Origin: a virus
Length of the DNA stretch: 64,000 bases
Reading direction: 5' to 3' (one strand)
IMG/VR virus record: IMGVR_UViG_3300034358_000044
Location: 32,001-96,000 of that record
The translations under genes were made by a program, and so were the position numbers. The notes beneath the pieces were generated by a model. That model did not search any database and was not told where the DNA came from. It saw only the letters and a program-made list of their open reading frames with translations. Positions within the stretch are counted from its first letter, which is position 1, and every line of letters starts with the position of its first letter. Of this stretch, positions 1-64,000 are shown in pieces.

Positions 1-13
1 GGCTGGCCTGTGG

Positions 14-691
14 ATGTGGGGACTGGCAATATCTCCACTCACACAAGAAGACGGACTGCGACCACATCAAGGAATTCAAGGGGGGATTGTCATGATGGAG
101 AAGGAGGCCAGGGAGCAGGACCCGGAGCTCAACAAGGCCAAGGCTGAACGAGATGCCCAGGCAGGCCTTCGTCTTCATCTGAACATCGACGACATCCGCC
201 AGAAGGCGTTGGAGATGGCCGTCCACATCCTTGCCGAGTTCAAGGGGTGGCCTACTGTCGTCGTCACTGGCGGTGCAGGCTCAGGGAAGACGACCTTCTC
301 CAAGGAGATGGCCATCTTCCTCGGAGTGAAGCATCTCGACTTCGACACCTACATTCCCGGGGGCTACACGCCCGACAAGAACGAGTACGAGCGCCGCTTC
401 AACAAGGGACTCTACGAGATGTGGGAGGATGTCCCTCCGAAGCAGGGGTGGGTCATCGAGCACGTCGAGAGCTGCAATGAGGACTTGGTTGGGCTCTACC
501 GCCCTGAGTACGCCATCCTCCTAGATCCGGGGGAAGAATGGTTGAGCAAAGCGGTAGAGGCCCGAGGAAACCGTAATGGTCTTTCTCGCGCCCTGCAATC
601 GTCTTCAACAGCCCGTTCTCAATTCAGAGAGCTGTCAGGAGAGGTGGTAGCAAAGCTACACGGCCTCACCCTCAAGAAGCTTGAGAGCTAA
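14..691 (+). CDS. P-loop nucleotide kinase-like protein; ORF is open to the window edge and may start upstream
   Basis: Walker A VVVTGGAGSGKTT followed by HLDFD; WVIEH strand. Confidence 0.6.
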   Translation: MWGLAISPLTQEDGLRPHQGIQGGIVMMEKEAREQDPELNKAKAERDAQAGLRLHLNIDDIRQKALEMAVHILAEFKGWPTVVVTGGAGSGKTTFSKEMAIFLGVKHLDFDTYIPGGYTPDKNEYERRFNKGLYEMWEDVPPKQGWVIEHVESCNEDLVGLYRPEYAILLDPGEEWLSKAVEARGNRNGLSRALQSSSTARSQFRELSGEVVAKLHGLTLKKLES

Positions 692-829
692 AAAGATTCA
701 CTGACCGTCCGGGATCGGGGAACGCACCCCTCATTCATCCGGCGGCCGACCTCCGTACTCAGTGGTGAGTGGCCGGGTCGCGTAAGTACAGCGATACACT
801 CTTGTGCCGAAGTTTCGAAAGGAATTGCA

Positions 830-1129
830 ATGCCCACTTTCAAAGAGCTGTCCGAACAACTGGCGGCGGTGAAGCTCAAGAGGACCGTCATCCAGCACCT
901 CATCGAGTACATCGATACCAACTTCCGCCCCATCGCTGGTGGTGAGTCGAAGAGCAAGCTGCTGACCGAGGACAAGGTCCCTGTCCCTCCCGCCATCTTC
1001 GAGGCGGTGGTCTCAGAAGTTCTTCTTCAAGTCGATGGAGAGCTCGAAACCCTGATGACAAGCATTCTGGATTCGAGTATTCAGTCGCCGTCACCCACCC
1101 CAGTCAGCACTACCCAGGAAGCGAACTAA
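830..1129 (+). CDS. hypothetical protein
   Basis: AAAGGAA SD before ATG; phage-like codon usage; abuts next ORF. Confidence 0.7.
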   Translation: MPTFKELSEQLAAVKLKRTVIQHLIEYIDTNFRPIAGGESKSKLLTEDKVPVPPAIFEAVVSEVLLQVDGELETLMTSILDSSIQSPSPTPVSTTQEAN

Positions 1130-1131
1130 CC

Positions 1132-1911
1132 GTGAGCGAGAACATCCCGCTGAACTCTGAAGCCGGCCAGCAGACTGTCGATGAGCTGATGGCCAAGATG
1201 ACCCCTGCCGACCAGGAGCTCTTCAAGAAGGCTCTTCAGGGCAAGACGCCCGTTCAGGTCGTGGTGGACCAGGATGGAACGGTCAGGCCGGCCTTCGAAG
1301 AGACTCCTGTCATCGACGCCGACCCGACGTCTCCTGCCGTGGAGCCTGTTCCTCTGGAGCCGGCACCGGAGAACGCCATCCCGGTTCAGAAGTTCCCCAA
1401 GGGTGCGGCCAAGCTGGAGGCCAAGAGGCAGCAGATTCTTCAGGACCGGATGCGCCGGCACATGGGCAGGGGTCTGAGCCAGGAGCAGGCGTGGCAGGCC
1501 ATCCAGAAGGAGGACTTCGACGCCCTCCCGATGGACAAGAAGTTCGCCCGGCTGGAGAACATGGTGTCGAACACCTTCCGCCAGCTGGCCCAGGAAATCG
1601 TCAACCTGGGGCAGGGGCATGCAGCGGTGGCCGACGCCTTCGACATCAACTACCGTGCGGTCCACAAGATCTTCGTCAAGCTGGGGGTGTCTCCTGAAGA
1701 GCAGCAGCTTCTCATTGCGGAGGCTCAAGGAGAGGTCGCTGAGATCCGGCGGCGCCAGCAGGAGGGACGTGCCGTTGCAGAGAAGGCTTTCAACGATGCA
1801 CAGGAGAAGCAGAGGGTCGAAGCCGAGCTCGCCTCCGCCGAGTCCCCCAACCAGGCTCCCTCCTCAGTCGGGGCGGAGCCTCCTCCGGAAGCTACGGTCT
1901 TCGGTGGGTAG
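1132..1911 (+). CDS. hypothetical protein, helical/coiled-coil
   Basis: 259-aa ORF, GTG start 3 nt after upstream stop. Confidence 0.75.
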   Translation: MSENIPLNSEAGQQTVDELMAKMTPADQELFKKALQGKTPVQVVVDQDGTVRPAFEETPVIDADPTSPAVEPVPLEPAPENAIPVQKFPKGAAKLEAKRQQILQDRMRRHMGRGLSQEQAWQAIQKEDFDALPMDKKFARLENMVSNTFRQLAQEIVNLGQGHAAVADAFDINYRAVHKIFVKLGVSPEEQQLLIAEAQGEVAEIRRRQQEGRAVAEKAFNDAQEKQRVEAELASAESPNQAPSSVGAEPPPEATVFGG

Positions 1912-2125
1912 GAAGCTCCTCTTCGCACTGCGCTTTCTTGGAGAGGTCACCACCCTCTGGGACATGGCCAACTCATCGACCTACAGAGCTCTATGGGGAG
2001 GCCGCTGGGAACAGTGGTGGATTGGCTCCCCAGTGAATTCCTACGTGTGGTTGAACGACCTCAAGGTCGGAGAACGTCCCGGCCTGGGTGAGTATCGTGA
2101 GAAAGTTGAAGACTACTCCTACTGA
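1904..2125 (+). CDS. small hypothetical protein
   Basis: GTG overlapping upstream stop; Trp-rich 73-aa frame fills the gap. Confidence 0.35.
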   Translation: MGRKLLFALRFLGEVTTLWDMANSSTYRALWGGRWEQWWIGSPVNSYVWLNDLKVGERPGLGEYREKVEDYSY

Positions 2126-2162
2126 GGGCTAACGAAGGAGGGCGGACCTGCCCCTCCTTCTG

Positions 2163-3287
2163 TTACTCGTCGAGCTCGGTGGAGACGACGACCTTCGTCC
2201 GCACCTTGACCTCGCGGAAGACACGGATGTCCTCTCTCTTCACCCCGACCACATCGACCAGGCGGTCGATGCTCTGGGAGAGATGCTCCTTGCTGGTGAA
2301 CTCCGGCTGGCCGCAACCGGGCCAGTAGAGCAGCATCGGGAGCGGCGTGACAGGGCCGACCACCGGGGGAACATACACCGGCACAGCCTGTGCTTCCTGC
2401 GGAACCAGTTTCATCTCTTCCTCTTCCTCTTCACGCTCTTGGGTTGCGAGACGCTTTCCTCGGTAGGGGAGCCCGCTGAGCTCCCTCACCTGTTTCATGA
2501 TGTCGAGGACGATACGCTGGTCGCGGCTGATGCTGAAAACTGACTGCAGCACCATAGATGCGTCCCAGGAGTTGGCCTCAGGATTCTTCAAGAAGAAGTC
2601 CTCCAGCCAGTGGTCCCGAACCTTTCGACCCTCTTCGGAGTCCTGAGACCCCTGAGCAACCTGCTCTGTCGTCGTGGTGGGGAGTGTGAGGGTCGAGAGC
2701 CTCTCAAGCACCTGCTGCTTGTAGTCTCTCACCAACTCGACCACCTTTGACTGCGGAGCCTCTGCAGACTTCAGGGCCTGCTGCTTGGCTTCTTCGGCCC
2801 TCTCCTTGGCCCACTGCTCCTCCTTCGCCTTGCTGCGTTCCAACTGCTCAGCCTCCCGCTCTTCCCGCACCTTCTTGCGCCGCTCGCGCTCCTCCTGATC
2901 TTCTTGGAGTTTCTCTGCCCCACCCTGCTGAAGGGTGACCCGAAGTGGGGTGGGGGCGGCCATCAACTTCTCTGACACCTTCTCCAAGACCCCATCGGTT
3001 GCTGCCTTCGCCCATTCCTTGGATGAGACTCCGAGTTGGGCCAATATGGCCCCTTCCCGAACCAGCTCGTCACTCGGGAACCCTTGAAGGGCGGTGTACG
3101 CGCCCTTCTTCAGTTGACGGCGGATGGCGACGAGTTCGTCCTTGTTTGCCGGGATTCCGTCCTTCAACAGCTCTCGGATGAGGGCGTTGATTCCGAGGTT
3201 GGGGTGTTTGACGATGTAGGACCTTATCTGTTGGACACGTTTCTCGTTGTCCTTGGTGATGTTCGTCATGTACTTCCGTGATGACAT
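2163..3287 (-). CDS. hypothetical protein with charged coiled-coil segment
   Basis: 374-aa ORF, AAGGAG SD, conserved upstream motif at 3338-3349. Confidence 0.8.
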   Translation of the reverse strand: MSSRKYMTNITKDNEKRVQQIRSYIVKHPNLGINALIRELLKDGIPANKDELVAIRRQLKKGAYTALQGFPSDELVREGAILAQLGVSSKEWAKAATDGVLEKVSEKLMAAPTPLRVTLQQGGAEKLQEDQEERERRKKVREEREAEQLERSKAKEEQWAKERAEEAKQQALKSAEAPQSKVVELVRDYKQQVLERLSTLTLPTTTTEQVAQGSQDSEEGRKVRDHWLEDFFLKNPEANSWDASMVLQSVFSISRDQRIVLDIMKQVRELSGLPYRGKRLATQEREEEEEEMKLVPQEAQAVPVYVPPVVGPVTPLPMLLYWPGCGQPEFTSKEHLSQSIDRLVDVVGVKREDIRVFREVKVRTKVVVSTELDE

Positions 3288-3337
3288 GTTTTTCTCCTTA
3301 CCGTTGGTGAAGAGATTCAGCAGAGAGTCTGCTGTAT

Positions 3338-3349
3338 CCTTATGCCGAA
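3338..3349 (-). promoter_or_regulatory. candidate phage promoter motif TTCGGCATAAGG
   Basis: identical or near-identical 12-mer recurs at 14698 and 54606, degenerate at 11200 and 59164, each upstream of a minus-strand unit. Confidence 0.5.
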
Positions 3350-3415
3350 ATGGAGGAGAGAATAACCAAGGGCTAAGAGGAGTCCCCCGGCTCTCGCCGG
3401 GGGCTCTTGGTTCTC

Positions 3416-4489
3416 TTAGACCTCCAGGAATCGTGCGAAGCCCTTCGTCTTGGCGAGGGCAACCCGCCCAGCTTCTTCTGCAGTCTGCTCCAGTGCAAGG
3501 CTCCCGATGGAGTTCAGCAAGTTCTTGAACTCAGTCGTGGCGAAGCTGGTGCCATTGATGCTCTCCGAGGTGAGCTCGAAGTTGATGCTGCCGTCCGCAT
3601 TGCGACGGATGAAACGCTCTCGTGCATCATCCACCTGCTTCCTCCAGTCCGATGAACCGGTGAAATCGATGGCGTTGAAAGTCTCGAAGGCCTCGAAGAG
3701 AGGCCTCAGGTTCTTCGGGTTGAGCTTGCCCTGCTTCTCCAGCATGTTCTTCGCCTGGGCAGCAGCCTCCCCGAGTGCGCGGTGCATGTCGGAGGTGGCA
3801 GTCCTCACCCAGCTCTGCAGGTCCGCCCTGAGGGCTTCCCGTGCAGCCAGCAGCTCATCCTGTTGCAGGGTGTTGAGCTCTTCCAGCCCCTCCACTGCGC
3901 TCACCTTGAACATCCTCCAGGTGAAGCGGAACATCTGCGGGAGCTCATCCACGGGTGGGTAGAGCTTCCGGTGCTGCAGCTTCTGCATCTCCAGCCACTC
4001 CTCCAGCTCCTTCTGCCTCTCCGCCCTCTGGGAACTCACTGGGGTGCCTGGCCCCTTGGCCAGTTCCCGCATCATCAGGTCCTCGCTCTGGGAGTCGAGG
4101 ATGGAGAGCTGACGGGCCTTGAGCTCGGGGTAGTTGTCCACCAGGTCCTGCACTGCGCTGTTCCAGTCCCTCTGGAGGCTCCTCAGGCGCACCAGGAGGT
4201 CCGGCAGGGCACGGAAGTACACGAACCTGGCCCCGGACAGGGGGAATTCCAGGGAACGACCAGCCAGGGCCGTACGAGCCAGCCCCTCCAGCGTGACGAG
4301 CCGGCCCATCGCTTCCTTGGGGAGCAGCTTCTTGTGTCCCAGATAGATGGCGTCGTCGTTGATGCTGCCCTCCAACAACACGTCGTTCGACCTCAACTTC
4401 TTCTGGAAGGTAGGCTTGCCCACGAAGAGGTCGAACAGGGTCCCCTTGTCGAAGAGGATTTCAGTCGGTTGAGACTCTTGAGTCGTCAT
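3416..4489 (-). CDS. DUF3150-like protein
   Basis: size, LGHKKLLP and F-x-F-x-W-x-x-F segments resemble DUF3150; lies in DUF2997/DUF1257/AAA cluster; start moved to ATG 4489. Confidence 0.55.
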   Translation of the reverse strand: MTTQESQPTEILFDKGTLFDLFVGKPTFQKKLRSNDVLLEGSINDDAIYLGHKKLLPKEAMGRLVTLEGLARTALAGRSLEFPLSGARFVYFRALPDLLVRLRSLQRDWNSAVQDLVDNYPELKARQLSILDSQSEDLMMRELAKGPGTPVSSQRAERQKELEEWLEMQKLQHRKLYPPVDELPQMFRFTWRMFKVSAVEGLEELNTLQQDELLAAREALRADLQSWVRTATSDMHRALGEAAAQAKNMLEKQGKLNPKNLRPLFEAFETFNAIDFTGSSDWRKQVDDARERFIRRNADGSINFELTSESINGTSFATTEFKNLLNSIGSLALEQTAEEAGRVALAKTKGFARFLEV

Positions 4490-4500
4490 TGATACTCCAA

Positions 4501-4539
4501 AGAGAAAGCCCCCACACAGCACGAGGCCGTGTGGGGGCT
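4501..4539 (-). terminator. intrinsic terminator-like hairpin
   Basis: AGCCCCCACAC/GTGTGGGGGCT inverted repeat followed by TTTCTCT on minus strand. Confidence 0.55.
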
Positions 4540-4553
4540 GATGGGAGGTGGAC

Positions 4554-4763
4554 TCAGTTGCCGGTCTTCAGCTTGTCCTTGACGACTTCCTTGTCGAAGA
4601 ACTCCGGCTTCTTCTTCCTGCTGGTGACGTCGCCGCCGAGAGCCTCCTCGATGGACTTGGTGATGTCGGTGCAGACGGAGCCCTTGGCTCCATCGACCTC
4701 GATCTTCACGTCGGCCGCCCCGGGGGGAATCAACAGCGTGACGGTGTGGTAGTTGTTTGCCAT
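4554..4763 (-). CDS. DUF2997 family protein
   Basis: I-x-P-G..VKIEVDGAKGSVCTDITKSIEEALG pattern. Confidence 0.75.
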   Translation of the reverse strand: MANNYHTVTLLIPPGAADVKIEVDGAKGSVCTDITKSIEEALGGDVTSRKKKPEFFDKEVVKDKLKTGN

Positions 4764-4765
4764 GG

Positions 4766-5152
4766 TCAGTACTCCACCACTCGGTTGAACTTGATCTTCG
4801 TGTCGGACTGCTTGACCTTCACCTTGCCTGGGCTGGTAGTCGATGCAGCGGAGGCGGGGACGGAAGGCTGAAGGTTGAACTCCTTCACCTCGAACGTTTC
4901 CCCGTTACGCCAGGACTTCAGAATCTCCGGCACATCACCTTGGACGGTGTCGGTGTGCTTGCAGCGACGCGACTGCCCCTTCTTCACGAAGCGCCAGCCG
5001 GGGCAGTTGCAGCTCACGGTGCCGTCCTGGTTGAGCTGTGCGACGTAGTCGAACATCACGCCGCCAGCCAGTGGGGTCTTGCTGGACTTGAAGCCCCACG
5101 TGAAGACCGGGGTCTTGTCCTCTGCCTTCTTCGGTGCCTTGATGCGTGCCAT
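4766..5152 (-). CDS. SWIM zinc-finger protein
   Basis: SCNCPGW...CKH (CxC-x(n)-CxH) motif; start at ATG 5152. Confidence 0.8.
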   Translation of the reverse strand: MARIKAPKKAEDKTPVFTWGFKSSKTPLAGGVMFDYVAQLNQDGTVSCNCPGWRFVKKGQSRRCKHTDTVQGDVPEILKSWRNGETFEVKEFNLQPSVPASAASTTSPGKVKVKQSDTKIKFNRVVEY

Positions 5153-5190
5153 GTAGAGTTTCCTTCTTGGGCGTTGCAGTGGTTGGAACA

Positions 5191-5607
5191 TCAGCCGTAC
5201 TTGGTCGCCACGAGCTTGACGACGCCGTCCTTCATCACTTCGCGCTTCAGGGTGTAGCCCTGGGCCTTCAACTTCTTCGAGGCCACGCGCTCGGCGTAGT
5301 CCTGGGCGATGCGGTTCTGGCTCTCGACGGGGAAGTCGGTCGGGTCGGCGTACAGGTTGTACGTCCCGTCCTCCTGCCTCTCGTAGCCGATGTCGTTCCA
5401 GCCGTAGTTGTGGAACGTCTTCTTCACGGCGTCCTTGCGCACGACGATATGCGCCTTCTTGGCGGCCGACCGGTCGTAGCCCTCCATCCTGACAGGGGTG
5501 TCGTGGACTTCGACCGAGTTCTCCCCGAAGACCTGCCTCAGGGAGTTGATGAGCTCGGTCTCGGACTTCTGGAGGAACTTCGGCTTCAATTCAGTGAGGT
5601 GTGACAT
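5191..5607 (-). CDS. DUF1257 (Ycf35-like) family protein
   Basis: MSH start, DIGYERQEDGTY, Q-x-YA, QGY motifs; AAGGAG SD. Confidence 0.75.
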   Translation of the reverse strand: MSHLTELKPKFLQKSETELINSLRQVFGENSVEVHDTPVRMEGYDRSAAKKAHIVVRKDAVKKTFHNYGWNDIGYERQEDGTYNLYADPTDFPVESQNRIAQDYAERVASKKLKAQGYTLKREVMKDGVVKLVATKYG

Positions 5608-5648
5608 GGGTTCTCCTTGAGGCGAGTTGTACCAGACGGGTCTGACAT

Positions 5649-7283
5649 TCAGACCTGAACGGAGCGTCCAGAGGCGGAAGGCGGAGGGACGGCCACCTCG
5701 GGGGTGTTGGCCGGGCGGGTACGGCGCTCGCACCAACGACGGATGGCGTCGATCTTCTCCTTCATCGTCTTGGACAGGGGGTTGGTGCTGTCGAAGCTGT
5801 GCTGCAGGTCGAAGTCGTTGAGGTCCTTCTCCCCATCGAATGCTGCGTACATGGCGTCGTTGATGGCTGCCTCGATCTCTGCCCCGGTGAAGCCTTCGGT
5901 GGTCTCCCCAGCGAAGTGGTCGAGCTTGATCTTCCCGCTCATGATGAGGTGACCACGGTTCTTCTTCTTGATGTGAATCTCCAGGATTTCCTTCCGCTCA
6001 GCCTGGTTGGGGAGATCCACCGAGAACATCTCGTCGAAGCGGCCCTTCCGAAGGAGCTCGGGAGGGATGCCGGTGACGTCGTTGGCCGTGGCGAACACGA
6101 ACACCGGGCTCTTCTTCTCCTGCATCCAGGTGAGGATGGTACCCATCACGCGGGCTCCCACACCAGAGTCCAGGTTGCCTGCCCCGCTGCCGGCAGTGCC
6201 CTTCTCGATTTCGTCCACCCACAGGATGCAGGGGCTGATGGTCTCTGCCACCTGCAGGGCGTTGCGGATGTTGGCCTCTGACTGCCCCACCAGGCTCCCG
6301 AACATCTTGCCCATGTCGAGGCGCAGGAGGGGCATGGCGAGCTCACTGGAGGCAGCCTTGGCCGTCAGGGACTTCCCGCAGCCGGGAGGCCCCACGAGGA
6401 TGATGCCCTTCGGAGCAGGCAGCCCGAAGTCCTTGGCCTTCTGGGTGAAGGCGTTCTTCCGCTTGGAGAGCCAGCTCTTGAGGTTCTGCAGGCCTCCGAC
6501 GTCCTTCAGGCCCGAGGGGGAGACCGGGATGTACTCCAGCAACCCCGTCTTCTTCAGCGCCTGGCACTTCTCCTCCATGACGATGCGGGGGTCCCAGATG
6601 TCCTTGCTCTTGGCGATGCGAGGACGGATGAGGGAGAGCGACAGTGCGTTCTCAGCCTCGCTGGTGGTGAGACCCAAGGCCGCCTCGATGAGCTCCTCCT
6701 TGCGCCCCTCGGAGGGCACCATGTCCCCCTTGAGCTGAGAGCCCTCGATGATGCCGTTCAGCACGTCGTGGAGCTGCTGCTCTCCGGGGAGCTGCGTCTC
6801 CACCAGGGCGAACTCCTTCTCCAGCTCCATCGGCAGCTTGGAGACCGGGGTGAGGACGACCAGCATGCGCTGCGTCATCTTGTACTCCGGGATGATGTCC
6901 AGCAGCAGCGACTGCACCAACGGGTCATCCAGGAAGTGGTGGAAGAGGCGCAGCACCACGATGGACTTGCTGGGGATGACGTACCGCTTGTCCTTCGCCT
7001 TCGGATCCACCACGCCGGTGAGGGCGTTGAGCAACCCAGGTGGGAGCTCGGTGTCCGCGATGGGGTCCTTCTTGCCGTCCTCCAGGATGCCCTTGCCGAA
7101 GGTCCAGGTGAACAGCTTGCGGTCCAGCTCGTGGGCCGCAGACTGAATCTCCTTCTGGCTCCTCATGTCCTCGGCGGACACGAGGTAGAGCGCGGCGTAG
7201 CCGGCCCGAGCCTTCTCGAAGATGGTCCTGGCGGTTGCTGGCTTCTCTTCCTTCTTCAGCGTGTCCTTCTTCTCATCAGCCAT
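5649..7283 (-). CDS. Ycf46-like AAA+ ATPase
   Basis: Walker A GPPGCGKS, Walker B LWVDEIEK, ATAN sensor, LLRKGRFDE Arg finger, DVGGLQNLKSWL. Confidence 0.9.
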   Translation of the reverse strand: MADEKKDTLKKEEKPATARTIFEKARAGYAALYLVSAEDMRSQKEIQSAAHELDRKLFTWTFGKGILEDGKKDPIADTELPPGLLNALTGVVDPKAKDKRYVIPSKSIVVLRLFHHFLDDPLVQSLLLDIIPEYKMTQRMLVVLTPVSKLPMELEKEFALVETQLPGEQQLHDVLNGIIEGSQLKGDMVPSEGRKEELIEAALGLTTSEAENALSLSLIRPRIAKSKDIWDPRIVMEEKCQALKKTGLLEYIPVSPSGLKDVGGLQNLKSWLSKRKNAFTQKAKDFGLPAPKGIILVGPPGCGKSLTAKAASSELAMPLLRLDMGKMFGSLVGQSEANIRNALQVAETISPCILWVDEIEKGTAGSGAGNLDSGVGARVMGTILTWMQEKKSPVFVFATANDVTGIPPELLRKGRFDEMFSVDLPNQAERKEILEIHIKKKNRGHLIMSGKIKLDHFAGETTEGFTGAEIEAAINDAMYAAFDGEKDLNDFDLQHSFDSTNPLSKTMKEKIDAIRRWCERRTRPANTPEVAVPPPSASGRSVQV

Positions 7284-7611
7284 TGCGGAGCTCCCAGAAG
7301 AATCTGACTTCGAGTTCCAACGCTTCCTTGCGGGTCTTGAAGAAGTGCAAGGCGTCGGTGCGGTTGCAGTAGAAAGCAGTGATGTTACCCTTCGTCTCGG
7401 ACCTGATGGCGAGAGTGCGGTCCTTCACTGACCGAACGACCCAGCCCTGCATGCCCTCCCAATCGGACCACTCCTCCCACTCCACGTCAGAGACGCGGCA
7501 AGAGCGAGTCACATCGGCTCCGATGGTTTCAGCGAACGCCTCGATGCCCTCTTGGTAGATGGTCTCGATGGTTCCGTCCGCCCCTATCTTCAGGTCGAAT
7601 TCTTGTTTCAT
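7276..7611 (-). CDS. hypothetical protein, translationally coupled to the AAA ATPase
   Basis: 111-aa ORF overlapping the AAA start; R-x-SDVEW and F-x-TR-x-EAL-x-x-E motifs. Confidence 0.7.
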   Translation of the reverse strand: MKQEFDLKIGADGTIETIYQEGIEAFAETIGADVTRSCRVSDVEWEEWSDWEGMQGWVVRSVKDRTLAIRSETKGNITAFYCNRTDALHFFKTRKEALELEVRFFWELRNG

Positions 7612-7707
7612 AGCCGCCTCGGTTTCCACCTGTAGAGGCACGCGGCCATCGCGGTCAGGTCATTCAACGGCTTCCCGCAAGTTTCACACAAGCGGTCGTC
7701 GAAGTAG

Positions 7708-8292
7708 CTACTTCCAGGTGATGTGGGGGAGCTCGATGCTGGGCTTTCCGGCGTAGCCGACTTCCCAGATGAAGCATCCGTACTCGTTGGTGTCATTGAC
7801 AGCCTTTGCTCCTTTCACGAAGCTGGGACGTCCCACAATGGGGATGACCCATCTGAGCTGGCCCTGGTTCCAGAGGGTCGCAGCTCGGGCCTTGCCACCG
7901 AAGAAGTTCATCTTCAAGAGGAAGGCTATGTGACTGCCGGGGAGAAGATACTCAAGTCCAGCGAAGATGTGATCCTCAGCCAGACTGAATGGTGGGTTGC
8001 CTACTACGAGGGTCGGCCCCTCCACCTTGTACTGCTTGACCCATTGGACCCAATCGGCCTTGTGGACGTCATCAGCGCCAGCTTTATGGAGCGCCTTCAC
8101 ACTTGGATGAGTGTCGATGGCGATGAGCGGAGGTAAGCTCCAGAGCTGCCTCAAGGGTCGTACGAAGACCCCAGTTCCGGCAGACGGCTCAATGACTTCG
8201 AAGTGCCCTATGGGCAACAGCTCCGAGAGTCTCTTGCAGATGGCTTCAGCTAGTGCTGGTGGCGTCGGGTAGTTGTCAACCCGTGCGCCCAT
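7708..8292 (-). CDS. orphan DNA amino-methyltransferase (m6A/m4C)
   Basis: motif I IEPSAGTG and motif IV GNPPF. Confidence 0.85.
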   Translation of the reverse strand: MGARVDNYPTPPALAEAICKRLSELLPIGHFEVIEPSAGTGVFVRPLRQLWSLPPLIAIDTHPSVKALHKAGADDVHKADWVQWVKQYKVEGPTLVVGNPPFSLAEDHIFAGLEYLLPGSHIAFLLKMNFFGGKARAATLWNQGQLRWVIPIVGRPSFVKGAKAVNDTNEYGCFIWEVGYAGKPSIELPHITWK

Positions 8293-8725
8293 TTCTACCT
8301 CTTGTCATCTTTGGTGGTGGGGGTGGGATTACCAACCCGGTGGACTTCTTTGCAGGCCTGCGACGCATCGAAACTGCCTTCTCGAACCAGCGAATCTTCC
8401 TGGCCCGGATGTCGATGACCTTGAAGGACGAGCGCCAGTCAGGGCACTGGATGTCGTACCTGCGGTCTGGGCACATCTCGTGGGCGATGACGAACTCGTC
8501 CTTGATGGCTACCCGGCTGTCATCGGTGTTGTCGTCCTTGTAGTAGACGAGAGTCGATGCCCCGCACCCGTGGCAGCAGAGCTCGATCTTCCCGTAGCCC
8601 AGCTCCTCGTACTCCGTGGTGTCCGTCATGTAGTGCAGGTGAATCTGGGGTGCCTTGGTGATGGTGTCGATGGCGAACAGGCCCAGGTGTGACGTGTGTC
8701 CGCAGCCTAGAACGGTCGCGCTCAT
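8276..8725 (-). CDS. Cys-rich hypothetical protein (zinc-binding)
   Basis: CGH, CCHGC, H-x-x-C motifs; overlaps MTase start. Confidence 0.65.
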   Translation of the reverse strand: MSATVLGCGHTSHLGLFAIDTITKAPQIHLHYMTDTTEYEELGYGKIELCCHGCGASTLVYYKDDNTDDSRVAIKDEFVIAHEMCPDRRYDIQCPDWRSSFKVIDIRARKIRWFEKAVSMRRRPAKKSTGLVIPPPPPKMTRGRNGRTG

Positions 8726-8753
8726 TGGTGCTCCTCAGTCGAGTTGGGCTGAT

Positions 8754-9425
8754 TCATTCTGGCTCATCATCCCCTATTTCGACGTGTCTGCGAAACGTAA
8801 TCGTGTCGTTCTTCTTGGGTGATTCTTTCGGTGGAGGAGGCTTCCGTACAGGTCGTACAGGCTCTCCCCTCCATACTGGAGCGGGTCGGTTCGCCTTGTC
8901 CTGCAGGAGGCCCATCTCGATCTCCATGGCGAGGTTCCAAATCTCTCGTGGGAGGGAAAGTTGGTAGACCCCTTTGCCAGTCTGCACAGCTTTCTGCTGG
9001 GCATAGCGGACACACGACGCGGTCCCTCCGCTGTTCTGACCGTCCCACACCGCAAGAAGAGCATCGCTGTGGTCTACCATCCATGCGTTGCGGTCGTGGA
9101 GAAGCTGGGGGCTGTAGTATCCCTCACTGAGAGTCACGACGCTGGCTGCCTCTTGCAGGAGCATGTTGTAGTGCTGTCTGGATCTCATGGGCCACTTCGA
9201 GTCGTAGCCCTCGAAAGGAACGATGGCGTCGAATGGTATCTTCATCCTGATGCAGAGGGAGGCGACCCATTGGTCAGTGCCAAGAGCCATTCCAGTGAGT
9301 ACCTTGTCGATCTTCAGGACACCGAAGGACTCCTCCAGCTTCTGCATCACCGCGTTGTAGATAGGATTCGGAATGTTGTAGCCACCGAGCCGAGAAGGCC
9401 GATGGCCGGTGACTGCGAGGATCAT
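8754..9425 (-). CDS. SLOG superfamily protein (YspA/DUF1273-like)
   Basis: AVTGHRP, TGMALGTDQW, RNAWMVDHSDALLAVWDG..GGTASCV. Confidence 0.9.
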   Translation of the reverse strand: MILAVTGHRPSRLGGYNIPNPIYNAVMQKLEESFGVLKIDKVLTGMALGTDQWVASLCIRMKIPFDAIVPFEGYDSKWPMRSRQHYNMLLQEAASVVTLSEGYYSPQLLHDRNAWMVDHSDALLAVWDGQNSGGTASCVRYAQQKAVQTGKGVYQLSLPREIWNLAMEIEMGLLQDKANRPAPVWRGEPVRPVRKPPPPKESPKKNDTITFRRHVEIGDDEPE

Positions 9426-9432
9426 AGGACTC

Positions 9433-9738
9433 CTAGACGTGAGGTAGTATTCGCTGAGAGTGTTGTTCGGCTCCCAGAGCTTTCTTCTGGGAATTGATAG
9501 CGTGGCCGTGTTCGTGAACCAGGGCGACCTTCTTCGTCCACTCGTAGTCGTGGGGGGGAAGCCACCGCCTCTTTGCTACTTTCGTCCAACCGTGAGCTCT
9601 GAGGAAGAGGCCCTCGACGAAGTACAGCAGTACTTGAGTGATTCTACGCATGGTTACCTGAGAGAGTTGTACATCTTGATGAGCCAGAATCCAATGGTGA
9701 GAAGACTGGTCAAGAAGACGATGAGAGCTGCGAGCCAC
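9433..9738 (-). CDS. hypothetical protein
   Basis: fills gap between ligase and SLOG genes on the same strand. Confidence 0.5.
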   Translation of the reverse strand: MARSSHRLLDQSSHHWILAHQDVQLSQVTMRRITQVLLYFVEGLFLRAHGWTKVAKRRWLPPHDYEWTKKVALVHEHGHAINSQKKALGAEQHSQRILPHV

Positions 9739-9753
9739 ATAGTTCGGCTCCGT

Positions 9754-11172
9754 TTAGAGCTGGGGGTTCACACATTCCTGCGGACTCTTGTCCGTTCGTT
9801 CTTCGATGAAGGCGGCGAAGGTGAGGGCATTGGTGTCGTCGCCCTCGGAGATGTAGGTGCGCTCCTTGTACTCGACTCGCCACACCCTAGGCCACAACTT
9901 GACGTCGGCCATCTCCGTCTTCATCTGCTCCGTCATACCGCTGTTGAGGTTCGAGATGTACACCAGCTCGCCAGCACTGTTGTACTGGAAGAGCGCCACG
10001 CACTTGATGCCGTTGCCACCATACCGGCCCTTGGTGGAGAACTCACCTTGGCCTGATGCCGGGTTCCAGATGGCGATGAAATCGTCCTCGAAGGACGGCT
10101 TCAGCTTGGCGCAGAAGCTCCCAGGCCTGTCCGGCTTGCCCTTGAAGTTGAAGGCCTTGTCGCCGTACACGCCGTCCGGGTCCACCAGCACGAAGCCCTC
10201 CCACCCGTGGTGCTTCGCGATGGTCAGGGCTGCGTCAGTGGTAGGGAAGTGGTCGGCGGTGAAGATCTGCACCGGCCCTAGAGCGGTGCCCTGGTAGTCG
10301 AGCTCGTGTATGAGATCGAGCCGAGCTCTCACTGGCTGCTTGGAGACGAAGTCTTCTCCATTCCAGAAGGCAATGTCCCAGATGATGAAGGTCACGAACT
10401 TGCCCTCTCCATGGAGGAGCTCGTGCTGCTTCGACCGGCTCTCCATTGAGAGGCTCTTGGTGACACTCTGGATGGCCTTGAAATCCTCCAGCCCATTGGG
10501 GCCTTGGACTATCATCTCACCCAGTAGGATGCTGTTGGGAGGCATCAGGACCGAGGCAGCCTCGACAACGTAGGGGAACCTGTCATTCCAGGTGAGGTTG
10601 GTACCGGCCTCATCGTCATGCTGGCGCAGCATGCGCCGACTGTAGATTTGAATCGCCCCTTGGGCGTCTGAGACGATGACGTGCATCATCCCGTTCATCT
10701 TCCGGGTGTACCAGGCGTCACCATTCTCAGCCTTCTTGAGGAGGCCTGCTCCTGCCGCATTGAGAGGCTTGTAGAAGGCCAGGCTCTGCGGCAGGGGCTT
10801 GGTGAAGTCGATGGCAGGAGCCTCGATTGGATCGAGAGTCGTGTACTCCATCGTATCGTGGATGAAGGCGGAGACTTGAACCTCCCTGTAGCCCTCCCTG
10901 TACTTCAGCTCCATCTTCCTGAGCCCGAGAGCTAAGGCATTAGCGTTGGCGCTGACTTCGTTCTTCTTCCCTGCGTTGACGACGGGGGCCTTCTCGTTGA
11001 CCTCCTGCATGGCACCACCGAGCTGCCCCCACTTGCAGTAGAGGGTATCGTCGATTGCCCAAACTGTCCAAATTCTTGGAGAAGTGCTACGAGAGGCGAG
11101 CTGGATGAACTCCCTCTTCTCTCCCTTCCACTGGGCGTTGCGGTCTTGAAAAGTCACTGAGCTTCCTTTCAT
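9754..11172 (-). CDS. lig: ATP-dependent DNA ligase with N-terminal WGR domain
   Basis: WGR-like W-x-VW...KWGQLG; motif I RKMNG; LLGEM; FIIWDI; EGFVLVD; KLKP; C-terminal OB fold; start ATG 11172 or GTG near 11157. Confidence 0.8.
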   Translation of the reverse strand: MKGSSVTFQDRNAQWKGEKREFIQLASRSTSPRIWTVWAIDDTLYCKWGQLGGAMQEVNEKAPVVNAGKKNEVSANANALALGLRKMELKYREGYREVQVSAFIHDTMEYTTLDPIEAPAIDFTKPLPQSLAFYKPLNAAGAGLLKKAENGDAWYTRKMNGMMHVIVSDAQGAIQIYSRRMLRQHDDEAGTNLTWNDRFPYVVEAASVLMPPNSILLGEMIVQGPNGLEDFKAIQSVTKSLSMESRSKQHELLHGEGKFVTFIIWDIAFWNGEDFVSKQPVRARLDLIHELDYQGTALGPVQIFTADHFPTTDAALTIAKHHGWEGFVLVDPDGVYGDKAFNFKGKPDRPGSFCAKLKPSFEDDFIAIWNPASGQGEFSTKGRYGGNGIKCVALFQYNSAGELVYISNLNSGMTEQMKTEMADVKLWPRVWRVEYKERTYISEGDDTNALTFAAFIEERTDKSPQECVNPQL

Positions 11173-11230
11173 GGGACGTAAACTTCTACGTTGACACTGT
11201 CTTATCCCGAAGATCAGGGAGGTATTGACT

Positions 11231-11455
11231 ATGGGCGATGGCGATGTAAGAATAGCTTCAATGGTCAGCGTGACCGTAGTAGACGCGGACAAGAAGACCA
11301 AAGAAGAGCTGTTGGGGTTGGTGGACTCGGAGGTGGAGAAGTTCTCCGACTTCATGGCCGCACTGGAGGACTGGCGGGCAAGAGGTGCCCTGAACAGCCC
11401 CGAGAAAGCTCTACTTCGTACGTACTTGATTCAGAAGATTCAAGGGAGACTCTGA
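11231..11455 (+). CDS. hypothetical protein
   Basis: GGAGG SD; ATGA coupling to next gene. Confidence 0.7.
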   Translation: MGDGDVRIASMVSVTVVDADKKTKEELLGLVDSEVEKFSDFMAALEDWRARGALNSPEKALLRTYLIQKIQGRL

Positions 11456-11766
11456 TGTCCCGTCTCGAAGTCATTCAGATTCGATGTGACAGGTGCAAGC
11501 GGGTCGAGCTCCAGCCCCCAGCCCCTGTCAAGGCCAGGGCGGACTTCGAAGCAAGAATCTTCGACAAGTACGTCAAGTACGAGGATCTCTGCTCGTCATG
11601 CAAGGAAGCCCTCGGTCGCATCTGGGACGACATGAGGGAATGGACCAGGGAAATCAAGCAGCAGTTCGGTCCCACTGTTGCAGACAACAAGTCAGTTCCC
11701 CTGGCTCCGGCTCCTGACTATTCGCCGCCAAAGCCGCACTCATTGGCTGCAGCGTCAAAGAAGTAG
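11455..11766 (+). CDS. zinc-ribbon hypothetical protein
   Basis: CDRC ... DLCSSC motifs. Confidence 0.7.
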   Translation: MSRLEVIQIRCDRCKRVELQPPAPVKARADFEARIFDKYVKYEDLCSSCKEALGRIWDDMREWTREIKQQFGPTVADNKSVPLAPAPDYSPPKPHSLAAASKK

Positions 11767-11845
11767 GCTCGGCTGCCCGTCCCCACGGCTTCGAAGCCTG
11801 CAGCCCCGGGGGTTCCTTGCAGGGGATCCCCGGGGCGAGTTGTCT

Positions 11846-13972
11846 CTACGGCATCATGGGGGAGTAGTTGGTCGGGCACCCGCCGACGCACTCCATCTCC
11901 AAGACCATCACTTCCTTTTGACCGGGATGTGCATCAAACTGAGCTTTGGTGATGGGCTGAATGGGGGCGTTCTTCCGGCTCTTGTCGGGGAAGACAGTAG
12001 TTCCCTTCAAGTCGGGAAGAGCATCGATGAGCTGCTTCTCCATCTCCTCTTCGGTGAGGGACATCTGAGCCGGTAGGTTGATGGTGAAGGACACAGCGTT
12101 GTCCGCGAAGAACTCCTGGAACATCTTCTGGACCTGAAGGCTGTCCGCGAAGGAGATGTCGTACTGACCTTCCAGGACTTCGGCAGGGTCCCAGCCGGCG
12201 GCGCGAACCTTGGCCACCAGTGGATCCTCGAACCAGTAGACGACGATGTCGGTGTTCTTGGCGTCCTCGTCCGGGAAGACCTCGTAGCCTTCCGCACGTT
12301 TCACGGCGAGCTCAGCGTCATCCGAGGAGTAGCGCACCAGGCGCTTGCCCCAGGGCGTCATCATGCACTGGCCACTGGAAGTCGTCCCTGGGAGCATCGC
12401 CGTCGTGCCCGTGGGGGCCAGGGCGGTGTTCTTCACCGGAGGAGGGTAGCCGAGCTGGATGGAGTACGTGGTGGCCTCGGCCATCACGACGCCCTTGGCG
12501 GACATCAGCATGGTGTGGATCTTCGGGTCCTTCCAGCTCTCCGAGTACTTGATGCCGCGAAGAGCCAGGTAGGCGTGGAAGCCGAAGAAGCCGACCGCGA
12601 TGCGCCGGTTCCGGTCCACCACTGCACGCTGTCGAGGCTGGGGGATGTCCCCGTTGGTGGCCCTGACGAGCCAGCGCGTCATGAGGCGGAAGGCCTCCAT
12701 CATCTCCTTCTGTGGCCTCTTGGCGAAGGCCTCCAAGTTGACGTGGCCCAGGCAGCAGTTCTCCCACATCTGCAGGCCGATCTCTCCGCAGGGGTTGGGG
12801 CAGAACATGAGTTCCGGCTCCCGCTCTCCCTGCATGGCGAGGGTGCGATTCCAGAAGCCCGGCTCCCCGTTGGCCCTCTTGCCCAGAACGACTGCCCTCA
12901 TGACCTCTGAGGCAACGTGGTGGAGACTGGCATCAGGGTTCCGGTAGGCCTCGAAGAACTCGTCATCGACTTCGACTGAGATGTTCGAGCTCCACTGGGC
13001 GCCATCCGTGCGCTTGCAGTTGATGAACTCCATGATGTCCACGTCCGCCCAGTTCTTCACGGCGATGCGGCTGGAGCGCCTCTTGCCGCCTGCAACGACG
13101 CAGGCAGCCACGGTGTGGTCCAGGGTCATCGCGTCGAGGCTGGTGAGGTTCCTGCCGACGCAGCCGTTGAGGTGCTTGACGTAGTCCACCAGCATGGTGA
13201 CCAGGGGCTCTGGACCAGCAGCCGTTCCGCCACCAGCGCGCAGCGGGGCACCACGGCGTCGCACCCCGGAGACGTCGATGGTCAGGATGATGTCCTTCTC
13301 CCTGCGGTAGGGCTGGAAGGCGGCACGGGTGACCGTGTCGAGCGCCTTCACCCAACCCTCACGGCTGTCGGCCACGTTCATGTAGCTGGAGTCGCGCTCC
13401 CCGACGTGCTTCGAGAGGAGGTGGGCGAACTCGTGGTGGTCCGGGTGGGACTCGTTGCAGATGATGTGGAGGTCGATGGGGTTGGTGACCCTGGGCATGC
13501 CGTGCATGTACCGGTTCGAGTAGTTCGAGCCGACACCGCCGCCCATCATGAGCTCGTCGAAGGTGAAGGTGAAGTGGGCGGTAGGGTCCAGAGGATCCCA
13601 GCCAGCCGCGTGGCAGTTGAAGAGGTACTGACGGTCCTTCATCCCTGAAGCATTGAGATGGCGACCAGCAGGGAGAGCAGCGAAGGGCAGCAAAAGACCG
13701 ATGAGCTTGTTGCGCTCATCGGCCTCGATGAATGACTCTGGAACCAGTCCGAGGTTGCCATCGACGGCCCTCACGACTGTTTCGGCCCAGGTCTCTTTGT
13801 TTCCGTCTTCCTTCGTCTGGCTGTAGGTCCTCTTGAAGACCTGCTCACCCATGGGACCGAAGGGGATGCGTACGTCGTGGAACTGGGCCGGGAGAAAACC
13901 CTTCTCATGCATGGCAACTCCAGAACAATAGAAGCCCATCGGTGGCGACACCGTAGGGAGGAGGTTGGACAT
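11846..13972 (-). CDS. nrdJ: class II (B12-dependent) ribonucleotide reductase
   Basis: PAGRHL, FNC, GGGVG, RRSS, EPGF, PNPCGEI, CCLGHVNL, APTGTT, NAVSFTIN, C-terminal CVGGCP. Confidence 0.95.
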   Translation of the reverse strand: MSNLLPTVSPPMGFYCSGVAMHEKGFLPAQFHDVRIPFGPMGEQVFKRTYSQTKEDGNKETWAETVVRAVDGNLGLVPESFIEADERNKLIGLLLPFAALPAGRHLNASGMKDRQYLFNCHAAGWDPLDPTAHFTFTFDELMMGGGVGSNYSNRYMHGMPRVTNPIDLHIICNESHPDHHEFAHLLSKHVGERDSSYMNVADSREGWVKALDTVTRAAFQPYRREKDIILTIDVSGVRRRGAPLRAGGGTAAGPEPLVTMLVDYVKHLNGCVGRNLTSLDAMTLDHTVAACVVAGGKRRSSRIAVKNWADVDIMEFINCKRTDGAQWSSNISVEVDDEFFEAYRNPDASLHHVASEVMRAVVLGKRANGEPGFWNRTLAMQGEREPELMFCPNPCGEIGLQMWENCCLGHVNLEAFAKRPQKEMMEAFRLMTRWLVRATNGDIPQPRQRAVVDRNRRIAVGFFGFHAYLALRGIKYSESWKDPKIHTMLMSAKGVVMAEATTYSIQLGYPPPVKNTALAPTGTTAMLPGTTSSGQCMMTPWGKRLVRYSSDDAELAVKRAEGYEVFPDEDAKNTDIVVYWFEDPLVAKVRAAGWDPAEVLEGQYDISFADSLQVQKMFQEFFADNAVSFTINLPAQMSLTEEEMEKQLIDALPDLKGTTVFPDKSRKNAPIQPITKAQFDAHPGQKEVMVLEMECVGGCPTNYSPMMP

Positions 13973-13974
13973 CT

Positions 13975-14155
13975 ATGTGGTTAGGCGAGTAGTTCGGTCC
14001 CCAGTGCGTTAGAGCGGACGCTGGTGCCTTGCAGGGCTCCAGACGGTCCCTCTGTTATACGCCTGGCACATGAACCTGCCAAGGGTTTGGCGCTGAGAGC
14101 TAAAGGATGCGGCGGAACACGAGTTACGTTTCGTGACCGCCGGTCCTTGTACCGT
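13975..14155 (-). promoter_or_regulatory. structured 5' leader of nrdJ (candidate cis-regulatory RNA)
   Basis: about 180-nt non-coding gap with hairpins GGCGG..ACGA/TCGT..CCGCC and CTGG..GCC-CTGCAA-GGC..CCAG. Confidence 0.35.
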
Positions 14156-14157
14156 CT

Positions 14158-14658
14158 CTAGGCCTGCTTTTTCCCAAGACCTCTCATCTGGAGGATGGGG
14201 TCGTTGAGGCGGTTCTTGGAGAGCCACATCAATTCTTCGATCCCTCTTATCGACGTTGCTGTGTCCGCAATGAGGTCTTCAAACTCGTCCACAGGGATGT
14301 TAGCCCTTCGACAGAGATCGGCCACTTTCTCTGCGTAGTTACCCTTACCGAGTTTGAGCATCTGGTACATCAACATCGCATTCAATCGTGTTCTCTCAGT
14401 GAGAGTCAGGCAGAACTCCATTTTGAGATCGTCTTCCCATCCCTCTGGGATGAGATCCGCCGTCAGGGTGAAGATGACGAACTCTTCAGTACTCCTCCGC
14501 GCGAACTCAGAGTTCGTTCCCAGACGGAGCTCTCTCCTCAACATGTAGTTCTTCTTCGTCAGCCCAAGAGGGTAGGCGACGAGAAGAGTTGAGACGCCCG
14601 CTTTTACGGTACCAAAGGTCCAGGCAACAGACCCCACAGCAATGAGAATGGACAGCAT
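14158..14658 (-). CDS. hypothetical protein with N-terminal hydrophobic segment
   Basis: MLSILIAVGSVAWTFG; AAGGGAG SD. Confidence 0.65.
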   Translation of the reverse strand: MLSILIAVGSVAWTFGTVKAGVSTLLVAYPLGLTKKNYMLRRELRLGTNSEFARRSTEEFVIFTLTADLIPEGWEDDLKMEFCLTLTERTRLNAMLMYQMLKLGKGNYAEKVADLCRRANIPVDEFEDLIADTATSIRGIEELMWLSKNRLNDPILQMRGLGKKQA

Positions 14659-14786
14659 GTTGAACTCCCTTTGAGAGTTGGGAAGATTCCCGTACATCCT
14701 TATGCCTAAAACGTCCTAGCTCTTGCTGCAGTATGGGTGCTACCTTCCCGCCACGCACTTCACAGGCTCCTGGAGACGTGTAGCCA

Positions 14787-17700
14787 ATGCTCAGCTCTAG
14801 TGACATCAGTGCCCTCATCAACGCCCAGAACCAGCAGTTCATGGGGCAGGCGCAGTATGCGCAGCAAGTGGGCATCTCGAATCCCAGTATGAGTCTTTCC
14901 TCTTGGGGTTCGGATCCACGTCAACGTGCTTTTGGGAGCCAAGGTACAGTGATGGGGCATGCTCCCATCAGCTACGCGCCAGGAGGGTATGCAGGTCCCT
15001 CTCACGGAGCAGGAAACAAGTTCGCTGGCGGTGCAATGGCTCTTGGAGGTGGAATAGCGTCCGCTGTAGCCATGACGGCGTTCGATCCGCTCTCTGCTTT
15101 CATGAAAGCTGGGGGCTACATGCCCAGCCTCTTTGGTGGAGTGGCTGGTGGTGGGGTGGGTGCTGGACTTGCTGCGACCGCAGCTCCACTGGCCCTGGGT
15201 ACTGCTGCTTCCGCTTATATCGGCGCCGGTATGCACGGAGCTCAGCAGCAACATCAGATTCAAGGACAGCTGGGGCAGTTCGGTTTTGCGAACTCGGCCT
15301 CTCGTACTGGGCAGGGGTTCACGAGGGATGACGCGCTGAGTATCGGAAATCAGATTCGGCATCTGGCGCACATCCCCGAGATGATGACCTCAGTGGATGA
15401 GCTCACCAAGCTCATCCCCAGGCTCAAGGCCTCTGGCATCATGCAGGGGGTCAAAGACGCGACGGAGTTCAACTCCCGGTTCAAGGATGCGGTGAAGACG
15501 ATTCGAGAGGTCTCCAAGGTCATCGGATCGACCATGGAAGAGGCCTCAGCCTTCTTCGAGCACAGTCGTTCTGTCGGCTTTCTAGGGAAGAATGACCAGC
15601 TCAAGAATGCCATGAACGTCCAGTTCACGGCGGCCCAGACTGGGATGTCTTCTGGGCAGGTGATGCAGGTTCAGCAGGCTGGTGCGCAGATGGCGGTTGG
15701 GCGGGGATTGCAGCGGAAGACCGGAACCACTGCCATCACCAACATCATGCAGGGGCTCGGAGCAGGAATGCAGTCTGGGCGTATCTCACAGGATCAGTTG
15801 GAGGACGTCACAGGGGTAGCTGGAGAGGGAGCAGTAGGTGCTGCTGCCCAGCAGATGGCCGAGAAGATGGCCAGGTTCGCAGAAGGTACTGCTGCAGGTC
15901 GTGCCTCCATGATGGGGTTGGCCAAGTTCGACGCCAATGGTCGCTTCGTCGGTATCGACCAGGACCTTGCAGACCGCTACGCCAGAGGTGAGGTCTCCAA
16001 GTCCGAGCTGATGGAGAGGATCGGCAAGTTCTCGAACCAGCAGAAGATCTCCGCCTCCAGGAAGACTGGGTCCATGGCCATGGAGTTCGCCGGCAAGGCG
16101 GGCCTGGGAGGTATCGGCGCCTTCATGAAGAACGTCTTGGCCGAGGGCGGACACACTGGGGAGTCGATGAAGTACATGCTCGGCCAGTACGGGTTCGGTG
16201 AGACCGAGCAGGACCTCATGGAGAATATGGCCGGGATGGGCAACATCGACAACACGAGTACTCGAACTGCCTACGAGAGAAAGCAGAAGATCGAGGCTGA
16301 AATTGCCGAGAGGACAGACCCCTCGAAGATCATGAAGCGCATTGGAACTCGTCTGAGCAATACGCTCGGATTTTCAGCTATCGGACATGCGGGTGCAGAA
16401 GGATTCGAGGCCATAGGTCGGGCCTACGATGAGTTCGTTGACGACCTTGTTGGCCGCTACGCCATCGGTCTTTCAGCGAAGGGCTCCCAGCACATGGCTG
16501 AGGCGCTATCTTCGGCAGAGGGGAGAGCTGGTCTCAAAAAGGTCTTCGCGCTGCACTCTCAGTTGCCGACGAGAGATGCACGAGCTGCTTCTTCTCTGGG
16601 AAGAGGGCTGGCTCAGGTGGCATCCTTGACCCCCTTCCATGGAGCCGTCGTAGGGGCCGGAGGTATTGAGGGAGCTGGTCGTCAAATCGACAAGATGATG
16701 CGTGGTGTTCATAGGACCCTCAACAGCGCCAGCTACGATGGTGCAGGGAGCTTTGAAGACCAGGTCGAGATCATGCAGGACAACTTCGGCATGAAGAAGG
16801 CCAGTGTCTCTCAGCTTCAGGATCGATTCACGGATCTTCGGAAGATGGGTGAGGGTGGGGTTGGAACCGATGTCGAAGACTTCACCAACCAGATGATAAA
16901 CCAGATTGGCAGGACGAAGTACGAGGAGGCCAATCAGGCGAACAAGATAGACATGCTCAGGAACATGTTCGAGGTACGGAGCTTCACCAACGCTGGGGTG
17001 GACAAGGGGGCAGACGCCTACAATGCGTTGATCAAGGCAAAGGGACTTGGTGCCAACGGAGCCAACGCTCATGCCGAAGCTGCCATGCTCATCAGTGGAG
17101 CGATGAAGATAGGTGTTGAAGGAAAGATGGAAGGCAGCTCCTACGCTGAGAAGGTCAAGAGGCACGCAGTCAGCGTTCAAGTAGCTGACAAAGACCTTCG
17201 AGATTCTCTTGGGTACAGTGGTGGATCTGAGGTCTCCTCAGCAATCGCTTCTGACTGGCAGGTGGGGGTCAATCTTCACAGCGCCCTGGTCGGAACCAAT
17301 GCTAGGAAGATTACCGACATCCTTCATGAGGATCCGACCCCAGAGAACAGGGAAGCTCTCGGTAAGCTTCTTGGAAGACCTACCCTTTCTGAGGACGAGT
17401 TCAACAAGACCAAAGCGGCGCATAAGAGTGTCGAGCTGCAGATCGACTCTGGAAATCCAGACAGCACCGAGCGGAGCAAGAGAAAGGCGAAGATCGCTGA
17501 CGCCATTGCTGGAAGGGTCAATGCCGAAGGTCAGAAGGATGTTGGAGCACTGCAGATTGCTGCTCGTGACGTAGTTCAAGGCATGGGGAAGGGCGAGCTA
17601 CGCGATGCCATGGAGGCTTTCGGACGCGAGTCGAATTCTGATAAGGCTATCGACAAGAGTGGGGAGCTCTACAAGACTATTGGGAAGAAGTCACGTCAGC

Positions 17701-18206
17701 TCACGGATCTGCAGGCGAGGCGTAAGGCCGAGAAGGACCCGGCAAAGCGGAAGAAGCTGGACGAGGAGCTGGAGTCCCTGTCCAAGGAGCTGGGCCCGGA
17801 AGTCATAAGCAAGATTCGGAGCTCTGCTTCGCAGGTGGAGAACTCCATCGGTAAGGTGGGTACCTCCACCACGGTCGAAAAACTGATGAGCGATACCGGT
17901 CTTACTGACGATCAAATCGGTCTTGGAAAGAAGGACACCAAGGTTCAAATCACCGACAAGATTCTCTCTGACATCAAGGCAAAGGTGGCCGAGGCTGGTG
18001 GGGCAGGGATCATCAACCCCACCAAGAACCAGAAGAAGGAAGCGCTTGACGAGAAGCTCAACACGACCTTGGTTGAGATAGGCGGTACCTTGAAGCAGGT
18101 GAACACCGGCCTTGCTCTTCAGGGAGCAGACAAGGATCAGCGCGCTGCGTACTACAAGAAGCATGGCGACACGTATCGCCTGGCTGTAGATGGAGACAAG
18201 CCATGA
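14787..18206 (+). CDS. tape-measure-like tail protein
   Basis: 1139 aa, A/G/Q/M-rich helical, Gly-rich hydrophobic N-terminal stretch, first gene of the virion operon. Confidence 0.6.
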   Translation: MLSSSDISALINAQNQQFMGQAQYAQQVGISNPSMSLSSWGSDPRQRAFGSQGTVMGHAPISYAPGGYAGPSHGAGNKFAGGAMALGGGIASAVAMTAFDPLSAFMKAGGYMPSLFGGVAGGGVGAGLAATAAPLALGTAASAYIGAGMHGAQQQHQIQGQLGQFGFANSASRTGQGFTRDDALSIGNQIRHLAHIPEMMTSVDELTKLIPRLKASGIMQGVKDATEFNSRFKDAVKTIREVSKVIGSTMEEASAFFEHSRSVGFLGKNDQLKNAMNVQFTAAQTGMSSGQVMQVQQAGAQMAVGRGLQRKTGTTAITNIMQGLGAGMQSGRISQDQLEDVTGVAGEGAVGAAAQQMAEKMARFAEGTAAGRASMMGLAKFDANGRFVGIDQDLADRYARGEVSKSELMERIGKFSNQQKISASRKTGSMAMEFAGKAGLGGIGAFMKNVLAEGGHTGESMKYMLGQYGFGETEQDLMENMAGMGNIDNTSTRTAYERKQKIEAEIAERTDPSKIMKRIGTRLSNTLGFSAIGHAGAEGFEAIGRAYDEFVDDLVGRYAIGLSAKGSQHMAEALSSAEGRAGLKKVFALHSQLPTRDARAASSLGRGLAQVASLTPFHGAVVGAGGIEGAGRQIDKMMRGVHRTLNSASYDGAGSFEDQVEIMQDNFGMKKASVSQLQDRFTDLRKMGEGGVGTDVEDFTNQMINQIGRTKYEEANQANKIDMLRNMFEVRSFTNAGVDKGADAYNALIKAKGLGANGANAHAEAAMLISGAMKIGVEGKMEGSSYAEKVKRHAVSVQVADKDLRDSLGYSGGSEVSSAIASDWQVGVNLHSALVGTNARKITDILHEDPTPENREALGKLLGRPTLSEDEFNKTKAAHKSVELQIDSGNPDSTERSKRKAKIADAIAGRVNAEGQKDVGALQIAARDVVQGMGKGELRDAMEAFGRESNSDKAIDKSGELYKTIGKKSRQLTDLQARRKAEKDPAKRKKLDEELESLSKELGPEVISKIRSSASQVENSIGKVGTSTTVEKLMSDTGLTDDQIGLGKKDTKVQITDKILSDIKAKVAEAGGAGIINPTKNQKKEALDEKLNTTLVEIGGTLKQVNTGLALQGADKDQRAAYYKKHGDTYRLAVDGDKP

Positions 18207-18418
18207 GCATCCAAGTTGTCATCTCCCAGAAGATGATTCTGGACGGGAAGCCGTGGACTGTATCGCTCATCCAGAACCCCACCATCGACGATGTTCTCGT
18301 CACGGAGGCACGACTTCAGGCGCACAACGTCGAGCAGGGAGCTGTCGTAACGAGTGATGACAGACGGGTAGCCAGGGACATCAGGGACTACCTCATTCGC
18401 TTCGGGGTGGAACACTAA
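18203..18418 (+). CDS. hypothetical protein
   Basis: ATGA overlap with upstream gene. Confidence 0.7.
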   Translation: MSIQVVISQKMILDGKPWTVSLIQNPTIDDVLVTEARLQAHNVEQGAVVTSDDRRVARDIRDYLIRFGVEH

Positions 18419-19845
18419 TGGGCGTTTTCGTGCAGGTCATACCAGATCGCTGGGGTTCCGCTTCGCAGGTGGCCAAGAAGGACACTGCTGGGAGAGGACA
18501 GGCCTCGGAGCCCTTCATCAGGCGACCCACGAATGGGATTCAGTTGAAGGAAGAGACCTTCGCCACGCTTCGGTTGGTGACGGCTGTCAACGGACAGAAC
18601 CAGCTCTTGGTGGATGCAGGTTCCAGAAGGAAGGGAATCATCAACTCGGAGGATGGGGAGCAGTTCCTCACCATTGGTGAGAAGCGCGCTACCGACATCT
18701 ACTCGAACTTCCTGTTGCAGTCGGTTCAAGAAGAGAGAACCGAGAAGCAGCAGATTCTGGAGACCTTCGGAGAGGCCTACATCTTTCTCTTCGGGCAGCG
18801 AGCCAGGGTCATCACCTTCTCCGGGATCCTAGCCAACACCTTCGACTTCAACTGGGAGGCGGAGTGGTGGGAGAACTACGATACCTATCTTCGAGGTACT
18901 CGCTGCGTGGAGAGCCAGGCGCAGGTGTTCATCTCCTACGACAACACCCTGGTGGGCGGCTACATCATCGCCACCTCATCCTCGAAGGACTCGACGACGC
19001 AGAACTACGTCCAGTTCACCTTCCAACTCTTCGTCACCTACTACAGCAACTTCTCGAACGTAGGAAACCCTTCAGCATTCCCACCAGGGGTGTCGTCTCC
19101 AGTTCAGTATTCAACAGAGGATCTGAAGAAGATGAGGCCCCATCTGGTAGACGACATACCAATTCAGAACTGGCCTCTTCTTGGAAACGGGTCTGAGCCT
19201 GGTCTCTTCGATGCGATTTCCAACGGGATCTCTCTGGTCTCGAACGCATGGAACTCGGCAGGAGCTATCGTCAACTCTGGAGTCAACAAGCTCTCCGCTT
19301 CACTCAATCTCGATGGCGTGAGAATCCCCATCGGATTTGCTGGAAGTCTTGTCTACGATGGAGCCCAACAGACGGCCGACAGTGAGTTGGTGGAGCTCAA
19401 GCAGAGGGCCTGGATCAACGGAAGGGTCTACTACACTACCTTCGACAAGAACGCTGAGGAGTACGTAGGGAAGGGGAGCCACTACGGGTCCTCTGCTGTT
19501 TCCAACTTCGGCAAGGATTCGGGATTGTACTTCTTCGGAGAGGATCCCTACTATCTCGACAACGCCTACACGAAGATCCAGACGGCAACGGAGATATGGG
19601 CAAAGAACGGGTACACCATGCCTCCAGAGGGATTGGGGACCATCTCGGGAGTTCTGGCGAACAACGTCGTTGGACTTGTAGGAGTTGGGGCTACTGAGGT
19701 GTGGAGGAGTGCCACGAGCTCTGGGGAGCAGGGCACCGCCACCTCGCCTACTTTCGCCGTAGGGTCTACTTCCAGTGGGCCCCCTTCTACTGGAGTAGTG
19801 ACCAAGGACCTCTCCAACATCAACGTGCCCAATGCCAGCAGCTAA
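18418..19845 (+). CDS. putative tail-tube initiator / baseplate hub-associated protein
   Basis: position after TMP; beta-rich core FLLQSVQEERTEK..ETFG..FLFG...FSG. Confidence 0.5.
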   Translation: MGVFVQVIPDRWGSASQVAKKDTAGRGQASEPFIRRPTNGIQLKEETFATLRLVTAVNGQNQLLVDAGSRRKGIINSEDGEQFLTIGEKRATDIYSNFLLQSVQEERTEKQQILETFGEAYIFLFGQRARVITFSGILANTFDFNWEAEWWENYDTYLRGTRCVESQAQVFISYDNTLVGGYIIATSSSKDSTTQNYVQFTFQLFVTYYSNFSNVGNPSAFPPGVSSPVQYSTEDLKKMRPHLVDDIPIQNWPLLGNGSEPGLFDAISNGISLVSNAWNSAGAIVNSGVNKLSASLNLDGVRIPIGFAGSLVYDGAQQTADSELVELKQRAWINGRVYYTTFDKNAEEYVGKGSHYGSSAVSNFGKDSGLYFFGEDPYYLDNAYTKIQTATEIWAKNGYTMPPEGLGTISGVLANNVVGLVGVGATEVWRSATSSGEQGTATSPTFAVGSTSSGPPSTGVVTKDLSNINVPNASS

Positions 19846-22800
19846 GCTTCTCCGTCTGAGACTCCTCTTGGAAGGTGAGGAGGTGCCAGTCATCTCGGCC
19901 CAGGTCATGATCAACATTGGAGCCCCCGCTACGGCCTCCATTCAGATTATCCCTCTCGACTCAGCATTGGACTTCTTCCCACGGACGATGGTCCATCTCT
20001 TCTTCTTGGACGTCCAAGGAGTAGGGGAGGAGCAGACTTCGGAGTACAAGCTGCTTTTCGCTGGGGAGGTGGTGGGGTTCGCCTACTCTCAGACCCCGGC
20101 CAGCCGAGGGACCGTCCTTCAGTGCCTGGACTTCTCCAACTACTGGGATTCCTGCAACGCGATGGCAGTCTCCTACGGGCCCGGCGGCAACGCCTTCACC
20201 AACGATGGGTCCATCAATGGTGCCTCCATCGGCATGTTTACCGACATCCCAGGCGACAGCGCGGCTGAACACCTGGTCCGTTGGGTCCGTTCGCCTCCGG
20301 TTACGGCAGGACTCACGGGTGTGAGTGGACTCGCGGGGGGTATCATCCACATCATGGAGGCCATGGGGGGTGTTCCAGGGCACTTCAAGGGCATCAACGA
20401 TTTCTACACCGTGGCAGAGCTCCGCTGCCGGTTGATGAATCAAATCACGGCGGAAGAGAACGACTCCACGGCGTCCAGAGTTCTGAGCATCAAGGTCTTC
20501 GAGGAGTGGCTCAAGGGAGGTCTTCAGCAGGCGGGAGGGAACATCACCTTCCGCGACATCATGAACCTGCTCTTCTCCCACATCTTCTACGAGTTCGTTC
20601 CCAACCCAGCCCCCAAGTTCGACAATGGAAATGGTAGTAAGTCCACGAAGACGAACTCCATCGCACTCACGTCGAATTCAAAGGTAGCCGGTATAAGGAC
20701 TCGGCTGGATGAGATGAGAATGTCCCTCATTCTCCTCAATGGCCAAATCACTTTGATGGCGACAGGGGATATGATCCCCACAGTGACAGGTCTTTCTACT
20801 ATTCTTTCAGACATTCTCAAGGACTTGATCGCTCTCGGACAAAGCCCCTCTGAATTGACCAAGGCAAGAGCTTCTGTTCAGCAGGCGTCGAACGCTCTTA
20901 CGAAGCTCAAGACGGTAACTTCGTCATCCATCGAGAGCCGTCTCGCTTCGTTGCCAGAGGCTTGGAAGGCTATTGAGGATGCCATCGGGTTCCTTGACGC
21001 CGGCAAGGTCACGTCGATCTCTACTGAGTATTCAAGTCAACGACTCAAGGCGCACATCGTTCGTCCTGACTGCTGGTTTTCCTCGCCTCCCGTCTGCAAC
21101 GTCATCTTCCCAGAGATGTACGCCTCTCTCAGTTTCGACAGGAACTTCCTTCAGGAGACGACGAGGTTGCTCGTACACTCGTTCGACACGCTCATCGGAC
21201 GTGACCACCTGATGGCGAACCACATTCTCTCCCCCTTCATTGGGTTCGATGCGACCAAGTTGGCTAAGTACAAGGGGGCTGCGAGCTTCCGTATCCTGAT
21301 GGACCACGAGATTCACGTCGGTATCGTTTCGAAGACGGAGTGGATTCCCAACAGCGCTGGCATCAGTACGGACCTCGACGCCGAGCAGCTCAAGAAGGTC
21401 TCCTCAGGAAGGCTCTCCTGGCTCATCAAGGCGTCCCTCTACCACTTCTTCAAGGCTCGCTTCTCGGCACGACAGGTCTCCATCAACGGGCGCTTCAACC
21501 CTTCCCTGGTCTGTGGCTTCCCAGGGGCGGTCATCACCAGGCCCTACTACATCGACGGGGGGGCGGCTGCCCTTCGAAGGGCACACGGTGGCACTGACGT
21601 TCCTGACTCTGACATCAGTGGGCTCATTCACGAGAAGGCTGGGGAGTTCAACGCCCCTGCTCATTTCGTTGGACTGATTGGGGCGATTCAGCACTCCATC
21701 GATCAGTCCGGAGGAACAACTTCTGCTGTTCTCCACTACGCCCGGAAGCATCGTGGAATCGATGATGAGTTCATCGGCTACATGGTGGGCATGAAGGAGA
21801 ACACGGGAACTCGCGTCCTCAAGTACGAGTTGGAAATCGAGAAGGCTCTGGAGCTGGCAAGTCCTACGACCACGACCCCCAACATCAAGCCCATTGCTCT
21901 TTTGATGGGCGTGACCCCATCAAAGGATGAAGTGGAGAAGCCCAAGAAGACTGCCGGCAAGACCAGCTCGGTGAGGCCGAAGGTGTCCTCTCAGGAAGTG
22001 TCAGCAGCCTCGAAAGACCCAAAGGCTCAGGCCAGCGCCATCACTGCTTTCGTCTTCTCGACCAATACTGAGAGTGACACGGCTGGACAGGATAAGGTCG
22101 ATGAGAAGCCACCACGTACACATGTCGGGTCTATTTCAGAGGCCAATCGGACGAACGTGTTCATTCCTTTTGGCTCTTCGGCCAGCATCAAGGTGAACAG
22201 CAAGGAGGGGCTCTTCGGTGGGCGAATCGTGGGGATTGAGGTCCCCAAGGGTGCTACCCTTCAAACAGTAGCCTACGGGATCAGTGGGACGGTGCCGGTC
22301 TACGTAGCTCTCACTCCAACGAGAGATGGAACGGTCTACAAGTTCCAGACCGGTTCTCAGACCTTCAAGGCCAACAAGAGAGGAGACGCATTCACGCGCG
22401 TCATCATCTATGAGGAAGTCTCCTTCGCCGTGTCCGGATCACTTCCGATTGAAGAGATACTCAGGCCTTCCTGGTTTTCTACCGGTTACTCCAGTCAGCG
22501 CATCGGGAAGCAAATCTACCAGCCGTTCTTCGGGTGCGATGCTGTTGTTGACAACCTGGTTGTTTCCCCTGACTCCGCACCCCCTGCCGATGACGGTTCG
22601 GATCCTGAGCCGGTCGATGCTGCTACTTCGGCGCAAGACATGATGAAGAGGGTGTCAGCAGCGGAGTCTCAATCCAGGGCCATCTCAATCGAGAAGTCCC
22701 TCAACGTATTGGCCTACGAGTACGGCCAAGTGAAACTTCATGCGAGAGACGTCGAGTCTTTCATCGAGAGCTACACCAAGCGTCCCATCGCCACCTACCG

Positions 22801-23113
22801 GGACATCTTTGGTGACGCCCAACTGGACTTCACCATCAACAAGAAGGCTGTTGGTGGGGATGCACAGGTGAAGAAGAGGGAGGATGGAACGACTCCGAGG
22901 GTCGGGTTCCATACCGGAGCCACCCACAGTACGTTGGTGGACGTGGGGAACCTGGTTGGGCTGGCAACGGATCTTCAGTTGGGGTTCAAGAGGGTAGACA
23001 ACCTTGGAGCTTCAGAGCCTATGGTGACTCAGTACGATGTTCGCAAGCCCAAGAAGGATAGAGTGCGGACGTACATCGCGGACTTGACCAAGGGCCCCGG
23101 GTTCGTTGGATAG
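19832..23113 (+). CDS. putative baseplate hub protein (gp27/gpD-like)
   Basis: N-terminal hub-like beta strands (LLLEGEEVPV..A.I.I..LFAGEV..LQCLD), 1093 aa, operon position. Confidence 0.55.
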   Translation: MPAAKLLRLRLLLEGEEVPVISAQVMINIGAPATASIQIIPLDSALDFFPRTMVHLFFLDVQGVGEEQTSEYKLLFAGEVVGFAYSQTPASRGTVLQCLDFSNYWDSCNAMAVSYGPGGNAFTNDGSINGASIGMFTDIPGDSAAEHLVRWVRSPPVTAGLTGVSGLAGGIIHIMEAMGGVPGHFKGINDFYTVAELRCRLMNQITAEENDSTASRVLSIKVFEEWLKGGLQQAGGNITFRDIMNLLFSHIFYEFVPNPAPKFDNGNGSKSTKTNSIALTSNSKVAGIRTRLDEMRMSLILLNGQITLMATGDMIPTVTGLSTILSDILKDLIALGQSPSELTKARASVQQASNALTKLKTVTSSSIESRLASLPEAWKAIEDAIGFLDAGKVTSISTEYSSQRLKAHIVRPDCWFSSPPVCNVIFPEMYASLSFDRNFLQETTRLLVHSFDTLIGRDHLMANHILSPFIGFDATKLAKYKGAASFRILMDHEIHVGIVSKTEWIPNSAGISTDLDAEQLKKVSSGRLSWLIKASLYHFFKARFSARQVSINGRFNPSLVCGFPGAVITRPYYIDGGAAALRRAHGGTDVPDSDISGLIHEKAGEFNAPAHFVGLIGAIQHSIDQSGGTTSAVLHYARKHRGIDDEFIGYMVGMKENTGTRVLKYELEIEKALELASPTTTTPNIKPIALLMGVTPSKDEVEKPKKTAGKTSSVRPKVSSQEVSAASKDPKAQASAITAFVFSTNTESDTAGQDKVDEKPPRTHVGSISEANRTNVFIPFGSSASIKVNSKEGLFGGRIVGIEVPKGATLQTVAYGISGTVPVYVALTPTRDGTVYKFQTGSQTFKANKRGDAFTRVIIYEEVSFAVSGSLPIEEILRPSWFSTGYSSQRIGKQIYQPFFGCDAVVDNLVVSPDSAPPADDGSDPEPVDAATSAQDMMKRVSAAESQSRAISIEKSLNVLAYEYGQVKLHARDVESFIESYTKRPIATYRDIFGDAQLDFTINKKAVGGDAQVKKREDGTTPRVGFHTGATHSTLVDVGNLVGLATDLQLGFKRVDNLGASEPMVTQYDVRKPKKDRVRTYIADLTKGPGFVG

Positions 23114-23170
23114 TACCACTTCTTCTCACCCTTACTCCCCTTGGTGTAGGGTCGAGCCTTGGAGACCCAC

Positions 23171-23491
23171 ATGAACTACTCCGACATGATGAAACAGGCA
23201 ATGCGGGGAGAGCTCCGCAAGATTGCCTTCTCTCGTATTGGGCGCAAGCCTATTGGCATCGATCGCCTTCTTGAGAGGGAGTCTGAGTCTCAGGAGACGC
23301 CGAGCAATGTCTTCGGCAAGGTGGATATCACTCCTGAGCAGTTCCAGGCGGACATCGAGAAGGTCTCTGGTATTGGGAAATCCATCGCTCTGATGGGCGT
23401 CGGGTCTCTCGGTACTCTTGGAGCCCAAAAAGCCAACAACGATCGCAAGATGGGCAAGATGATGCGGATGCAGCAGCAGCAGGGCTACTGA
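23171..23491 (+). CDS. small virion-associated protein with K-x-A motifs
   Basis: ELRKIA, IEKVS motifs; C-terminal Gly-rich hydrophobic segment. Confidence 0.65.
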   Translation: MNYSDMMKQAMRGELRKIAFSRIGRKPIGIDRLLERESESQETPSNVFGKVDITPEQFQADIEKVSGIGKSIALMGVGSLGTLGAQKANNDRKMGKMMRMQQQQGY

Positions 23492-23499
23492 GAGGCCAC

Positions 23500-24186
23500 A
23501 TGGACTGGGCTGGAATTCGGGCTGGTCTTCAGGACGAGCTGGAGAAGATCGCTGCCTTCAGCTTGCAGGGACTGTCACCAGAGACGGTGATGGAGAAGAG
23601 TATCCCTCCTCCACCAATGGAGACTCCTGGTTTCAGCAAGGCTCGTGACATTCTTGAGCGAGCTTCTCAAGCCCAGGTGAAGACTGCGGCGAAGGCCTCA
23701 AAGTCTTCGAAGAAGGTACAGCAGGCCCTTCCCCAGCAGCTCGGTCTTGGCAAGATGGTGAACCAGGGGGATGATTCCCTCAACGAGAAGGCCAAGAGTG
23801 TTGCTGGGTACGGCTTGGCCGGTCTTGGTACTGGAGGGGCTCTTCATAAGGCCTACTCTTCGATTCCCAGTGTCCACGAGTCTGTCCGCCATCACTCCAT
23901 CAAGGACGAAGCAAAGTGGTTGGCCGAAGCGAAGCTGAACAACATCGGAAACAAGTTGATGGTCGGTGGGGCTCTCGTTGGCCTCGGCTATGGGGCCAAT
24001 CGTCTTCGTCAGAAGGCCAAGGCAAAGACCGGTACCATCACCAAGACCGCAACCCTGACGACTCCTGGGCAGTCACTGAAGGCTTCCAAGCAGGTGGGAA
24101 GCCTTAAGACCGCCCCAAGTTTGGCGGGACCAAGTACGACCTCACAGATTCGTGGTCAATTCATCGGCAAGAAGGGTATCCCATGA
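23500..24186 (+). CDS. virion-associated protein with K-x-A motifs and two Gly-rich hydrophobic helices
   Basis: ELEKIAA, VKTAA, TKTAT; GYGLAGLGTGG, VGGALVGLGYG. Confidence 0.7.
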   Translation: MDWAGIRAGLQDELEKIAAFSLQGLSPETVMEKSIPPPPMETPGFSKARDILERASQAQVKTAAKASKSSKKVQQALPQQLGLGKMVNQGDDSLNEKAKSVAGYGLAGLGTGGALHKAYSSIPSVHESVRHHSIKDEAKWLAEAKLNNIGNKLMVGGALVGLGYGANRLRQKAKAKTGTITKTATLTTPGQSLKASKQVGSLKTAPSLAGPSTTSQIRGQFIGKKGIP

Positions 24187-25193
24187 AAAAGAAGATTGCA
24201 GTTGGAAACGGTGGGGAAGAGGAGCTGGAGCAGCTTCAGCGAATCGTCCTGACCCGCAACGACACCCGTGCTGCTGCCGATGTACTCTTCGGTGCTCCTG
24301 CCGCTGCTGCCAGGAAGGTGGACAGGGGGCTGCTGGAGAAGCTCTTCGTTCAGACGCCGGCTGCGGTGGTCATGGCGCCCAATCTCCAGAAGACCAGTGC
24401 GGTCCACGAGAAGATCGCCCGAGTCTTTGGGGAGTCACCCCCAGGCAACTCGATCGAGGGGGAGATTCCGTATCACGTTCGGAGGAAGGAGTACGAGTCC
24501 TACGCCAACAAGAAGTCCAGGGAGGCGCCGACTCCCTACAGCACGTCGGTTCCAACTGGGGCGCTGGTAGGCGGTCTCGGAGGGGCGGCGGTAGGTGCTG
24601 GGCACGCGGGTGTTCGCGGAGCTGCCATCGGCGGTCTCGGTGGGGCACTACTCGGCGGCCTGACTGGGGCAGGCCTGAGCGCCTCGGACAAGGCGCACAT
24701 CGAGTCCGCGAAGAAGGCCATCAAGTCCAGAGAGAACTTGGACAGTGCCTTGGCCGGGCACATTCATGCGGTCAAGCAGCATGCCCGGACGACCGAGGCA
24801 ATGGAGAGGGCCTCTGAGCGCATGTCGGCTGAGAGGAGGCACCAGGACACCATGTCCGCTCTGGGCGGTCTTGCAGATCGGGGACCGAGAGAGGTCAACG
24901 TCAATCACCACTACGAGGCCAAGAAGACCTCTGGGAAGTGCCTCAACTGCGGAGCTCCTGCTACTGGGGGCCTCTGCGAGTACTGCGGAGCGAACGACTT
25001 CTCCAAGACCTCTCATGTGGCCGCCTTCTTCGAGAAGCTGTCAGCTCCAACTGAAGCCCAGCAGCGGTACCCCGAGCTCCTGAAGGCTGCGGAGATGGAC
25101 ACCAAGAAGGTGCTCTCCATCAAGCCTCGGGTGACCACGGACACGACGGGTACTACCCCCACTCGGTCGTCTCTTTCTGGTGGAAGCGCGTAG
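24183..25193 (+). CDS. glycine-zipper plus zinc-ribbon protein with K-x-A/S motifs
   Basis: GALVGGLGGAAVGAG..GAAIGGLGGALLGG; CLNCGA..LCEYCGA; QKTSA, EKIA, EKLSA. Confidence 0.7.
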   Translation: MKKKIAVGNGGEEELEQLQRIVLTRNDTRAAADVLFGAPAAAARKVDRGLLEKLFVQTPAAVVMAPNLQKTSAVHEKIARVFGESPPGNSIEGEIPYHVRRKEYESYANKKSREAPTPYSTSVPTGALVGGLGGAAVGAGHAGVRGAAIGGLGGALLGGLTGAGLSASDKAHIESAKKAIKSRENLDSALAGHIHAVKQHARTTEAMERASERMSAERRHQDTMSALGGLADRGPREVNVNHHYEAKKTSGKCLNCGAPATGGLCEYCGANDFSKTSHVAAFFEKLSAPTEAQQRYPELLKAAEMDTKKVLSIKPRVTTDTTGTTPTRSSLSGGSA

Positions 25194-25196
25194 CCG

Positions 25197-26102
25197 ATGC
25201 CCGGCCTGGAAGACAGGGGCCAGGCCCTAGAATGGGTTCTGGGTAAGATTGCTGCAGCCTCGAAGAAGGCTCCGGCGAAGCCTGCCTACAGCATTCCCAA
25301 GTTCGAGCCTTCCAAGCCTGCTTCCTTTCAACCAGCGGCCCCTCTCGGTGCCGAGAGGAAGCAGAAGGAGGTCGATCTCTGGCACCAGTGGAACAACAAC
25401 GGTCGGAAGCCAAAGGACTTGGATCCGCTTCTCAAGTCCTTCAGCAACGTGATTCAGAAGAGGATGAACTCTTTTCGTGGTGCAGAAGTCCCGAAGTCAG
25501 CCATCCAGCACAAGCTCAAGACATTTGCTGTCGAGGCCTTCAAGACGTGGGATCCCAAGAAGGGTGGAGCTCTCAATACCTGGGTCACCATCAAGTTGAA
25601 ACCTGGTGAGCGATACGTCAACTCGAACAAGAATCAGACGTACTCCCCAGAGAACATCACGCAGCACATCGGTTCGTACAATACCCTCAAGTCTGAGCTC
25701 CACGAGAAGCTTGGGTACGAACCTGATGCCCACTACATCCATGACCACCTGTTGGAATTCGGTCATCCCAAGGAGACTTTCGCTGCCCTCTCCTTGAAGG
25801 ACATCAAGCGCCTGGAGAAGGAACAGCGTCGAAGCCTGGTGGCCTCCTCTCATGACTCAGAGGAGATTACCGGAGTCCCCAACATGTCTTCTCGGGCAGA
25901 AGAGGTGAAGCACCTCATCATTCCCGAGCTGACCCACGAGGAGAGGGCAGTCCACGAGTTCAGCTTCGGTCTCAACGGGAAGGCACAGTTGAAACCCGGG
26001 GAGATTGCCAAGAAGTTGAAGATGGACAACAGCAAGGTCTCGAAGTTGAGGTCCTCCATCCTGAGGAAGATGCAGAAGCACATGGGAGGAGAAGATGAGT
26101 GA
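25197..26102 (+). CDS. RNA polymerase sigma-70 family factor
   Basis: region 2 AFKTWDPKKGGALNTWV; region 4 HTH LTHEERAV..FGLNG..LKPGEIAKKLKM..KVSKL. Confidence 0.85.
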   Translation: MPGLEDRGQALEWVLGKIAAASKKAPAKPAYSIPKFEPSKPASFQPAAPLGAERKQKEVDLWHQWNNNGRKPKDLDPLLKSFSNVIQKRMNSFRGAEVPKSAIQHKLKTFAVEAFKTWDPKKGGALNTWVTIKLKPGERYVNSNKNQTYSPENITQHIGSYNTLKSELHEKLGYEPDAHYIHDHLLEFGHPKETFAALSLKDIKRLEKEQRRSLVASSHDSEEITGVPNMSSRAEEVKHLIIPELTHEERAVHEFSFGLNGKAQLKPGEIAKKLKMDNSKVSKLRSSILRKMQKHMGGEDE

Positions 26103-26304
26103 TCGACTCTCCCGGGTGAAGAAGCTGGCTGAAGCAGTCCAGAAGTACGCAGATGACGAGAAGAAGAGAATTGAGAATGAGGTCAAGGTTCTTGAAGCCA
26201 TTCTGGAGAAGAGGACTGGAGGGAACGGCATCCAGGCCGTGAGTCTGAGGGTGGTCAGTGCTGCGGCCGAGAACGATCTCAAGGCCTACCTGGAGGACGC
26301 ATAA
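26095..26304 (+). CDS. hypothetical protein
   Basis: overlaps sigma stop; 69 aa. Confidence 0.7.
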   Translation: MSDRLSRVKKLAEAVQKYADDEKKRIENEVKVLEAILEKRTGGNGIQAVSLRVVSAAAENDLKAYLEDA

Positions 26305-26634
26305 GTGGAGGAACTTCTCACCCTCATCTACAAGACCTACGGAATCGTGGGCTTGTTGATTATCTCGCCAGTCGTGGCGTGCATCTACTTGTGGCGTGAG
26401 AACAAGACGAACCACCGCGAGAGCAATCGTCAGGTTCAGGCTGCAAATGACAGGGTAGCCGCTGCTCTTCAGCAGCGAGTCGTTGATGCGCAGTCCATCA
26501 CCAACAAGCTCGTCGAGATTGTCTCCGAGCAGGCTGCCGTCAACAGAGAGACCAGTCTCGCCCTGGCCCAGCTTGAGAACAAGCTCTCCACCATGAGTCT
26601 CAAGACCAGATCTGGCCCCAAGCCTCAAGAGTAG
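26305..26634 (+). CDS. single-TM coiled-coil membrane protein (holin-like?)
   Basis: TM YGIVGLLIISPVVACIYLW followed by coiled coil. Confidence 0.6.
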   Translation: MEELLTLIYKTYGIVGLLIISPVVACIYLWRENKTNHRESNRQVQAANDRVAAALQQRVVDAQSITNKLVEIVSEQAAVNRETSLALAQLENKLSTMSLKTRSGPKPQE

Positions 26635-26690
26635 AACCTTGCGTTTCATGTAGTGCTGATGCAGTCTGCCGCCCTCGAAGGAGCGCCGAG

Positions 26691-27668
26691 ATGATTTCTC
26701 AGTTGACCATCACAGCGGCGCACGTGAACTACCTCAAGGCCAACGGCTATACGACTATCGAGGTGTGGGCTTCGGACGACTACGGCAACTCCTGGGAGGA
26801 AATCACCGCCTCGGTGCAGAAGCCGGCACAGCTCTTCTCCTACCCTGCCCAGAACACCTTCCAGATGGGCGGGAAGCTCATCCGGTTGTCCATCAACGGC
26901 ACGTCAGAGGTCTCCTTCCCGTTCAACACGGTCGTGGACCGGTACACGCCGGCCCAGGTAGCGAGTCGTCTCAATGAGGTTGTTCCTCTTCTCGGGTCGG
27001 TCCAAGGGAAGAAGGTCGTTCTCACCTCTGCCTTCGTCGGGCGCATCAGTTCCATCAAGGTGGCCTACAACGACGCTCATGAGCTCGGGTGGGAAGCCAA
27101 CTCCATCATCTACGGGAGAGAAGCCCGACTCCCGTTGATCACCGACCACCGCATCTATTCCTTCACGGATGTCGCAGGGAAGGGCATCACCAGGTACAAG
27201 TGGAGGTTCTCCGGCAACGGGGTCGACCCCATCTCGGATTTCTCGGACTACGTGCTAGGAAGTTCTCCTCCTGTCGAGGGCATCCCACTCTCCATCGGTA
27301 CGGCTATGTTCGTCGGAGTGGATGGGCGACCACTCAAGACCCGACTCATTGTGGTCACCGACACGGCTCCTCAAGGCATCGTGAACCTGGTGGACATCGA
27401 CCCGGGACCGAACGCCTCCATCATCCTCTCCCATGCAGGAGTTGGGTCCGAGATTCCCACCATCGTTGACTCCGACAACGAAGGGTTCGTTGCTCTGCGT
27501 CTGGTGCAGGGCACCAAGATTCGGGTGGCCATTGAGGGGACTTCCTTCGTGCGCGAGTTCGTCGTTCCCATGGTCCCGCACTTCAACCTGCTGCAGGTGA
27601 TGGCTGACGCACCGGATCCGTTCGCGATTCAGGTACCAGCGCAGTCCATCATTCGCAGAGCTTTGTGA
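26691..27668 (+). CDS. putative virion structural protein
   Basis: beta-rich 325 aa in the structural operon; AAGGAG SD. Confidence 0.6.
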   Translation: MISQLTITAAHVNYLKANGYTTIEVWASDDYGNSWEEITASVQKPAQLFSYPAQNTFQMGGKLIRLSINGTSEVSFPFNTVVDRYTPAQVASRLNEVVPLLGSVQGKKVVLTSAFVGRISSIKVAYNDAHELGWEANSIIYGREARLPLITDHRIYSFTDVAGKGITRYKWRFSGNGVDPISDFSDYVLGSSPPVEGIPLSIGTAMFVGVDGRPLKTRLIVVTDTAPQGIVNLVDIDPGPNASIILSHAGVGSEIPTIVDSDNEGFVALRLVQGTKIRVAIEGTSFVREFVVPMVPHFNLLQVMADAPDPFAIQVPAQSIIRRAL

Positions 27669-27675
27669 GGTCGAG

Positions 27676-28608
27676 ATGACGGTCCCTGTCGACATCTACC
27701 TGAAGGACCGCAGTGCCTACTCCACTCCCATTCGGGGTGTGGTGGTCTCCATCGTGGACCCCCAGACGTTCATGGTGTTGGCCACGGGGATGACGGACAT
27801 CACTGGTCGGGCCGCCTTCCTTCTCCCTGGGTCCCCAATGGGGCTTGGGACGATGTACGAGGTCCGCTTCTTCAAGTTGGGGGTCTTGTTCCCCAACCCC
27901 CAGAAGATCTACGTTCAGGAACCAGTACAGACGACGAACAAGTTTGACATGACCGGTACGCTGCTGCTGTTGCCAGCGGCGACGGATCCGAGGGTCTGCC
28001 GTTGTACGGGCCGGTTCATGTCACTCTCGAACAGGCCGGTGGTGGGGGCGACTGTTCGAGTGATGGCCAAGGTGGAGACGGGGTTCCAGACACCGAAGAT
28101 GGTAGATGGGAACCTCGTCTCCGCTGAGGCCTTGGCCGCTCAGACGGACGGAGATGGCTTCGTCTCCCTCGACCTCATTCGTGGGGCCGAGTACTACATC
28201 ACCTTCTCCGGCGAAGACGACACCCTGTGGAACATCAAGGTGCCGAACATGCCGATGATGAACCTCATCGACCTCATCCACCCAGCCCCTGTGATGCTCA
28301 AGTGGAACAACGCGGTGGCCCCCACCGCAGCCGTCACGGTGGTGAAGGGGCAGTACATCAACGTTCCCTTCACCCTCATCTACAGTGACTTCGAGGAGCT
28401 GGCGGAGGGCTCGTCGAAGTGGGTCCGCTTCATGAACTCCGACGACACGAAGATCGAGGTCTCGTACAACTCAGGAGTGGTCTCGGTGAGGGGAGTAGCA
28501 CCTGGAGTGGCCAACGTGCAGGCCGAGCTCCTCCCAGATCTCAAGCCTGCCAGGGTTCCTGACTACTCCCTCTCCGCCTACCCTCTGACGGTGACTGTCA
28601 CGCCATGA
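27676..28608 (+). CDS. putative virion structural protein with transthyretin/Ig-like beta-sandwich domains
   Basis: repeated TD..G.A.F / QTDGDGFVSL motifs; C-terminal Big_2-like VSVRGVAPGVANV. Confidence 0.6.
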   Translation: MTVPVDIYLKDRSAYSTPIRGVVVSIVDPQTFMVLATGMTDITGRAAFLLPGSPMGLGTMYEVRFFKLGVLFPNPQKIYVQEPVQTTNKFDMTGTLLLLPAATDPRVCRCTGRFMSLSNRPVVGATVRVMAKVETGFQTPKMVDGNLVSAEALAAQTDGDGFVSLDLIRGAEYYITFSGEDDTLWNIKVPNMPMMNLIDLIHPAPVMLKWNNAVAPTAAVTVVKGQYINVPFTLIYSDFEELAEGSSKWVRFMNSDDTKIEVSYNSGVVSVRGVAPGVANVQAELLPDLKPARVPDYSLSAYPLTVTVTP

Positions 28609-29054
28609 TGGAAGAAGAGCAGGAGTTCGACTCAACGGACGGAGACGCCCTCCCCTCCTCCACCCCCTCTGACCGACGCTATGCCGGTGTTCGAGCTCTC
28701 TGGATGAAGGTCATCATCCGGGCAGTCTTCGATTGGGTGACCTACAGGGACAGCACGAAGATTGACAAGCTCAAGTATGCGGAGAGCGCCCACGACTGGC
28801 TCTTCGAAAAGAATGTCCTCTTCAACAGCTTCGAGAACGTCTGTCGTCACCTGGACATCGATCCTATCGTCATTCGACAGCATGCCAGGAAGATGACCAA
28901 GGACGACGTTGCCAAGATAGAGCACCTGGAGAGGGACTACGAAGTTGTGAAGGGGCCTGTCGGCAAGCTTCTTCCAATGGCTCCTCCAAGTCGAGTTCCT
29001 TGGGCTGCAGGTCGCAAGGTCTACAAGGAGCAGGTTCTCAGTGGGGGCTTCTGA
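28605..29054 (+). CDS. conserved phage hypothetical protein
   Basis: ALW..VI.RAV.DW...A.DWLF...F..VC..L.IDP pattern. Confidence 0.7.
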   Translation: MMEEEQEFDSTDGDALPSSTPSDRRYAGVRALWMKVIIRAVFDWVTYRDSTKIDKLKYAESAHDWLFEKNVLFNSFENVCRHLDIDPIVIRQHARKMTKDDVAKIEHLERDYEVVKGPVGKLLPMAPPSRVPWAAGRKVYKEQVLSGGF

Positions 29055-31231
29055 TGGCTGCGACCCTACAGGACCGCGTTACAAATCTCCTGAGCAAGGA
29101 CATCGTCCAACCCAAGATCCGAGGAGTGCCCAGGCCCGACATCGAGACTGCCTCCGTTGTCGAAAGCCTGGCCCTGACGATGATGCTGCATCCACGTTCC
29201 GCCCTCTACGCGCACTACCTGGCCAAGAACGGGCTGGTCATTGCCATCGATGCAGAGGTCGCCGCCATCGATGTCCTGAAGAAGTCGATTCAGGATCTCA
29301 GCAACGTGACCTACGCCATCAAGGACACCAAGGCGCTGGGTCGAGCTCGATCGGCTCTCTTGCAGCTTGCTACCCAGGGAAGGGTGTCCGCCGAGAGTAG
29401 CGCCTTCACCCGGTACAGTGATGCTGTCGATGACTTCCTGACTCTCCAGCTCGCCAAGAACGTCAGGCGTCCTGGAGCTACGGAGCTTTCGAGGCCCGGT
29501 CAGGAAGCCGCCATTGCCCTACCTTCGGACCTGGAAGCGGTGAAGACGGCGCACATGGATCTCCTGGACAGGCTCTACGCCCTGGCTGTGGGGGCGCAGA
29601 ACTTCCTCTCCATCCCCTTCAACGCCATGGTCGGGGCCAATGCCGTCTACAGGACGAAGAAAGACCTCGACGTCCTCTTGGCGGAACTTGCCGAAGACGA
29701 CTCCGGAACGCAGTCCAGAGACGCAGTGACGAGGCTCCTGGCTGGAAGAGCCACCATCCGCACGCTCAGCACTTCAGTGGTCATGGAGGGGGCCGTCGTC
29801 GACACCCTTCGTCAGCTCCCGGGTGGGAGGCGCCTGAGTGGGGTCACGCCTTCTGTACCCCCATCGGTCACGTCTACCCCAGGGCCGTTCCTCAACATGG
29901 CCATGGGGATGTTCTGCACCGTCAATGGGGAGGGAGGTGGTGGAACCCTCATGAGCCAGGCCAGCAACGCCCCAGCGGTCCTCAGTGAGGAGATTGCCTA
30001 CCCGGTGGCGGTATCGACAGGGGCTACCCTCCTGCTGCACCTGGAGGCCATCCCAGGGCTCACCTGGACCCAGGTTGGTGACTACTACTCGGAGCCAACC
30101 CTGGGAGGGGGTTGGTCGGTGTTCGGAACGACCTACGGCAAGGTGATTTCGGTCAACCTGAATACGGACCCAACGATGCCTTTGAAGAGCCTCCCCATGA
30201 TCCTGGCCAGCATCACGTCAGGGCTGGGTCTGTACGGCTCAGCAGTGGAGTTCGTCTCGGACACCAATCGCATCCTGGTCATCGCCTCTGAGCCGAAGAT
30301 TCAGACTCTCTCAGTGGTGCCCCCCTCAGGCCCACTTCTGGGATTCGTCTCCGACGTCGTGGGGGTTCACGGTACTCCGGCGAAGCGGGTCGTCTACGCC
30401 ATGAACGAGCTCTTCAACGGGCTCATCATCGTGACGCTCAACTCGGACCAGTCAATCACCCTGACCTCCACGGATTCGACTCCTGGTGCGAAGATGCACC
30501 TCTGGGGAACTGCGGTGACGGAGATGGGCTTCTCGACTGAGTTCGACTACTCGTTCGTGGCCTACTCGGATTCTGTCATGCTGGTGGAAGACGGGGTGTC
30601 GGTCTCGCCCATTGGGCTTGTTGACGTGGGGGATGTCCTGTCGAGCCCAACCGGCTCGTCCACCATCAAGTCTCTGAGCTCGACGGTCATCACGCTGGAT
30701 ACCCCCATCCCGACCTTCTTGGGCCCCGTCACCGTCACCAGTGGGCTCTACCTCGTGTGGGAGGAGCTGACTCGACAGCTCGATTCCTTCCTCGGGTCAT
30801 GGGTCATCGGTCCCTATGCGTCCGACCTCACGGCACTCGACCAGGTCATCGCAGTCCTTGTTGGGTCGCCAACCTCCCCTAGGAGAAGTGAGGCAGTTGT
30901 TCTCTTGGACGACTTGAGGACCAAGCTTCTCTCTTTGAGGGCAGGGCTTACCTCGACTACGGCTACACTTCCTGCTGGAGGAGGGTCGCAGGAGAAGGTT
31001 GTCGTGCAGGGCATCCTCGACATCTTCACCGAGAGAAAGTTCACCAGGGCAATAGACCTCTTCCTGAGGTGCAAGCTGCAGGAGGTCTTCCAGATTGACT
31101 GGCAGACCGCCTCCTACAGCGGTGACCTGATGAAGGCGGCAGAGGCAATCGCGCAGAACGACATCAAGTTCCCTGACAGCTCAAAGGATGAGGGCTTCGA
31201 GGTTCTTGGGGTCAGAGAGGTCTCTCGATGA
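29054..31231 (+). CDS. putative tail/baseplate structural protein
   Basis: 725 aa, TGATG coupling, operon position. Confidence 0.6.
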   Translation: MAATLQDRVTNLLSKDIVQPKIRGVPRPDIETASVVESLALTMMLHPRSALYAHYLAKNGLVIAIDAEVAAIDVLKKSIQDLSNVTYAIKDTKALGRARSALLQLATQGRVSAESSAFTRYSDAVDDFLTLQLAKNVRRPGATELSRPGQEAAIALPSDLEAVKTAHMDLLDRLYALAVGAQNFLSIPFNAMVGANAVYRTKKDLDVLLAELAEDDSGTQSRDAVTRLLAGRATIRTLSTSVVMEGAVVDTLRQLPGGRRLSGVTPSVPPSVTSTPGPFLNMAMGMFCTVNGEGGGGTLMSQASNAPAVLSEEIAYPVAVSTGATLLLHLEAIPGLTWTQVGDYYSEPTLGGGWSVFGTTYGKVISVNLNTDPTMPLKSLPMILASITSGLGLYGSAVEFVSDTNRILVIASEPKIQTLSVVPPSGPLLGFVSDVVGVHGTPAKRVVYAMNELFNGLIIVTLNSDQSITLTSTDSTPGAKMHLWGTAVTEMGFSTEFDYSFVAYSDSVMLVEDGVSVSPIGLVDVGDVLSSPTGSSTIKSLSSTVITLDTPIPTFLGPVTVTSGLYLVWEELTRQLDSFLGSWVIGPYASDLTALDQVIAVLVGSPTSPRRSEAVVLLDDLRTKLLSLRAGLTSTTATLPAGGGSQEKVVVQGILDIFTERKFTRAIDLFLRCKLQEVFQIDWQTASYSGDLMKAAEAIAQNDIKFPDSSKDEGFEVLGVREVSR

Positions 31232-31590
31232 CCGTCAAGTTCCAGCCGGAGAACTTCCGTCAGATTCTGCACTCTGGGTACTCGGCTCTTCGTGGGCTGG
31301 AGGTCTCCAAGGCCCTCTCTGGTGTGACTCTGAACCACGTCATCAAGGGGCACATCGACTCCCTGAAGAGGGACTCACTCAGAGCTTCCTTTCTGGTGGA
31401 TGATCGTGGGGAGTCCTTGGGAGACCGCATCTCCCAGTGGGATCGTATCGACGAGATCGAGAAGATGTTCAAGGATGCCGTGAAGGCTCTGGAAGCTGCA
31501 GGGGATAGCACCGAGTCTCTCAATGCCCTGGGCATCACCTCTACCAAGGGAGACTACCTCTCCTCGTCTGGCACGAGTTCCAAGCTATGA
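31228..31590 (+). CDS. hypothetical protein
   Basis: ATGA coupling on both sides. Confidence 0.7.
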   Translation: MTVKFQPENFRQILHSGYSALRGLEVSKALSGVTLNHVIKGHIDSLKRDSLRASFLVDDRGESLGDRISQWDRIDEIEKMFKDAVKALEAAGDSTESLNALGITSTKGDYLSSSGTSSKL

Positions 31591-32234
31591 AAGACTTCAG
31601 CATCATCTCGGCCAGGGTTCTCCTGCCAGTTCACTCGATTGCTCCCATTCGTGGGTTCAGGCCCCCCTCCATTGTGGTTCTTGGGTCCAAGCTCGATCTC
31701 ACGCAGGAGGTCTTCTACAACGAGATCAAGGTCTCGGAGTTCGCAGTAACGTCCTCCACCAGACTCATCGTTCGAATCCCTGAGTCGCAGATTGGAAGGG
31801 ACTTCACTGGTATTCAGATCTTCTCTTCCGTCAACCTGACACGCTCGACGGCCGCCCTCTCCTTTGAGCTCCCGCAACCGATGAAGCAGGTGGAGGGGTT
31901 GGAGAGGCTGATTCAGGCCTGGATGATTGTGTTCTTCACCACCCCTGGCTCTGACGTTTTTGATCCTAGTAGTGGCGGCGGAGTTCGAAGCATCATTGGG
32001 CGGAACACCGATGCATATGGTAGTGGTGTTTCAGCCGACCTGGCCATTGCCATTGATAGGACCAAGTCGGAGCTACTTCGACTGCAGTCGCAGAACTCCA
32101 GTATGCCTCTCAGTGAGAAGTTGTTGTCGGCGGAACTCACCTCGATGTCGTTTGACGCGACCACTACGACACTGAACGCGACGGTGAGCCTCAAGAACAT
32201 GCTCGGTGAACAGGCCCAAGTCTCTGTAAGGTGA
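31587..32234 (+). CDS. baseplate wedge subunit (gp25-like) with N-terminal IPT/TIG-like domain
   Basis: ERLIQAW...FTTPGS..FDPS.GGG motif typical of gp25-like wedge; precedes baseplate J. Confidence 0.65.
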   Translation: MKDFSIISARVLLPVHSIAPIRGFRPPSIVVLGSKLDLTQEVFYNEIKVSEFAVTSSTRLIVRIPESQIGRDFTGIQIFSSVNLTRSTAALSFELPQPMKQVEGLERLIQAWMIVFFTTPGSDVFDPSSGGGVRSIIGRNTDAYGSGVSADLAIAIDRTKSELLRLQSQNSSMPLSEKLLSAELTSMSFDATTTTLNATVSLKNMLGEQAQVSVR

Positions 32235-32237
32235 CGC

Positions 32238-35200
32238 ATGGCATCGACTGACCTCAAGACTTTCCTGGAGAACCGCCTCACGGTTCTGGATCCGTCCATC
32301 GACCTGTCTGCAGGCTCGCCTGCCCAGGTGCAGTTCATCTCCCCAGTCATCTCCTACCTGGGGACGGACCCGATTGAGACGGACATCAAGACATTCATCC
32401 TGGACAGGTTCCAGCAGGAGTTCCCGGAGGTCTTCTCCGGTGACCCTGGTGTGGTCAGCGATACCTTCATCAAGCCCACCATCCTGATGTTGGAGCCCTT
32501 CAAGCGGGAGATTCAGTCCATCAAGAGGAACCAGTCCCTCAAGGACCCAACCCTCCTCTCCGATGATGACGCAGATGCCCTCGTTGCCAACTTCTTTGAC
32601 GAACGGAGAGCAGGCGGGCTGTCGAGTGGTATAGCTCGTGTCTACTTCGCCAATCCGAGCAACGTCCAGGTGGAGCCGACGAGTCGGGTCTTCACGGCCA
32701 GTGGGTTGAACTTCTTCCCAGTCTCTCCCAGTGCCATTTCGGCAGAGGAGATGGTCTTCAACAAGACCGGTGGTCTCTACTTCATGGACTTCATGGTCCA
32801 GGCAGAGGCAACTGGGACGGAGTACAACATCTCCAAGAACTCCCTCACAGGAGTCCAGGGGATTTCAGGGGCCATCAAGGTCGACAATCCCAGGGACTTC
32901 ACTGATGGGACTGCGTCTCTGAGCACCGAGACCTTCGTCGATCAGGCCAGGGGGTCGCTGACCGAACGTTCCCTGGTCACTCGTCGAGGCGCAACGGCCA
33001 TCCTCCGGGAGAACTTCCAGGGTATGGTTCGTGCCGTTCAGGTCATCGGTGCAGGGGATCCTGAGATGCAGCGGGACATCCTCTCTGCCACCTCCCCAGG
33101 CCACGCCTTCCTCACCGGCAAGGTCGGCATCTACAAGCAGATGGCCTACGTCCGCTGCCGGACGATGGACGTTGGGGATGCCTCCGAGCCCGTGGTTGCT
33201 CCTGGCGACCAGGTCTACCTCTACCTGAATCAGGGGCTCTACCCTCTCATTCCTCAGCAGAATCGCTTCGTGCGGCTCACCATTGCTGAGGTCATCCTGG
33301 GACCGCTCCAGCACGCCACCAGTCCTGAGTTCCAGGTCTCCTACCTGTTGAGGTACGTCGAGAGTCCCCCAGCCGCCTTGGTTGGCGGGGCGTACTTCGA
33401 GGGAGGCATCATCAAGAAGGGGACCGTGACCGTGTCCTCTCTTCCTGGGGCGCTCCTGTCTGACCCGGTGACGGTCAGATCTCAGAAGGTCCATCTGCTG
33501 GGGCACTCCGACGTCTACGTCCGACCAGTGTCTCAGACGGTCTCGACGGTGGTCGTCAACTCCCTCTCGGCAGACCCTGGAGACTCCAGCCTGCAGAGGT
33601 TCTCCCTCTCCACCTTTGCCTCAAATAGGGTGACTGACTCCATCAACTTCGATTCGGCAAAGGTGCGGCAAGGGGACTACCTCATCATCGAGTCAGGGGT
33701 CGATGTCGGGTCCTACACCATCAAGGCGGTCAACGGGTCTTCCCTCTACCTTGGGTCCAACCTCACTGCCACAGCTACTAACGTCAAGTACCGCATCATC
33801 AGCAACCTGACGTTCAACCCTTTCGCTCCCAGGGTGCTGAAGATTCCATTCGGTACGGTGCCCCACAACGACCTCCAAACGGTCATCGGGTCCAAGACGT
33901 TCACGCTCACGGCTCCTTCATCGGATCTCCTGAACTATGGAGTGAAGGTGGGAGACGTTCTCAAGCTTTCTTCTGCCATCGATCCGGACGAGTTCACCAT
34001 CACCGGGTTCATCGACGGACAGCATGTCTTGGTGGATCGAGCTGCAGCAGGATCCGAGTCCGGCATCAGCTACGAGATCTACACGCCCTTGGAAGCAGTA
34101 CAGCGGCCACTGGTCCGTATCAAGGAGCTGCAGGTCCTAGACTCTGCTAAGCAGGTCACCGGAGTCTCCATCCCTCCTTCTGAGCCTGTGGGGGTTGTTC
34201 CTGCCGGCAACTTCACCTCTGCCCAGGTCGTTGGCTTTGGACAGAAGGCCAGCGCCTTCATCCTTCCCGACCTGACTCCCTTCGTGGTTGCGCTACCCTC
34301 TGTGAGTCGCTCTTCCAGCCCTCCAGGACGGTACTCTGCTGCCTTTTTGAAGAGCATCGGTTTCTATGGTGCAGTGGTCTTCGAGGATGTGGGAGTCGAC
34401 GGTAGACCCTCGGACGAGTTCGACTACATCCCGTCCATGTTCGGGCAGTGCAGCTACGTCGTACTCACGGCCGAGGACACGACCGACGTCGAGAACTTCC
34501 CACCTGTGGATCCGAAACCAGGAGACGCCCTCACCCTGAAGAGTGGCCCCAACGCTGGGAACTACCTCATCAAGGACGTCATCAAGTTCCGCTACTGGGT
34601 AACTGGTGCTCAGGTCTGGGCGTACATCGTTCAAGTCTACGGTTCCTTCCGAGTCGATGTCCTCGGACAGCTCACTGCCTTCCTGAATGACACAGAAGGG
34701 CTGTTCCCTGGTACTGGGTGCGCCGTGCCCAAGTTGGACATCATGACAGCCGATGTGACTGTACCGTCCTACCTGCAGACCACGTTGTACTCGACGATGG
34801 GGACGAAGCTGCGCCTGGCACTCGCTGCCTACGGGGTGTCCCCGCTGTCCCTGCCCTCGGCTGCAGAACTTCAGACTGCCATCGACTCAATGTTCCTGCT
34901 CCGGTACGAGTACGGAACTCCGGCGCGTGGAGTCCTCCGTACGTTCTTCTCGCACCCAACACTCTTTCAGCAGAACACCTCTGCGAACCTGAACCCGACA
35001 ACCTACTCCTTCAAGACTCCTGCAGGAGATCTTCTCAAGTTCAGAACGGATCCGTCTCGGTACTCCAAGCACGAGATGGTTCCTCCGAGGTTGGAGAGCG
35101 ACTCCGACCCGCTCCTCTACCCGCGAGATGGGGAGCAGTTCTACCTCATTCACTACTCTGCAAACACCGTCCCCTTCACGGTGGGAGCAACCCTCATTGG

Positions 35201-36899
35201 ACCTACTACTACAGCCACCATAGTGGCAGACAGCCGAGAGGGCACTACGGGAGTACTGACCGTGAGGAGCCTTACTGGCTCGACCTCCATGGGGGTTTCC
35301 ATCACGGATGATTCAGGGACCGGAGCTTCTGCCATCTTGGTGGGGCTTGAGAGGGGCGTCACGTTCTCCAGCTCTTCTCGTGAGTCGATGTTCAACCTGG
35401 GTATCCGCCCTGGGGACGTGTTCGGAGTCCACGAAGAGTTCAAGCTGCATGGGAGCTATGGGACAGCGGGCACTGGGCACAAGAACTACATGTCCTCGGT
35501 GCAGACGGTCTTCAACTCGACCCAGGTCACCTTTCCGAATAGCCCCAGTCCCTTCGTCCCGGACATGGTTGGTGGGATGCTCTTCATCGAGGAGGGAAAG
35601 GACAAGGGTGGCTACCGTATCGTCAAGGTCATCGATGGGAAGAATCTGGTCCTAGATGCTCCCATGACGGAGTCGACTCCTACGGCCATCCTGAGCGGCT
35701 CCATTGTGTCGTACGGGTACACTTTGTCGCAGAATCGAGTCACGAGTCTGACTCCGGTTTTCACTCCTGCGCATGTGAACAAGTACCTGACTATGTACGG
35801 AGTCGATTTGGAGTTCCAGGGTTCGTACAGAATCAAGAGTGTGCCAGCCCCCAACATTGTCGAGCTCGATCGCTCTGCGTTTTCCGACTTCCCCAGCACC
35901 GCAGTACCCAATGGGTTGTGGGTCATCACCGATGCTCCAAGTGCTGAGCCAAAGAAGCTTGGTAGTCCCGCCACGGGGACGGAGCTCGTAGCGACGCGCC
36001 CCATTCGCATCTACAGGAACTTCGAGACTGAGATGCACATCACGCTGGTGGATCCAAGCCCAGATGTCTCTACCATCGGACTGGGGGTCGGAGCTTTGGG
36101 CTACGGGGTGAAGGAACCCTTCCGCATCTTCCGACCGGATGTTCGAAGGGTGAACCCCTACGAGATGTCCCTGAGTCAGATGAACGGTCTCTACTACTTC
36201 GATTCTGAAGTGGTGTCGTTGGGGCCCAACCCGTCGAACAACCTCAGCACCAACAGCTATCTCACGGTGGATGAAGGGACCTACGAGTCGGACGGCTACC
36301 ACCACCTGGTCGATGACTACACGTTGACCTACTCGACCCAGGAGACTGGAAAGCTCTTCATCCCGAGCTCCATTCTTCCACTGAGCAGCCCGGATAGTCT
36401 GGACAATCGGCTTTCCTTGGTGGGCGTCCCCCTGCAGATCTCCTACGAACGGGGAGACGTGGTTCAGCAGGTCCAGGACTTCCTGTCTTCCCCAGAGGAC
36501 AGAACGACGACGGCCAACATGCTGGCCCGACACTTCCTCCCGTCCTACGTCTACTACTCCGCCGACTACATCGGAGGGTCAGACGCTGGAGTCATCGCCA
36601 AGGACATCATCAGCCACATCGACAACCTGGCTGTCGAGACTGCCATAGACGTCTCCGTCGTGCAGAAGCTCATCGAGAACAGGGGAGGCAACGTCGAGAC
36701 TCCCACGGCCATTGCCATCCTCCTGCACGACTGGGACAGAAGGCAGTGGGTCGAGTTCAGTGAGAACCGGATTGGAGGGACAGTAACTTTGGTCCCCTAC
36801 AACGGAACTCCCAGGGTGTCGTACTTCGTTCCAGGACCGGATGTCTCGGGGCAGTCGCCCATTCCTGATGGGGAGCGTACGTACCTCAATCGCCTATAG
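32238..36899 (+). CDS. large baseplate J-like (gp6-type) wedge protein
   Basis: ADALVANFF..R.AG, VQAEATGTEYN, VDNP..FTDG, V.VIGAGDPEMQRD. Confidence 0.75.
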   Translation: MASTDLKTFLENRLTVLDPSIDLSAGSPAQVQFISPVISYLGTDPIETDIKTFILDRFQQEFPEVFSGDPGVVSDTFIKPTILMLEPFKREIQSIKRNQSLKDPTLLSDDDADALVANFFDERRAGGLSSGIARVYFANPSNVQVEPTSRVFTASGLNFFPVSPSAISAEEMVFNKTGGLYFMDFMVQAEATGTEYNISKNSLTGVQGISGAIKVDNPRDFTDGTASLSTETFVDQARGSLTERSLVTRRGATAILRENFQGMVRAVQVIGAGDPEMQRDILSATSPGHAFLTGKVGIYKQMAYVRCRTMDVGDASEPVVAPGDQVYLYLNQGLYPLIPQQNRFVRLTIAEVILGPLQHATSPEFQVSYLLRYVESPPAALVGGAYFEGGIIKKGTVTVSSLPGALLSDPVTVRSQKVHLLGHSDVYVRPVSQTVSTVVVNSLSADPGDSSLQRFSLSTFASNRVTDSINFDSAKVRQGDYLIIESGVDVGSYTIKAVNGSSLYLGSNLTATATNVKYRIISNLTFNPFAPRVLKIPFGTVPHNDLQTVIGSKTFTLTAPSSDLLNYGVKVGDVLKLSSAIDPDEFTITGFIDGQHVLVDRAAAGSESGISYEIYTPLEAVQRPLVRIKELQVLDSAKQVTGVSIPPSEPVGVVPAGNFTSAQVVGFGQKASAFILPDLTPFVVALPSVSRSSSPPGRYSAAFLKSIGFYGAVVFEDVGVDGRPSDEFDYIPSMFGQCSYVVLTAEDTTDVENFPPVDPKPGDALTLKSGPNAGNYLIKDVIKFRYWVTGAQVWAYIVQVYGSFRVDVLGQLTAFLNDTEGLFPGTGCAVPKLDIMTADVTVPSYLQTTLYSTMGTKLRLALAAYGVSPLSLPSAAELQTAIDSMFLLRYEYGTPARGVLRTFFSHPTLFQQNTSANLNPTTYSFKTPAGDLLKFRTDPSRYSKHEMVPPRLESDSDPLLYPRDGEQFYLIHYSANTVPFTVGATLIGPTTTATIVADSREGTTGVLTVRSLTGSTSMGVSITDDSGTGASAILVGLERGVTFSSSSRESMFNLGIRPGDVFGVHEEFKLHGSYGTAGTGHKNYMSSVQTVFNSTQVTFPNSPSPFVPDMVGGMLFIEEGKDKGGYRIVKVIDGKNLVLDAPMTESTPTAILSGSIVSYGYTLSQNRVTSLTPVFTPAHVNKYLTMYGVDLEFQGSYRIKSVPAPNIVELDRSAFSDFPSTAVPNGLWVITDAPSAEPKKLGSPATGTELVATRPIRIYRNFETEMHITLVDPSPDVSTIGLGVGALGYGVKEPFRIFRPDVRRVNPYEMSLSQMNGLYYFDSEVVSLGPNPSNNLSTNSYLTVDEGTYESDGYHHLVDDYTLTYSTQETGKLFIPSSILPLSSPDSLDNRLSLVGVPLQISYERGDVVQQVQDFLSSPEDRTTTANMLARHFLPSYVYYSADYIGGSDAGVIAKDIISHIDNLAVETAIDVSVVQKLIENRGGNVETPTAIAILLHDWDRRQWVEFSENRIGGTVTLVPYNGTPRVSYFVPGPDVSGQSPIPDGERTYLNRL

Positions 36900-37170
36900 G
36901 CAGCTTCGGCATCGAGACGATTATTCTGGAGTTGGGGTCGAACTCTGTCTCACATTGAGAACAACGAAGAAGCATATTCGGTAGTGGTGATCCGCGACTG
37001 AATGGATTCTTCGGATTCACAAACTGAGAATTGGCGTAGGAGCCGCAAGAAGGGCAGGCACTGTTCCTGAAAAACGCCTGCTCTTTTTTGACAAGGGGAG
37101 TAAGGATGTCTTCCTGGCCCTCCAGGAGCTTCCAAATTTCATCTTGGGTCAATGGCTTTCGTTGAGTCAT
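36886..37170 (-). CDS. zinc-ribbon hypothetical protein, antisense within the structural operon
   Basis: CPSC..CSQC; locally lower GC. Confidence 0.6.
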   Translation of the reverse strand: MTQRKPLTQDEIWKLLEGQEDILTPLVKKEQAFFRNSACPSCGSYANSQFVNPKNPFSRGSPLPNMLLRCSQCETEFDPNSRIIVSMPKLPIGD

Positions 37171-37202
37171 ACTCACGCTGTCTCTCAGGGGAGGTACACG
37201 AG

Positions 37203-39581
37203 ATGGGCCTACGGCTTGTGAACATGTTTCCGAGAACGCCCTCGGACTACGTCAAGCCTGGGCAACCCCTCCTGCTCGGATTGCGGTCGGATGGCATAGC
37301 GGCGTCACCTGCAGGAAGTGTAGTGCTCGGCACCTTTCAGGCTGCCATGGGGTATACCTCCGTTCAAAACGGCGGGCTACTCCCAGAGAGCAGTATCGTG
37401 CTTCCCAAGATAGGGGCTTCAGTCTCTCTTGATTCGGCAGAGCGTGTGAGGCCTGCTGGTCCTGAGATTCTCAGGATTCCATTCGGAACCGGAATCAAGC
37501 TGACTACCACTGGGACCGTCAATCCGACAGGCGTCTACGCCGTTCAGGTGCCGATCGATCCAGCAGCCTCTGTCATGGGCTACTTCAAGTTCAAGACGAA
37601 CTCGACGTGGACCCTAGGTACGCATGACTGGTGCGACCTCTTCAACATGACGGGTATCTACCTGGGTGTGGAGTACGGTCCTGCCAACACCATGTGCTGG
37701 GCCTCTCTTCGTGGAAGCCCTGCTGGGGTAGGGTCTCTTGTCGTTGGTGGCCCACTGCAGACCTTCGGGTCCCCAAGGCCTGGGCAGCGTCAGATTCCTT
37801 TTACGTGGGGCTCACTTCCCAACGGCTCTGTGGTGGAGGTGTGGATCGTCTTCAACCTTGCTGGGTACGCAGCACCATTCACCCCGGCCAATGTTCCAGT
37901 GGTGGAGGTGTGGACCAAGGCACCTATGGACTCTGTCCCAGTGCTACGTACTTCTGCCTCTCCTCTCCTTCTCAGTGCGCTCGGTACCTTTCCATCTTCT
38001 TCGTCTCATTTCGACAACTCCCGACCAGGAGCTTCTGACCAAGCCACGCTGTACTTTGGAAACGCGAGTCCTGGGAGCGACTCGTTCGAGCTCCTCGACT
38101 GGGCTCTCTTTCCCGACTACCGGGTAGCCGTAAGGAACGGGGAGGCCTTCGGTCCGACCAAGCTCACCATTCGTTCCGACAGCCCCTACCTCTACAAGTG
38201 CGCAGATGGGAGGCCGACGAAGCTTGCTCCAGGGCGGTGGTTCTTTCTCCCTGGAGATGGCTTCCATCCACCGATTGACTACCTCTACTACGCTCCTACG
38301 AAAGCCACCCCATCGTACCTCGTCGTGGAGAAGAGCTTTGGAAGTGGCGCTGGATACTACCGGGAAGAGCCGCGCCTTTTCCGAATGGAAGACGGTGCAG
38401 TCATAGAGGCCTTTCTGTCGGTCGAGTCCATCGCCAAGGTGGCTGATTCGGTAGGAGCAGGCATCTCCATTGATGACGGCCACCGTCTCTTCCAGCTCGC
38501 ATTCCTAGAGACGGACTCTCGACGTACACTGGGCCTCTTCAATGGGGTACCTGGTGGGAGTCTGGTCGATGGATACTTCACTCCATCAGCAGGAGACGAC
38601 CAGTTCTTGGACTGGAGAAGTCTCAAGCTTGTGCGTCTCGTCGTGGACAGGCTGCGTGGGAGAGTCTCCTTGTTCGTGGACGGGGTGCGGTACCTCGATC
38701 GCCCACTGACGGACTTCCCTGGGTCCACCTCCAACGCTGGCAGGATGTCCTTTGGGCATCTGGAGTCCTCCGCATCACAGGCGAAGCTCAACGTCTCCTT
38801 CCTGAGCTACCTCACCAGGTACGTCGCCTGGGAGCTCGATGAGCACCTTCTTCCAGAGGCTGCTCCTGCAGCCATGACCTGGCGCGTTTTCGGTGCTGCT
38901 ACGAAGGCGCTGAGCCCGGACTTCTCCAGTCTCCTCATCACCAAGCCGGATGTCGGCACCATCGGTTCGAGAGGGTTCTACTCGAAGCTGGTGCCCACCT
39001 TTGATGAGCGTCACGGTCTCCAGCTCGACTTCAAGATGAAGGTGGTGGGGTACGCCGACTCGCACGGGACTGCCTTCGCCAAGATGACCTGGGTTGGGAC
39101 AGGAGTTCAAATCTACCTCGGGAACAAGGTTCTTCACCTTGGGTGCTTCGACTGCGGCTCCAGTGGGCGAGTCGTTGGAATCGTGCCTGGGTCTGGGTCG
39201 ACCGAGGACATCATCAACCAGACTCCTCTGGGTCGTGCGTTTTCATCGCAGGTGGACTGGACCGAAGCTACCCTTTTTCGAGTGAGCTACCGGCCCTACG
39301 ACAGAGTCGAAGTATGGGTCGACAACATTCCCTCTGGTCCCGTCATCTCGATTCCCTGGTTGAATGACACAGACGGATTCGATCTACCGCAGGACACGAC
39401 ACCGCCTTCTGTAGCCTTTGGGCACTTCGATGGGGCGACCTCCAGCGTCTCTGCGTGGGAGTTCTTCCGCTACGGAGTAGGGAATGGCTATGAGGTCGCC
39501 ATTGAGCCGCTGTTCCCAGATGGTCTGAAGGAGTACTTCTTCGGTGGGCGCACTCTCCTTCATACGGAGTTCGACGAGTGA
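37203..39581 (+). CDS. virion structural protein with concanavalin/LamG-like beta-sandwich repeats
   Basis: repeated lectin-like strand patterns; GGGAGG SD before ATG 37203. Confidence 0.6.
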   Translation: MGLRLVNMFPRTPSDYVKPGQPLLLGLRSDGIAASPAGSVVLGTFQAAMGYTSVQNGGLLPESSIVLPKIGASVSLDSAERVRPAGPEILRIPFGTGIKLTTTGTVNPTGVYAVQVPIDPAASVMGYFKFKTNSTWTLGTHDWCDLFNMTGIYLGVEYGPANTMCWASLRGSPAGVGSLVVGGPLQTFGSPRPGQRQIPFTWGSLPNGSVVEVWIVFNLAGYAAPFTPANVPVVEVWTKAPMDSVPVLRTSASPLLLSALGTFPSSSSHFDNSRPGASDQATLYFGNASPGSDSFELLDWALFPDYRVAVRNGEAFGPTKLTIRSDSPYLYKCADGRPTKLAPGRWFFLPGDGFHPPIDYLYYAPTKATPSYLVVEKSFGSGAGYYREEPRLFRMEDGAVIEAFLSVESIAKVADSVGAGISIDDGHRLFQLAFLETDSRRTLGLFNGVPGGSLVDGYFTPSAGDDQFLDWRSLKLVRLVVDRLRGRVSLFVDGVRYLDRPLTDFPGSTSNAGRMSFGHLESSASQAKLNVSFLSYLTRYVAWELDEHLLPEAAPAAMTWRVFGAATKALSPDFSSLLITKPDVGTIGSRGFYSKLVPTFDERHGLQLDFKMKVVGYADSHGTAFAKMTWVGTGVQIYLGNKVLHLGCFDCGSSGRVVGIVPGSGSTEDIINQTPLGRAFSSQVDWTEATLFRVSYRPYDRVEVWVDNIPSGPVISIPWLNDTDGFDLPQDTTPPSVAFGHFDGATSSVSAWEFFRYGVGNGYEVAIEPLFPDGLKEYFFGGRTLLHTEFDE

Positions 39582-42500
39582 TGCTGGCCTTCATCAACGG
39601 GTCTACCGTCTTCGAGCGCAAGGTTCCCATCGCTGTTCCGATGGCCGACCCTGCATACGGAGTGATTGGCTCCGTCATTCGGCTGAATGGGCAGTCCAGT
39701 GTTGACCCTGAGCCGGTGGAGGGAAGAAGCGGGTCAGATGGAGTCACCACCGCCACTACCGGCAACACCATCAGTGCTCTCTCTGGGGCCTTCAGTGGGG
39801 TGGACTACGGTCGAATCATTCGCATCGATGGGGCAGACCGTGGTTCTTACCTCATCTCTGGAATCCTCTCTGACTCTGAAGTAGTTGTGACACGCCCGGA
39901 TGGTGGAGGAGTCAACCTAGGTAGCAGCTCCTCCTTGTCCTGGAGCATCGATGATTTCTTCACCTACTCGTGGCGTTTCATCTCCGTCCCCATTGGGTCG
40001 AGGGTCGTCATCGAGGGTTTCCGACCCCTGTACCCTGACCTCTCCTTGGTCTCTTTCTCTCCTGATGTCGTGGGGGAGTACGTTGTAGGGCTGACGGTTT
40101 CGAACGCAGTCCACAGCAGCGTCGAGGTTACGACGAGAGTCAGCATCAGGGCCATCTTGGTCCCTCATGGGCGAGGCCTCGTCCCGGATGGCAAGTTCAT
40201 CTGGAGCTACATTCGTGACGTCTGGCAGGAGGTGGCCAACAAGGAGGTCTTCGAGACATTCTGGTCCGCCCTCATCCAGATTTGTGGAGCCGAGCTCCTC
40301 AAGCTCTACCAGGCGGACTTCAACAAGAGCATCAGGGACATCCAGGAGCTCTACCAGCGTCGCTGGCTCTCGTACGAGCCCAAGCTGAACTTGGTGGAGG
40401 CGGACTGCACCTTCTACCTGGGGAACTCTGCTGCAGGCTCTGGAGGAACCTCCAAGCCCCTTGCCCTGAGTGGGCAGGCCGTTGTCGCCTCCAGTGGTGA
40501 GGTGATTGTCGTATCCGGCTCCGTGCTACCAGACGTCTACGGAGCCACTTTCCGCATCGTCATGGACGTGATGGCTCCTGGCAACGTAGGGTCTTACCCT
40601 CTTCAAGGGGCCAACCTTTCGAAGACGGGGTACCTTCTCGCGCTTGATCCTCCTTCAGTCCCAGGGCCAAACCCTCTCCCAGGTAAGGTAGTCAGCGGTC
40701 TTCAGTTCGTCTTCGATGCTCACTCCACATCGTGGACGATGGGTACTGAAGAGGCTGATGGGGGCAGCTACACCTTGGGAATTGTAGAAGGGACCACGCC
40801 TCTCGACTGGCTCACGGAGATCTACTCAGGTAGTGGGGGTGGGTCTGTCATTCCCGTCTATGTCGGGGACGTGATTTACTACCCATCTGGACTGAACGCC
40901 GGCTACTACCGCGTTGTCGAGAAGAGTGGATCCTACGTTGTTGTGGATCATGCCTCCACGGTAGCATCCGAAGTGGGTGTCATGGCGGACGTCTACCGCC
41001 CTGTGGAGTATGAGCTTCTTCCAGCGGAAGCCCTTCCAGAGACAGTCTCCAGCTTCGCCCTGCCATACGAGGGCAACGAGGTGGTGACGCCTCTGGCTTC
41101 TGGGAGAGTCATCACCGTGGGAGGGCGCGCCTACCCAGTCCTGCGCGTCTTCATGGATGAGACGCAGGGTGTCTCGATGGTAGTCGTGGTGACGGATGGT
41201 GGCGCCCTTCTGGTCGGCCAGGTAGGAATGCCGTGGAGGGTGGCCAACACGTTGGAGTCCTCCTCCCAGAACTTCGAAGAGCTCGGAGTCTCGCCAGGAG
41301 ATCGAATTGAGTTCGACGTCACCAACGACAACGCGAACCTCATCTCCAGTGTTCCTGGGCAGGTAGTAGGAGTCGTAGGGAAGAGACTCAGCTTCGTTCT
41401 GACGATAGCTCCACTCACAGATGGGGTTGTTCCTGCTATTCCCAAGGAGACCTACCAGAAGCTGGCCTCCGACTTCGTGGTATCGGGCGTCTCCGAGCTC
41501 CAGGATGGAACTCTCAAGTTCTCTGGGGCTGCAGCGGCAGTACTGGACACCATTGGCTCGGAGCTGTTTCACCGAAGCTACTGGAACACGCCTCTTACTT
41601 CTACGACCGACTTCAAGATCCTGAACGGGGTCTTCCACGTCCACCCGAAGTTCATCATCAGGAATTCAAGAGTCCCGGTCGATGACTCCTTGCGGTCCGT
41701 TCCGGTTCTCCAGGATTGGGTCGTTCAGCCAACTACTACAACCCGTGCTGGCAAGACGTACCAGTTGAAGAACGAGAAGGAGTACTTGCTGAGTACTCCT
41801 CCAGTCTCCCTCATCGAGAACTCTGACTTCCTCGTTGATGGAGAGCTCGCCTTCTCTGGGTCTATGACCTTCGACTCTGGGACCGATTTGATGTTGGTGG
41901 AGACGGGGCACTTCCTTAACCGTGGGGTCCAAGCTGGAGACACGGTCGAGATCGCAAGCCCTGCGTCTCTTGCCGGCTCCTACACCGTCCTGTCCGTTCT
42001 CTCGAACTTCCTGCTCAAGTTGAATAGGCCAATCCCGAAGTATGTGATCAGCACCCAGGTGACCGCTCGCCTTGTGATTCGACGGCGTACAGGCGGTAGG
42101 TATATCCGCTTCATTCCAGGGGAGTTCACTGCGGCAGCACCTGCCCCCAACCGACTCTGGGCCGAGGTGAGCCTCTTCGACAACAGGCCCTCCATCGAGG
42201 ACAACTTCGGAATCCTGGTAGGGTTGACGCAGTCTGACCTCGAAGCAGTCTCGACGAACATCAACTACCGACAAGCCGTGGCCGGGCTGATGTTCGCCTA
42301 CACCCGTGGGTCTGCCATCAGCAAGATTCGCCTGGGAGCTCAGATTCTCCTGGGGCTCCCCTTCGCTGAACACCGTGGCATCATCAGGTCCATCGAGGGG
42401 GACTACCGACTGGACGATGAAGGAACTCCAACGCTGGGCCGTCTCCTCATTGAGGATACCGACCAAGCGGGCAAGGCTCTGGGAACCATGAGGGTCTACA

Positions 42501-44089
42501 CCTTCCCGGTGGACCCCATCTCGGACCTGGCCGGTCTCGAAGTCAACCCGGCAACGGGGAAGTTCTATGCCGTTGGGGACTCGGTCGAGGCCTTCGCCGC
42601 TCTCTGCAAGGGCGTGGAGGTGACCGACTACCTCACCAGGACTGAGAGCAACCTGAGTGGGCCAGCCATTCTTCGGCAGTTCCACACGGCCAGGCTTCGT
42701 GCGAACGACAGCATCTTCGACATCAACGAGCTCAGTCTTCTCTCGGCATTCCTGAAGCGCATCACTCCGTCGTATGTCTCGCTGGTGATTACGACGGCCT
42801 CTGAGTTCAGGGACGCAGTCTCGATCACCGACGCTACCTACAGGAGGCTGGCCTCTGGTAGCTCCAGTTCGTCCTTCATCGTGGACCAGGTGGCAATGAA
42901 GGTGCCCATCGTCCCCAAGTTCGACTTGGTGGACTTCTCCGGGAACTACGTCAGCTTCTTCGATGCAGGTATGGCGTGGATGCGCTTCAGCCGGTCTTCT
43001 TCGCTTACGACGTCAGGGGATGTTGCCTCCTACGCGCCTGGCGGCTTCCTTACCTCCACGTCGAATGATGGTCCCGTAGTGAGAGTCGGGGACACCCTCC
43101 TCATCTACTCCGGCCTCAATCAGGGAACCTACTCCATTACGGCGGTCACCGACTCTTCAGTCACGGTCTCAGGTCTTCCTTCGGCTGGTTTCGAGATTGC
43201 TACGCAGGGCTTTGCCATTCTCAGGTACCCCACTGGGGAAGTTCGTAGAGGCACCTGCATCTCTGATGGCGCTGGGACGGTGACAGCCGAAGCTGGACTG
43301 CACGCGGACGGAGTAGCTCCAGGGGATACCTTCATCACGCAGGACGGCTTCCGTGCAGTAGTCCTGGATGTTGGACCGCATGCAGATGCCTATGACGGAG
43401 TGGGTGGGCTGACCTCTGCCCTCGGGAATGGAATGATGAGGGTCTCTCCTGCAATCCCGGCTGGTACAGGGAAGAGCTACCGCATCTACCGAGAAAGCTT
43501 CCTGCAGGCCCCATACCCCGACGACTCAGGAGTCCTTCACAGTACTGGCTCTGGGTATACCTCTCTCAACAACGTGTTCTTGAAGGCCCTGCTGAACGTG
43601 GGTGATGAGCTGCAGGTTCAAGGACCCTCCCTCCAGAGAGTGACTGTTCTCGATCCGGTCAACCTCGTCATCATTCCTGTTCTCTCTGCTGGAGACTACA
43701 CGGTCTTGCTCTGCAGGAAGAATGGAATGGGTGGTCCCATTTCGTGGGACCACGTCGCCAAGTTCGCGCCTCAGGACTCAGCAGATATTGCTCTCTTCGA
43801 ACCTCAGAGCATTGCTTCCTGCACGGGAGGATCTGCTGTTGTGAATCTCGTTCAAGAGAGAACAACGTCTTCTGCTCTTGGAACTACGAGCCCTCCTGCA
43901 TCAGTAGACACGAGCCTGGCCAAGCCAGGAGATTTCGTCATTCTACTTTCTGGTGCCAACTCGACAGTGGATGTAGGGTATGGCCTTGGGGTGTACCCAG
44001 TGAAAGAAGTCACCCCCACCAACGTGAAGGTCACCACCATGATGGCGAACTCTGGAACGTCGTCGTGGAAGCTTCTGAGGCGGAGATGA
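39578..44089 (+). CDS. large baseplate/tail-fibre attachment protein with PKD/Ig-like domain
   Basis: LNGQSSVDP, YSWRF, F.PDVVGEYVVGLTVSN (PKD-like); GLMFAY..G..I..IRLG (gp7/gpI-like). Confidence 0.65.
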   Translation: MMLAFINGSTVFERKVPIAVPMADPAYGVIGSVIRLNGQSSVDPEPVEGRSGSDGVTTATTGNTISALSGAFSGVDYGRIIRIDGADRGSYLISGILSDSEVVVTRPDGGGVNLGSSSSLSWSIDDFFTYSWRFISVPIGSRVVIEGFRPLYPDLSLVSFSPDVVGEYVVGLTVSNAVHSSVEVTTRVSIRAILVPHGRGLVPDGKFIWSYIRDVWQEVANKEVFETFWSALIQICGAELLKLYQADFNKSIRDIQELYQRRWLSYEPKLNLVEADCTFYLGNSAAGSGGTSKPLALSGQAVVASSGEVIVVSGSVLPDVYGATFRIVMDVMAPGNVGSYPLQGANLSKTGYLLALDPPSVPGPNPLPGKVVSGLQFVFDAHSTSWTMGTEEADGGSYTLGIVEGTTPLDWLTEIYSGSGGGSVIPVYVGDVIYYPSGLNAGYYRVVEKSGSYVVVDHASTVASEVGVMADVYRPVEYELLPAEALPETVSSFALPYEGNEVVTPLASGRVITVGGRAYPVLRVFMDETQGVSMVVVVTDGGALLVGQVGMPWRVANTLESSSQNFEELGVSPGDRIEFDVTNDNANLISSVPGQVVGVVGKRLSFVLTIAPLTDGVVPAIPKETYQKLASDFVVSGVSELQDGTLKFSGAAAAVLDTIGSELFHRSYWNTPLTSTTDFKILNGVFHVHPKFIIRNSRVPVDDSLRSVPVLQDWVVQPTTTTRAGKTYQLKNEKEYLLSTPPVSLIENSDFLVDGELAFSGSMTFDSGTDLMLVETGHFLNRGVQAGDTVEIASPASLAGSYTVLSVLSNFLLKLNRPIPKYVISTQVTARLVIRRRTGGRYIRFIPGEFTAAAPAPNRLWAEVSLFDNRPSIEDNFGILVGLTQSDLEAVSTNINYRQAVAGLMFAYTRGSAISKIRLGAQILLGLPFAEHRGIIRSIEGDYRLDDEGTPTLGRLLIEDTDQAGKALGTMRVYTFPVDPISDLAGLEVNPATGKFYAVGDSVEAFAALCKGVEVTDYLTRTESNLSGPAILRQFHTARLRANDSIFDINELSLLSAFLKRITPSYVSLVITTASEFRDAVSITDATYRRLASGSSSSSFIVDQVAMKVPIVPKFDLVDFSGNYVSFFDAGMAWMRFSRSSSLTTSGDVASYAPGGFLTSTSNDGPVVRVGDTLLIYSGLNQGTYSITAVTDSSVTVSGLPSAGFEIATQGFAILRYPTGEVRRGTCISDGAGTVTAEAGLHADGVAPGDTFITQDGFRAVVLDVGPHADAYDGVGGLTSALGNGMMRVSPAIPAGTGKSYRIYRESFLQAPYPDDSGVLHSTGSGYTSLNNVFLKALLNVGDELQVQGPSLQRVTVLDPVNLVIIPVLSAGDYTVLLCRKNGMGGPISWDHVAKFAPQDSADIALFEPQSIASCTGGSAVVNLVQERTTSSALGTTSPPASVDTSLAKPGDFVILLSGANSTVDVGYGLGVYPVKEVTPTNVKVTTMMANSGTSSWKLLRRR

Positions 44090-44745
44090 GCATGTTCAAG
44101 GACTTCGTCCAAGTTGCAGACAGGGGCTTCGCTCGTCTTCGTACCAGGGCTGGTGAACTCATCGCTGGGAGGGAGTTCGAGGAGAAGACCGTTGTTGAGG
44201 TGAAGGGGTGGGTCACTCTCTGTCTCAGGGAGCGCGGCAAGGTGGTGCCAGGAAGTCATCGCTCGGCCCACAACATCTGGACCAACACCGGGCGAGAGTA
44301 CCTGGCACTGGCCATGGCCCTCGCTGACGCCGACAACGCTTTCCGAAAGGATGCGGTCGCCTACATCGGTGTGGGCACTGGGGCAGCACTGGAGGACGTC
44401 AACGTTCTCAACCTGGTCAACCCCGTCGCCTACGCCCCCTCCCTCTTCCTCGCCGCTCTCGACATCCCGCCGACCTTCCCGCTGACCCCCACCCGCACGA
44501 CCGTCCGCTTCAAGAAGACCTTCGCGGAGGATGAGATCACTCTCTCATCCGGGACGGTCCTCGTCAGTGAGATGGGGCTCTTCACCAACGGATCACCCAT
44601 CGCTGTTCCAGCCTACGCATTCGGGACTCGGGATGTGACGTTCGCCAACCGAATGAGTCAGGCCCCAGTAGCCTACAAGGCTTTCGAGCCCGTTCCGAAG
44701 ACCAACGCCCTGCAGCTCGAAATGTCTTGGGAAATCCGTCTGTAA
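44086..44745 (+). CDS. putative tail-collar / fibre-junction protein
   Basis: HNIWTNTGREYLA, YIGVGTG, V.EMGLF motifs. Confidence 0.6.
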   Translation: MSMFKDFVQVADRGFARLRTRAGELIAGREFEEKTVVEVKGWVTLCLRERGKVVPGSHRSAHNIWTNTGREYLALAMALADADNAFRKDAVAYIGVGTGAALEDVNVLNLVNPVAYAPSLFLAALDIPPTFPLTPTRTTVRFKKTFAEDEITLSSGTVLVSEMGLFTNGSPIAVPAYAFGTRDVTFANRMSQAPVAYKAFEPVPKTNALQLEMSWEIRL

Positions 44746-44758
44746 AAGAGGCCAGCAC

Positions 44759-47700
44759 ATGATGGACTACTTCAGGAGACCTGCTCTTGCAGGCAACACC
44801 CTCACTCGTACCAACCGCGCCATCATTCGCGGCAACGTACGAAGGGCAGATGCTGACGGTCTCAGCACCGTTCCCTACTTCCCTGGTGCCACCGCCGGGA
44901 AGACCATCATTGTGTCGGTGGATGGTGGACCTCCGACCACTGTCACCCTCTCTGACATCAATGCCGCCGGGAGCAGCCTTGTCTCCGCGTTGATGGACCT
45001 GACTGCCGCTCTACCTGGTGCTGAGTCGTTCGATTCAGATGGGTCCATCTCCATTCGATCGAAGTCGGCTGCATGGGGAGCCGCCATCGAGGTGGTGGGA
45101 GGAACGGCTGCCACTGCCCTTGGGTTCGACGTTGTCCTGGAGACGATTCGTTCGACGCTGGGAGACTTCCCCAGCTCTCCAGAAGGGCGCGTCGGGAACC
45201 CCTTCGGCACCGCCTTCCTGACCAAGGGAGAGGGCTTCAGTGCAGAGTCCGTCAACCGGGGCCTGGCTCGGGTCGCTGCCAACACGGACGTTCTTCATGC
45301 GGACCTTCAGCGGGAGGACATCGTCATCAGGAAGGTGGACTGCTCAGTTCTGTCCGTCTCTGAGTTGGTAGTTGAGCCCACCACGAGGGTCTTCACTGGG
45401 CTAGGAGTGCTTTCTGGAGCCTCCACCAAGGAAGAACTCTCGAAGTACTTCTTCTTGGTGGATCCAGTCACCCACCTACCGCCGGCAAGCCGAGTGACGG
45501 GTCTGCGCACCGTCGCGAATGGCAACGTTCTTGGGGTGTCAGTCAGCAAGGTCTCGGCCCCCATTTCCTCCATCGCCAGTGGGAGGGTGTTGCAGTGCCC
45601 TGGAGCACAGTTCGTCTCTGGTGGAGGCGTCGTCCCTGGAGACTTCGTACTCATCACTGGAGCTACGAACACCGTTCCCTGGAACAACAACGGTCTCCGC
45701 TGGGTGGTAGAAGAAGTCACAGACGATGCCGTCTCCGTCAGACCGATGTCGAGCTCAGAGCTCTCCCTGGTTGGAACGACGGTGACTGAAGAGCACCCCA
45801 TCCTAGAGCTCAACGGTTCGGGAACCGGGTTCGGTACAGTCGGAGTCCGCTCCGGCTCGTTCGTAAGTGGGGTCCATGTCATGGTGGATCCTCCTCTTCC
45901 TGAGGGGGCTACCTACGACCTCTACGTCGCAGTCCCAAGCAGTGTTCACTCCAGAAAGAAGTTCGAGTCTCAGGCTGGGGCAATCGCCAATGCGTACTTC
46001 GCGTCTGACCATCGACCAGTACCCAACGGTATCCTCTCTGCGCCCAGTGCAACGTTCTCCAGCTCCTCGCTTTCCCTCACAGAGGGGTACGCTCGCTTCT
46101 CTGGACGAGTCGTCCGTATTCAGCCTCGTACTTTTGTAGGAGGAGAGTTCGACTCTGCCGGTCCTGGGCTCGTCGATCCGCTCTACGGGGCCATCAACTT
46201 CATCTACTGGGATGAGAACGCCAATGAGGTGAGGACGACGAGGAACCCCATTGGGGTCTTCAACTCAGATCCATCCCAGGCCCCTGGGAACGCCTTCACT
46301 GGAACCAGGACGTCTCAGCATCTTCTCTACACCGTCTGCAAGAGTGGGAGTGTACTCACCAAGTACGCCCCTGCCCCTCGGGTATTGGAGCATGAGTCTG
46401 GTTCTGTGACCGTGGGAATCGGCGGGCAGTTCCGGTTGCTGGAAGACGCCATCACCTACCTTGGCACTGTGAGCGACGCCAACGGGCGTCGGTCTGACGC
46501 CCTCTCCCAGTTCGAGATAGTCCTGCTCAGTGACGTACAGTTCGTCCTGCAGCTCCCGGACATCAACTTCTCCGTGAAGATTCGTGGAGCTCGACCTGGG
46601 ACTCGCATCGTCTCCAACGCGGGGCAGGACAACCTACCCTACTTGAGTATCGGCTCCGACAACGTACCGGTGACGGTCGTCTTCGAGGACCTGGAGTGGT
46701 TCAACGAGACGGTTGCCGGGACCCTGACATCGACTCTCATCAAGGCTGGGACCGGCTCGACCGTCATCTTGAGTCGGGTCACGAGTTCTGGACCTGCCGG
46801 TGCCTTCATCGAGTCGAAGGGTCTGGGGCTTTCCGTACACGACTGCTCCTTCCGCGACCTTCGGTACACCTTCCTCAAGAGCTCTGAAAGGAATCTCCGG
46901 GTCGACATCACCAACTCCAAGTTCCGCCGCAGCGCCAACATGTGGACGGACCCGGAGCCCTTCCCCTCCATGTTCTATACCGTGGATGGAGAGGTCTTCG
47001 CATGCCACTCTCTCGTTGTCCGAGGCTGTGACTTCTACAACCTCACCTCGGAACAGGCCTACGATACAGAGCCTGTCGTCGGCCGTTTCGGTTGCGGACT
47101 GGTCCTCTTCGATGGGTGCTCGTTCACCTCCGATGACACCAATCCGATCTCTCAGAACTCGTGCCTCTTCAAGCACACCACGGATGCGATCAGTTCGAAC
47201 AGTGCCGCGTCCTTCATCGTCTCCAACTGCCACTCACCAGCTCCCACCAGAGTTTTCATCGACTCTGATGCGCGTGAGGGGTGCCTCATCGAGAACTCGT
47301 ACATCGAAGTCGAGCCGTACAGCACCGTTCCAGGTCTTCGAGCTCCAGTCATTCGTGGTTGCCACATCCAAGGTAAGGGGGATGGCAATGGGACCTACGG
47401 GACGCTCGTCGAGGTTCTGAAGGAGTTCAGCGGGAACAAGGTCACTGGGTGGAGCTCTGTAGGAGTCTCCAACTCGAAGAACGTTCTCGGTCCTTGTTCG
47501 ATTTCTGACAACGACATCGCGACGGTCTACGAGGTCGCCATTCAGGCTGCGACCTACAACTCCTCTCCCGTACTCATCGAGCGCAATCAGGTCTCTCTGG
47601 CGAGTAACAATTCGACCGCCATCAAGGCGTTCGACGGTCCTACGCTCCTCACCCATGGGACGATCAACGACAACATCATTCTCCTCGACAACGCCTCGGC

Positions 47701-50035
47701 CGTTGCCGGTATGGTGGGAATCGACCTCTGGGGTAGCCCGACGGTAGCCAGTAACCAGATTCGATTCCTCCTTCTGAACGTATCGTCTCAATCTGACGGC
47801 CACACTGGCATCAAGCTTCGAGATGGAGGTGCGGCCTCCTGCCCAAGACTCATCGGCAACTCCATTCACTTCGACATGGGAAACAGCGTCGCAGTGTCTA
47901 TCGAAGGTGGAGCGAACTGCCACCTCCTGGGGAACTTCATCGAGGCCAAGCAGATGGCCCTCAAGTTCGACACCCCCACCAAGTCCTTCAACAGAGTGGT
48001 TGAGGGAAACACCATTCGATCCTCTGATACAGCCGTAGAGTGGCTGGCGGCATCGAGGTTCTCCAGCAATAACGTTCATGGTGGGGTGACTTCGGCCTAT
48101 CAACTTGCGGACGTTGTCAGCCAGAACTACTTCGACGGCTCTACCGCCATCGGCGGGGCAAGCCCTTGTGAGATTTCTGGCAACTCCTTCCGAGACCAGT
48201 TGATTGTTGATGGAAGCGTAGTGTCCTTCTTGGACAACTACTGTGTTGGGATGTCCTACATCACGTTTGTTGATACAGGCCTTCAGCGATCCTGTGTCTC
48301 AAAGAACACTTTTCTGGGGGGAGCGCTGATCTCGTCTTCAGGTGCGGCCCTGGTTGACGGGAACAGCTTCGTTGGGACCGGGTACTCCATCAACGCCTCT
48401 CGTGCGGACGTTTGCAGAAACTCTTTCCGGTCAGATACCTCTGGGTATGTAGCCACGATCGGTTCGTCGACCAACAGTACTCTCTTCACCGACAACTACG
48501 TCGAGTACCCCGTCACATTCAACAGCTCGGCCTACCTCGCTATCGAGAGGAACTTCTTCTGCCGTGGAATTACTGTGGCGGCGGTCGACGTCTTCAACCA
48601 CAACTACTTCAGGGGCGATGCTTCCGCGCTCAGCAACACCCTCACGATTACCGGAAGAAACGCCAACGGGGTTGCTACGTCTCCGGCTGTTGGAAACGTC
48701 ATCAACGACGTTGCCCCAGGAAGCACCTTCTCGAATCTCTTGATCAGTGGGATGCGTTTCATTTGCACCAGCACGACCGCTGTCGTCTTCAGCGGGTGCC
48801 ACATCTCCAACTCGTTCATCAGTGCGATCAAGGCCACCTTCACCTACTGCTACGGGGCCTCTACCACTTTCGCAATCGCAGTGGCTCCGGCAGGACTTCT
48901 CACCATCACGGAGAGCACTCTCTCATCCTGTTTCTTCTCGAACGCTACCGCAACTACGGTAAACGCCCAGAACACGGTCTTGTCGGCTTGTACGAGTAGT
49001 GGTGGTCTGTTGATTACGGGACCGTCCGCTCTCCTCACCATCACCGGGTGTGTCATCGGTGGGGCTCTGTTTGTAACCGGACAGAGTGGTCGTTTGGACC
49101 TGGACTCGACTCGTGTCGGTGGAAACCTCAACGCCTCCGCCCACCTGAACCTCAAGGTCACAGGATGCACGGTGTATGGGTCTACCTCCCTGACGGCTGC
49201 GAACCTGAGCATCTACTCATCTGAGCTCGAAGGGGCTTCTCAAATAGCTCTCGCAGCTTCCACTCTTGTTCTTGAAGGAGTGGAGACCCCTGGCTACTTC
49301 CTCATCTCTGAGTACGCCGCCAGTAGCCTTCGGAACATCGCCATCCGTGGGTGCAAGTGCCATGGCATCGCCATCGCATCACCTGTCAACTACCCCAACG
49401 TCTCGATCTCCAACAACACCATTCTCGTTGACTCGACGGACTCCTTCATCATCTCCGGTATCGACGTTCGGAGGGGGACTGTAAATGACGACGCCGTTGC
49501 GGGTCCGACTGCTGGAACTCAGTACGGATGGTTCATCACCGGCAACCGGATAACGGTCTTCTCGGGGTACAACTCTGCGCTGGTTGGTGGAGTGACCCAC
49601 TGCATTCACTTCGCCACTACGGCGGCCTCTGAGTTCTTCTACAACGTCACCATCTCGAACAACCTTTTCTTCCTGTTCGCTGCTGGTCCGTTCACTGGAA
49701 TCGTGGCCCCCACTCGCAGCATTGGAGTCATCTTCGTCGATCAGCACCACAACTCCTCCCTTCAAGACATCAGCATCGTGGGAAACAAGATTCTCAAGCC
49801 TGCGGACCATTTGAGTTTTGGAGCCCCAGCAGTCGCTGTCGATTCGTACTACTTCAAGACTGTCACAGGTGCCGCCGTAGGTACGATAATGCGCCACTTC
49901 ATCAGTGGAAATGATATGCACATTCACGGTTCCTCCGGCTGGGCACTGGGTGGGAGTCCAAGTAACTTTGGAAGAACTGGCGAAACCTGGGTTAGCGCCG
50001 CTACAATTTCCTTCGCCATCAACGACGAAAATTAG
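44759..50035 (+). CDS. tail fibre/tailspike with parallel beta-helix (pectin-lyase-like) repeats
   Basis: VTVGIGGQF.L.DAI start of beta-helix; many I.GN/I.NN/I.GC repeats; 1758 aa. Confidence 0.8.
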   Translation: MMDYFRRPALAGNTLTRTNRAIIRGNVRRADADGLSTVPYFPGATAGKTIIVSVDGGPPTTVTLSDINAAGSSLVSALMDLTAALPGAESFDSDGSISIRSKSAAWGAAIEVVGGTAATALGFDVVLETIRSTLGDFPSSPEGRVGNPFGTAFLTKGEGFSAESVNRGLARVAANTDVLHADLQREDIVIRKVDCSVLSVSELVVEPTTRVFTGLGVLSGASTKEELSKYFFLVDPVTHLPPASRVTGLRTVANGNVLGVSVSKVSAPISSIASGRVLQCPGAQFVSGGGVVPGDFVLITGATNTVPWNNNGLRWVVEEVTDDAVSVRPMSSSELSLVGTTVTEEHPILELNGSGTGFGTVGVRSGSFVSGVHVMVDPPLPEGATYDLYVAVPSSVHSRKKFESQAGAIANAYFASDHRPVPNGILSAPSATFSSSSLSLTEGYARFSGRVVRIQPRTFVGGEFDSAGPGLVDPLYGAINFIYWDENANEVRTTRNPIGVFNSDPSQAPGNAFTGTRTSQHLLYTVCKSGSVLTKYAPAPRVLEHESGSVTVGIGGQFRLLEDAITYLGTVSDANGRRSDALSQFEIVLLSDVQFVLQLPDINFSVKIRGARPGTRIVSNAGQDNLPYLSIGSDNVPVTVVFEDLEWFNETVAGTLTSTLIKAGTGSTVILSRVTSSGPAGAFIESKGLGLSVHDCSFRDLRYTFLKSSERNLRVDITNSKFRRSANMWTDPEPFPSMFYTVDGEVFACHSLVVRGCDFYNLTSEQAYDTEPVVGRFGCGLVLFDGCSFTSDDTNPISQNSCLFKHTTDAISSNSAASFIVSNCHSPAPTRVFIDSDAREGCLIENSYIEVEPYSTVPGLRAPVIRGCHIQGKGDGNGTYGTLVEVLKEFSGNKVTGWSSVGVSNSKNVLGPCSISDNDIATVYEVAIQAATYNSSPVLIERNQVSLASNNSTAIKAFDGPTLLTHGTINDNIILLDNASAVAGMVGIDLWGSPTVASNQIRFLLLNVSSQSDGHTGIKLRDGGAASCPRLIGNSIHFDMGNSVAVSIEGGANCHLLGNFIEAKQMALKFDTPTKSFNRVVEGNTIRSSDTAVEWLAASRFSSNNVHGGVTSAYQLADVVSQNYFDGSTAIGGASPCEISGNSFRDQLIVDGSVVSFLDNYCVGMSYITFVDTGLQRSCVSKNTFLGGALISSSGAALVDGNSFVGTGYSINASRADVCRNSFRSDTSGYVATIGSSTNSTLFTDNYVEYPVTFNSSAYLAIERNFFCRGITVAAVDVFNHNYFRGDASALSNTLTITGRNANGVATSPAVGNVINDVAPGSTFSNLLISGMRFICTSTTAVVFSGCHISNSFISAIKATFTYCYGASTTFAIAVAPAGLLTITESTLSSCFFSNATATTVNAQNTVLSACTSSGGLLITGPSALLTITGCVIGGALFVTGQSGRLDLDSTRVGGNLNASAHLNLKVTGCTVYGSTSLTAANLSIYSSELEGASQIALAASTLVLEGVETPGYFLISEYAASSLRNIAIRGCKCHGIAIASPVNYPNVSISNNTILVDSTDSFIISGIDVRRGTVNDDAVAGPTAGTQYGWFITGNRITVFSGYNSALVGGVTHCIHFATTAASEFFYNVTISNNLFFLFAAGPFTGIVAPTRSIGVIFVDQHHNSSLQDISIVGNKILKPADHLSFGAPAVAVDSYYFKTVTGAAVGTIMRHFISGNDMHIHGSSGWALGGSPSNFGRTGETWVSAATISFAINDEN

Positions 50036-50043
50036 GAGGCACC

Positions 50044-50718
50044 ATGAGGTCGGTTCTACTCGCTGCAGTTCTTTGCTTCTCGGCCACTGCACTCGCTCAA
50101 GACGCAGGGGTGGCCGACTCTGGCATCTTCGACGCTGGGGTCTTCGACGCAGGAGCTCCTGCAGTTGCAGTAGTTCCTACCGACCCCACCATGACGACCT
50201 CCATCGGCGATGCCGGTGTAGAGGTGGTGGTGACGGTGCCGGCTACTACGACGCCCATCACCATCATGCTGCCGGACGGCGGCGTGGTGAGCAGCGACAA
50301 CATCCCAGGGATGAACGTCGCCTTCAAGAATATCTACCAGGGAGTGAAGACGGGCAACTGGTGGCTCGTCCTCGCCGCCATCGTGGTCCTCATCGTGGGC
50401 CTCTTCCGTATGTACGGAAAGAAGCTGCACGAGTGGATCCCCGACAAGAGCTTTGCGGACAAGCCCCTCTGGTTCGTCTTCGAGACCAAGCCTGGGGCGT
50501 GGATCCTCAACTGGGTCACCGCCATCGCGGTCGTGGTGGGCACTGCCATGGCCTCTGGAGCGCCAGTCGACTTCAACCTCTGGAAGACAGTCGTGGTGGT
50601 CTCCACCACTGGTACTGCCCTCTTCCAGCTCGTGGATGACATCGTGCAGTGGGTCCAGACCAAGAAGGCTCCTCCGGTGGATCCTGCAGCTCCAGTCCCA
50701 ACGACCCCGGTGAAGTGA
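50044..50718 (+). CDS. membrane protein with signal peptide and DAG repeats (holin-like?)
   Basis: signal peptide ..ATALA-Q; DAGVADSGIFDAGVFDAG; 2-3 TM helices. Confidence 0.65.
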   Translation: MRSVLLAAVLCFSATALAQDAGVADSGIFDAGVFDAGAPAVAVVPTDPTMTTSIGDAGVEVVVTVPATTTPITIMLPDGGVVSSDNIPGMNVAFKNIYQGVKTGNWWLVLAAIVVLIVGLFRMYGKKLHEWIPDKSFADKPLWFVFETKPGAWILNWVTAIAVVVGTAMASGAPVDFNLWKTVVVVSTTGTALFQLVDDIVQWVQTKKAPPVDPAAPVPTTPVK

Positions 50719-51029
50719 TGCAGTACCTTCCTCTGATTCTGGGCATCATCTCCGTCGTCCTTGGCATCGTTGTCGCCATCATGACTTCAGGGATGGCAGG
50801 TCTCAGGAAGGAACTCGGAGAGTCGCAGCAGAAGTTGGAAGACACCAAGCGTGAGCTCGGAGGGCAGCTTCAGCAGTCGAAGATTCAGCTCGATGAAGCT
50901 GTCGCCAGCCGAGATCGCGTCATCACCGGACTGAAGACGGAAATCGACAGACTGGAGACAAGCCTTGCTGCGAATCATGATCCTGTCGTTGTTCGTGAGC
51001 GTCTCAGTCGGTTGCTCTCTGTGCCGTGA
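50718..51029 (+). CDS. i-spanin (Rz-like)
   Basis: N-terminal TM plus periplasmic coiled coil; TGATG coupling. Confidence 0.65.
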   Translation: MQYLPLILGIISVVLGIVVAIMTSGMAGLRKELGESQQKLEDTKRELGGQLQQSKIQLDEAVASRDRVITGLKTEIDRLETSLAANHDPVVVRERLSRLLSVP

Positions 51030-51333
51030 CTACTGCATCGACCATCCTGAGATTCGGTACATGCCGGCGGCCACCGACTGCCTGCCGGACCCGCCTCCCA
51101 GGGAGTGGCCTGTCGAGGCCACGGTGGATGCAACCTGCCCGGCCAACTTCGCCCTGTGCCTACAGGTAGACGCAGGACTGTCCCTGGAGCACAACCTGCT
51201 GGCCCTCAGGCGCTACTCCACAGAGGCCTGGGCCAGGTGTGGGGCTTCCGTCCCTGATGCCGGGGCTGGAGATGCTGGGGTTGCTGGGGCTGTTGATGCT
51301 GGCCGACTGGACGCTGGCTCAGGGGCCCGGTAG
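50977..51333 (+). CDS. o-spanin lipoprotein (Rz1-like)
   Basis: lipobox VSVGC; Pro-rich segment; overlaps the i-spanin 3' end in another frame. Confidence 0.65.
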   Translation: MILSLFVSVSVGCSLCRDYCIDHPEIRYMPAATDCLPDPPPREWPVEATVDATCPANFALCLQVDAGLSLEHNLLALRRYSTEAWARCGASVPDAGAGDAGVAGAVDAGRLDAGSGAR

Positions 51334-51753
51334 AAGGCTGATGGAGCTCGACGAGGAGAGGAAGGGGCTGGCGAAGAGCAGCTCCTCCACCTTCTGAATC
51401 AGCGCAATGCGTCGTAGGGGCTTCTCCATCACCACGGTGGCCCCGGCCTGAACCGCCTCCTGCTGGAGCTGCATGGATCCAGCAGTGATGGCGATGATGG
51501 GGATGGCCCCGAACTCCAGAGTGCCTCTGAGCTTCTTGATGAGCTGGATGCCACTCATCTTGGGCAACATCAGGTCTGTAATGATGAAGCCTGGCTGGAC
51601 CTTCTGGCAGAGATCCCATCCTGCCTCTCCGTCCATCGCCGTGAAGACCTGGTACTGGTCTCCCTCCATCGCGAAGAAGTCAGAAATCATCTTGCCGATG
51701 AGCTCTTCGTCATCGACAACAACCATCTTGAGAGTGGCCGGCTTCTGCGGCAT
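51319..51753 (-). CDS. single-domain response regulator receiver (CheY-like)
   Basis: VVDDE, ITDLMLPKMSG (phospho-Asp), AITA, EKP. Confidence 0.92.
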   Translation of the reverse strand: MPQKPATLKMVVVDDEELIGKMISDFFAMEGDQYQVFTAMDGEAGWDLCQKVQPGFIITDLMLPKMSGIQLIKKLRGTLEFGAIPIIAITAGSMQLQQEAVQAGATVVMEKPLRRIALIQKVEELLFASPFLSSSSSISLLPGP

Positions 51754-51794
51754 TGGGAGAGTCTACGCCTACCCGACCGAAGATGCCGAGAGCT

Positions 51795-51827
51795 AAAAAG
51801 GAAAGGCTCGAAACTTAGAGCCCTTCC
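51795..51827 (-). terminator. intrinsic terminator after the Ro60 gene
   Basis: GGAAGGGCTC-loop-GAGCCTTTCC followed by TTTTT. Confidence 0.7.
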
Positions 51828-51860
51828 CTCCGCAGCACCCGGCACAAAGTGCAGGTGCTA

Positions 51861-53492
51861 CTACCCGGTGACGAAGCTGTTCATCACCGTGGGGACGTCA
51901 GTCGAGAAGCCGACCACGTCCAGCATACCGGCATCGTTGGGGTCGGCGATGGTGAACCCGTTGCTCACCATGCCGCAGACGATGAGCTTGGCATCGATGC
52001 CAGTCTCCTGCCGGTACTGACGCAGCGCCTGGAACGGGTGGACCACCCCAGCGTACGTCTCTGAGTCCGTGTAGATCACGAACACGTCCACCTTCAGCTT
52101 CTCCTTGAGAGCGTACTGCATGGGGAGAGAGCAGTCGGTGGTCCCGAAGGGGATGTCCGAGATGGACCTGACCGCCTCGGGGAGCTTCATCTTCGGGGAC
52201 AGCTTGAGGGGCTTCAGCTGCGTCCCGGAGCCCCAGAGCCCGGAGCTGCCGCCGACCCCGAAGCCCACGATGTGGTGCCATGGCTCGGTCCTGGCCGTCA
52301 CCAGCGACATGGCGGCCGAGGCGTCCCTGGGGGTCAGGTTCGAGCCCGCGACGGAGCCGCCCGACATGGACCCCGAGACGTCGAGAGCCAGCAGGTAGCG
52401 CTTGCCGGTGGGCACGATGGTGTCGAAGGCCATGTAGAAGGCCTCGTCCAGCGCATCGACCACGTTGCTGTCGGGATTCCACGACAGGCTGCCCTTGAGG
52501 CCGTGCCCTGAGCTGTAGGTGCTCTGGGCCATCAGCAGGGCCATGGGGTGGATCCTGGCCTTCCTGAGGGCTTCCTTGTCCCCCAGGCGGGCAGCCACGA
52601 AGTGGGAGGCGTCGGAGAGGGGCTTGATGAGGCCGATCTCCGTCATCTTGCCCAGGTTGCGCACCATGGCGGTCAGCGGCATGCCATTGCCCGAGGTCAA
52701 GAGGGCGTCCCAGACCTTGACCGAGTTCAGCATCTGGGTGGGCACGCACTCCCTGGGCAGGTTGTAGTCCGTGATGAGCTGGACCATCTCGGTGTCCTTG
52801 GTGACCACCTTGGCCATCTCGAAGCCCCGGATGAGGGCGGGCACGAGCGGCTGGGCGGACTGCTCCGCCGGCAGCTTGCCGACCGCCCACTGGTAGCTCA
52901 GCTTCTGGACTTCGCTCTTCGGCTTGGGCTTCGCCTTCCGGAGGATGTCCCGGTGCGACCAGCCGTTCCGGCTCTGGTACTTCACCAGGTTGAGGGCGAG
53001 CGAGTCGGGCTGCTGGTTCTCGTACCAGCGGGTGAAGCCCCTCTTGGTGACGCGGCCCCAGCCACCCAGCTCCTTCACCGCCTCCGCCATCTGGAAGAGG
53101 TGAGTCCCGATGCGGCAGACCTGAGGGATGGAAGCCGAGGCCAGACGGCGCGTCTCGACGTCGCCCTCCTTCAACGCCAACGCGAGGGCGAAGATGGCAG
53201 GGTCGTTCTTGGGCGCCTTGCCCCCGCTGCTCACGTCGATGATGAGGTTGATGGCCTTCCCGCCATCTTCCTTGATGCACTCGACGACGCTGGCAGCGTT
53301 CTCCTGGGTCAGCTTCTTCTCCGAGGCGTAGTACGACCCGCCTTCAGAGCCCAGGATGAGGAACCGCTTGAAGCGTGTCCACTTGTCAGCGGCGAAGACG
53401 AAGCCACCTGCGGAGTTCTTCACCTGCGCCATGCCCGGAACCGGTTCGGTCTGGACGGTCTTCTTCGTTGAAACGTGCTTCCCGTAGTTCAT
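51861..53492 (-). CDS. rsr: Ro60/Rsr RNA-binding protein (TROVE + vWA)
   Basis: NSAGGFVF, RFLILGSEGGSYY, KYQSRNGWSHRD, AMVRNLGKM, IHP, MIDAS DVSGSM, GTTDCSLPM, YTDSET, GMLDVVGF; GGGAGG SD. Confidence 0.97.
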   Translation of the reverse strand: MNYGKHVSTKKTVQTEPVPGMAQVKNSAGGFVFAADKWTRFKRFLILGSEGGSYYASEKKLTQENAASVVECIKEDGGKAINLIIDVSSGGKAPKNDPAIFALALALKEGDVETRRLASASIPQVCRIGTHLFQMAEAVKELGGWGRVTKRGFTRWYENQQPDSLALNLVKYQSRNGWSHRDILRKAKPKPKSEVQKLSYQWAVGKLPAEQSAQPLVPALIRGFEMAKVVTKDTEMVQLITDYNLPRECVPTQMLNSVKVWDALLTSGNGMPLTAMVRNLGKMTEIGLIKPLSDASHFVAARLGDKEALRKARIHPMALLMAQSTYSSGHGLKGSLSWNPDSNVVDALDEAFYMAFDTIVPTGKRYLLALDVSGSMSGGSVAGSNLTPRDASAAMSLVTARTEPWHHIVGFGVGGSSGLWGSGTQLKPLKLSPKMKLPEAVRSISDIPFGTTDCSLPMQYALKEKLKVDVFVIYTDSETYAGVVHPFQALRQYRQETGIDAKLIVCGMVSNGFTIADPNDAGMLDVVGFSTDVPTVMNSFVTG

Positions 53493-53565
53493 GTTGCCTC
53501 CCATTCAGCTCGTGAATCCCACGAGCAAGGAACCGCGACTCTGACGGTGAAACGTTCAGCTCCTG
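53493..53565 (-). promoter_or_regulatory. Y-RNA-like Ro60-binding helix in the rsr leader with two alternative pairings
   Basis: CUUGCUCGUG can pair with upstream CAGGAGC-UGAA or downstream CACGAGC-UGAA, which is 1 nt before the SD. Confidence 0.6.
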
Positions 53566-54089
53566 AACGCCTTGGTGTTTCTCTGGGCCGCGAGAGCGAC
53601 CCCTGCTGCAGAAGCGGCCAGATTCAGGGAGGGCCTGACGTTCTCCCTCTCCTGCTCCAAGGCTTCCAGTCTGTTCGAGACGTGGATGAGCTGCTCGGCC
53701 AGGCTCTCGTACTCCTCGCGGGAGACGTAGGATTTCCTTGCCTGCTGCTTCACCAACTCCTTCATCCCCTTGCGGAACTCCTTACCTTGGTCGGAGTTCG
53801 AGAGGGCGGCGAAGAGGATCATGTCGTCTTCGGACCAGACGTGCATGTCGGCCCTGAGATACTTCAACTGAAAGGTCTCTCGGTTCTGCTGGAGAAACGA
53901 AATTGCGCCAATGTCGTTGGCGCAATTGCCGTCGAACTCGTCCCGGTGATTGAGGTAGACGTTCCTGAGGTTTCTCTCAGTGACGCCCAACACACCGGAG
54001 AGAACAGAGCCCGTAGTGAACAGGGTCCCGTCCTCGTCCTCCATCATGGGGACATTCAGATTGTTGAACTGCCAGGTCATCAGTCGCAT
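53556..54089 (-). CDS. phage antirepressor-like DNA-binding protein (ORF6N/Bro-N/KilA-N-like) with coiled coil
   Basis: F-x-TG..LS..LGV...LR...NH.DEF; VWSEDDMI..A..S.S; GGAG SD. Confidence 0.6.
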   Translation of the reverse strand: MRLMTWQFNNLNVPMMEDEDGTLFTTGSVLSGVLGVTERNLRNVYLNHRDEFDGNCANDIGAISFLQQNRETFQLKYLRADMHVWSEDDMILFAALSNSDQGKEFRKGMKELVKQQARKSYVSREEYESLAEQLIHVSNRLEALEQERENVRPSLNLAASAAGVALAAQRNTKAFRS

Positions 54090-54110
54090 GCGTTCTCCTT
54101 CAAGGGGGAT

Positions 54111-54142
54111 AAAAAAAGAGGCCCCCACTCTCATGGGAGCCC
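54111..54142 (-). terminator. intrinsic terminator closing the Y RNA array
   Basis: GGGCTCCC-ATGAGAGT-GGGGGCC followed by TCTTTTTTT, directly after Y4. Confidence 0.75.
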
Positions 54143-54332
54143 ACGGGCAAGACGATGCTGCTCTAGGCGGGAGGTGGACATCCCTTGCGGGTACCTCGTC
54201 CGTTTCCCTACGAGACTCCCAGCAATCAGAGTCTGGGAACTATTCAGTCAAGAGCGCCGGATTGGCGATGCCCTCGAACTTGGCAACTCTCAGCCCAAGC
54301 TCTTTTCGGGTAACCTAGAACCATCAGCCCGC
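54143..54332 (-). ncRNA. Y RNA-like Y4 (190 nt, multi-branched effector domain)
   Basis: GCGGGC-UGAU / CUU-GCCCGU end helix; GUUCUAGG/CCUAGAGC second stem; GGUUAC; internal hairpins including one with GUUCGA. Confidence 0.7.
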
Positions 54333-54342
54333 TTCAAAAGAA

Positions 54343-54428
54343 GAGTGAACAAGAAGTGAAACTCGGTGGGACCCTTTTGATCGGGTCCAGCGTTTTGGGC
54401 TGGAGAACCAAGTCTCTTCGGCTCACTC
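54343..54428 (-). ncRNA. Y RNA-like Y3 (86 nt)
   Basis: GAGUGAGC-CGAA / CUU-GUUCACUC; GAGACUUGGU/ACCGAGUUUC; two apical hairpins. Confidence 0.75.
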
Positions 54429-54435
54429 AAGAAAA

Positions 54436-54501
54436 GTACGAGCAAGGTTGTGAATGACGGAATCTTTTTATGGTAGGTAACCGTCACTCGTCAGCTCGTA
54501 C
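54436..54501 (-). ncRNA. Y RNA-like Y2 (66 nt, minimal)
   Basis: GUACGAGC-UGAC / CUU-GCUCGUAC; GAGUGACGG/CCGUCAUUC; UUACC loop. Confidence 0.75.
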
Positions 54502-54509
54502 AAAGAAAA

Positions 54510-54573
54510 TGGCGAACAAGAATTTAACCAGGGGTATGTTTTCCGTGGATAACCCTAGAGCGTCAGCTCGCCA
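54510..54573 (-). ncRNA. Y RNA-like Y1 (64 nt, minimal)
   Basis: UGGCGAGC-UGAC / CUU-GUUCGCCA; CUAGGG/CCCUGG; UUAUC loop. Confidence 0.72.
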
Positions 54574-54605
54574 AAAGCTGTGGGATAGATTTCATCCCTG
54601 TAAAA

Positions 54606-54617
54606 CCTTATGCCGAA
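54606..54617 (-). promoter_or_regulatory. candidate promoter motif TTCGGCATAAGG upstream of the Y RNA array
   Basis: exact match to the motif at 3338; 33 nt upstream of Y1. Confidence 0.5.
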
Positions 54618-54648
54618 CTTCTTCGGACTTTTGAATAGCAGTGGTGAA

Positions 54649-54722
54649 CGTCCTCGGTGAGACTCGAACTCACTACCCATTTCTTAGAAGGAAATTGCTC
54701 TATCCAGATGAGCTACGAGGAC
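54649..54722 (-). tRNA. tRNA-Arg(UCU)
   Basis: cloverleaf; anticodon loop CTTCTAA. Confidence 0.92.
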
Positions 54723-54724
54723 AG

Positions 54725-54810
54725 TGGAAGACTGAGGACTCGAACCTCAACCCCTTGCGGAATCGCACGGTTTAGCAAACCGGCCAGGGACCTCCCCTGG
54801 TTAGCCTTCC
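54725..54810 (-). tRNA. tRNA-Ser(GCU)
   Basis: loop TTGCTAA; long variable arm. Confidence 0.9.
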
Positions 54811-54815
54811 AACAG

Positions 54816-54899
54816 CGGAGAGAGGAGGATTCGAACCTCGGCCGACTTGCATCAACCAGCAGCTTTCCAAGCTGCCTCCTGACCATCAGGTCACTCTCC
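54816..54899 (-). tRNA. tRNA-Ser(GGA)
   Basis: loop TTGGAAA; long variable arm. Confidence 0.9.
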
Positions 54900-54903
54900 A
54901 AAG

Positions 54904-54989
54904 CGGAAGACGGAGGTATCGAACCCCACACCCTTACAGGAGCGCACTCGTTTCGAGCGAGGCCTGGTCCCATGACCAGTTCATCTTCC
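54904..54989 (-). tRNA. tRNA-Ser(CGA)
   Basis: loop CTCGAAA; long variable arm. Confidence 0.9.
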
Positions 54990-54992
54990 AAA

Positions 54993-55072
54993 GCTCCCCC
55001 CAGATGCGCCCTGGAGGACCGGCGGGGCCTGTAGGTTCCCTGAGCCCCTAGCTGTCGCCAGTTCGTGAGCTC
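54993..55072 (-). ncRNA. unidentified multi-stem RNA between Ser tRNAs
   Basis: nested stems GAGCU/AGCUU, ACUGGC/GCCGGU, GGGGC/GCCCC, CCAG/CUGG. Confidence 0.4.
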
Positions 55073-55081
55073 AGAGTACAG

Positions 55082-55166
55082 CGGAGGGCGGAGGTATCGA
55101 TCCCCACACCGTTTCGGGTGTCATCAGTTTTCAAGGCTGCGTCGCTTCCCAAGCGATTCACCCTCC
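55082..55166 (-). tRNA. tRNA-Ser(UGA)
   Basis: loop CTTGAAA; long variable arm; 3-bp core anticodon stem. Confidence 0.85.
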
Positions 55167-55711
55167 TAGTCAGATTCCAGCTCCCCGTTCCAGTAGGAGA
55201 CATCCCGGAGCCAGTTCTTCCAGCTTTCCGGCATGCCCTTCCTGAACGTGAAGGTCAGCCTCATCGTGTCCGGCAACTTCTTGGGACGCACCGGAGTAGA
55301 GAACAGCTTCATGCCGGCCTGCTCAGGTGTACGTCCGCCCTTCTTCTGGTTGCAGGGCACGCAAGCGATGACGATGTTCTCCCACCGAGTCTGACCGCCA
55401 TGCGCCCGGGGAACGACATGGTCGTAGGTGGACTCCTGCCTGGGCACCTTGGAGTGGCAGTACTGGCAGCGACCTTGGTCCCTCGTGTAGACGTTCTCAC
55501 GAGAGAACTTGATGGCCCTCTTCTTCCCGATGATGCGCTTCAGGAAGCGAATGACGGAAGGCACCTTGAACTCCAGGGTGACAGAACGGACGGTCCAGTC
55601 CTCGTACTCCTCGACGATCTCGACCTTGTTCTCCCAGAGAAGCGTGATGGCCCGTTGCCAAGGGATCCTGGCCACCGGCTCAAATGATTGCGACAATACC
55701 AGCGTGTCCAT
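55166..55711 (-). CDS. HNH endonuclease (McrA-like)
   Basis: FSRENVYTRDQGRCQYC, TYDHVVPR..GG..WENIVIACVPCN.KK. Confidence 0.92.
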   Translation of the reverse strand: MDTLVLSQSFEPVARIPWQRAITLLWENKVEIVEEYEDWTVRSVTLEFKVPSVIRFLKRIIGKKRAIKFSRENVYTRDQGRCQYCHSKVPRQESTYDHVVPRAHGGQTRWENIVIACVPCNQKKGGRTPEQAGMKLFSTPVRPKKLPDTMRLTFTFRKGMPESWKNWLRDVSYWNGELESD

Positions 55712-55738
55712 GACCAGCCTCCTTTGACTACGAGTGTG

Positions 55739-55817
55739 TGCCCCAGGAGGGAATCGAACCCTCATGCCGAAGCAGTGGATTTTGAATCCACCGTGTCTAC
55801 CGTTCCACCACCGGGGC
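55739..55817 (-). tRNA. tRNA-Leu(CAA)
   Basis: loop TTCAAAA. Confidence 0.92.
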
Positions 55818-55823
55818 CCTACT

Positions 55824-55905
55824 TGGATGAAGAGGGACTCGAACCCTCATGAGCAAGCTCGCCGGCTTCTAGGGCCGGAGTGTCTACCAGTTCCACCATT
55901 CATCC
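55824..55905 (-). tRNA. tRNA-Leu(UAG)
   Basis: loop CCTAGAA. Confidence 0.88.
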
Positions 55906-55908
55906 ATG

Positions 55909-55991
55909 TGATCGAGAAGGGACTTGAACCCTTACGGTGTTACCCGCCTGCCCCTCAAGCAGGTGCGTCTACCAATTTCCGCCACTCGATC
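55909..55991 (-). tRNA. tRNA-Leu(GAG)
   Basis: loop TTGAGGG. Confidence 0.92.
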
Positions 55992-55995
55992 AATG

Positions 55996-56078
55996 TGCCC
56001 AGAGCGAGAATCGAACTCGCACGGTTTTACCCGCCAGACTCTGAATCTGGTGCGTCTACCAAGTTTCGCCACCTGGGC
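55996..56078 (-). tRNA. tRNA-Leu(CAG)
   Basis: loop TTCAGAG. Confidence 0.92.
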
Positions 56079-56083
56079 AACTG

Positions 56084-56155
56084 TACTGGCAGAGGGATTC
56101 GGACCCCCGACATCTTGGGTGTAGGCCAAGCGCTCTACCTCTGAGCTATGCCAGC
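56084..56155 (-). tRNA. tRNA-Val(UAC)
   Basis: loop CCTACAC; T-loop TCCGAAT. Confidence 0.88.
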
Positions 56156-56217
56156 ATGTTGAGGACTTGGTAGCGCAAGTTGCCTCTGAACCTCTTCCCT
56201 TTCGGGTGCTACGGGTG

Positions 56218-56288
56218 TCGTGAGTGACAGAGTTGAACTGTCCTTCCAGGCTTATGAGGCCCGTGTCTTACCGATAGACGAACTCACG
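56218..56288 (-). tRNA. tRNA-Met(CAU), probably elongator
   Basis: loop CTCATAA; C1:G72 paired. Confidence 0.8.
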
Positions 56289-56297
56289 TACTGCACA

Positions 56298-56371
<74 letters not shown>

Positions 56372-56372
56372 A

Positions 56373-56445
56373 CGCTCTTGGAGGGATTCGAACCCCCGAC
56401 TTCCTCTTTAGGAAAGAGGCGGTCTATCCACTGACGTACAAGAGC
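56373..56445 (-). tRNA. tRNA-Arg(CCU)
   Basis: loop TTCCTAA. Confidence 0.92.
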
Positions 56446-56450
56446 AACAG

Positions 56451-56522
56451 CGCCCTGCCGAGGAGTTGAACCTCGCACTATCCCAGGTTCGTAGCCTGAG
56501 GTCTGGATCCGCCAGGCAGGGC
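56451..56522 (-). tRNA. tRNA-Arg(ACG), non-canonical D-arm
   Basis: loop CTACGAA; D-stem abuts acceptor; D-loop CGGAT. Confidence 0.75.
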
Positions 56523-56525
56523 ATG

Positions 56526-56594
56526 AGCCCTATCGGAGAGTTGAACTCCATCTTTCGCCTTCGGAGGGCGAAGTCCAGATCCGCTGGATAGGGC
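56526..56594 (-). tRNA. tRNA-Arg(CCG), non-canonical D-arm
   Basis: loop CTCCGAA; D-stem abuts acceptor; D-loop CGGAT. Confidence 0.75.
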
Positions 56595-56792
56595 CTACTT
56601 CTTTCTACTTCTCGGAGAGGCTCTTGGTTTGGGGACCAGAGTAGGCCCGTCGTAGCCGATACCGGCTTCCAAGAGGCGCTCCAGACGCATCCATTTCTCT
56701 CTGTCGTAGCCGTCTGTTCCGACGTCACGAGTCCAAAGCTCGTGGAAGAGCACTCGTGCTTCTGCCTTCTCTTCTTTTTTCAAGCGGTGCAT
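56595..56792 (-). CDS. small hypothetical protein
   Basis: 65-aa ORF exactly filling the gap between tRNAs. Confidence 0.55.
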   Translation of the reverse strand: MHRLKKEEKAEARVLFHELWTRDVGTDGYDREKWMRLERLLEAGIGYDGPTLVPKPRASPRSRKK

Positions 56793-56795
56793 GAG

Positions 56796-56867
56796 TGCTC
56801 CCGATGGGAATCGAACCCAATGCCTCGTCCTTACCAAGGACGTGCTCTGCCGTAGAGCTACAGGAGC
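56796..56867 (-). tRNA. tRNA-Thr(GGU)
   Basis: loop TTGGTAA. Confidence 0.92.
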
Positions 56868-57086
56868 GTACTACAGGTAGCTGACACACTTGCCTTTGGG
56901 AGGTGGTGGTCCGTCTGGTGTTCTGCCCCGTGCCATGGATGGCATCCGAACTCCGTGCTTTGTTCGGCGTCGTCTTTTCCCGTGTGTCGGAAGGTGAGGT
57001 GCATCACGTACTTCCTCCCCTGGATCCACCGGGGAGGCGTCTGTATGAGCCGTGGGCACGCCTCACTTGCTACTAGTCCGGCTACC

Positions 57087-64000: not shown

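What the first reader, a model, noticed from the sequence alone, without database searches (positions are those of the whole stretch)
53493..53565. Ro60 mRNA leader carries a Y-RNA-like bulged helix in two mutually exclusive forms: candidate Ro60 autoregulatory switch
Seen (minus strand): CAGGAGC-UGAA...CUU-GCUCGUG-GGAUU-CACGAGC-UGAA-U-GGGAGG-CAAC-AUG. The strand CUUGCUCGUG (53520-53529) is the same CUU-GYYC half found in all six Y RNAs. It can pair with upstream GAGC-UGAA (53555-53565, spanning the stop codon of the preceding ORF) in the normal orientation. Alternatively it pairs with the downstream CACGAGC-UGAA (53504-53514) in a circularly permuted 7-bp hairpin whose UGAA ends 1 nt before the SD. 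Established: Ro60 binds the bulged terminal helix of Y RNAs. Inference: free Ro60 binds its own leader and blocks the ribosome, so Ro60 output tracks the Y RNA pool. Translation of the upstream ORF could tip the switch. I know of no description of such a switch.
Basis: partly seen in the sequence, partly recalled or inferred. Interest (0 to 1): 0.88.

Follow-up and report, generated by a model that had tools for sequence, protein, structure and literature searches.

The report
Y-RNA mimic hairpin before Ro60 gene
Just ahead of a phage's gene for the RNA-binding protein Ro60 sits a small, strongly conserved hairpin that copies, in reversed strand order, the stem by which Ro60 grips its partner Y RNAs and touches the ribosome-binding site, so Ro60 probably limits its own synthesis; the proposed two-form switch with an upstream copy is not supported.

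Summary
The sequence is as described. On the minus strand, CUU-GCUCGUG-GGAUU-CACGAGC-UGAA (53529-53504) ends 1 nt before the rsr Shine-Dalgarno. It copies the GRRC-YGA / CUU-GYYC helix of six Y-RNA-like modules in the window.

The hairpin is conserved. All 7 relatives with readable DNA (Ro60 62-66% identical) keep it, one with a compensatory G:C to A:U change. In 223 unrelated Ro60 loci from phages, metagenomes and bacterial genomes, 24 have such a hairpin in the last 60 nt before rsr (0.43 expected). It usually ends 12-16 nt from the start codon. All 9 exact matches in IMG/VR lie just upstream of a Ro60 gene. The 3' arm and flank carry the published Rsr-recognition motif GNCGAAN0-1G.

The "normal-orientation" form is not supported. 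It is only 4 bp, has about zero ensemble probability and costs +14.6 kcal/mol. Its upstream strand and the upstream ORF are missing in relatives.

Best reading (confidence about 0.5): a translational operator that mimics the Ro60 target, with Y RNAs as competitors. Binding and regulation are untested. I found no published description. This scan noted the same idea earlier on other genomes.

The parts
53527..53529 (-). CUU, the 5' flank of the hairpin. It matches the CUU that precedes the 3' strand of the terminal helix in all six Y modules. UU can pair with the GA of UGA, leaving the U bulged.
   Evidence: invariant in alignments A2, A3 and A5
53508..53526 (-). Hairpin H2: GCUCGUG (53526-53520), loop GGAUU (53519-53515), CACGAGC (53514-53508). 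It is a circularly permuted copy of the Y-RNA terminal helix. The arms with their flanks, CCUUGCUCGU and ACGAGCUGA, are identical to those of Y2.
   Evidence: pair probability 0.99; conserved in L004-L008, L261 and L262 with a compensatory change in L007; covariation in distal pairs
53504..53507 (-). UGAA, the 3' flank. With the preceding GC it reads GCUGAA. This is the phage's own U variant of the published Rsr-recognition motif GNCGAAN0-1G.
   Evidence: G-A-A invariant in A2 (one relative, L261, has UGC)
53497..53502 (-). Shine-Dalgarno GGGAGG, 1 nt after UGAA and 4 nt before the AUG. In the predicted fold GGGA pairs with UUCC at 53531-53528.
   Evidence: unpaired probability 0.18-0.46
51861..53492 (-). 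rsr / Ro60 gene (543 aa; TROVE plus Ro60 vWA domains). The start is taken as AUG 53492. An in-frame AUG at 53504 has no SD.
53532..53548 (-). Hairpin H1: ACCG-UCAGAGUCG-CGGU, 2 nt upstream of CUU. Relatives have a hairpin with a different, covarying sequence at the same place (GCUGAG/CUCAGC, GCUGGG/CCCAGC, ACCGAG/CUCGGU, GCCGAG/CUCGGC).
53556..53562 (-). UGA is the stop codon of the upstream ORF. It is not conserved and not predicted to pair with 53526-53523.
53551..53572 (-). Local hairpin AGGCGUUCAG-GAG-CUGAACGUUU around the stop codon. It holds the upstream GAGCUGA.
53556..54089 (-). Upstream ORF, probably starting at AUG 54089 behind GAAGGAG (the longest frame starts at 54134, inside the Y4 terminator). 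It gives a weak anti-repressor-like match. Relatives have no same-strand gene here.
   Evidence: GC3 0.79
54143..54572 (-). Tandem Y-RNA-like modules Y1-Y4 (54572-54511, 54500-54437, 54427-54344, 54332-54143). An intrinsic terminator follows at 54142-54110.
57819..57944 (-). Y5, a YrlA-type module with T-arm-like and D-arm-like hairpins inside the tRNA array.
60344..60476 (-). Y6, a second YrlA-type module inside the tRNA array.

Best explanation
The hairpin CUU-GCUCGUG-GGAUU-CACGAGC-UGAA is a conserved cis-acting element of the rsr mRNA leader. It presents the Ro60-binding module of Y RNAs (a helix closed by G-C, a bulged pyrimidine, then GAA opposite UU) in circularly permuted form. A loop closes the end where a Y RNA has its 5' and 3' termini, and the bulge side opens directly onto the Shine-Dalgarno sequence.

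Proposed mechanism: Ro60 that is not occupied by Y RNAs binds this mimic. It blocks or locks away the SD, which starts 0-4 nt after GAA, so 30S subunits cannot load and Ro60 synthesis falls. Abundant Y RNAs titrate Ro60 away and relieve the block, so Ro60 output follows the Y-RNA pool. In the window's clade the stem can extend past the CUU/UGAA internal loop into a short 'upper stem' that contains SD bases. That gives a Y-like stem-bulge-stem which Ro60 binding would stabilise.

Shown here: the sequence, its likeness to the genome's own Y modules, its conservation with covariation, and its position-specific enrichment at rsr starts in many phages and bacteria.

Inferred: that Ro60 binds it, that binding represses translation, and that Y RNAs compete.
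For: (1) Likeness to the cognate Y RNAs. All six Y modules share RRGC-YGA / CUU-GYY. The leader's CCUUGCUCGU and ACGAGCUGA are identical to Y2's strands.
(2) The 3' arm and flank match the published Rsr-recognition motif GNCGAAN0-1G. That motif resembles the GGUCCGA contacted by Xenopus Ro60 (Chen et al. 2014, PMC4201824).
(3) Close relatives were found by protein similarity alone (Ro60 62-66% identical, CDS about 70-73% nt identical, upstream DNA about 50-57%). All 7 with readable DNA keep the hairpin next to the SD, and L007 has a compensatory GCUCAUG/CAUGAGC.
(4) Unbiased sample of 223 unique Ro60 loci: 24 have UU-G...(at least 5 perfect bp)...C-YGA in the 60 nt before the start, against 0.43 expected (56-fold, Poisson P about 2e-33). 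The YGA end lies 12-16 nt from the start in 19 of 24.
(5) All 9 exact matches to CTTGCTCRTG-N3-6-CAYGAGCYGAA among 2.9 million IMG/VR contigs lie just upstream of a Ro60 gene on the same strand.
(6) The proximal pairs G-C, C-G and C-G never vary, while three distal pairs covary. 99.7% of cells are paired, and 28 have double changes against 6.7 in shuffles (this alignment was fitted to the model).
(7) The leader's proximal 4-mer (GAGC or GGGC) matches a Y module of the same locus in 74% of loci, against 42% for other loci.
(8) A phage Ro60 binds a stem-bulge(CGAA)-stem RNA taken from the non-coding region upstream of its own gene, with KD about 17 nM (Thermus phage phiLo, PMC12135203).
(9) In the own genome the leader model hits only this site strongly.
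Against: No binding, toeprint, reporter or RNA data exist for this or any related leader.

The strict form of the element occurs in only about 11-20% of sampled rsr loci. It is missing in several named phages: Phosso, Sixama, TinyTim, Cashline and Sparky.

One close relative (L261) has UGC instead of UGA.

CCUU is also complementary to AAGG/GAGG of the SD. Part of the conservation could therefore reflect plain SD sequestration without Ro60.

Permuted hairpins of the same kind arise passively at junctions of tandem Y RNAs. The element could have started, and in some genomes remained, as such a by-product.

The direction of any regulation (repression or stabilisation) is not known.

The covariation counts come partly from stem-selected or model-fitted alignments.
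Confidence: 0.5

Rival explanations
1. Ro60 binds the leader hairpin, but the effect is not repression. Binding might protect or mark the 5' end of the rsr mRNA after it is cut from a Y-RNA/tRNA precursor. It might load new Ro60 in cis, or recruit a nuclease. The outcome would be mRNA stabilisation, processing or decay rather than ribosome exclusion.
For: The mimicry evidence is the same as for the best explanation. In relatives the leader starts only about 35 nt after the terminator of the Y4-like RNA, so rsr may be made by read-through and processing. In Microbacterium phage A3Wally the hairpin lies at the predicted 5' end of the transcript, behind TTGACA-17-TAAGCT. M. smegmatis Y RNAs are processed from one precursor upstream of rsr (PMC4201824).
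Against: The tight and constant spacing to the SD and start codon (12-16 nt) is what a translational operator needs. A 5'-end stabiliser or a processing mark does not need it.
Confidence: 0.17
2. The hairpin is a Ro60-independent structural element. CCUU acts as an anti-SD, and the stem acts as a spacer or clamp. It sets a low basal translation rate, or acts as an RNA thermometer or stabiliser. The likeness to Y RNAs is an evolutionary leftover.
For: CCUU can pair with AAGG/GAGG of the SD. Predicted folds in the window and relatives pair SD bases with the 5' flank. Junctions of tandem Y RNAs give the same hairpin shape with no SD nearby.
Against: Plain sequestration does not explain three things: the invariance of G-C/C-G/C-G next to the bulge, the invariance of Y-GAA directly after the stem, and the tracking of the genome's own Y-stem type. 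True Y modules carry the same YCUU with no SD involved.
Confidence: 0.15
3. CUU-GCUCGUG alternates between pairing with the upstream GAGC-UGA (normal Y orientation) and with the downstream CACGAGC-UGA (permuted). Translation of the upstream ORF through its stop codon tips the balance.
For: Both GAGCUGA copies and the CUUGCUC strand exist in the window. The oriented pair GAGCYGA...CUUGYUC is otherwise typical of the Y modules.
Against: Form A has 4 bp, about zero ensemble probability and a +14.6 kcal/mol penalty. The upstream strand is held in another hairpin. Neither the upstream GAGC-UGA nor the ORF is present in relatives, which keep only the permuted hairpin. In the jumbo-phage clade, an apparent upstream 5' strand in three contigs coincides with a likely -10 promoter region and is missing in other members.
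Confidence: 0.03
4. A non-functional relic: the decayed junction of two former tandem Y RNAs that happens to lie before rsr.
For: The window's Y2/Y3 junction and junctions in other loci score with the leader model.
Against: The hairpin block is fully conserved where the surrounding non-coding DNA cannot be aligned. There is a compensatory change (L007). Enrichment is 56-fold at a fixed distance from the start, across phyla.
Confidence: 0.05

Closest known systems
Ro60/Rsr-binding stem of bacterial and phage Y RNAs (YrlA/YrlB, D. radiodurans Yrn1/Yrn2; motif GNCGAAN0-1G; Rfam RF02553; Chen et al. 2014, PMC4201824)
   Same: The helix core is the same (G-R-R-C closed by G-C). There is a bulged pyrimidine and GAA on one strand, and (C)UU-G-Y-Y-C on the other. 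It lies on the same strand as rsr and next to it. Its sequence is almost identical to the window's own Y2 stem.
   Different: The strand order is reversed. A 4-5 nt loop closes the end where a Y RNA has its termini, and the bulge side is open. There is no effector-binding or tRNA-like module. It is part of an mRNA leader that abuts the SD, not a free small RNA. It does not score with the Rfam YrlA model.
Autogenous translational control by target mimicry (my own knowledge, not checked here: E. coli ribosomal proteins L1, S8, S15 and L20 on their operons; ThrRS operator mimicking tRNA-Thr; archaeal L7Ae k-turn in its own 5' UTR; MS2 coat-protein operator hairpin)
   Same: A small copy of the protein's main RNA ligand sits at the ribosome-binding site of the protein's own mRNA. 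The free ligand (here Y RNA) would compete, which couples protein synthesis to ligand supply.
   Different: The protein family (Ro60/TROVE) and the ligand (Y RNA) have not been reported to use this logic. The mimic is circularly permuted. Binding and repression are not shown.
Thermus phage phiLo Yrl1/Yrl2 (PMC12135203)
   Same: These are stem-bulge(CGAA)-stem RNAs from the non-coding region upstream of a phage Ro60 gene, and the phage Ro60 binds them with nanomolar affinity in vitro.
   Different: They are described as free Y-RNA-like molecules that form RYPER-like complexes with PNPase. The paper does not mention a relation to the ribosome-binding site or autoregulation (the terms 'autoregul', 'own mRNA' and 'leader' have 0 occurrences). 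The phiLo sequence itself was not examined here.

Membership tests
Y RNA (YrlA-type / Ro60-associated small RNA) | Conserved Ro60-recognition motif near the 5' strand of the stem (GNCGAAN0-1G; GGUCCGA in animals) | tested here: met
   The leader reads GC-U-GAA-U-G. It has U at the bulged position, as do this phage's Y1, Y2, Y4 and Y6. Other clades have GCCGAA.
Y RNA (YrlA-type / Ro60-associated small RNA) | [quoted passage not shown] | tested here: not met
   The stem is a local 7-bp hairpin closed by a 5-nt loop, in permuted strand order, with no internal module. There is no Rfam YrlA match at the leader.
Y RNA (YrlA-type / Ro60-associated small RNA) | Encoded close to rsr on the same strand | tested here: met
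   It lies 12 nt upstream of the rsr AUG on the same strand.
Y RNA (YrlA-type / Ro60-associated small RNA) | Bound by Ro60 in vivo or in vitro | not testable with these tools
   The available tools include no RNA-protein binding or RNA-protein modelling.
Autogenous translational operator (target mimicry) | The site resembles the protein's primary RNA target | tested here: met
   The arms and flanks are identical to Y2, the core is shared with all six Y modules, and the site tracks the own-genome stem type.
Autogenous translational operator (target mimicry) | The site overlaps or abuts the ribosome-binding site of the protein's own mRNA, and this is conserved | tested here: met
   UGAA ends 1 nt before the SD. 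In 19 of 24 loci the YGA end is 12-16 nt from the start. Enrichment is 56-fold.
Autogenous translational operator (target mimicry) | The protein binds the site, and expression responds to the levels of protein and ligand | not testable with these tools
   This needs EMSA, toeprinting or reporter assays. No RNA sequencing run holding this phage is listed.
Intrinsic terminator / attenuator | G+C-rich hairpin followed by a U-run | tested here: not met
   The hairpin is followed by GAAUGGGAGG. The terminator scan lists no minus-strand site at 53504-53529.
Two-state RNA switch as proposed (form A / form B) | Two alternative pairings of comparable stability, both conserved | tested here: not met
   Form A has P about 0 and costs +14.6 kcal/mol. 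Its 5' strand is absent in relatives.

The most novel reading that the evidence does not exclude
A Y-RNA-mimicking operator at the rsr ribosome-binding site is a widespread way of setting the Ro60 : Y-RNA ratio, present in phages and in several bacterial phyla (Armatimonadota, Myxococcota, Chloroflexota). In the window's clade it is part of a three-element leader. Hairpin H1 and an SD-containing 'upper stem' exclude each other, and Ro60 binding locks the SD-sequestered, Y-like stem-bulge-stem. A phage could thereby tune its Ro60 output to the load of Y RNAs, and perhaps of misfolded RNAs, in the infected cell.
Probability: 0.3. Interest if true: 0.8.

Novelty: new variant of a known kind. Interest (0 to 1): 0.65.

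Why it matters
Ro60 and Y RNAs are studied from bacteria to humans, where Ro60 is a lupus and Sjogren autoantigen. How cells or phages match Ro60 supply to Y-RNA supply is not known. My searches of the held literature found no report of Ro60 regulating its own mRNA.

A conserved cis copy of the Ro60 docking site on the rsr ribosome-binding site gives a simple, testable feedback circuit. It is also a minimal natural hairpin, about 25 nt, for studying how Ro60 recognises RNA. Because the strand order is permuted, it shows which parts of the Y stem matter: the G-C-closed helix, the bulged pyrimidine, GAA and UU, but not the free termini.

Two cultured phages carry the element, so bench tests are practical: Microbacterium phage A3Wally and Streptomyces phage Gilson.

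Tried and rejected
- Near and distant DNA searches of the locus and of the leader alone against 50,697 named phage genomes found no match.
- Rfam at gathering and permissive thresholds found nothing at the leader. Rfam also found nothing on five jumbo-phage loci.
- Sequencing runs: no RNA holder is listed. Only peat-metagenome DNA contigs hold the stretch. Laying four of those runs showed no differing letters and no joints, so they add nothing.
- Two relatives (P0002, P0020) and two more (P0009, P0016) could not be read because no DNA was available.
- Form A pairing is rejected on energy and conservation.
- In jumbo-phage clade 2 I considered that an upstream GUGAGC-CGA strand makes a complete normal-orientation Y RNA sharing the 3' strand with the leader hairpin. 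I rejected this. The strand is seen in only three contigs, overlaps a likely -10 element (TAAGCT), and is absent in L175, L177 and L178, which instead show TTGAC-17-TA.... promoters.
- The opposite-strand ORF 53475-54359 as the real gene is rejected. Its GC3 is 0.55 against 0.79 for the minus-strand ORF, and it has no family match. The upstream ORFs called in relatives are unrelated to either frame.
- Named phages without a clean element: Phosso, Sixama, TinyTim, Cashline, Sparky. Birchlyn and Jay2Jay have only a degenerate CGG variant.
- My first pattern for the recognition motif was mis-specified and undercounted. I corrected it.
- The per-locus 'core identity' figures used imprecise slices and are not used. 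The CDS and upstream identities from that call are used.

Full report
**Context.** The window is bases 32001-96000 of a 195.7-kb IMG/VR phage record with 58.6% G+C. DNA contigs from peat metagenomes hold it. On the minus strand it carries an array of 41 tRNA genes and, downstream of it, a 543-aa Ro60/Rsr gene at 53492-51861. That gene has TROVE and Ro60-vWA domains and matches solved Ro60 structures at E 1e-116 to 1e-123. No named phage is close at the DNA level. Ro60 proteins of cultured phages are at most 45% identical.

**The observation.**
- The hairpin region reads CUU (53529-53527), GCUCGUG (53526-53520), GGAUU, CACGAGC (53514-53508), UGAA (53507-53504).
- Then come one U, the SD GGGAGG (53502-53497) and the AUG at 53492.
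- A second GAGC-UGA lies at 53562-53556. Its UGA is the stop codon of the preceding ORF.

The "six Y RNAs" are real as sequence modules: Y1-Y4 in tandem at 54572-54143, and Y5 (57944-57819) and Y6 (60476-60344) inside the tRNA array.
- Each closes with a 6-7-bp terminal helix that ends RRGC, followed by YGA on the 5' strand. CUU-GYY begins the 3' strand.
- Y5 matches Rfam YrlA at 36 bits, below the gathering score of 69. Y5 and Y6 contain T-arm-like and D-arm-like hairpins.
- The motif reads like the animal Ro60 site GGUC-C-GA / UU-GACC. It also reads like the bacterial motif GNCGAAN0-1G that Chen et al. proposed for Rsr recognition (PMC4201824).
- The leader's CCUUGCUCGU and ACGAGCUGA are letter-for-letter the two strands of Y2, joined by a loop in the opposite order.

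**Is it more than chance?** The separate 7-mers are common. GAGCYGA occurs 90 times in the genome, and CTTGYYC occurs 63 times in the window against 45 expected. The 96-nt stretch as a whole does not fold better than shuffles (z = -1.1). The case therefore rests on comparison with other genomes.

**Close relatives.** Relatives were found by protein similarity only, with Ro60 62-66% identical. They share synteny: rsr, then a receiver-domain gene, then a large opposite-strand gene.
- All seven with readable DNA carry ...CCUU-GCUCRUG-(4-nt loop)-CAYGAGC-UGAAG-SD...AUG.
- The CDS is only 69-73% nt identical, and the DNA further upstream is effectively unalignable at 50-57% identity.
- L007 has the compensatory pair GCUCAUG/CAUGAGC. 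L261 has a shorter stem and UGC instead of UGA.

**Unrelated rsr loci.** I took 223 unique Ro60 loci from viral contigs, metagenomes and GTDB genomes, chosen by protein patterns.
- A strict search for UU-G...(at least 5 perfect pairs, loop 3-9)...C-YGA found 24 hits in the 60 nt before rsr. It found 76 hits in the other 2.36 Mb.
- That is 56-fold enrichment, with 0.43 hits expected (Poisson P about 2e-33).
- The YGA end lies 12-16 nt from the start codon in 19 of the 24 (earlier versions).
- All nine exact matches to the window-type hairpin among 2.9 million IMG/VR contigs lie just upstream of a Ro60 gene on the same strand.
- In the phage's own genome, a covariance model of the leader hits only this site strongly (51 bits). 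The next hit is the Y2/Y3 junction at 17 bits.

**Pattern of conservation.**
- Stems differ between lineages: GCUCGUG, GCUCAUG, GCCCGAG, GUCCGA, GCCCC, GCUCGC, GCUCAC, GCUCC and others.
- Across them, (C)UU, the three proximal pairs G-C, C-G and C-G, and Y-GAA are constant. Three distal pairs covary (UA/CG 25:11; GC/AU/CG/GU; UA/CG/GC/AU). 99.7% of cells are paired (this alignment was fitted to the model, so it leans toward pairing).
- A fixed recognition core with a free distal stem is what a protein-recognised helix should show.
- The leader's proximal 4-mer follows the Y modules of its own locus (74% against 42%). This figure is not corrected for relatedness.
- On a Ro60 tree the strict element is present in 6/6 of the window clade, 8/8 of a jumbo-phage clade and most of an Armatimonadota clade. 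It is scattered in Myxococcota and elsewhere.
- A Verrucomicrobiota clade has a different leader that also places GCCGAA near the SD.
- Two cultured phages carry the element, Microbacterium phage A3Wally and Streptomyces phage Gilson. Several others do not.

**The proposed switch.** The "normal orientation" form is GAGC/GCUC only.
- Its pairs have about zero probability in the ensemble. Forcing them costs 14.6 kcal/mol. The permuted hairpin has probability 0.99.
- The upstream GAGCUGA lies in a separate hairpin around the stop codon.
- Neither that strand nor the upstream ORF exists in relatives. There, the Y4-like RNA and its terminator lie about 35 nt upstream of the leader.
- The ORF is probably real (GC3 0.79; SD-preceded AUG at 54089; weak anti-repressor-like match). 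It appears to be an insertion specific to this phage.
- An apparent upstream 5' strand in some jumbo-phage contigs coincides with a likely -10 element and is not conserved.
- The two-form switch, and its coupling to upstream translation, are therefore not supported.

**What the leader does contain in this clade.** There is a second hairpin, H1 (window 53548-53532), 2 nt upstream of CUU. Its sequence varies with compensatory changes between relatives. In four relatives the minimum-energy fold extends the Ro-like hairpin, across the CUU/UGAA internal loop, into CAC/GUG and CCUC/GGGG. This sequesters the SD in a Y-like upper stem that excludes H1. In the window, UUCC pairs with GGGA of the SD. 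This alternative is predicted, not shown.

**Mechanism.** The best-supported reading is autogenous control by target mimicry.
- Free Ro60 binds the permuted Y-stem at its own ribosome-binding site and hinders initiation. Y RNAs compete.
- A phage Ro60 does bind a stem-bulge(CGAA)-stem RNA taken from upstream of its own gene, with KD about 17 nM (PMC12135203). That paper treats the RNAs as free Y-like RNAs.
- I put the confidence near 0.9 that the element is functional and tied to the rsr start, about 0.65 that Ro60 binds it, and about 0.5 for negative translational feedback.
- The rivals are: Ro60 binding with another outcome such as stabilisation or processing; Ro60-independent SD sequestration, since CCUU is also an anti-SD; and a junction relic, since tandem Y RNAs form the same hairpin passively.

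**Novelty.**
- Searches of the held literature found no report of Ro60 autoregulation or of a Y-like operator in an rsr leader. One review could not be read.
- The principle itself is classical; examples from my own knowledge, not checked here, are ribosomal proteins, ThrRS, L7Ae and the MS2 coat protein. New here are the protein family, the ligand and the permuted topology.
- Earlier notes of this scan describe the same idea on other genomes: cyanobacteria, Bacillus, other phages and an archaeon. I used them only as context.

Noticed in passing
window 54648-63307 (minus strand): An array of 41 tRNA genes covers most anticodon families. Three long-variable-arm tRNAs at 54724-54990 include one that ARAGORN cannot assign (54724-54810). 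Rfam scores all three as tRNA-Sec-like, below threshold.
   Followed up: no
window 54143-54332 (minus strand): Y4 is a 190-nt module with the same Ro-type terminal helix but a large multi-branched interior. An intrinsic terminator follows at 54142-54110. Relatives have a Y4-like 3' end and terminator at the same position relative to rsr.
   Followed up: partly
window 54404-54452 (minus strand); L067:1266-1306, L013:1887-1934, L011:2437-2475, L045:4968-5008, L040:2285-2325: At junctions of tandem Y RNAs, the 3' strand of one and the 5' strand of the next form the same permuted hairpin (CCUU-GCCCGG-loop-CGGGC-CGAAGG...). This is a plausible evolutionary origin of the leader element.
   Followed up: partly
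window 51319-51753 (minus strand); L005:5767-6159, L007:3087-3479, L261:3328-3726: A stand-alone response-regulator receiver-domain gene directly follows rsr in this phage and in several relatives. This is a conserved Ro60 + REC gene pair of unknown meaning.
   Followed up: no
window 53556-54089 (minus strand): An anti-repressor-like ORF (weak phrog_5060 and BMFP matches) lies between the Y4 terminator and the rsr leader. Relatives lack a same-strand gene there, so it is probably a recent insertion.
   Followed up: partly
L010, L017, L033, L038, L039, L055 (rsr leaders, Verrucomicrobiota-type Ro60 clade): A different conserved leader reads CCAACUUG(Y)CCGC, about 20 nt, GCCGAA-AGUUGG-CGGCGC, then the SD. 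CCAACUU can pair with AGUUGG, so the CUUG and GCCGAA motifs face each other in an internal loop. This may be a second way to present a Ro60 site in the rsr leader.
   Followed up: no
L172-L180 (jumbo-phage contigs up to 465 kb), about 100 nt upstream of rsr: The 5' UTR is highly conserved. It runs from a likely promoter (TTGAC-17-TAAG..) through a variable hairpin, a conserved UAGAUCGAA, a covarying hairpin with loop (N)AUGUCAG and AACCUU, to the Ro-like hairpin, CGAA and the SD. The conserved loops suggest more structure or more partners than the Ro-like hairpin alone.
   Followed up: partly
L269 (Microbacterium phage A3Wally MZ150783.1) and L268 (Streptomyces phage Gilson MK061412.1), last 60 nt before the Ro-like gene: Two cultured phages carry the element. 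A3Wally has GAU-GCUCGU-UAAAGGG-ACGAGC-CGAAG-AAAGGA behind TTGACA-17-TAAGCT. Gilson has UAU-GCCCA-GAA-UGGGC-CGAA-AGGA. Both are usable as test systems.
   Followed up: partly

What the first reader, a model, noticed from the sequence alone, without database searches (positions are those of the whole stretch)
54143..54573. Tandem array of four Y-RNA-like genes upstream of a phage Ro60 (six Y RNAs in total)
Seen: four consecutive hairpin genes of 64, 66, 86 and 190 nt, separated by short spacers, with a candidate promoter in front and a terminator behind. Each has a 6-8-bp end helix ending GRGC, then YGAN opposite CUU, a second 6-10-bp stem, and a GUU(A/C)(C/U)C loop start. The stems differ in sequence but keep pairing, which is covariation visible within this window. 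Established: this bulged helix and UUAUC-like loop match the Ro60-binding module of Y RNAs (human hY1 GGUC-CGAAG/CUU-GAC), and bacterial Y RNAs tether or gate Ro60. Inference: one phage Ro60 is partitioned among six RNAs with different effector loops (minimal, two-hairpin, multi-branch, tRNA mimic). This would be a modular RNP toolkit for recruiting different host or phage enzymes during infection. Phage Ro60/YrlA pairs are known, but an array of this size and diversity appears unusual.
Basis: partly seen in the sequence, partly recalled or inferred. Interest (0 to 1): 0.92.

Follow-up and report, generated by a model that had tools for sequence, protein, structure and literature searches.

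The report
Phage Y RNA array beside Ro60
An uncultured 196-kb peat phage encodes four small Y RNA genes in a row (six in total) next to its Ro60 gene; they are almost certainly genuine Ro60 partner RNAs, but such arrays turn out to be common beside Ro60 in phages and bacteria, so this one is large rather than unique.

Summary
Confirmed. Four head-to-tail units (64, 66, 86, 190 nt; minus strand, 54573-54143) sit between a 41-gene tRNA array and a strong terminator, 0.6-1.1 kb upstream of an intact Ro60 (TROVE+vWA). Two YrlA-type tRNA mimics with the same handle lie inside the tRNA array. All share end helix, GRGC-YGA opposite CUU-GYYC, second stem and a UUAYC loop start. A descriptor finds exactly these six in the 196-kb genome (1.3 expected). 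A covariance model trained without Y3-Y6 recovers Y3 (E=8e-9) and Y6. In 161 other Ro60 loci it gives 215 matches, all on the Ro60 strand, with compensatory changes at 16 of 17 pairs. Rfam has no model for the short class.

The rarity claim is overstated. 13 of 81 other viral loci have three or more units, one has six in tandem, and bacterial loci reach five. This scan also noted handle-plus-cargo RNA arrays on other phage DNA, beside Ro60-like DUF2828 genes with a different handle. No sigma-70-like promoter was found, and expression and binding are untested.

Unusual here: U replaces the bulged C in four of six units (rare elsewhere), unit 4 has an orphan 150-nt domain, and the array is fused to a tRNA array. 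The near-invariant UUAUC equals the loop motif of animal Y RNAs and nematode sbRNAs.

The parts
54510..54573 (-). Y1: 64-nt minimal hairpin Y RNA (8-bp end helix, GAGC-UGA / CUU-GUUC, 6-bp stem 2, loop starts UUAUC)
   Evidence: R1 53.8 bits
54436..54501 (-). Y2: 66-nt minimal hairpin Y RNA (8-bp end helix, GAGC-UGA / CUU-GCUC, 9-bp stem 2, loop starts UUACC)
   Evidence: R1 54.1 bits; fold z = -4.6
54343..54428 (-). Y3: 86-nt Y RNA with canonical GCCGAAG motif, 9-10-bp stem 2, loop start UUCUC and two small apical hairpins
   Evidence: Held out of model R1 and recovered at 43.9 bits, E=8e-9; fold z = -4.6
54143..54332 (-). Y4: 190-nt Y RNA; 6-bp end helix GCGGGC/GCCCGU, UGA/CUU, 8-9-bp stem 2, UUACC, then a ~150-nt multi-branch domain without tRNA-like features and without relatives
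   Evidence: Descriptor hit. Weak R2 match, 11.6 bits, E=0.28, at 54143-54334: same 3' end as the descriptor, 5' end 2 nt beyond it. No Rfam tRNA or YrlA hit; no BLAST relatives in 160 loci. Weakest of the six.
54109..54142 (-). Intrinsic terminator closing the array (10-bp G+C-rich stem, then a T-run)
54574..54647 (-). 74-nt spacer between tRNA-Arg(UCU) and Y1; two small hairpins; no terminator and no sigma-70-like promoter detected
57819..57944 (-). Y5: 126-nt YrlA-type tRNA mimic (same handle, GCCGAAG; T arm, capped acceptor-like stem, D arm); starts 1 nt after tRNA-Val(GAC)
   Evidence: Rfam YrlA 36 bits, E=7e-7, below the 69-bit cut-off; R2 21.6 bits
60344..60476 (-). Y6: 133-nt YrlA-type tRNA mimic (GGGC-UGA handle); starts 1 nt after tRNA-Pro(UGG)
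   Evidence: R2 31.8 bits, E=5e-6; 19 of 23 identity to M. smegmatis YrlA 5' half; BLAST hits upstream of Ro60 in many loci
51861..53504 (-). Ro60/Rsr gene (547 aa; TROVE + Ro60 vWA domain, MIDAS DxSxS conserved)
   Evidence: Pfam E=1e-39 and 5e-64; NCBIfam Rsr E=2e-158; alignment invariants
53556..54089 (-). 177-aa ORF between the array and Ro60 (RBS GAAGGAG; function unknown; weak Ant-like PHROG hit); not conserved beside Ro60 elsewhere
54648..63307 (-). Co-oriented array of 41 tRNA genes that runs into the Y RNA array and contains Y5 and Y6

Best explanation
The four units are genuine Y RNA genes, non-coding partner RNAs of the phage's own Ro60. Shown here: they belong to a large, covariation-supported RNA family that sits beside Ro60 genes, always on the Ro60 strand, in many phages and bacteria. 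The family's handle matches the published Ro60-contact motif. Inferred: the four are transcribed as the tail of the co-oriented tRNA array, or from an unrecognised promoter, and transcription stops at the terminator behind unit 4. Host endonucleases cut the 7-10-nt U-rich spacers. Y5 and Y6 are released by the tRNA-processing enzymes that cut their tRNA neighbours. Ro60 binds the GRGC-YGA/CUU-GYYC bulged helix of each RNA. The RNA then gates the Ro60 ring and, through its variable apical module, links Ro60 to different host partners. PNPase is the documented precedent. The biological role is probably remodelling of RNA decay or quality control during infection, possibly as counter-defence.
For: Ro60 gene is intact. 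The six units are the only descriptor hits in the genome, against 1.27 expected. Model R1, trained without Y3-Y6, recovers Y3 at E=8e-9 and Y6 at E=7e-5. With R2 the six best hits in the region are exactly the six units, and a whole-genome scan adds nothing. In independent loci there are 104 matches in 81 viral loci and 111 in 80 bacterial loci, all on the Ro60 strand and mostly within 1 kb of the gene. Covariation: 89.5% of cells paired against 59% in shuffles and about 45% when slid; 16 of 17 pairs show compensatory changes. The family consensus GGGCCGAA / CUUGCCC resembles GGUCCGA, which Ro60 contacts, and the GNCGAAN0-1G motif (PMC4201824). Y5 best matches Rfam YrlA. Y6 is 19 of 23 identical to Rsr-bound M. 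smegmatis YrlA. A minor strain variant differs at 8 substitutions and 3 indels, none in a stem. Terminator behind the array, and no minus-strand terminator before it. No Pfam match for any ORF across the array. Precedents: M. smegmatis YrlA and YrlB are cut from one precursor (PMC4201824); phage phiLo Ro60 binds two upstream Yrl RNAs and host PNPase (PMC12135203); the Ro60-like gp130 of phage Bas63, next to its tRNA genes, counters a defence system (10.1101/2024.10.10.617714).
Against: There is no expression or binding data for this uncultured phage. Four of the six units carry U where 102 of 107 family members, and the published motif, have C, so their affinity for Ro60 is uncertain. Y4 is supported only by the descriptor, its position and a weak R2 score, and its fold z-score is only -1.75. 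No Rfam Y RNA model matches Y1-Y4. The covariation alignment was fitted to the model, which favours the structure. The phage encodes no RtcB, CCA-adding enzyme or RNA ligase, so any effector must be a host protein that I cannot identify.
Confidence: 0.8

Rival explanations
1. Multivalent scaffold: the ~430-nt array is not cut into units. It acts as one RNA that carries four Ro60 handles and assembles several Ro60 rings into a higher-order particle.
For: Spacers are only 7-10 nt, and a single terminator follows unit 4. phiLo Ro60 forms higher-order and dimeric RNPs with its Yrl RNAs (PMC12135203). Y4 contains a second, nested GGGCUGA motif at 54296.
Against: M. smegmatis YrlA and YrlB are processed from a single precursor into separate RNAs (PMC4201824). 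Each unit closes on its own end helix. Spacers are single-stranded and U-rich, typical of endonuclease sites. In other loci, units occur singly or widely spaced.
Confidence: 0.12
2. Gates or sponges rather than adaptors: the minimal units Y1 and Y2 recruit nothing. They occupy and stabilise Ro60, or titrate it, and set how much free Ro60 is available. Only the larger units carry effector modules.
For: Y1 and Y2 have only a 19-20-nt A-rich loop beyond the conserved UUAYC. This minimal class is the commonest form in other loci. In D. radiodurans, bound Y RNA blocks Rsr-dependent rRNA maturation (PMC4201824). A Y-like handle in the Ro60 leader hints at dosage control.
Against: The A-rich loop is moderately conserved across the family (columns 48-52), which suggests it is itself a binding site. 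This reading overlaps with the best explanation rather than excluding it.
Confidence: 0.3
3. Not Ro60-related: the hairpins are processing signals, attenuators or terminators of the tRNA operon that resemble Y RNAs by chance.
For: They sit at the 3' end of a tRNA array. Each end helix is followed by a U-rich run. No Rfam Y RNA model matches Y1-Y4.
Against: The same module accompanies Ro60 in 161 other loci with perfect strand bias, most of them without tRNA arrays. The invariant single-stranded GC-YGA, CUUG and UUAUC are not needed for a terminator.
Confidence: 0.03

Closest known systems
Bacterial YrlA/YrlB with Rsr (S. Typhimurium, M. smegmatis; Chen et al. 2014, PMC4201824; Rfam RF02553)
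   Same: Encoded next to Ro60 on the same strand. GNCGAAN0-1G motif near the 5' end (exact in Y3 and Y5). One tRNA-like class (Y5, Y6) plus hairpin-type RNAs. Several RNAs cut from one precursor. Y6 is 19 of 23 identical to M. smegmatis YrlA.
   Different: Six units rather than two. Both strands of the handle are conserved (GC-YGA / CUU-G), whereas only the 5' strand is recognisable in the Salmonella and M. smegmatis RNAs. Four units have U for the bulged C. Y1-Y4 lack the tRNA-like domain and match no Rfam model. Y5 scores 36 bits against a 69-bit cut-off.
Thermus phage phiLo Ro60 with Yrl1/Yrl2 (PMC12135203)
   Same: Phage-encoded Ro60 with stem-bulge-stem Y-like RNAs carrying a CGAA motif directly upstream of the gene. 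The likely partner is a host enzyme (PNPase), which the phage does not encode.
   Different: Two RNAs against six. No tRNA array. Binding and a cryo-EM structure exist for phiLo and none here.
Vertebrate Y RNAs and nematode stem-bulge RNAs (PMC4726728, PMC4450293; Rfam RF00019)
   Same: Same blueprint: lower stem with a bulged pyrimidine (GGUCCGA / CUUGAC type), an upper stem, and UUAUC at the 5' end of the loop. Several paralogues per genome with different loops.
   Different: No match to RF00019 even at E<=10. No conserved upper-stem replication motif, since stem 2 varies freely. Not Pol III genes. Homology against convergence on Ro60 recognition is unresolved.
D. radiodurans Yrn1/Yrn2 and the Ro60-Y RNA-PNPase (RYPER) machine
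   Same: Several small RNAs upstream of rsr. Both strands of the Ro-binding helix are retained. This is the model for the gate-and-tether mechanism proposed here.
   Different: No sequence similarity tested or found. The partner enzyme here is unknown.
Ro60-like gp130 of E. coli phage Bas63 (PhageMaP preprint, 10.1101/2024.10.10.617714)
   Same: A phage Ro60-type gene adjacent to the phage's tRNA genes, some of which the authors suspect are Y RNAs. It offers a functional lead: countering the 'ppl' defence system.
   Different: gp130 is Ro60-like by structure only. No Y RNAs were defined there. No defence link has been tested for this phage.

Membership tests
Y RNA (Ro60/Rsr partner RNA, criteria of Chen et al. 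2014) | Encoded within about 4 kb of a Ro60 orthologue, on the same strand | tested here: met
   Y1-Y4 lie 0.64-1.07 kb upstream of Ro60 (51861-53504) on the minus strand. Y5 and Y6 are on the same strand but 4.3 and 6.8 kb away.
Y RNA (Ro60/Rsr partner RNA, criteria of Chen et al. 2014) | 5' and 3' ends pair into a helix that carries the Ro60-contact motif (GNCGAAN0-1G; vertebrate GGUCCGA) | tested here: met
   All six have the end helix. Y3 and Y5 read GCCGAAG, an exact match.
Y RNA (Ro60/Rsr partner RNA, criteria of Chen et al. 2014) | C at the bulged position of the motif | tested here: inconclusive
   Y1, Y2, Y4 and Y6 have U (GCUGA). C is present in 102 of 107 family members. Whether U is tolerated by this Ro60 is unknown.
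Y RNA (Ro60/Rsr partner RNA, criteria of Chen et al. 2014) | Conserved secondary structure supported by compensatory changes | tested here: met
   16 of 17 pairs have changes on both sides; 89.5% paired against 59% shuffled and 45% slid; 7 of 9 stem-1 pairs on the unfitted MAFFT alignment.
Y RNA (Ro60/Rsr partner RNA, criteria of Chen et al. 2014) | Physically bound by Ro60 and present as a discrete stable small RNA | not testable with these tools
   Uncultured phage; only DNA runs are available.
YrlA (Rfam RF02553) | tRNA-like domain: T arm, capped acceptor-like stem, D arm | tested here: not met
   Y1-Y4 have no YrlA or tRNA match at E<=10, so the four units of the finding are not YrlA. Y5 and Y6 do have the domain.
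YrlA (Rfam RF02553) | Score at or above Rfam's gathering cut-off (69 bits) | tested here: not met
   Y5 scores 36 bits, E=7e-7, full model coverage. No unit reached the cut-off in the whole-window scan.
Metazoan Y RNA / sbRNA (Rfam RF00019; Kowalski et al. 2015) | Lower stem with bulge, upper stem, UUAUC at the 5' end of the loop | tested here: met
   Loop starts UUAUC, UUACC, UUCUC or UUACC in Y1-Y4. Family consensus U107 U107 A101 U83/C19 C106 of 107. The motif is described in PMC4450293 and PMC4726728.
Metazoan Y RNA / sbRNA (Rfam RF00019; Kowalski et al. 2015) | Match to the Rfam Y_RNA model; conserved upper-stem A/GUG-CAC/U motif | tested here: not met
   No RF00019 match at E<=10, even in 93-nt and 541-nt searches. 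Stem-2 columns vary freely apart from the closing G-C pairs.
YrlB-type hairpin Y RNA (Chen et al. [quoted passage not shown] | Simple long hairpin without a tRNA-like domain; small pyrimidine-rich loop | tested here: inconclusive
   Y1 and Y2 are simple bulged hairpins, but beyond UUAYC their 19-20-nt loops are A-rich. The M. smegmatis YrlB probe region begins UAUC.

The most novel reading that the evidence does not exclude
The GG-UUAUC junction may be a second, so far unrecognised determinant of the Ro60 particle, conserved from phages and bacteria to animals. That would make these short prokaryotic Y RNAs true homologues of animal Y RNAs and nematode sbRNAs. In this phage, six adaptors would then form a counter-defence or RNA-decay toolkit co-expressed with a full tRNA set. 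Four of them carry a rare U-bulge handle and one carries an orphan 150-nt domain.
Probability: 0.25. Interest if true: 0.85.

Novelty: new variant of a known kind. Interest (0 to 1): 0.6.

Why it matters
Y RNAs are thought to decide what the Ro60 ring does, but few prokaryotic Y RNAs have been characterised experimentally (D. radiodurans, Salmonella, M. smegmatis, phage phiLo), and only the tRNA-like YrlA class is catalogued. This locus led to a short hairpin class that is absent from Rfam. That class accompanies Ro60 in phages and in many bacterial phyla, often in arrays of 3-6 units with different apical modules. Reviews state that bacterial Y RNAs are not homologous to vertebrate ones (PMC4726728). 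Yet this class carries all three structural hallmarks of animal Y RNAs, including the UUAUC motif that has so far been linked only to DNA replication assays. That makes two questions testable: does UUAUC belong to the Ro60 particle, and what does each adaptor recruit? Cultured phages carry the same units: clearly in Catera/Bxz1 on M. smegmatis, and as weak candidates (E 0.09-0.37) in Sixama on Gordonia.

Tried and rejected
- Rfam at gathering and at E<=10 gave nothing for Y1-Y4.
- The sigma-70 promoter scan found none.
- MAFFT plus RNAalifold missed stem 2 because of register shifts. This was solved by a given structure and Infernal realignment.
- R1 could not span Y4 or Y5. R2 improved this, but Y4 stays weak.
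- Public runs: no RNA holder is listed; all holders are peat metagenome DNA.
- The single-protein IMG/VR scan and the metagenome scan found no relative of this phage closer than 47-51% Ro60 identity, so there is no ortholog-level covariation for Y4.
- BLAST of Y4's apical domain and of the tRNA-Y1 spacer against 160 loci and the phage's own genome gave no relatives.
- The ORFs that overlap the array have no Pfam hits, so a coding reading was rejected.
- The 177/192-aa ORF is not conserved beside Ro60 elsewhere, so it was rejected as a conserved partner.
- RtcB, CCA-adding enzyme and RNA ligase are absent from the phage.
- The review PMC10870794 is not held.
- Complex prediction was not used, because it handles protein pairs only.

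Full report
**Setting.** The window is bases 32001-96000 of a 195,735-bp IMG/VR virus record that CheckV rates complete. The DNA is found only in peat metagenome runs. On the minus strand the order is: a 41-gene tRNA array (54648-63307), the region of the finding, a 177/192-aa ORF, then a 547-aa Ro60. The Ro60 has TROVE (E=1e-39), the Ro60 vWA domain (E=5e-64) and an NCBIfam Rsr match (E=2e-158). The closest Ro60 in GenBank phages is about 44% identical.

**Observation.**
- It also returned two further units inside the tRNA array, at 57944-57819 and 60476-60344.
- All six share one layout: an end helix of 6-8 bp ending GAGC or GGGC; UGA or CGA; 1-4 linker bases; a second stem of 6-10 bp; a loop that starts UUAUC, UUACC or UUCUC; a 4-8-nt linker; CUU; and the 3' strand of the end helix.
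- The stems differ in sequence between units but stay paired.
- Spacers between units 1-4 are UUUUCUUU, UUUUCUU and UUCUUUUGAA.
- A strong intrinsic terminator follows unit 4 directly.
- No sigma-70-like promoter was found in front, and there is no minus-strand terminator between tRNA-Arg(UCU) and unit 1. Co-transcription with the tRNA array is therefore the simplest reading.
- ORFs that overlap the array have no Pfam match.

**Chance.** A structural descriptor that does not use the loop motif finds exactly these six on both strands of the whole genome. Thirty dinucleotide shuffles give 1.27 on average. The descriptor was derived from these units, so the real test is on independent DNA.

**Independent loci.**
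- I fetched 81 other viral Ro60 loci. The descriptor gave 29 hits on the Ro60 strand and 3 on the other.
- Twenty of the 29 start their loop with exactly UUA[UC]C, against a background of 0.8%. None of the 3 opposite-strand hits does.
- Eighteen short units (Y1, Y2 and 16 from other phages) align cleanly, and 7 of 9 stem-1 pairs show compensatory changes.
- Model R1, built from them, recovered the held-out Y3 at 43.9 bits, E=8e-9, with no other hit in the 64-kb window apart from a partial one on Y6.
- With filters off, R1 recovered held-out Y6 full length (E=7e-5) and Y5 weakly.
- Across the 81 viral loci R1 found 104 matches, all on the Ro60 strand. Across 80 bacterial Ro60 loci from Myxococcota, Chloroflexota, Verrucomicrobiota, Armatimonadota, Alphaproteobacteria and others it found 111, again all on the Ro60 strand.
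- On the realigned set, 89.5% of cells are paired, against 59% in shuffles and about 45% when slid. Sixteen of 17 pairs have changes on both sides. That alignment is fitted to the model, which favours the structure.
- Model R2, built from all 107 matches, ranks the six units as the six best hits in 53300-63500 (Y4 last, 11.6 bits). Its Y4 match spans 54143-54334: the 3' end coincides with the descriptor's and the 5' end lies 2 nt beyond it. A whole-genome scan adds nothing.

**Links to known Y RNAs.**
- The family consensus is GGGCCGAA ... GG-UUAUC ... A-C-UU-GCCC.
- Chen et al. 2014 (PMC4201824) give GNCGAAN0-1G as the bacterial motif and GGUCCGA as the sequence contacted by X. laevis Ro60. 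Y3 and Y5 read GCCGAAG.
- Y5's best Rfam match is YrlA, with full model coverage, 36 bits, E=7e-7, below the 69-bit cut-off.
- Y6 is 19 of 23 identical to the 5' half of Rsr-bound M. smegmatis YrlA, as deduced from the published probe, starting at UUACC.
- Y5 and Y6 also match stretches upstream of Ro60 in many loci, including mycobacteriophage Catera.
- Y1-Y4 have no tRNA-like domain and match no Rfam family. They are Y RNAs of a hairpin or other class, not YrlA.

**UUAUC.** This pentamer at the 5' end of the loop is almost as conserved as the Ro60 motif (U 107, U 107, A 101, U/C 102, C 106 of 107). Kowalski et al. 2015 (PMC4450293) and Kowalski and Krude 2015 (PMC4726728) describe the same pentamer at the same position as a hallmark of nematode sbRNAs and vertebrate Y RNAs, and they link it to replication assays. 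I found no paper that notes it in prokaryotic or phage Y RNAs. Its presence beside Ro60 in phages suggests a role tied to Ro60. That is inference.

**How unusual is the array?** Counts are lower bounds, because the models miss long units. Units within 3 kb of Ro60 in the 81 other viral loci: none in 29 loci, one in 18, two in 21, three in 6, four in 5, five in 1 (L004, tandem) and six in 1 (L032, tandem). Bacterial loci reach five (L102). Long units elsewhere are mostly YrlA-like and share the same GG-UUAUC junction. Four in tandem, six in total, is therefore at the upper end of a recurring architecture. Earlier notes of this scan report comparable handle-plus-cargo arrays beside Ro60-like DUF2828 genes in other phages, with a different handle. 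I did not test those.

**What is particular here.**
1. U replaces the bulged C in Y1, Y2, Y4 and Y6. Only 5 of 107 family members have U, and at least two of those are from this window.
2. Y4's roughly 150-nt apical domain has no tRNA-like features and no relatives. It contains a nested GGGCUGA.
3. The array is fused to a tRNA array. Y5 and Y6 start 1 nt after tRNA-Val and tRNA-Pro, so tRNA-processing enzymes probably define their ends. Gordonia phage Sixama has weak R1 candidates inside its own tRNA array.
4. A minor strain variant in the source sample differs at 8 substitutions and 3 indels across Y1 and Y2, all outside stems. This is weak evidence, because it rests on one contig at depth 3.

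**Mechanism.**
- Shown: family membership, structure, linkage to Ro60, and the terminator.
- Inferred: co-transcription with the tRNAs; cleavage in the U-rich spacers (precedent: M. smegmatis YrlA and YrlB come from one precursor, PMC4201824); Ro60 binding at the handle; gating and tethering to host partners (precedents: the D. radiodurans RYPER machine, and phiLo Ro60 with host PNPase, PMC12135203).
- The phage has no RtcB, CCA-adding enzyme or RNA ligase.
- A counter-defence role is suggested by phage Bas63 gp130 (10.1101/2024.10.10.617714), but it is untested here.

**Verdict.** The Y RNA reading is well supported computationally. The claim of rarity is overstated. The function is unproven. 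I rate this a new variant of a known kind, of moderate interest.

Noticed in passing
window 53505-53566 (-): The Ro60 leader carries two copies of the 5' handle motif (GGAGCUGAA at 53562, CACGAGCUGAA at 53511) and one CUUGCUCGUG (53529), next to the GGGAGG ribosome-binding site. R1 gives a weak match (11.5 bits). Ro60 may bind its own mRNA.
   Followed up: partly
window 55166-55765 (-); L097:8461-9159, L143, L131, L146 and others: The 199-aa HNH endonuclease inside the tRNA array has full-length homologues at 48-50% identity, 1-3 kb downstream of Ro60 on the same strand, in many Myxococcota loci. Weaker homologues occur in Verrucomicrobiota loci. In L097 and L094 the order is Ro60, Y RNAs, HNH. 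This may be a conserved Ro60-Y RNA-HNH neighbourhood.
   Followed up: partly
window 51319-51753 (-): A 144-aa stand-alone response-regulator receiver domain is encoded just downstream of Ro60 on the same strand.
   Followed up: no
window 54296 (-), inside Y4: Y4 contains a second, nested GGGCUGA motif that could pair alternatively with the same 3' CUUGCCC.
   Followed up: no
window 54724-54810 (-) and 54990-55165 (-): ARAGORN calls an odd tRNA with a two-base anticodon at 54724-54810. Rfam scores this and its two Ser neighbours as weak tRNA-Sec-like. By eye, the unannotated stretch after tRNA-Ser(CGA) looks like a further long-arm tRNA.
   Followed up: no
window 60125-60343 (-): A 219-nt stretch between Y6 and tRNA-Pro(GGG) has no tRNA, no Y-type match and no relatives. 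Its content is unknown.
   Followed up: partly
L032:8859-9578: An IMG/VR phage has six tandem units downstream of its Ro60. One (9018-9158) has the D arm before the T arm, the normal tRNA order, unlike the permuted order of YrlA.
   Followed up: partly
L007:5575-5647 and 5851-5920 (Mycobacterium phage Catera); L005:8519-8592 and 9089-9163 (Gordonia phage Sixama): The cultured phage Catera has two unannotated R1-type short units flanking its YrlA region upstream of Ro60 (E=4e-6 and 3e-4). Sixama has weak candidates (E=0.09 and 0.37) inside its tRNA array.
   Followed up: partly
window 54415-54584: A minor variant contig (depth about 3) in the probable source run differs from the window at 8 listed substitutions and 3 indels, all in loops, linkers or spacers of Y1 and Y2. 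Two of them convert Y2's UUACC to UUCUC.
   Followed up: yes
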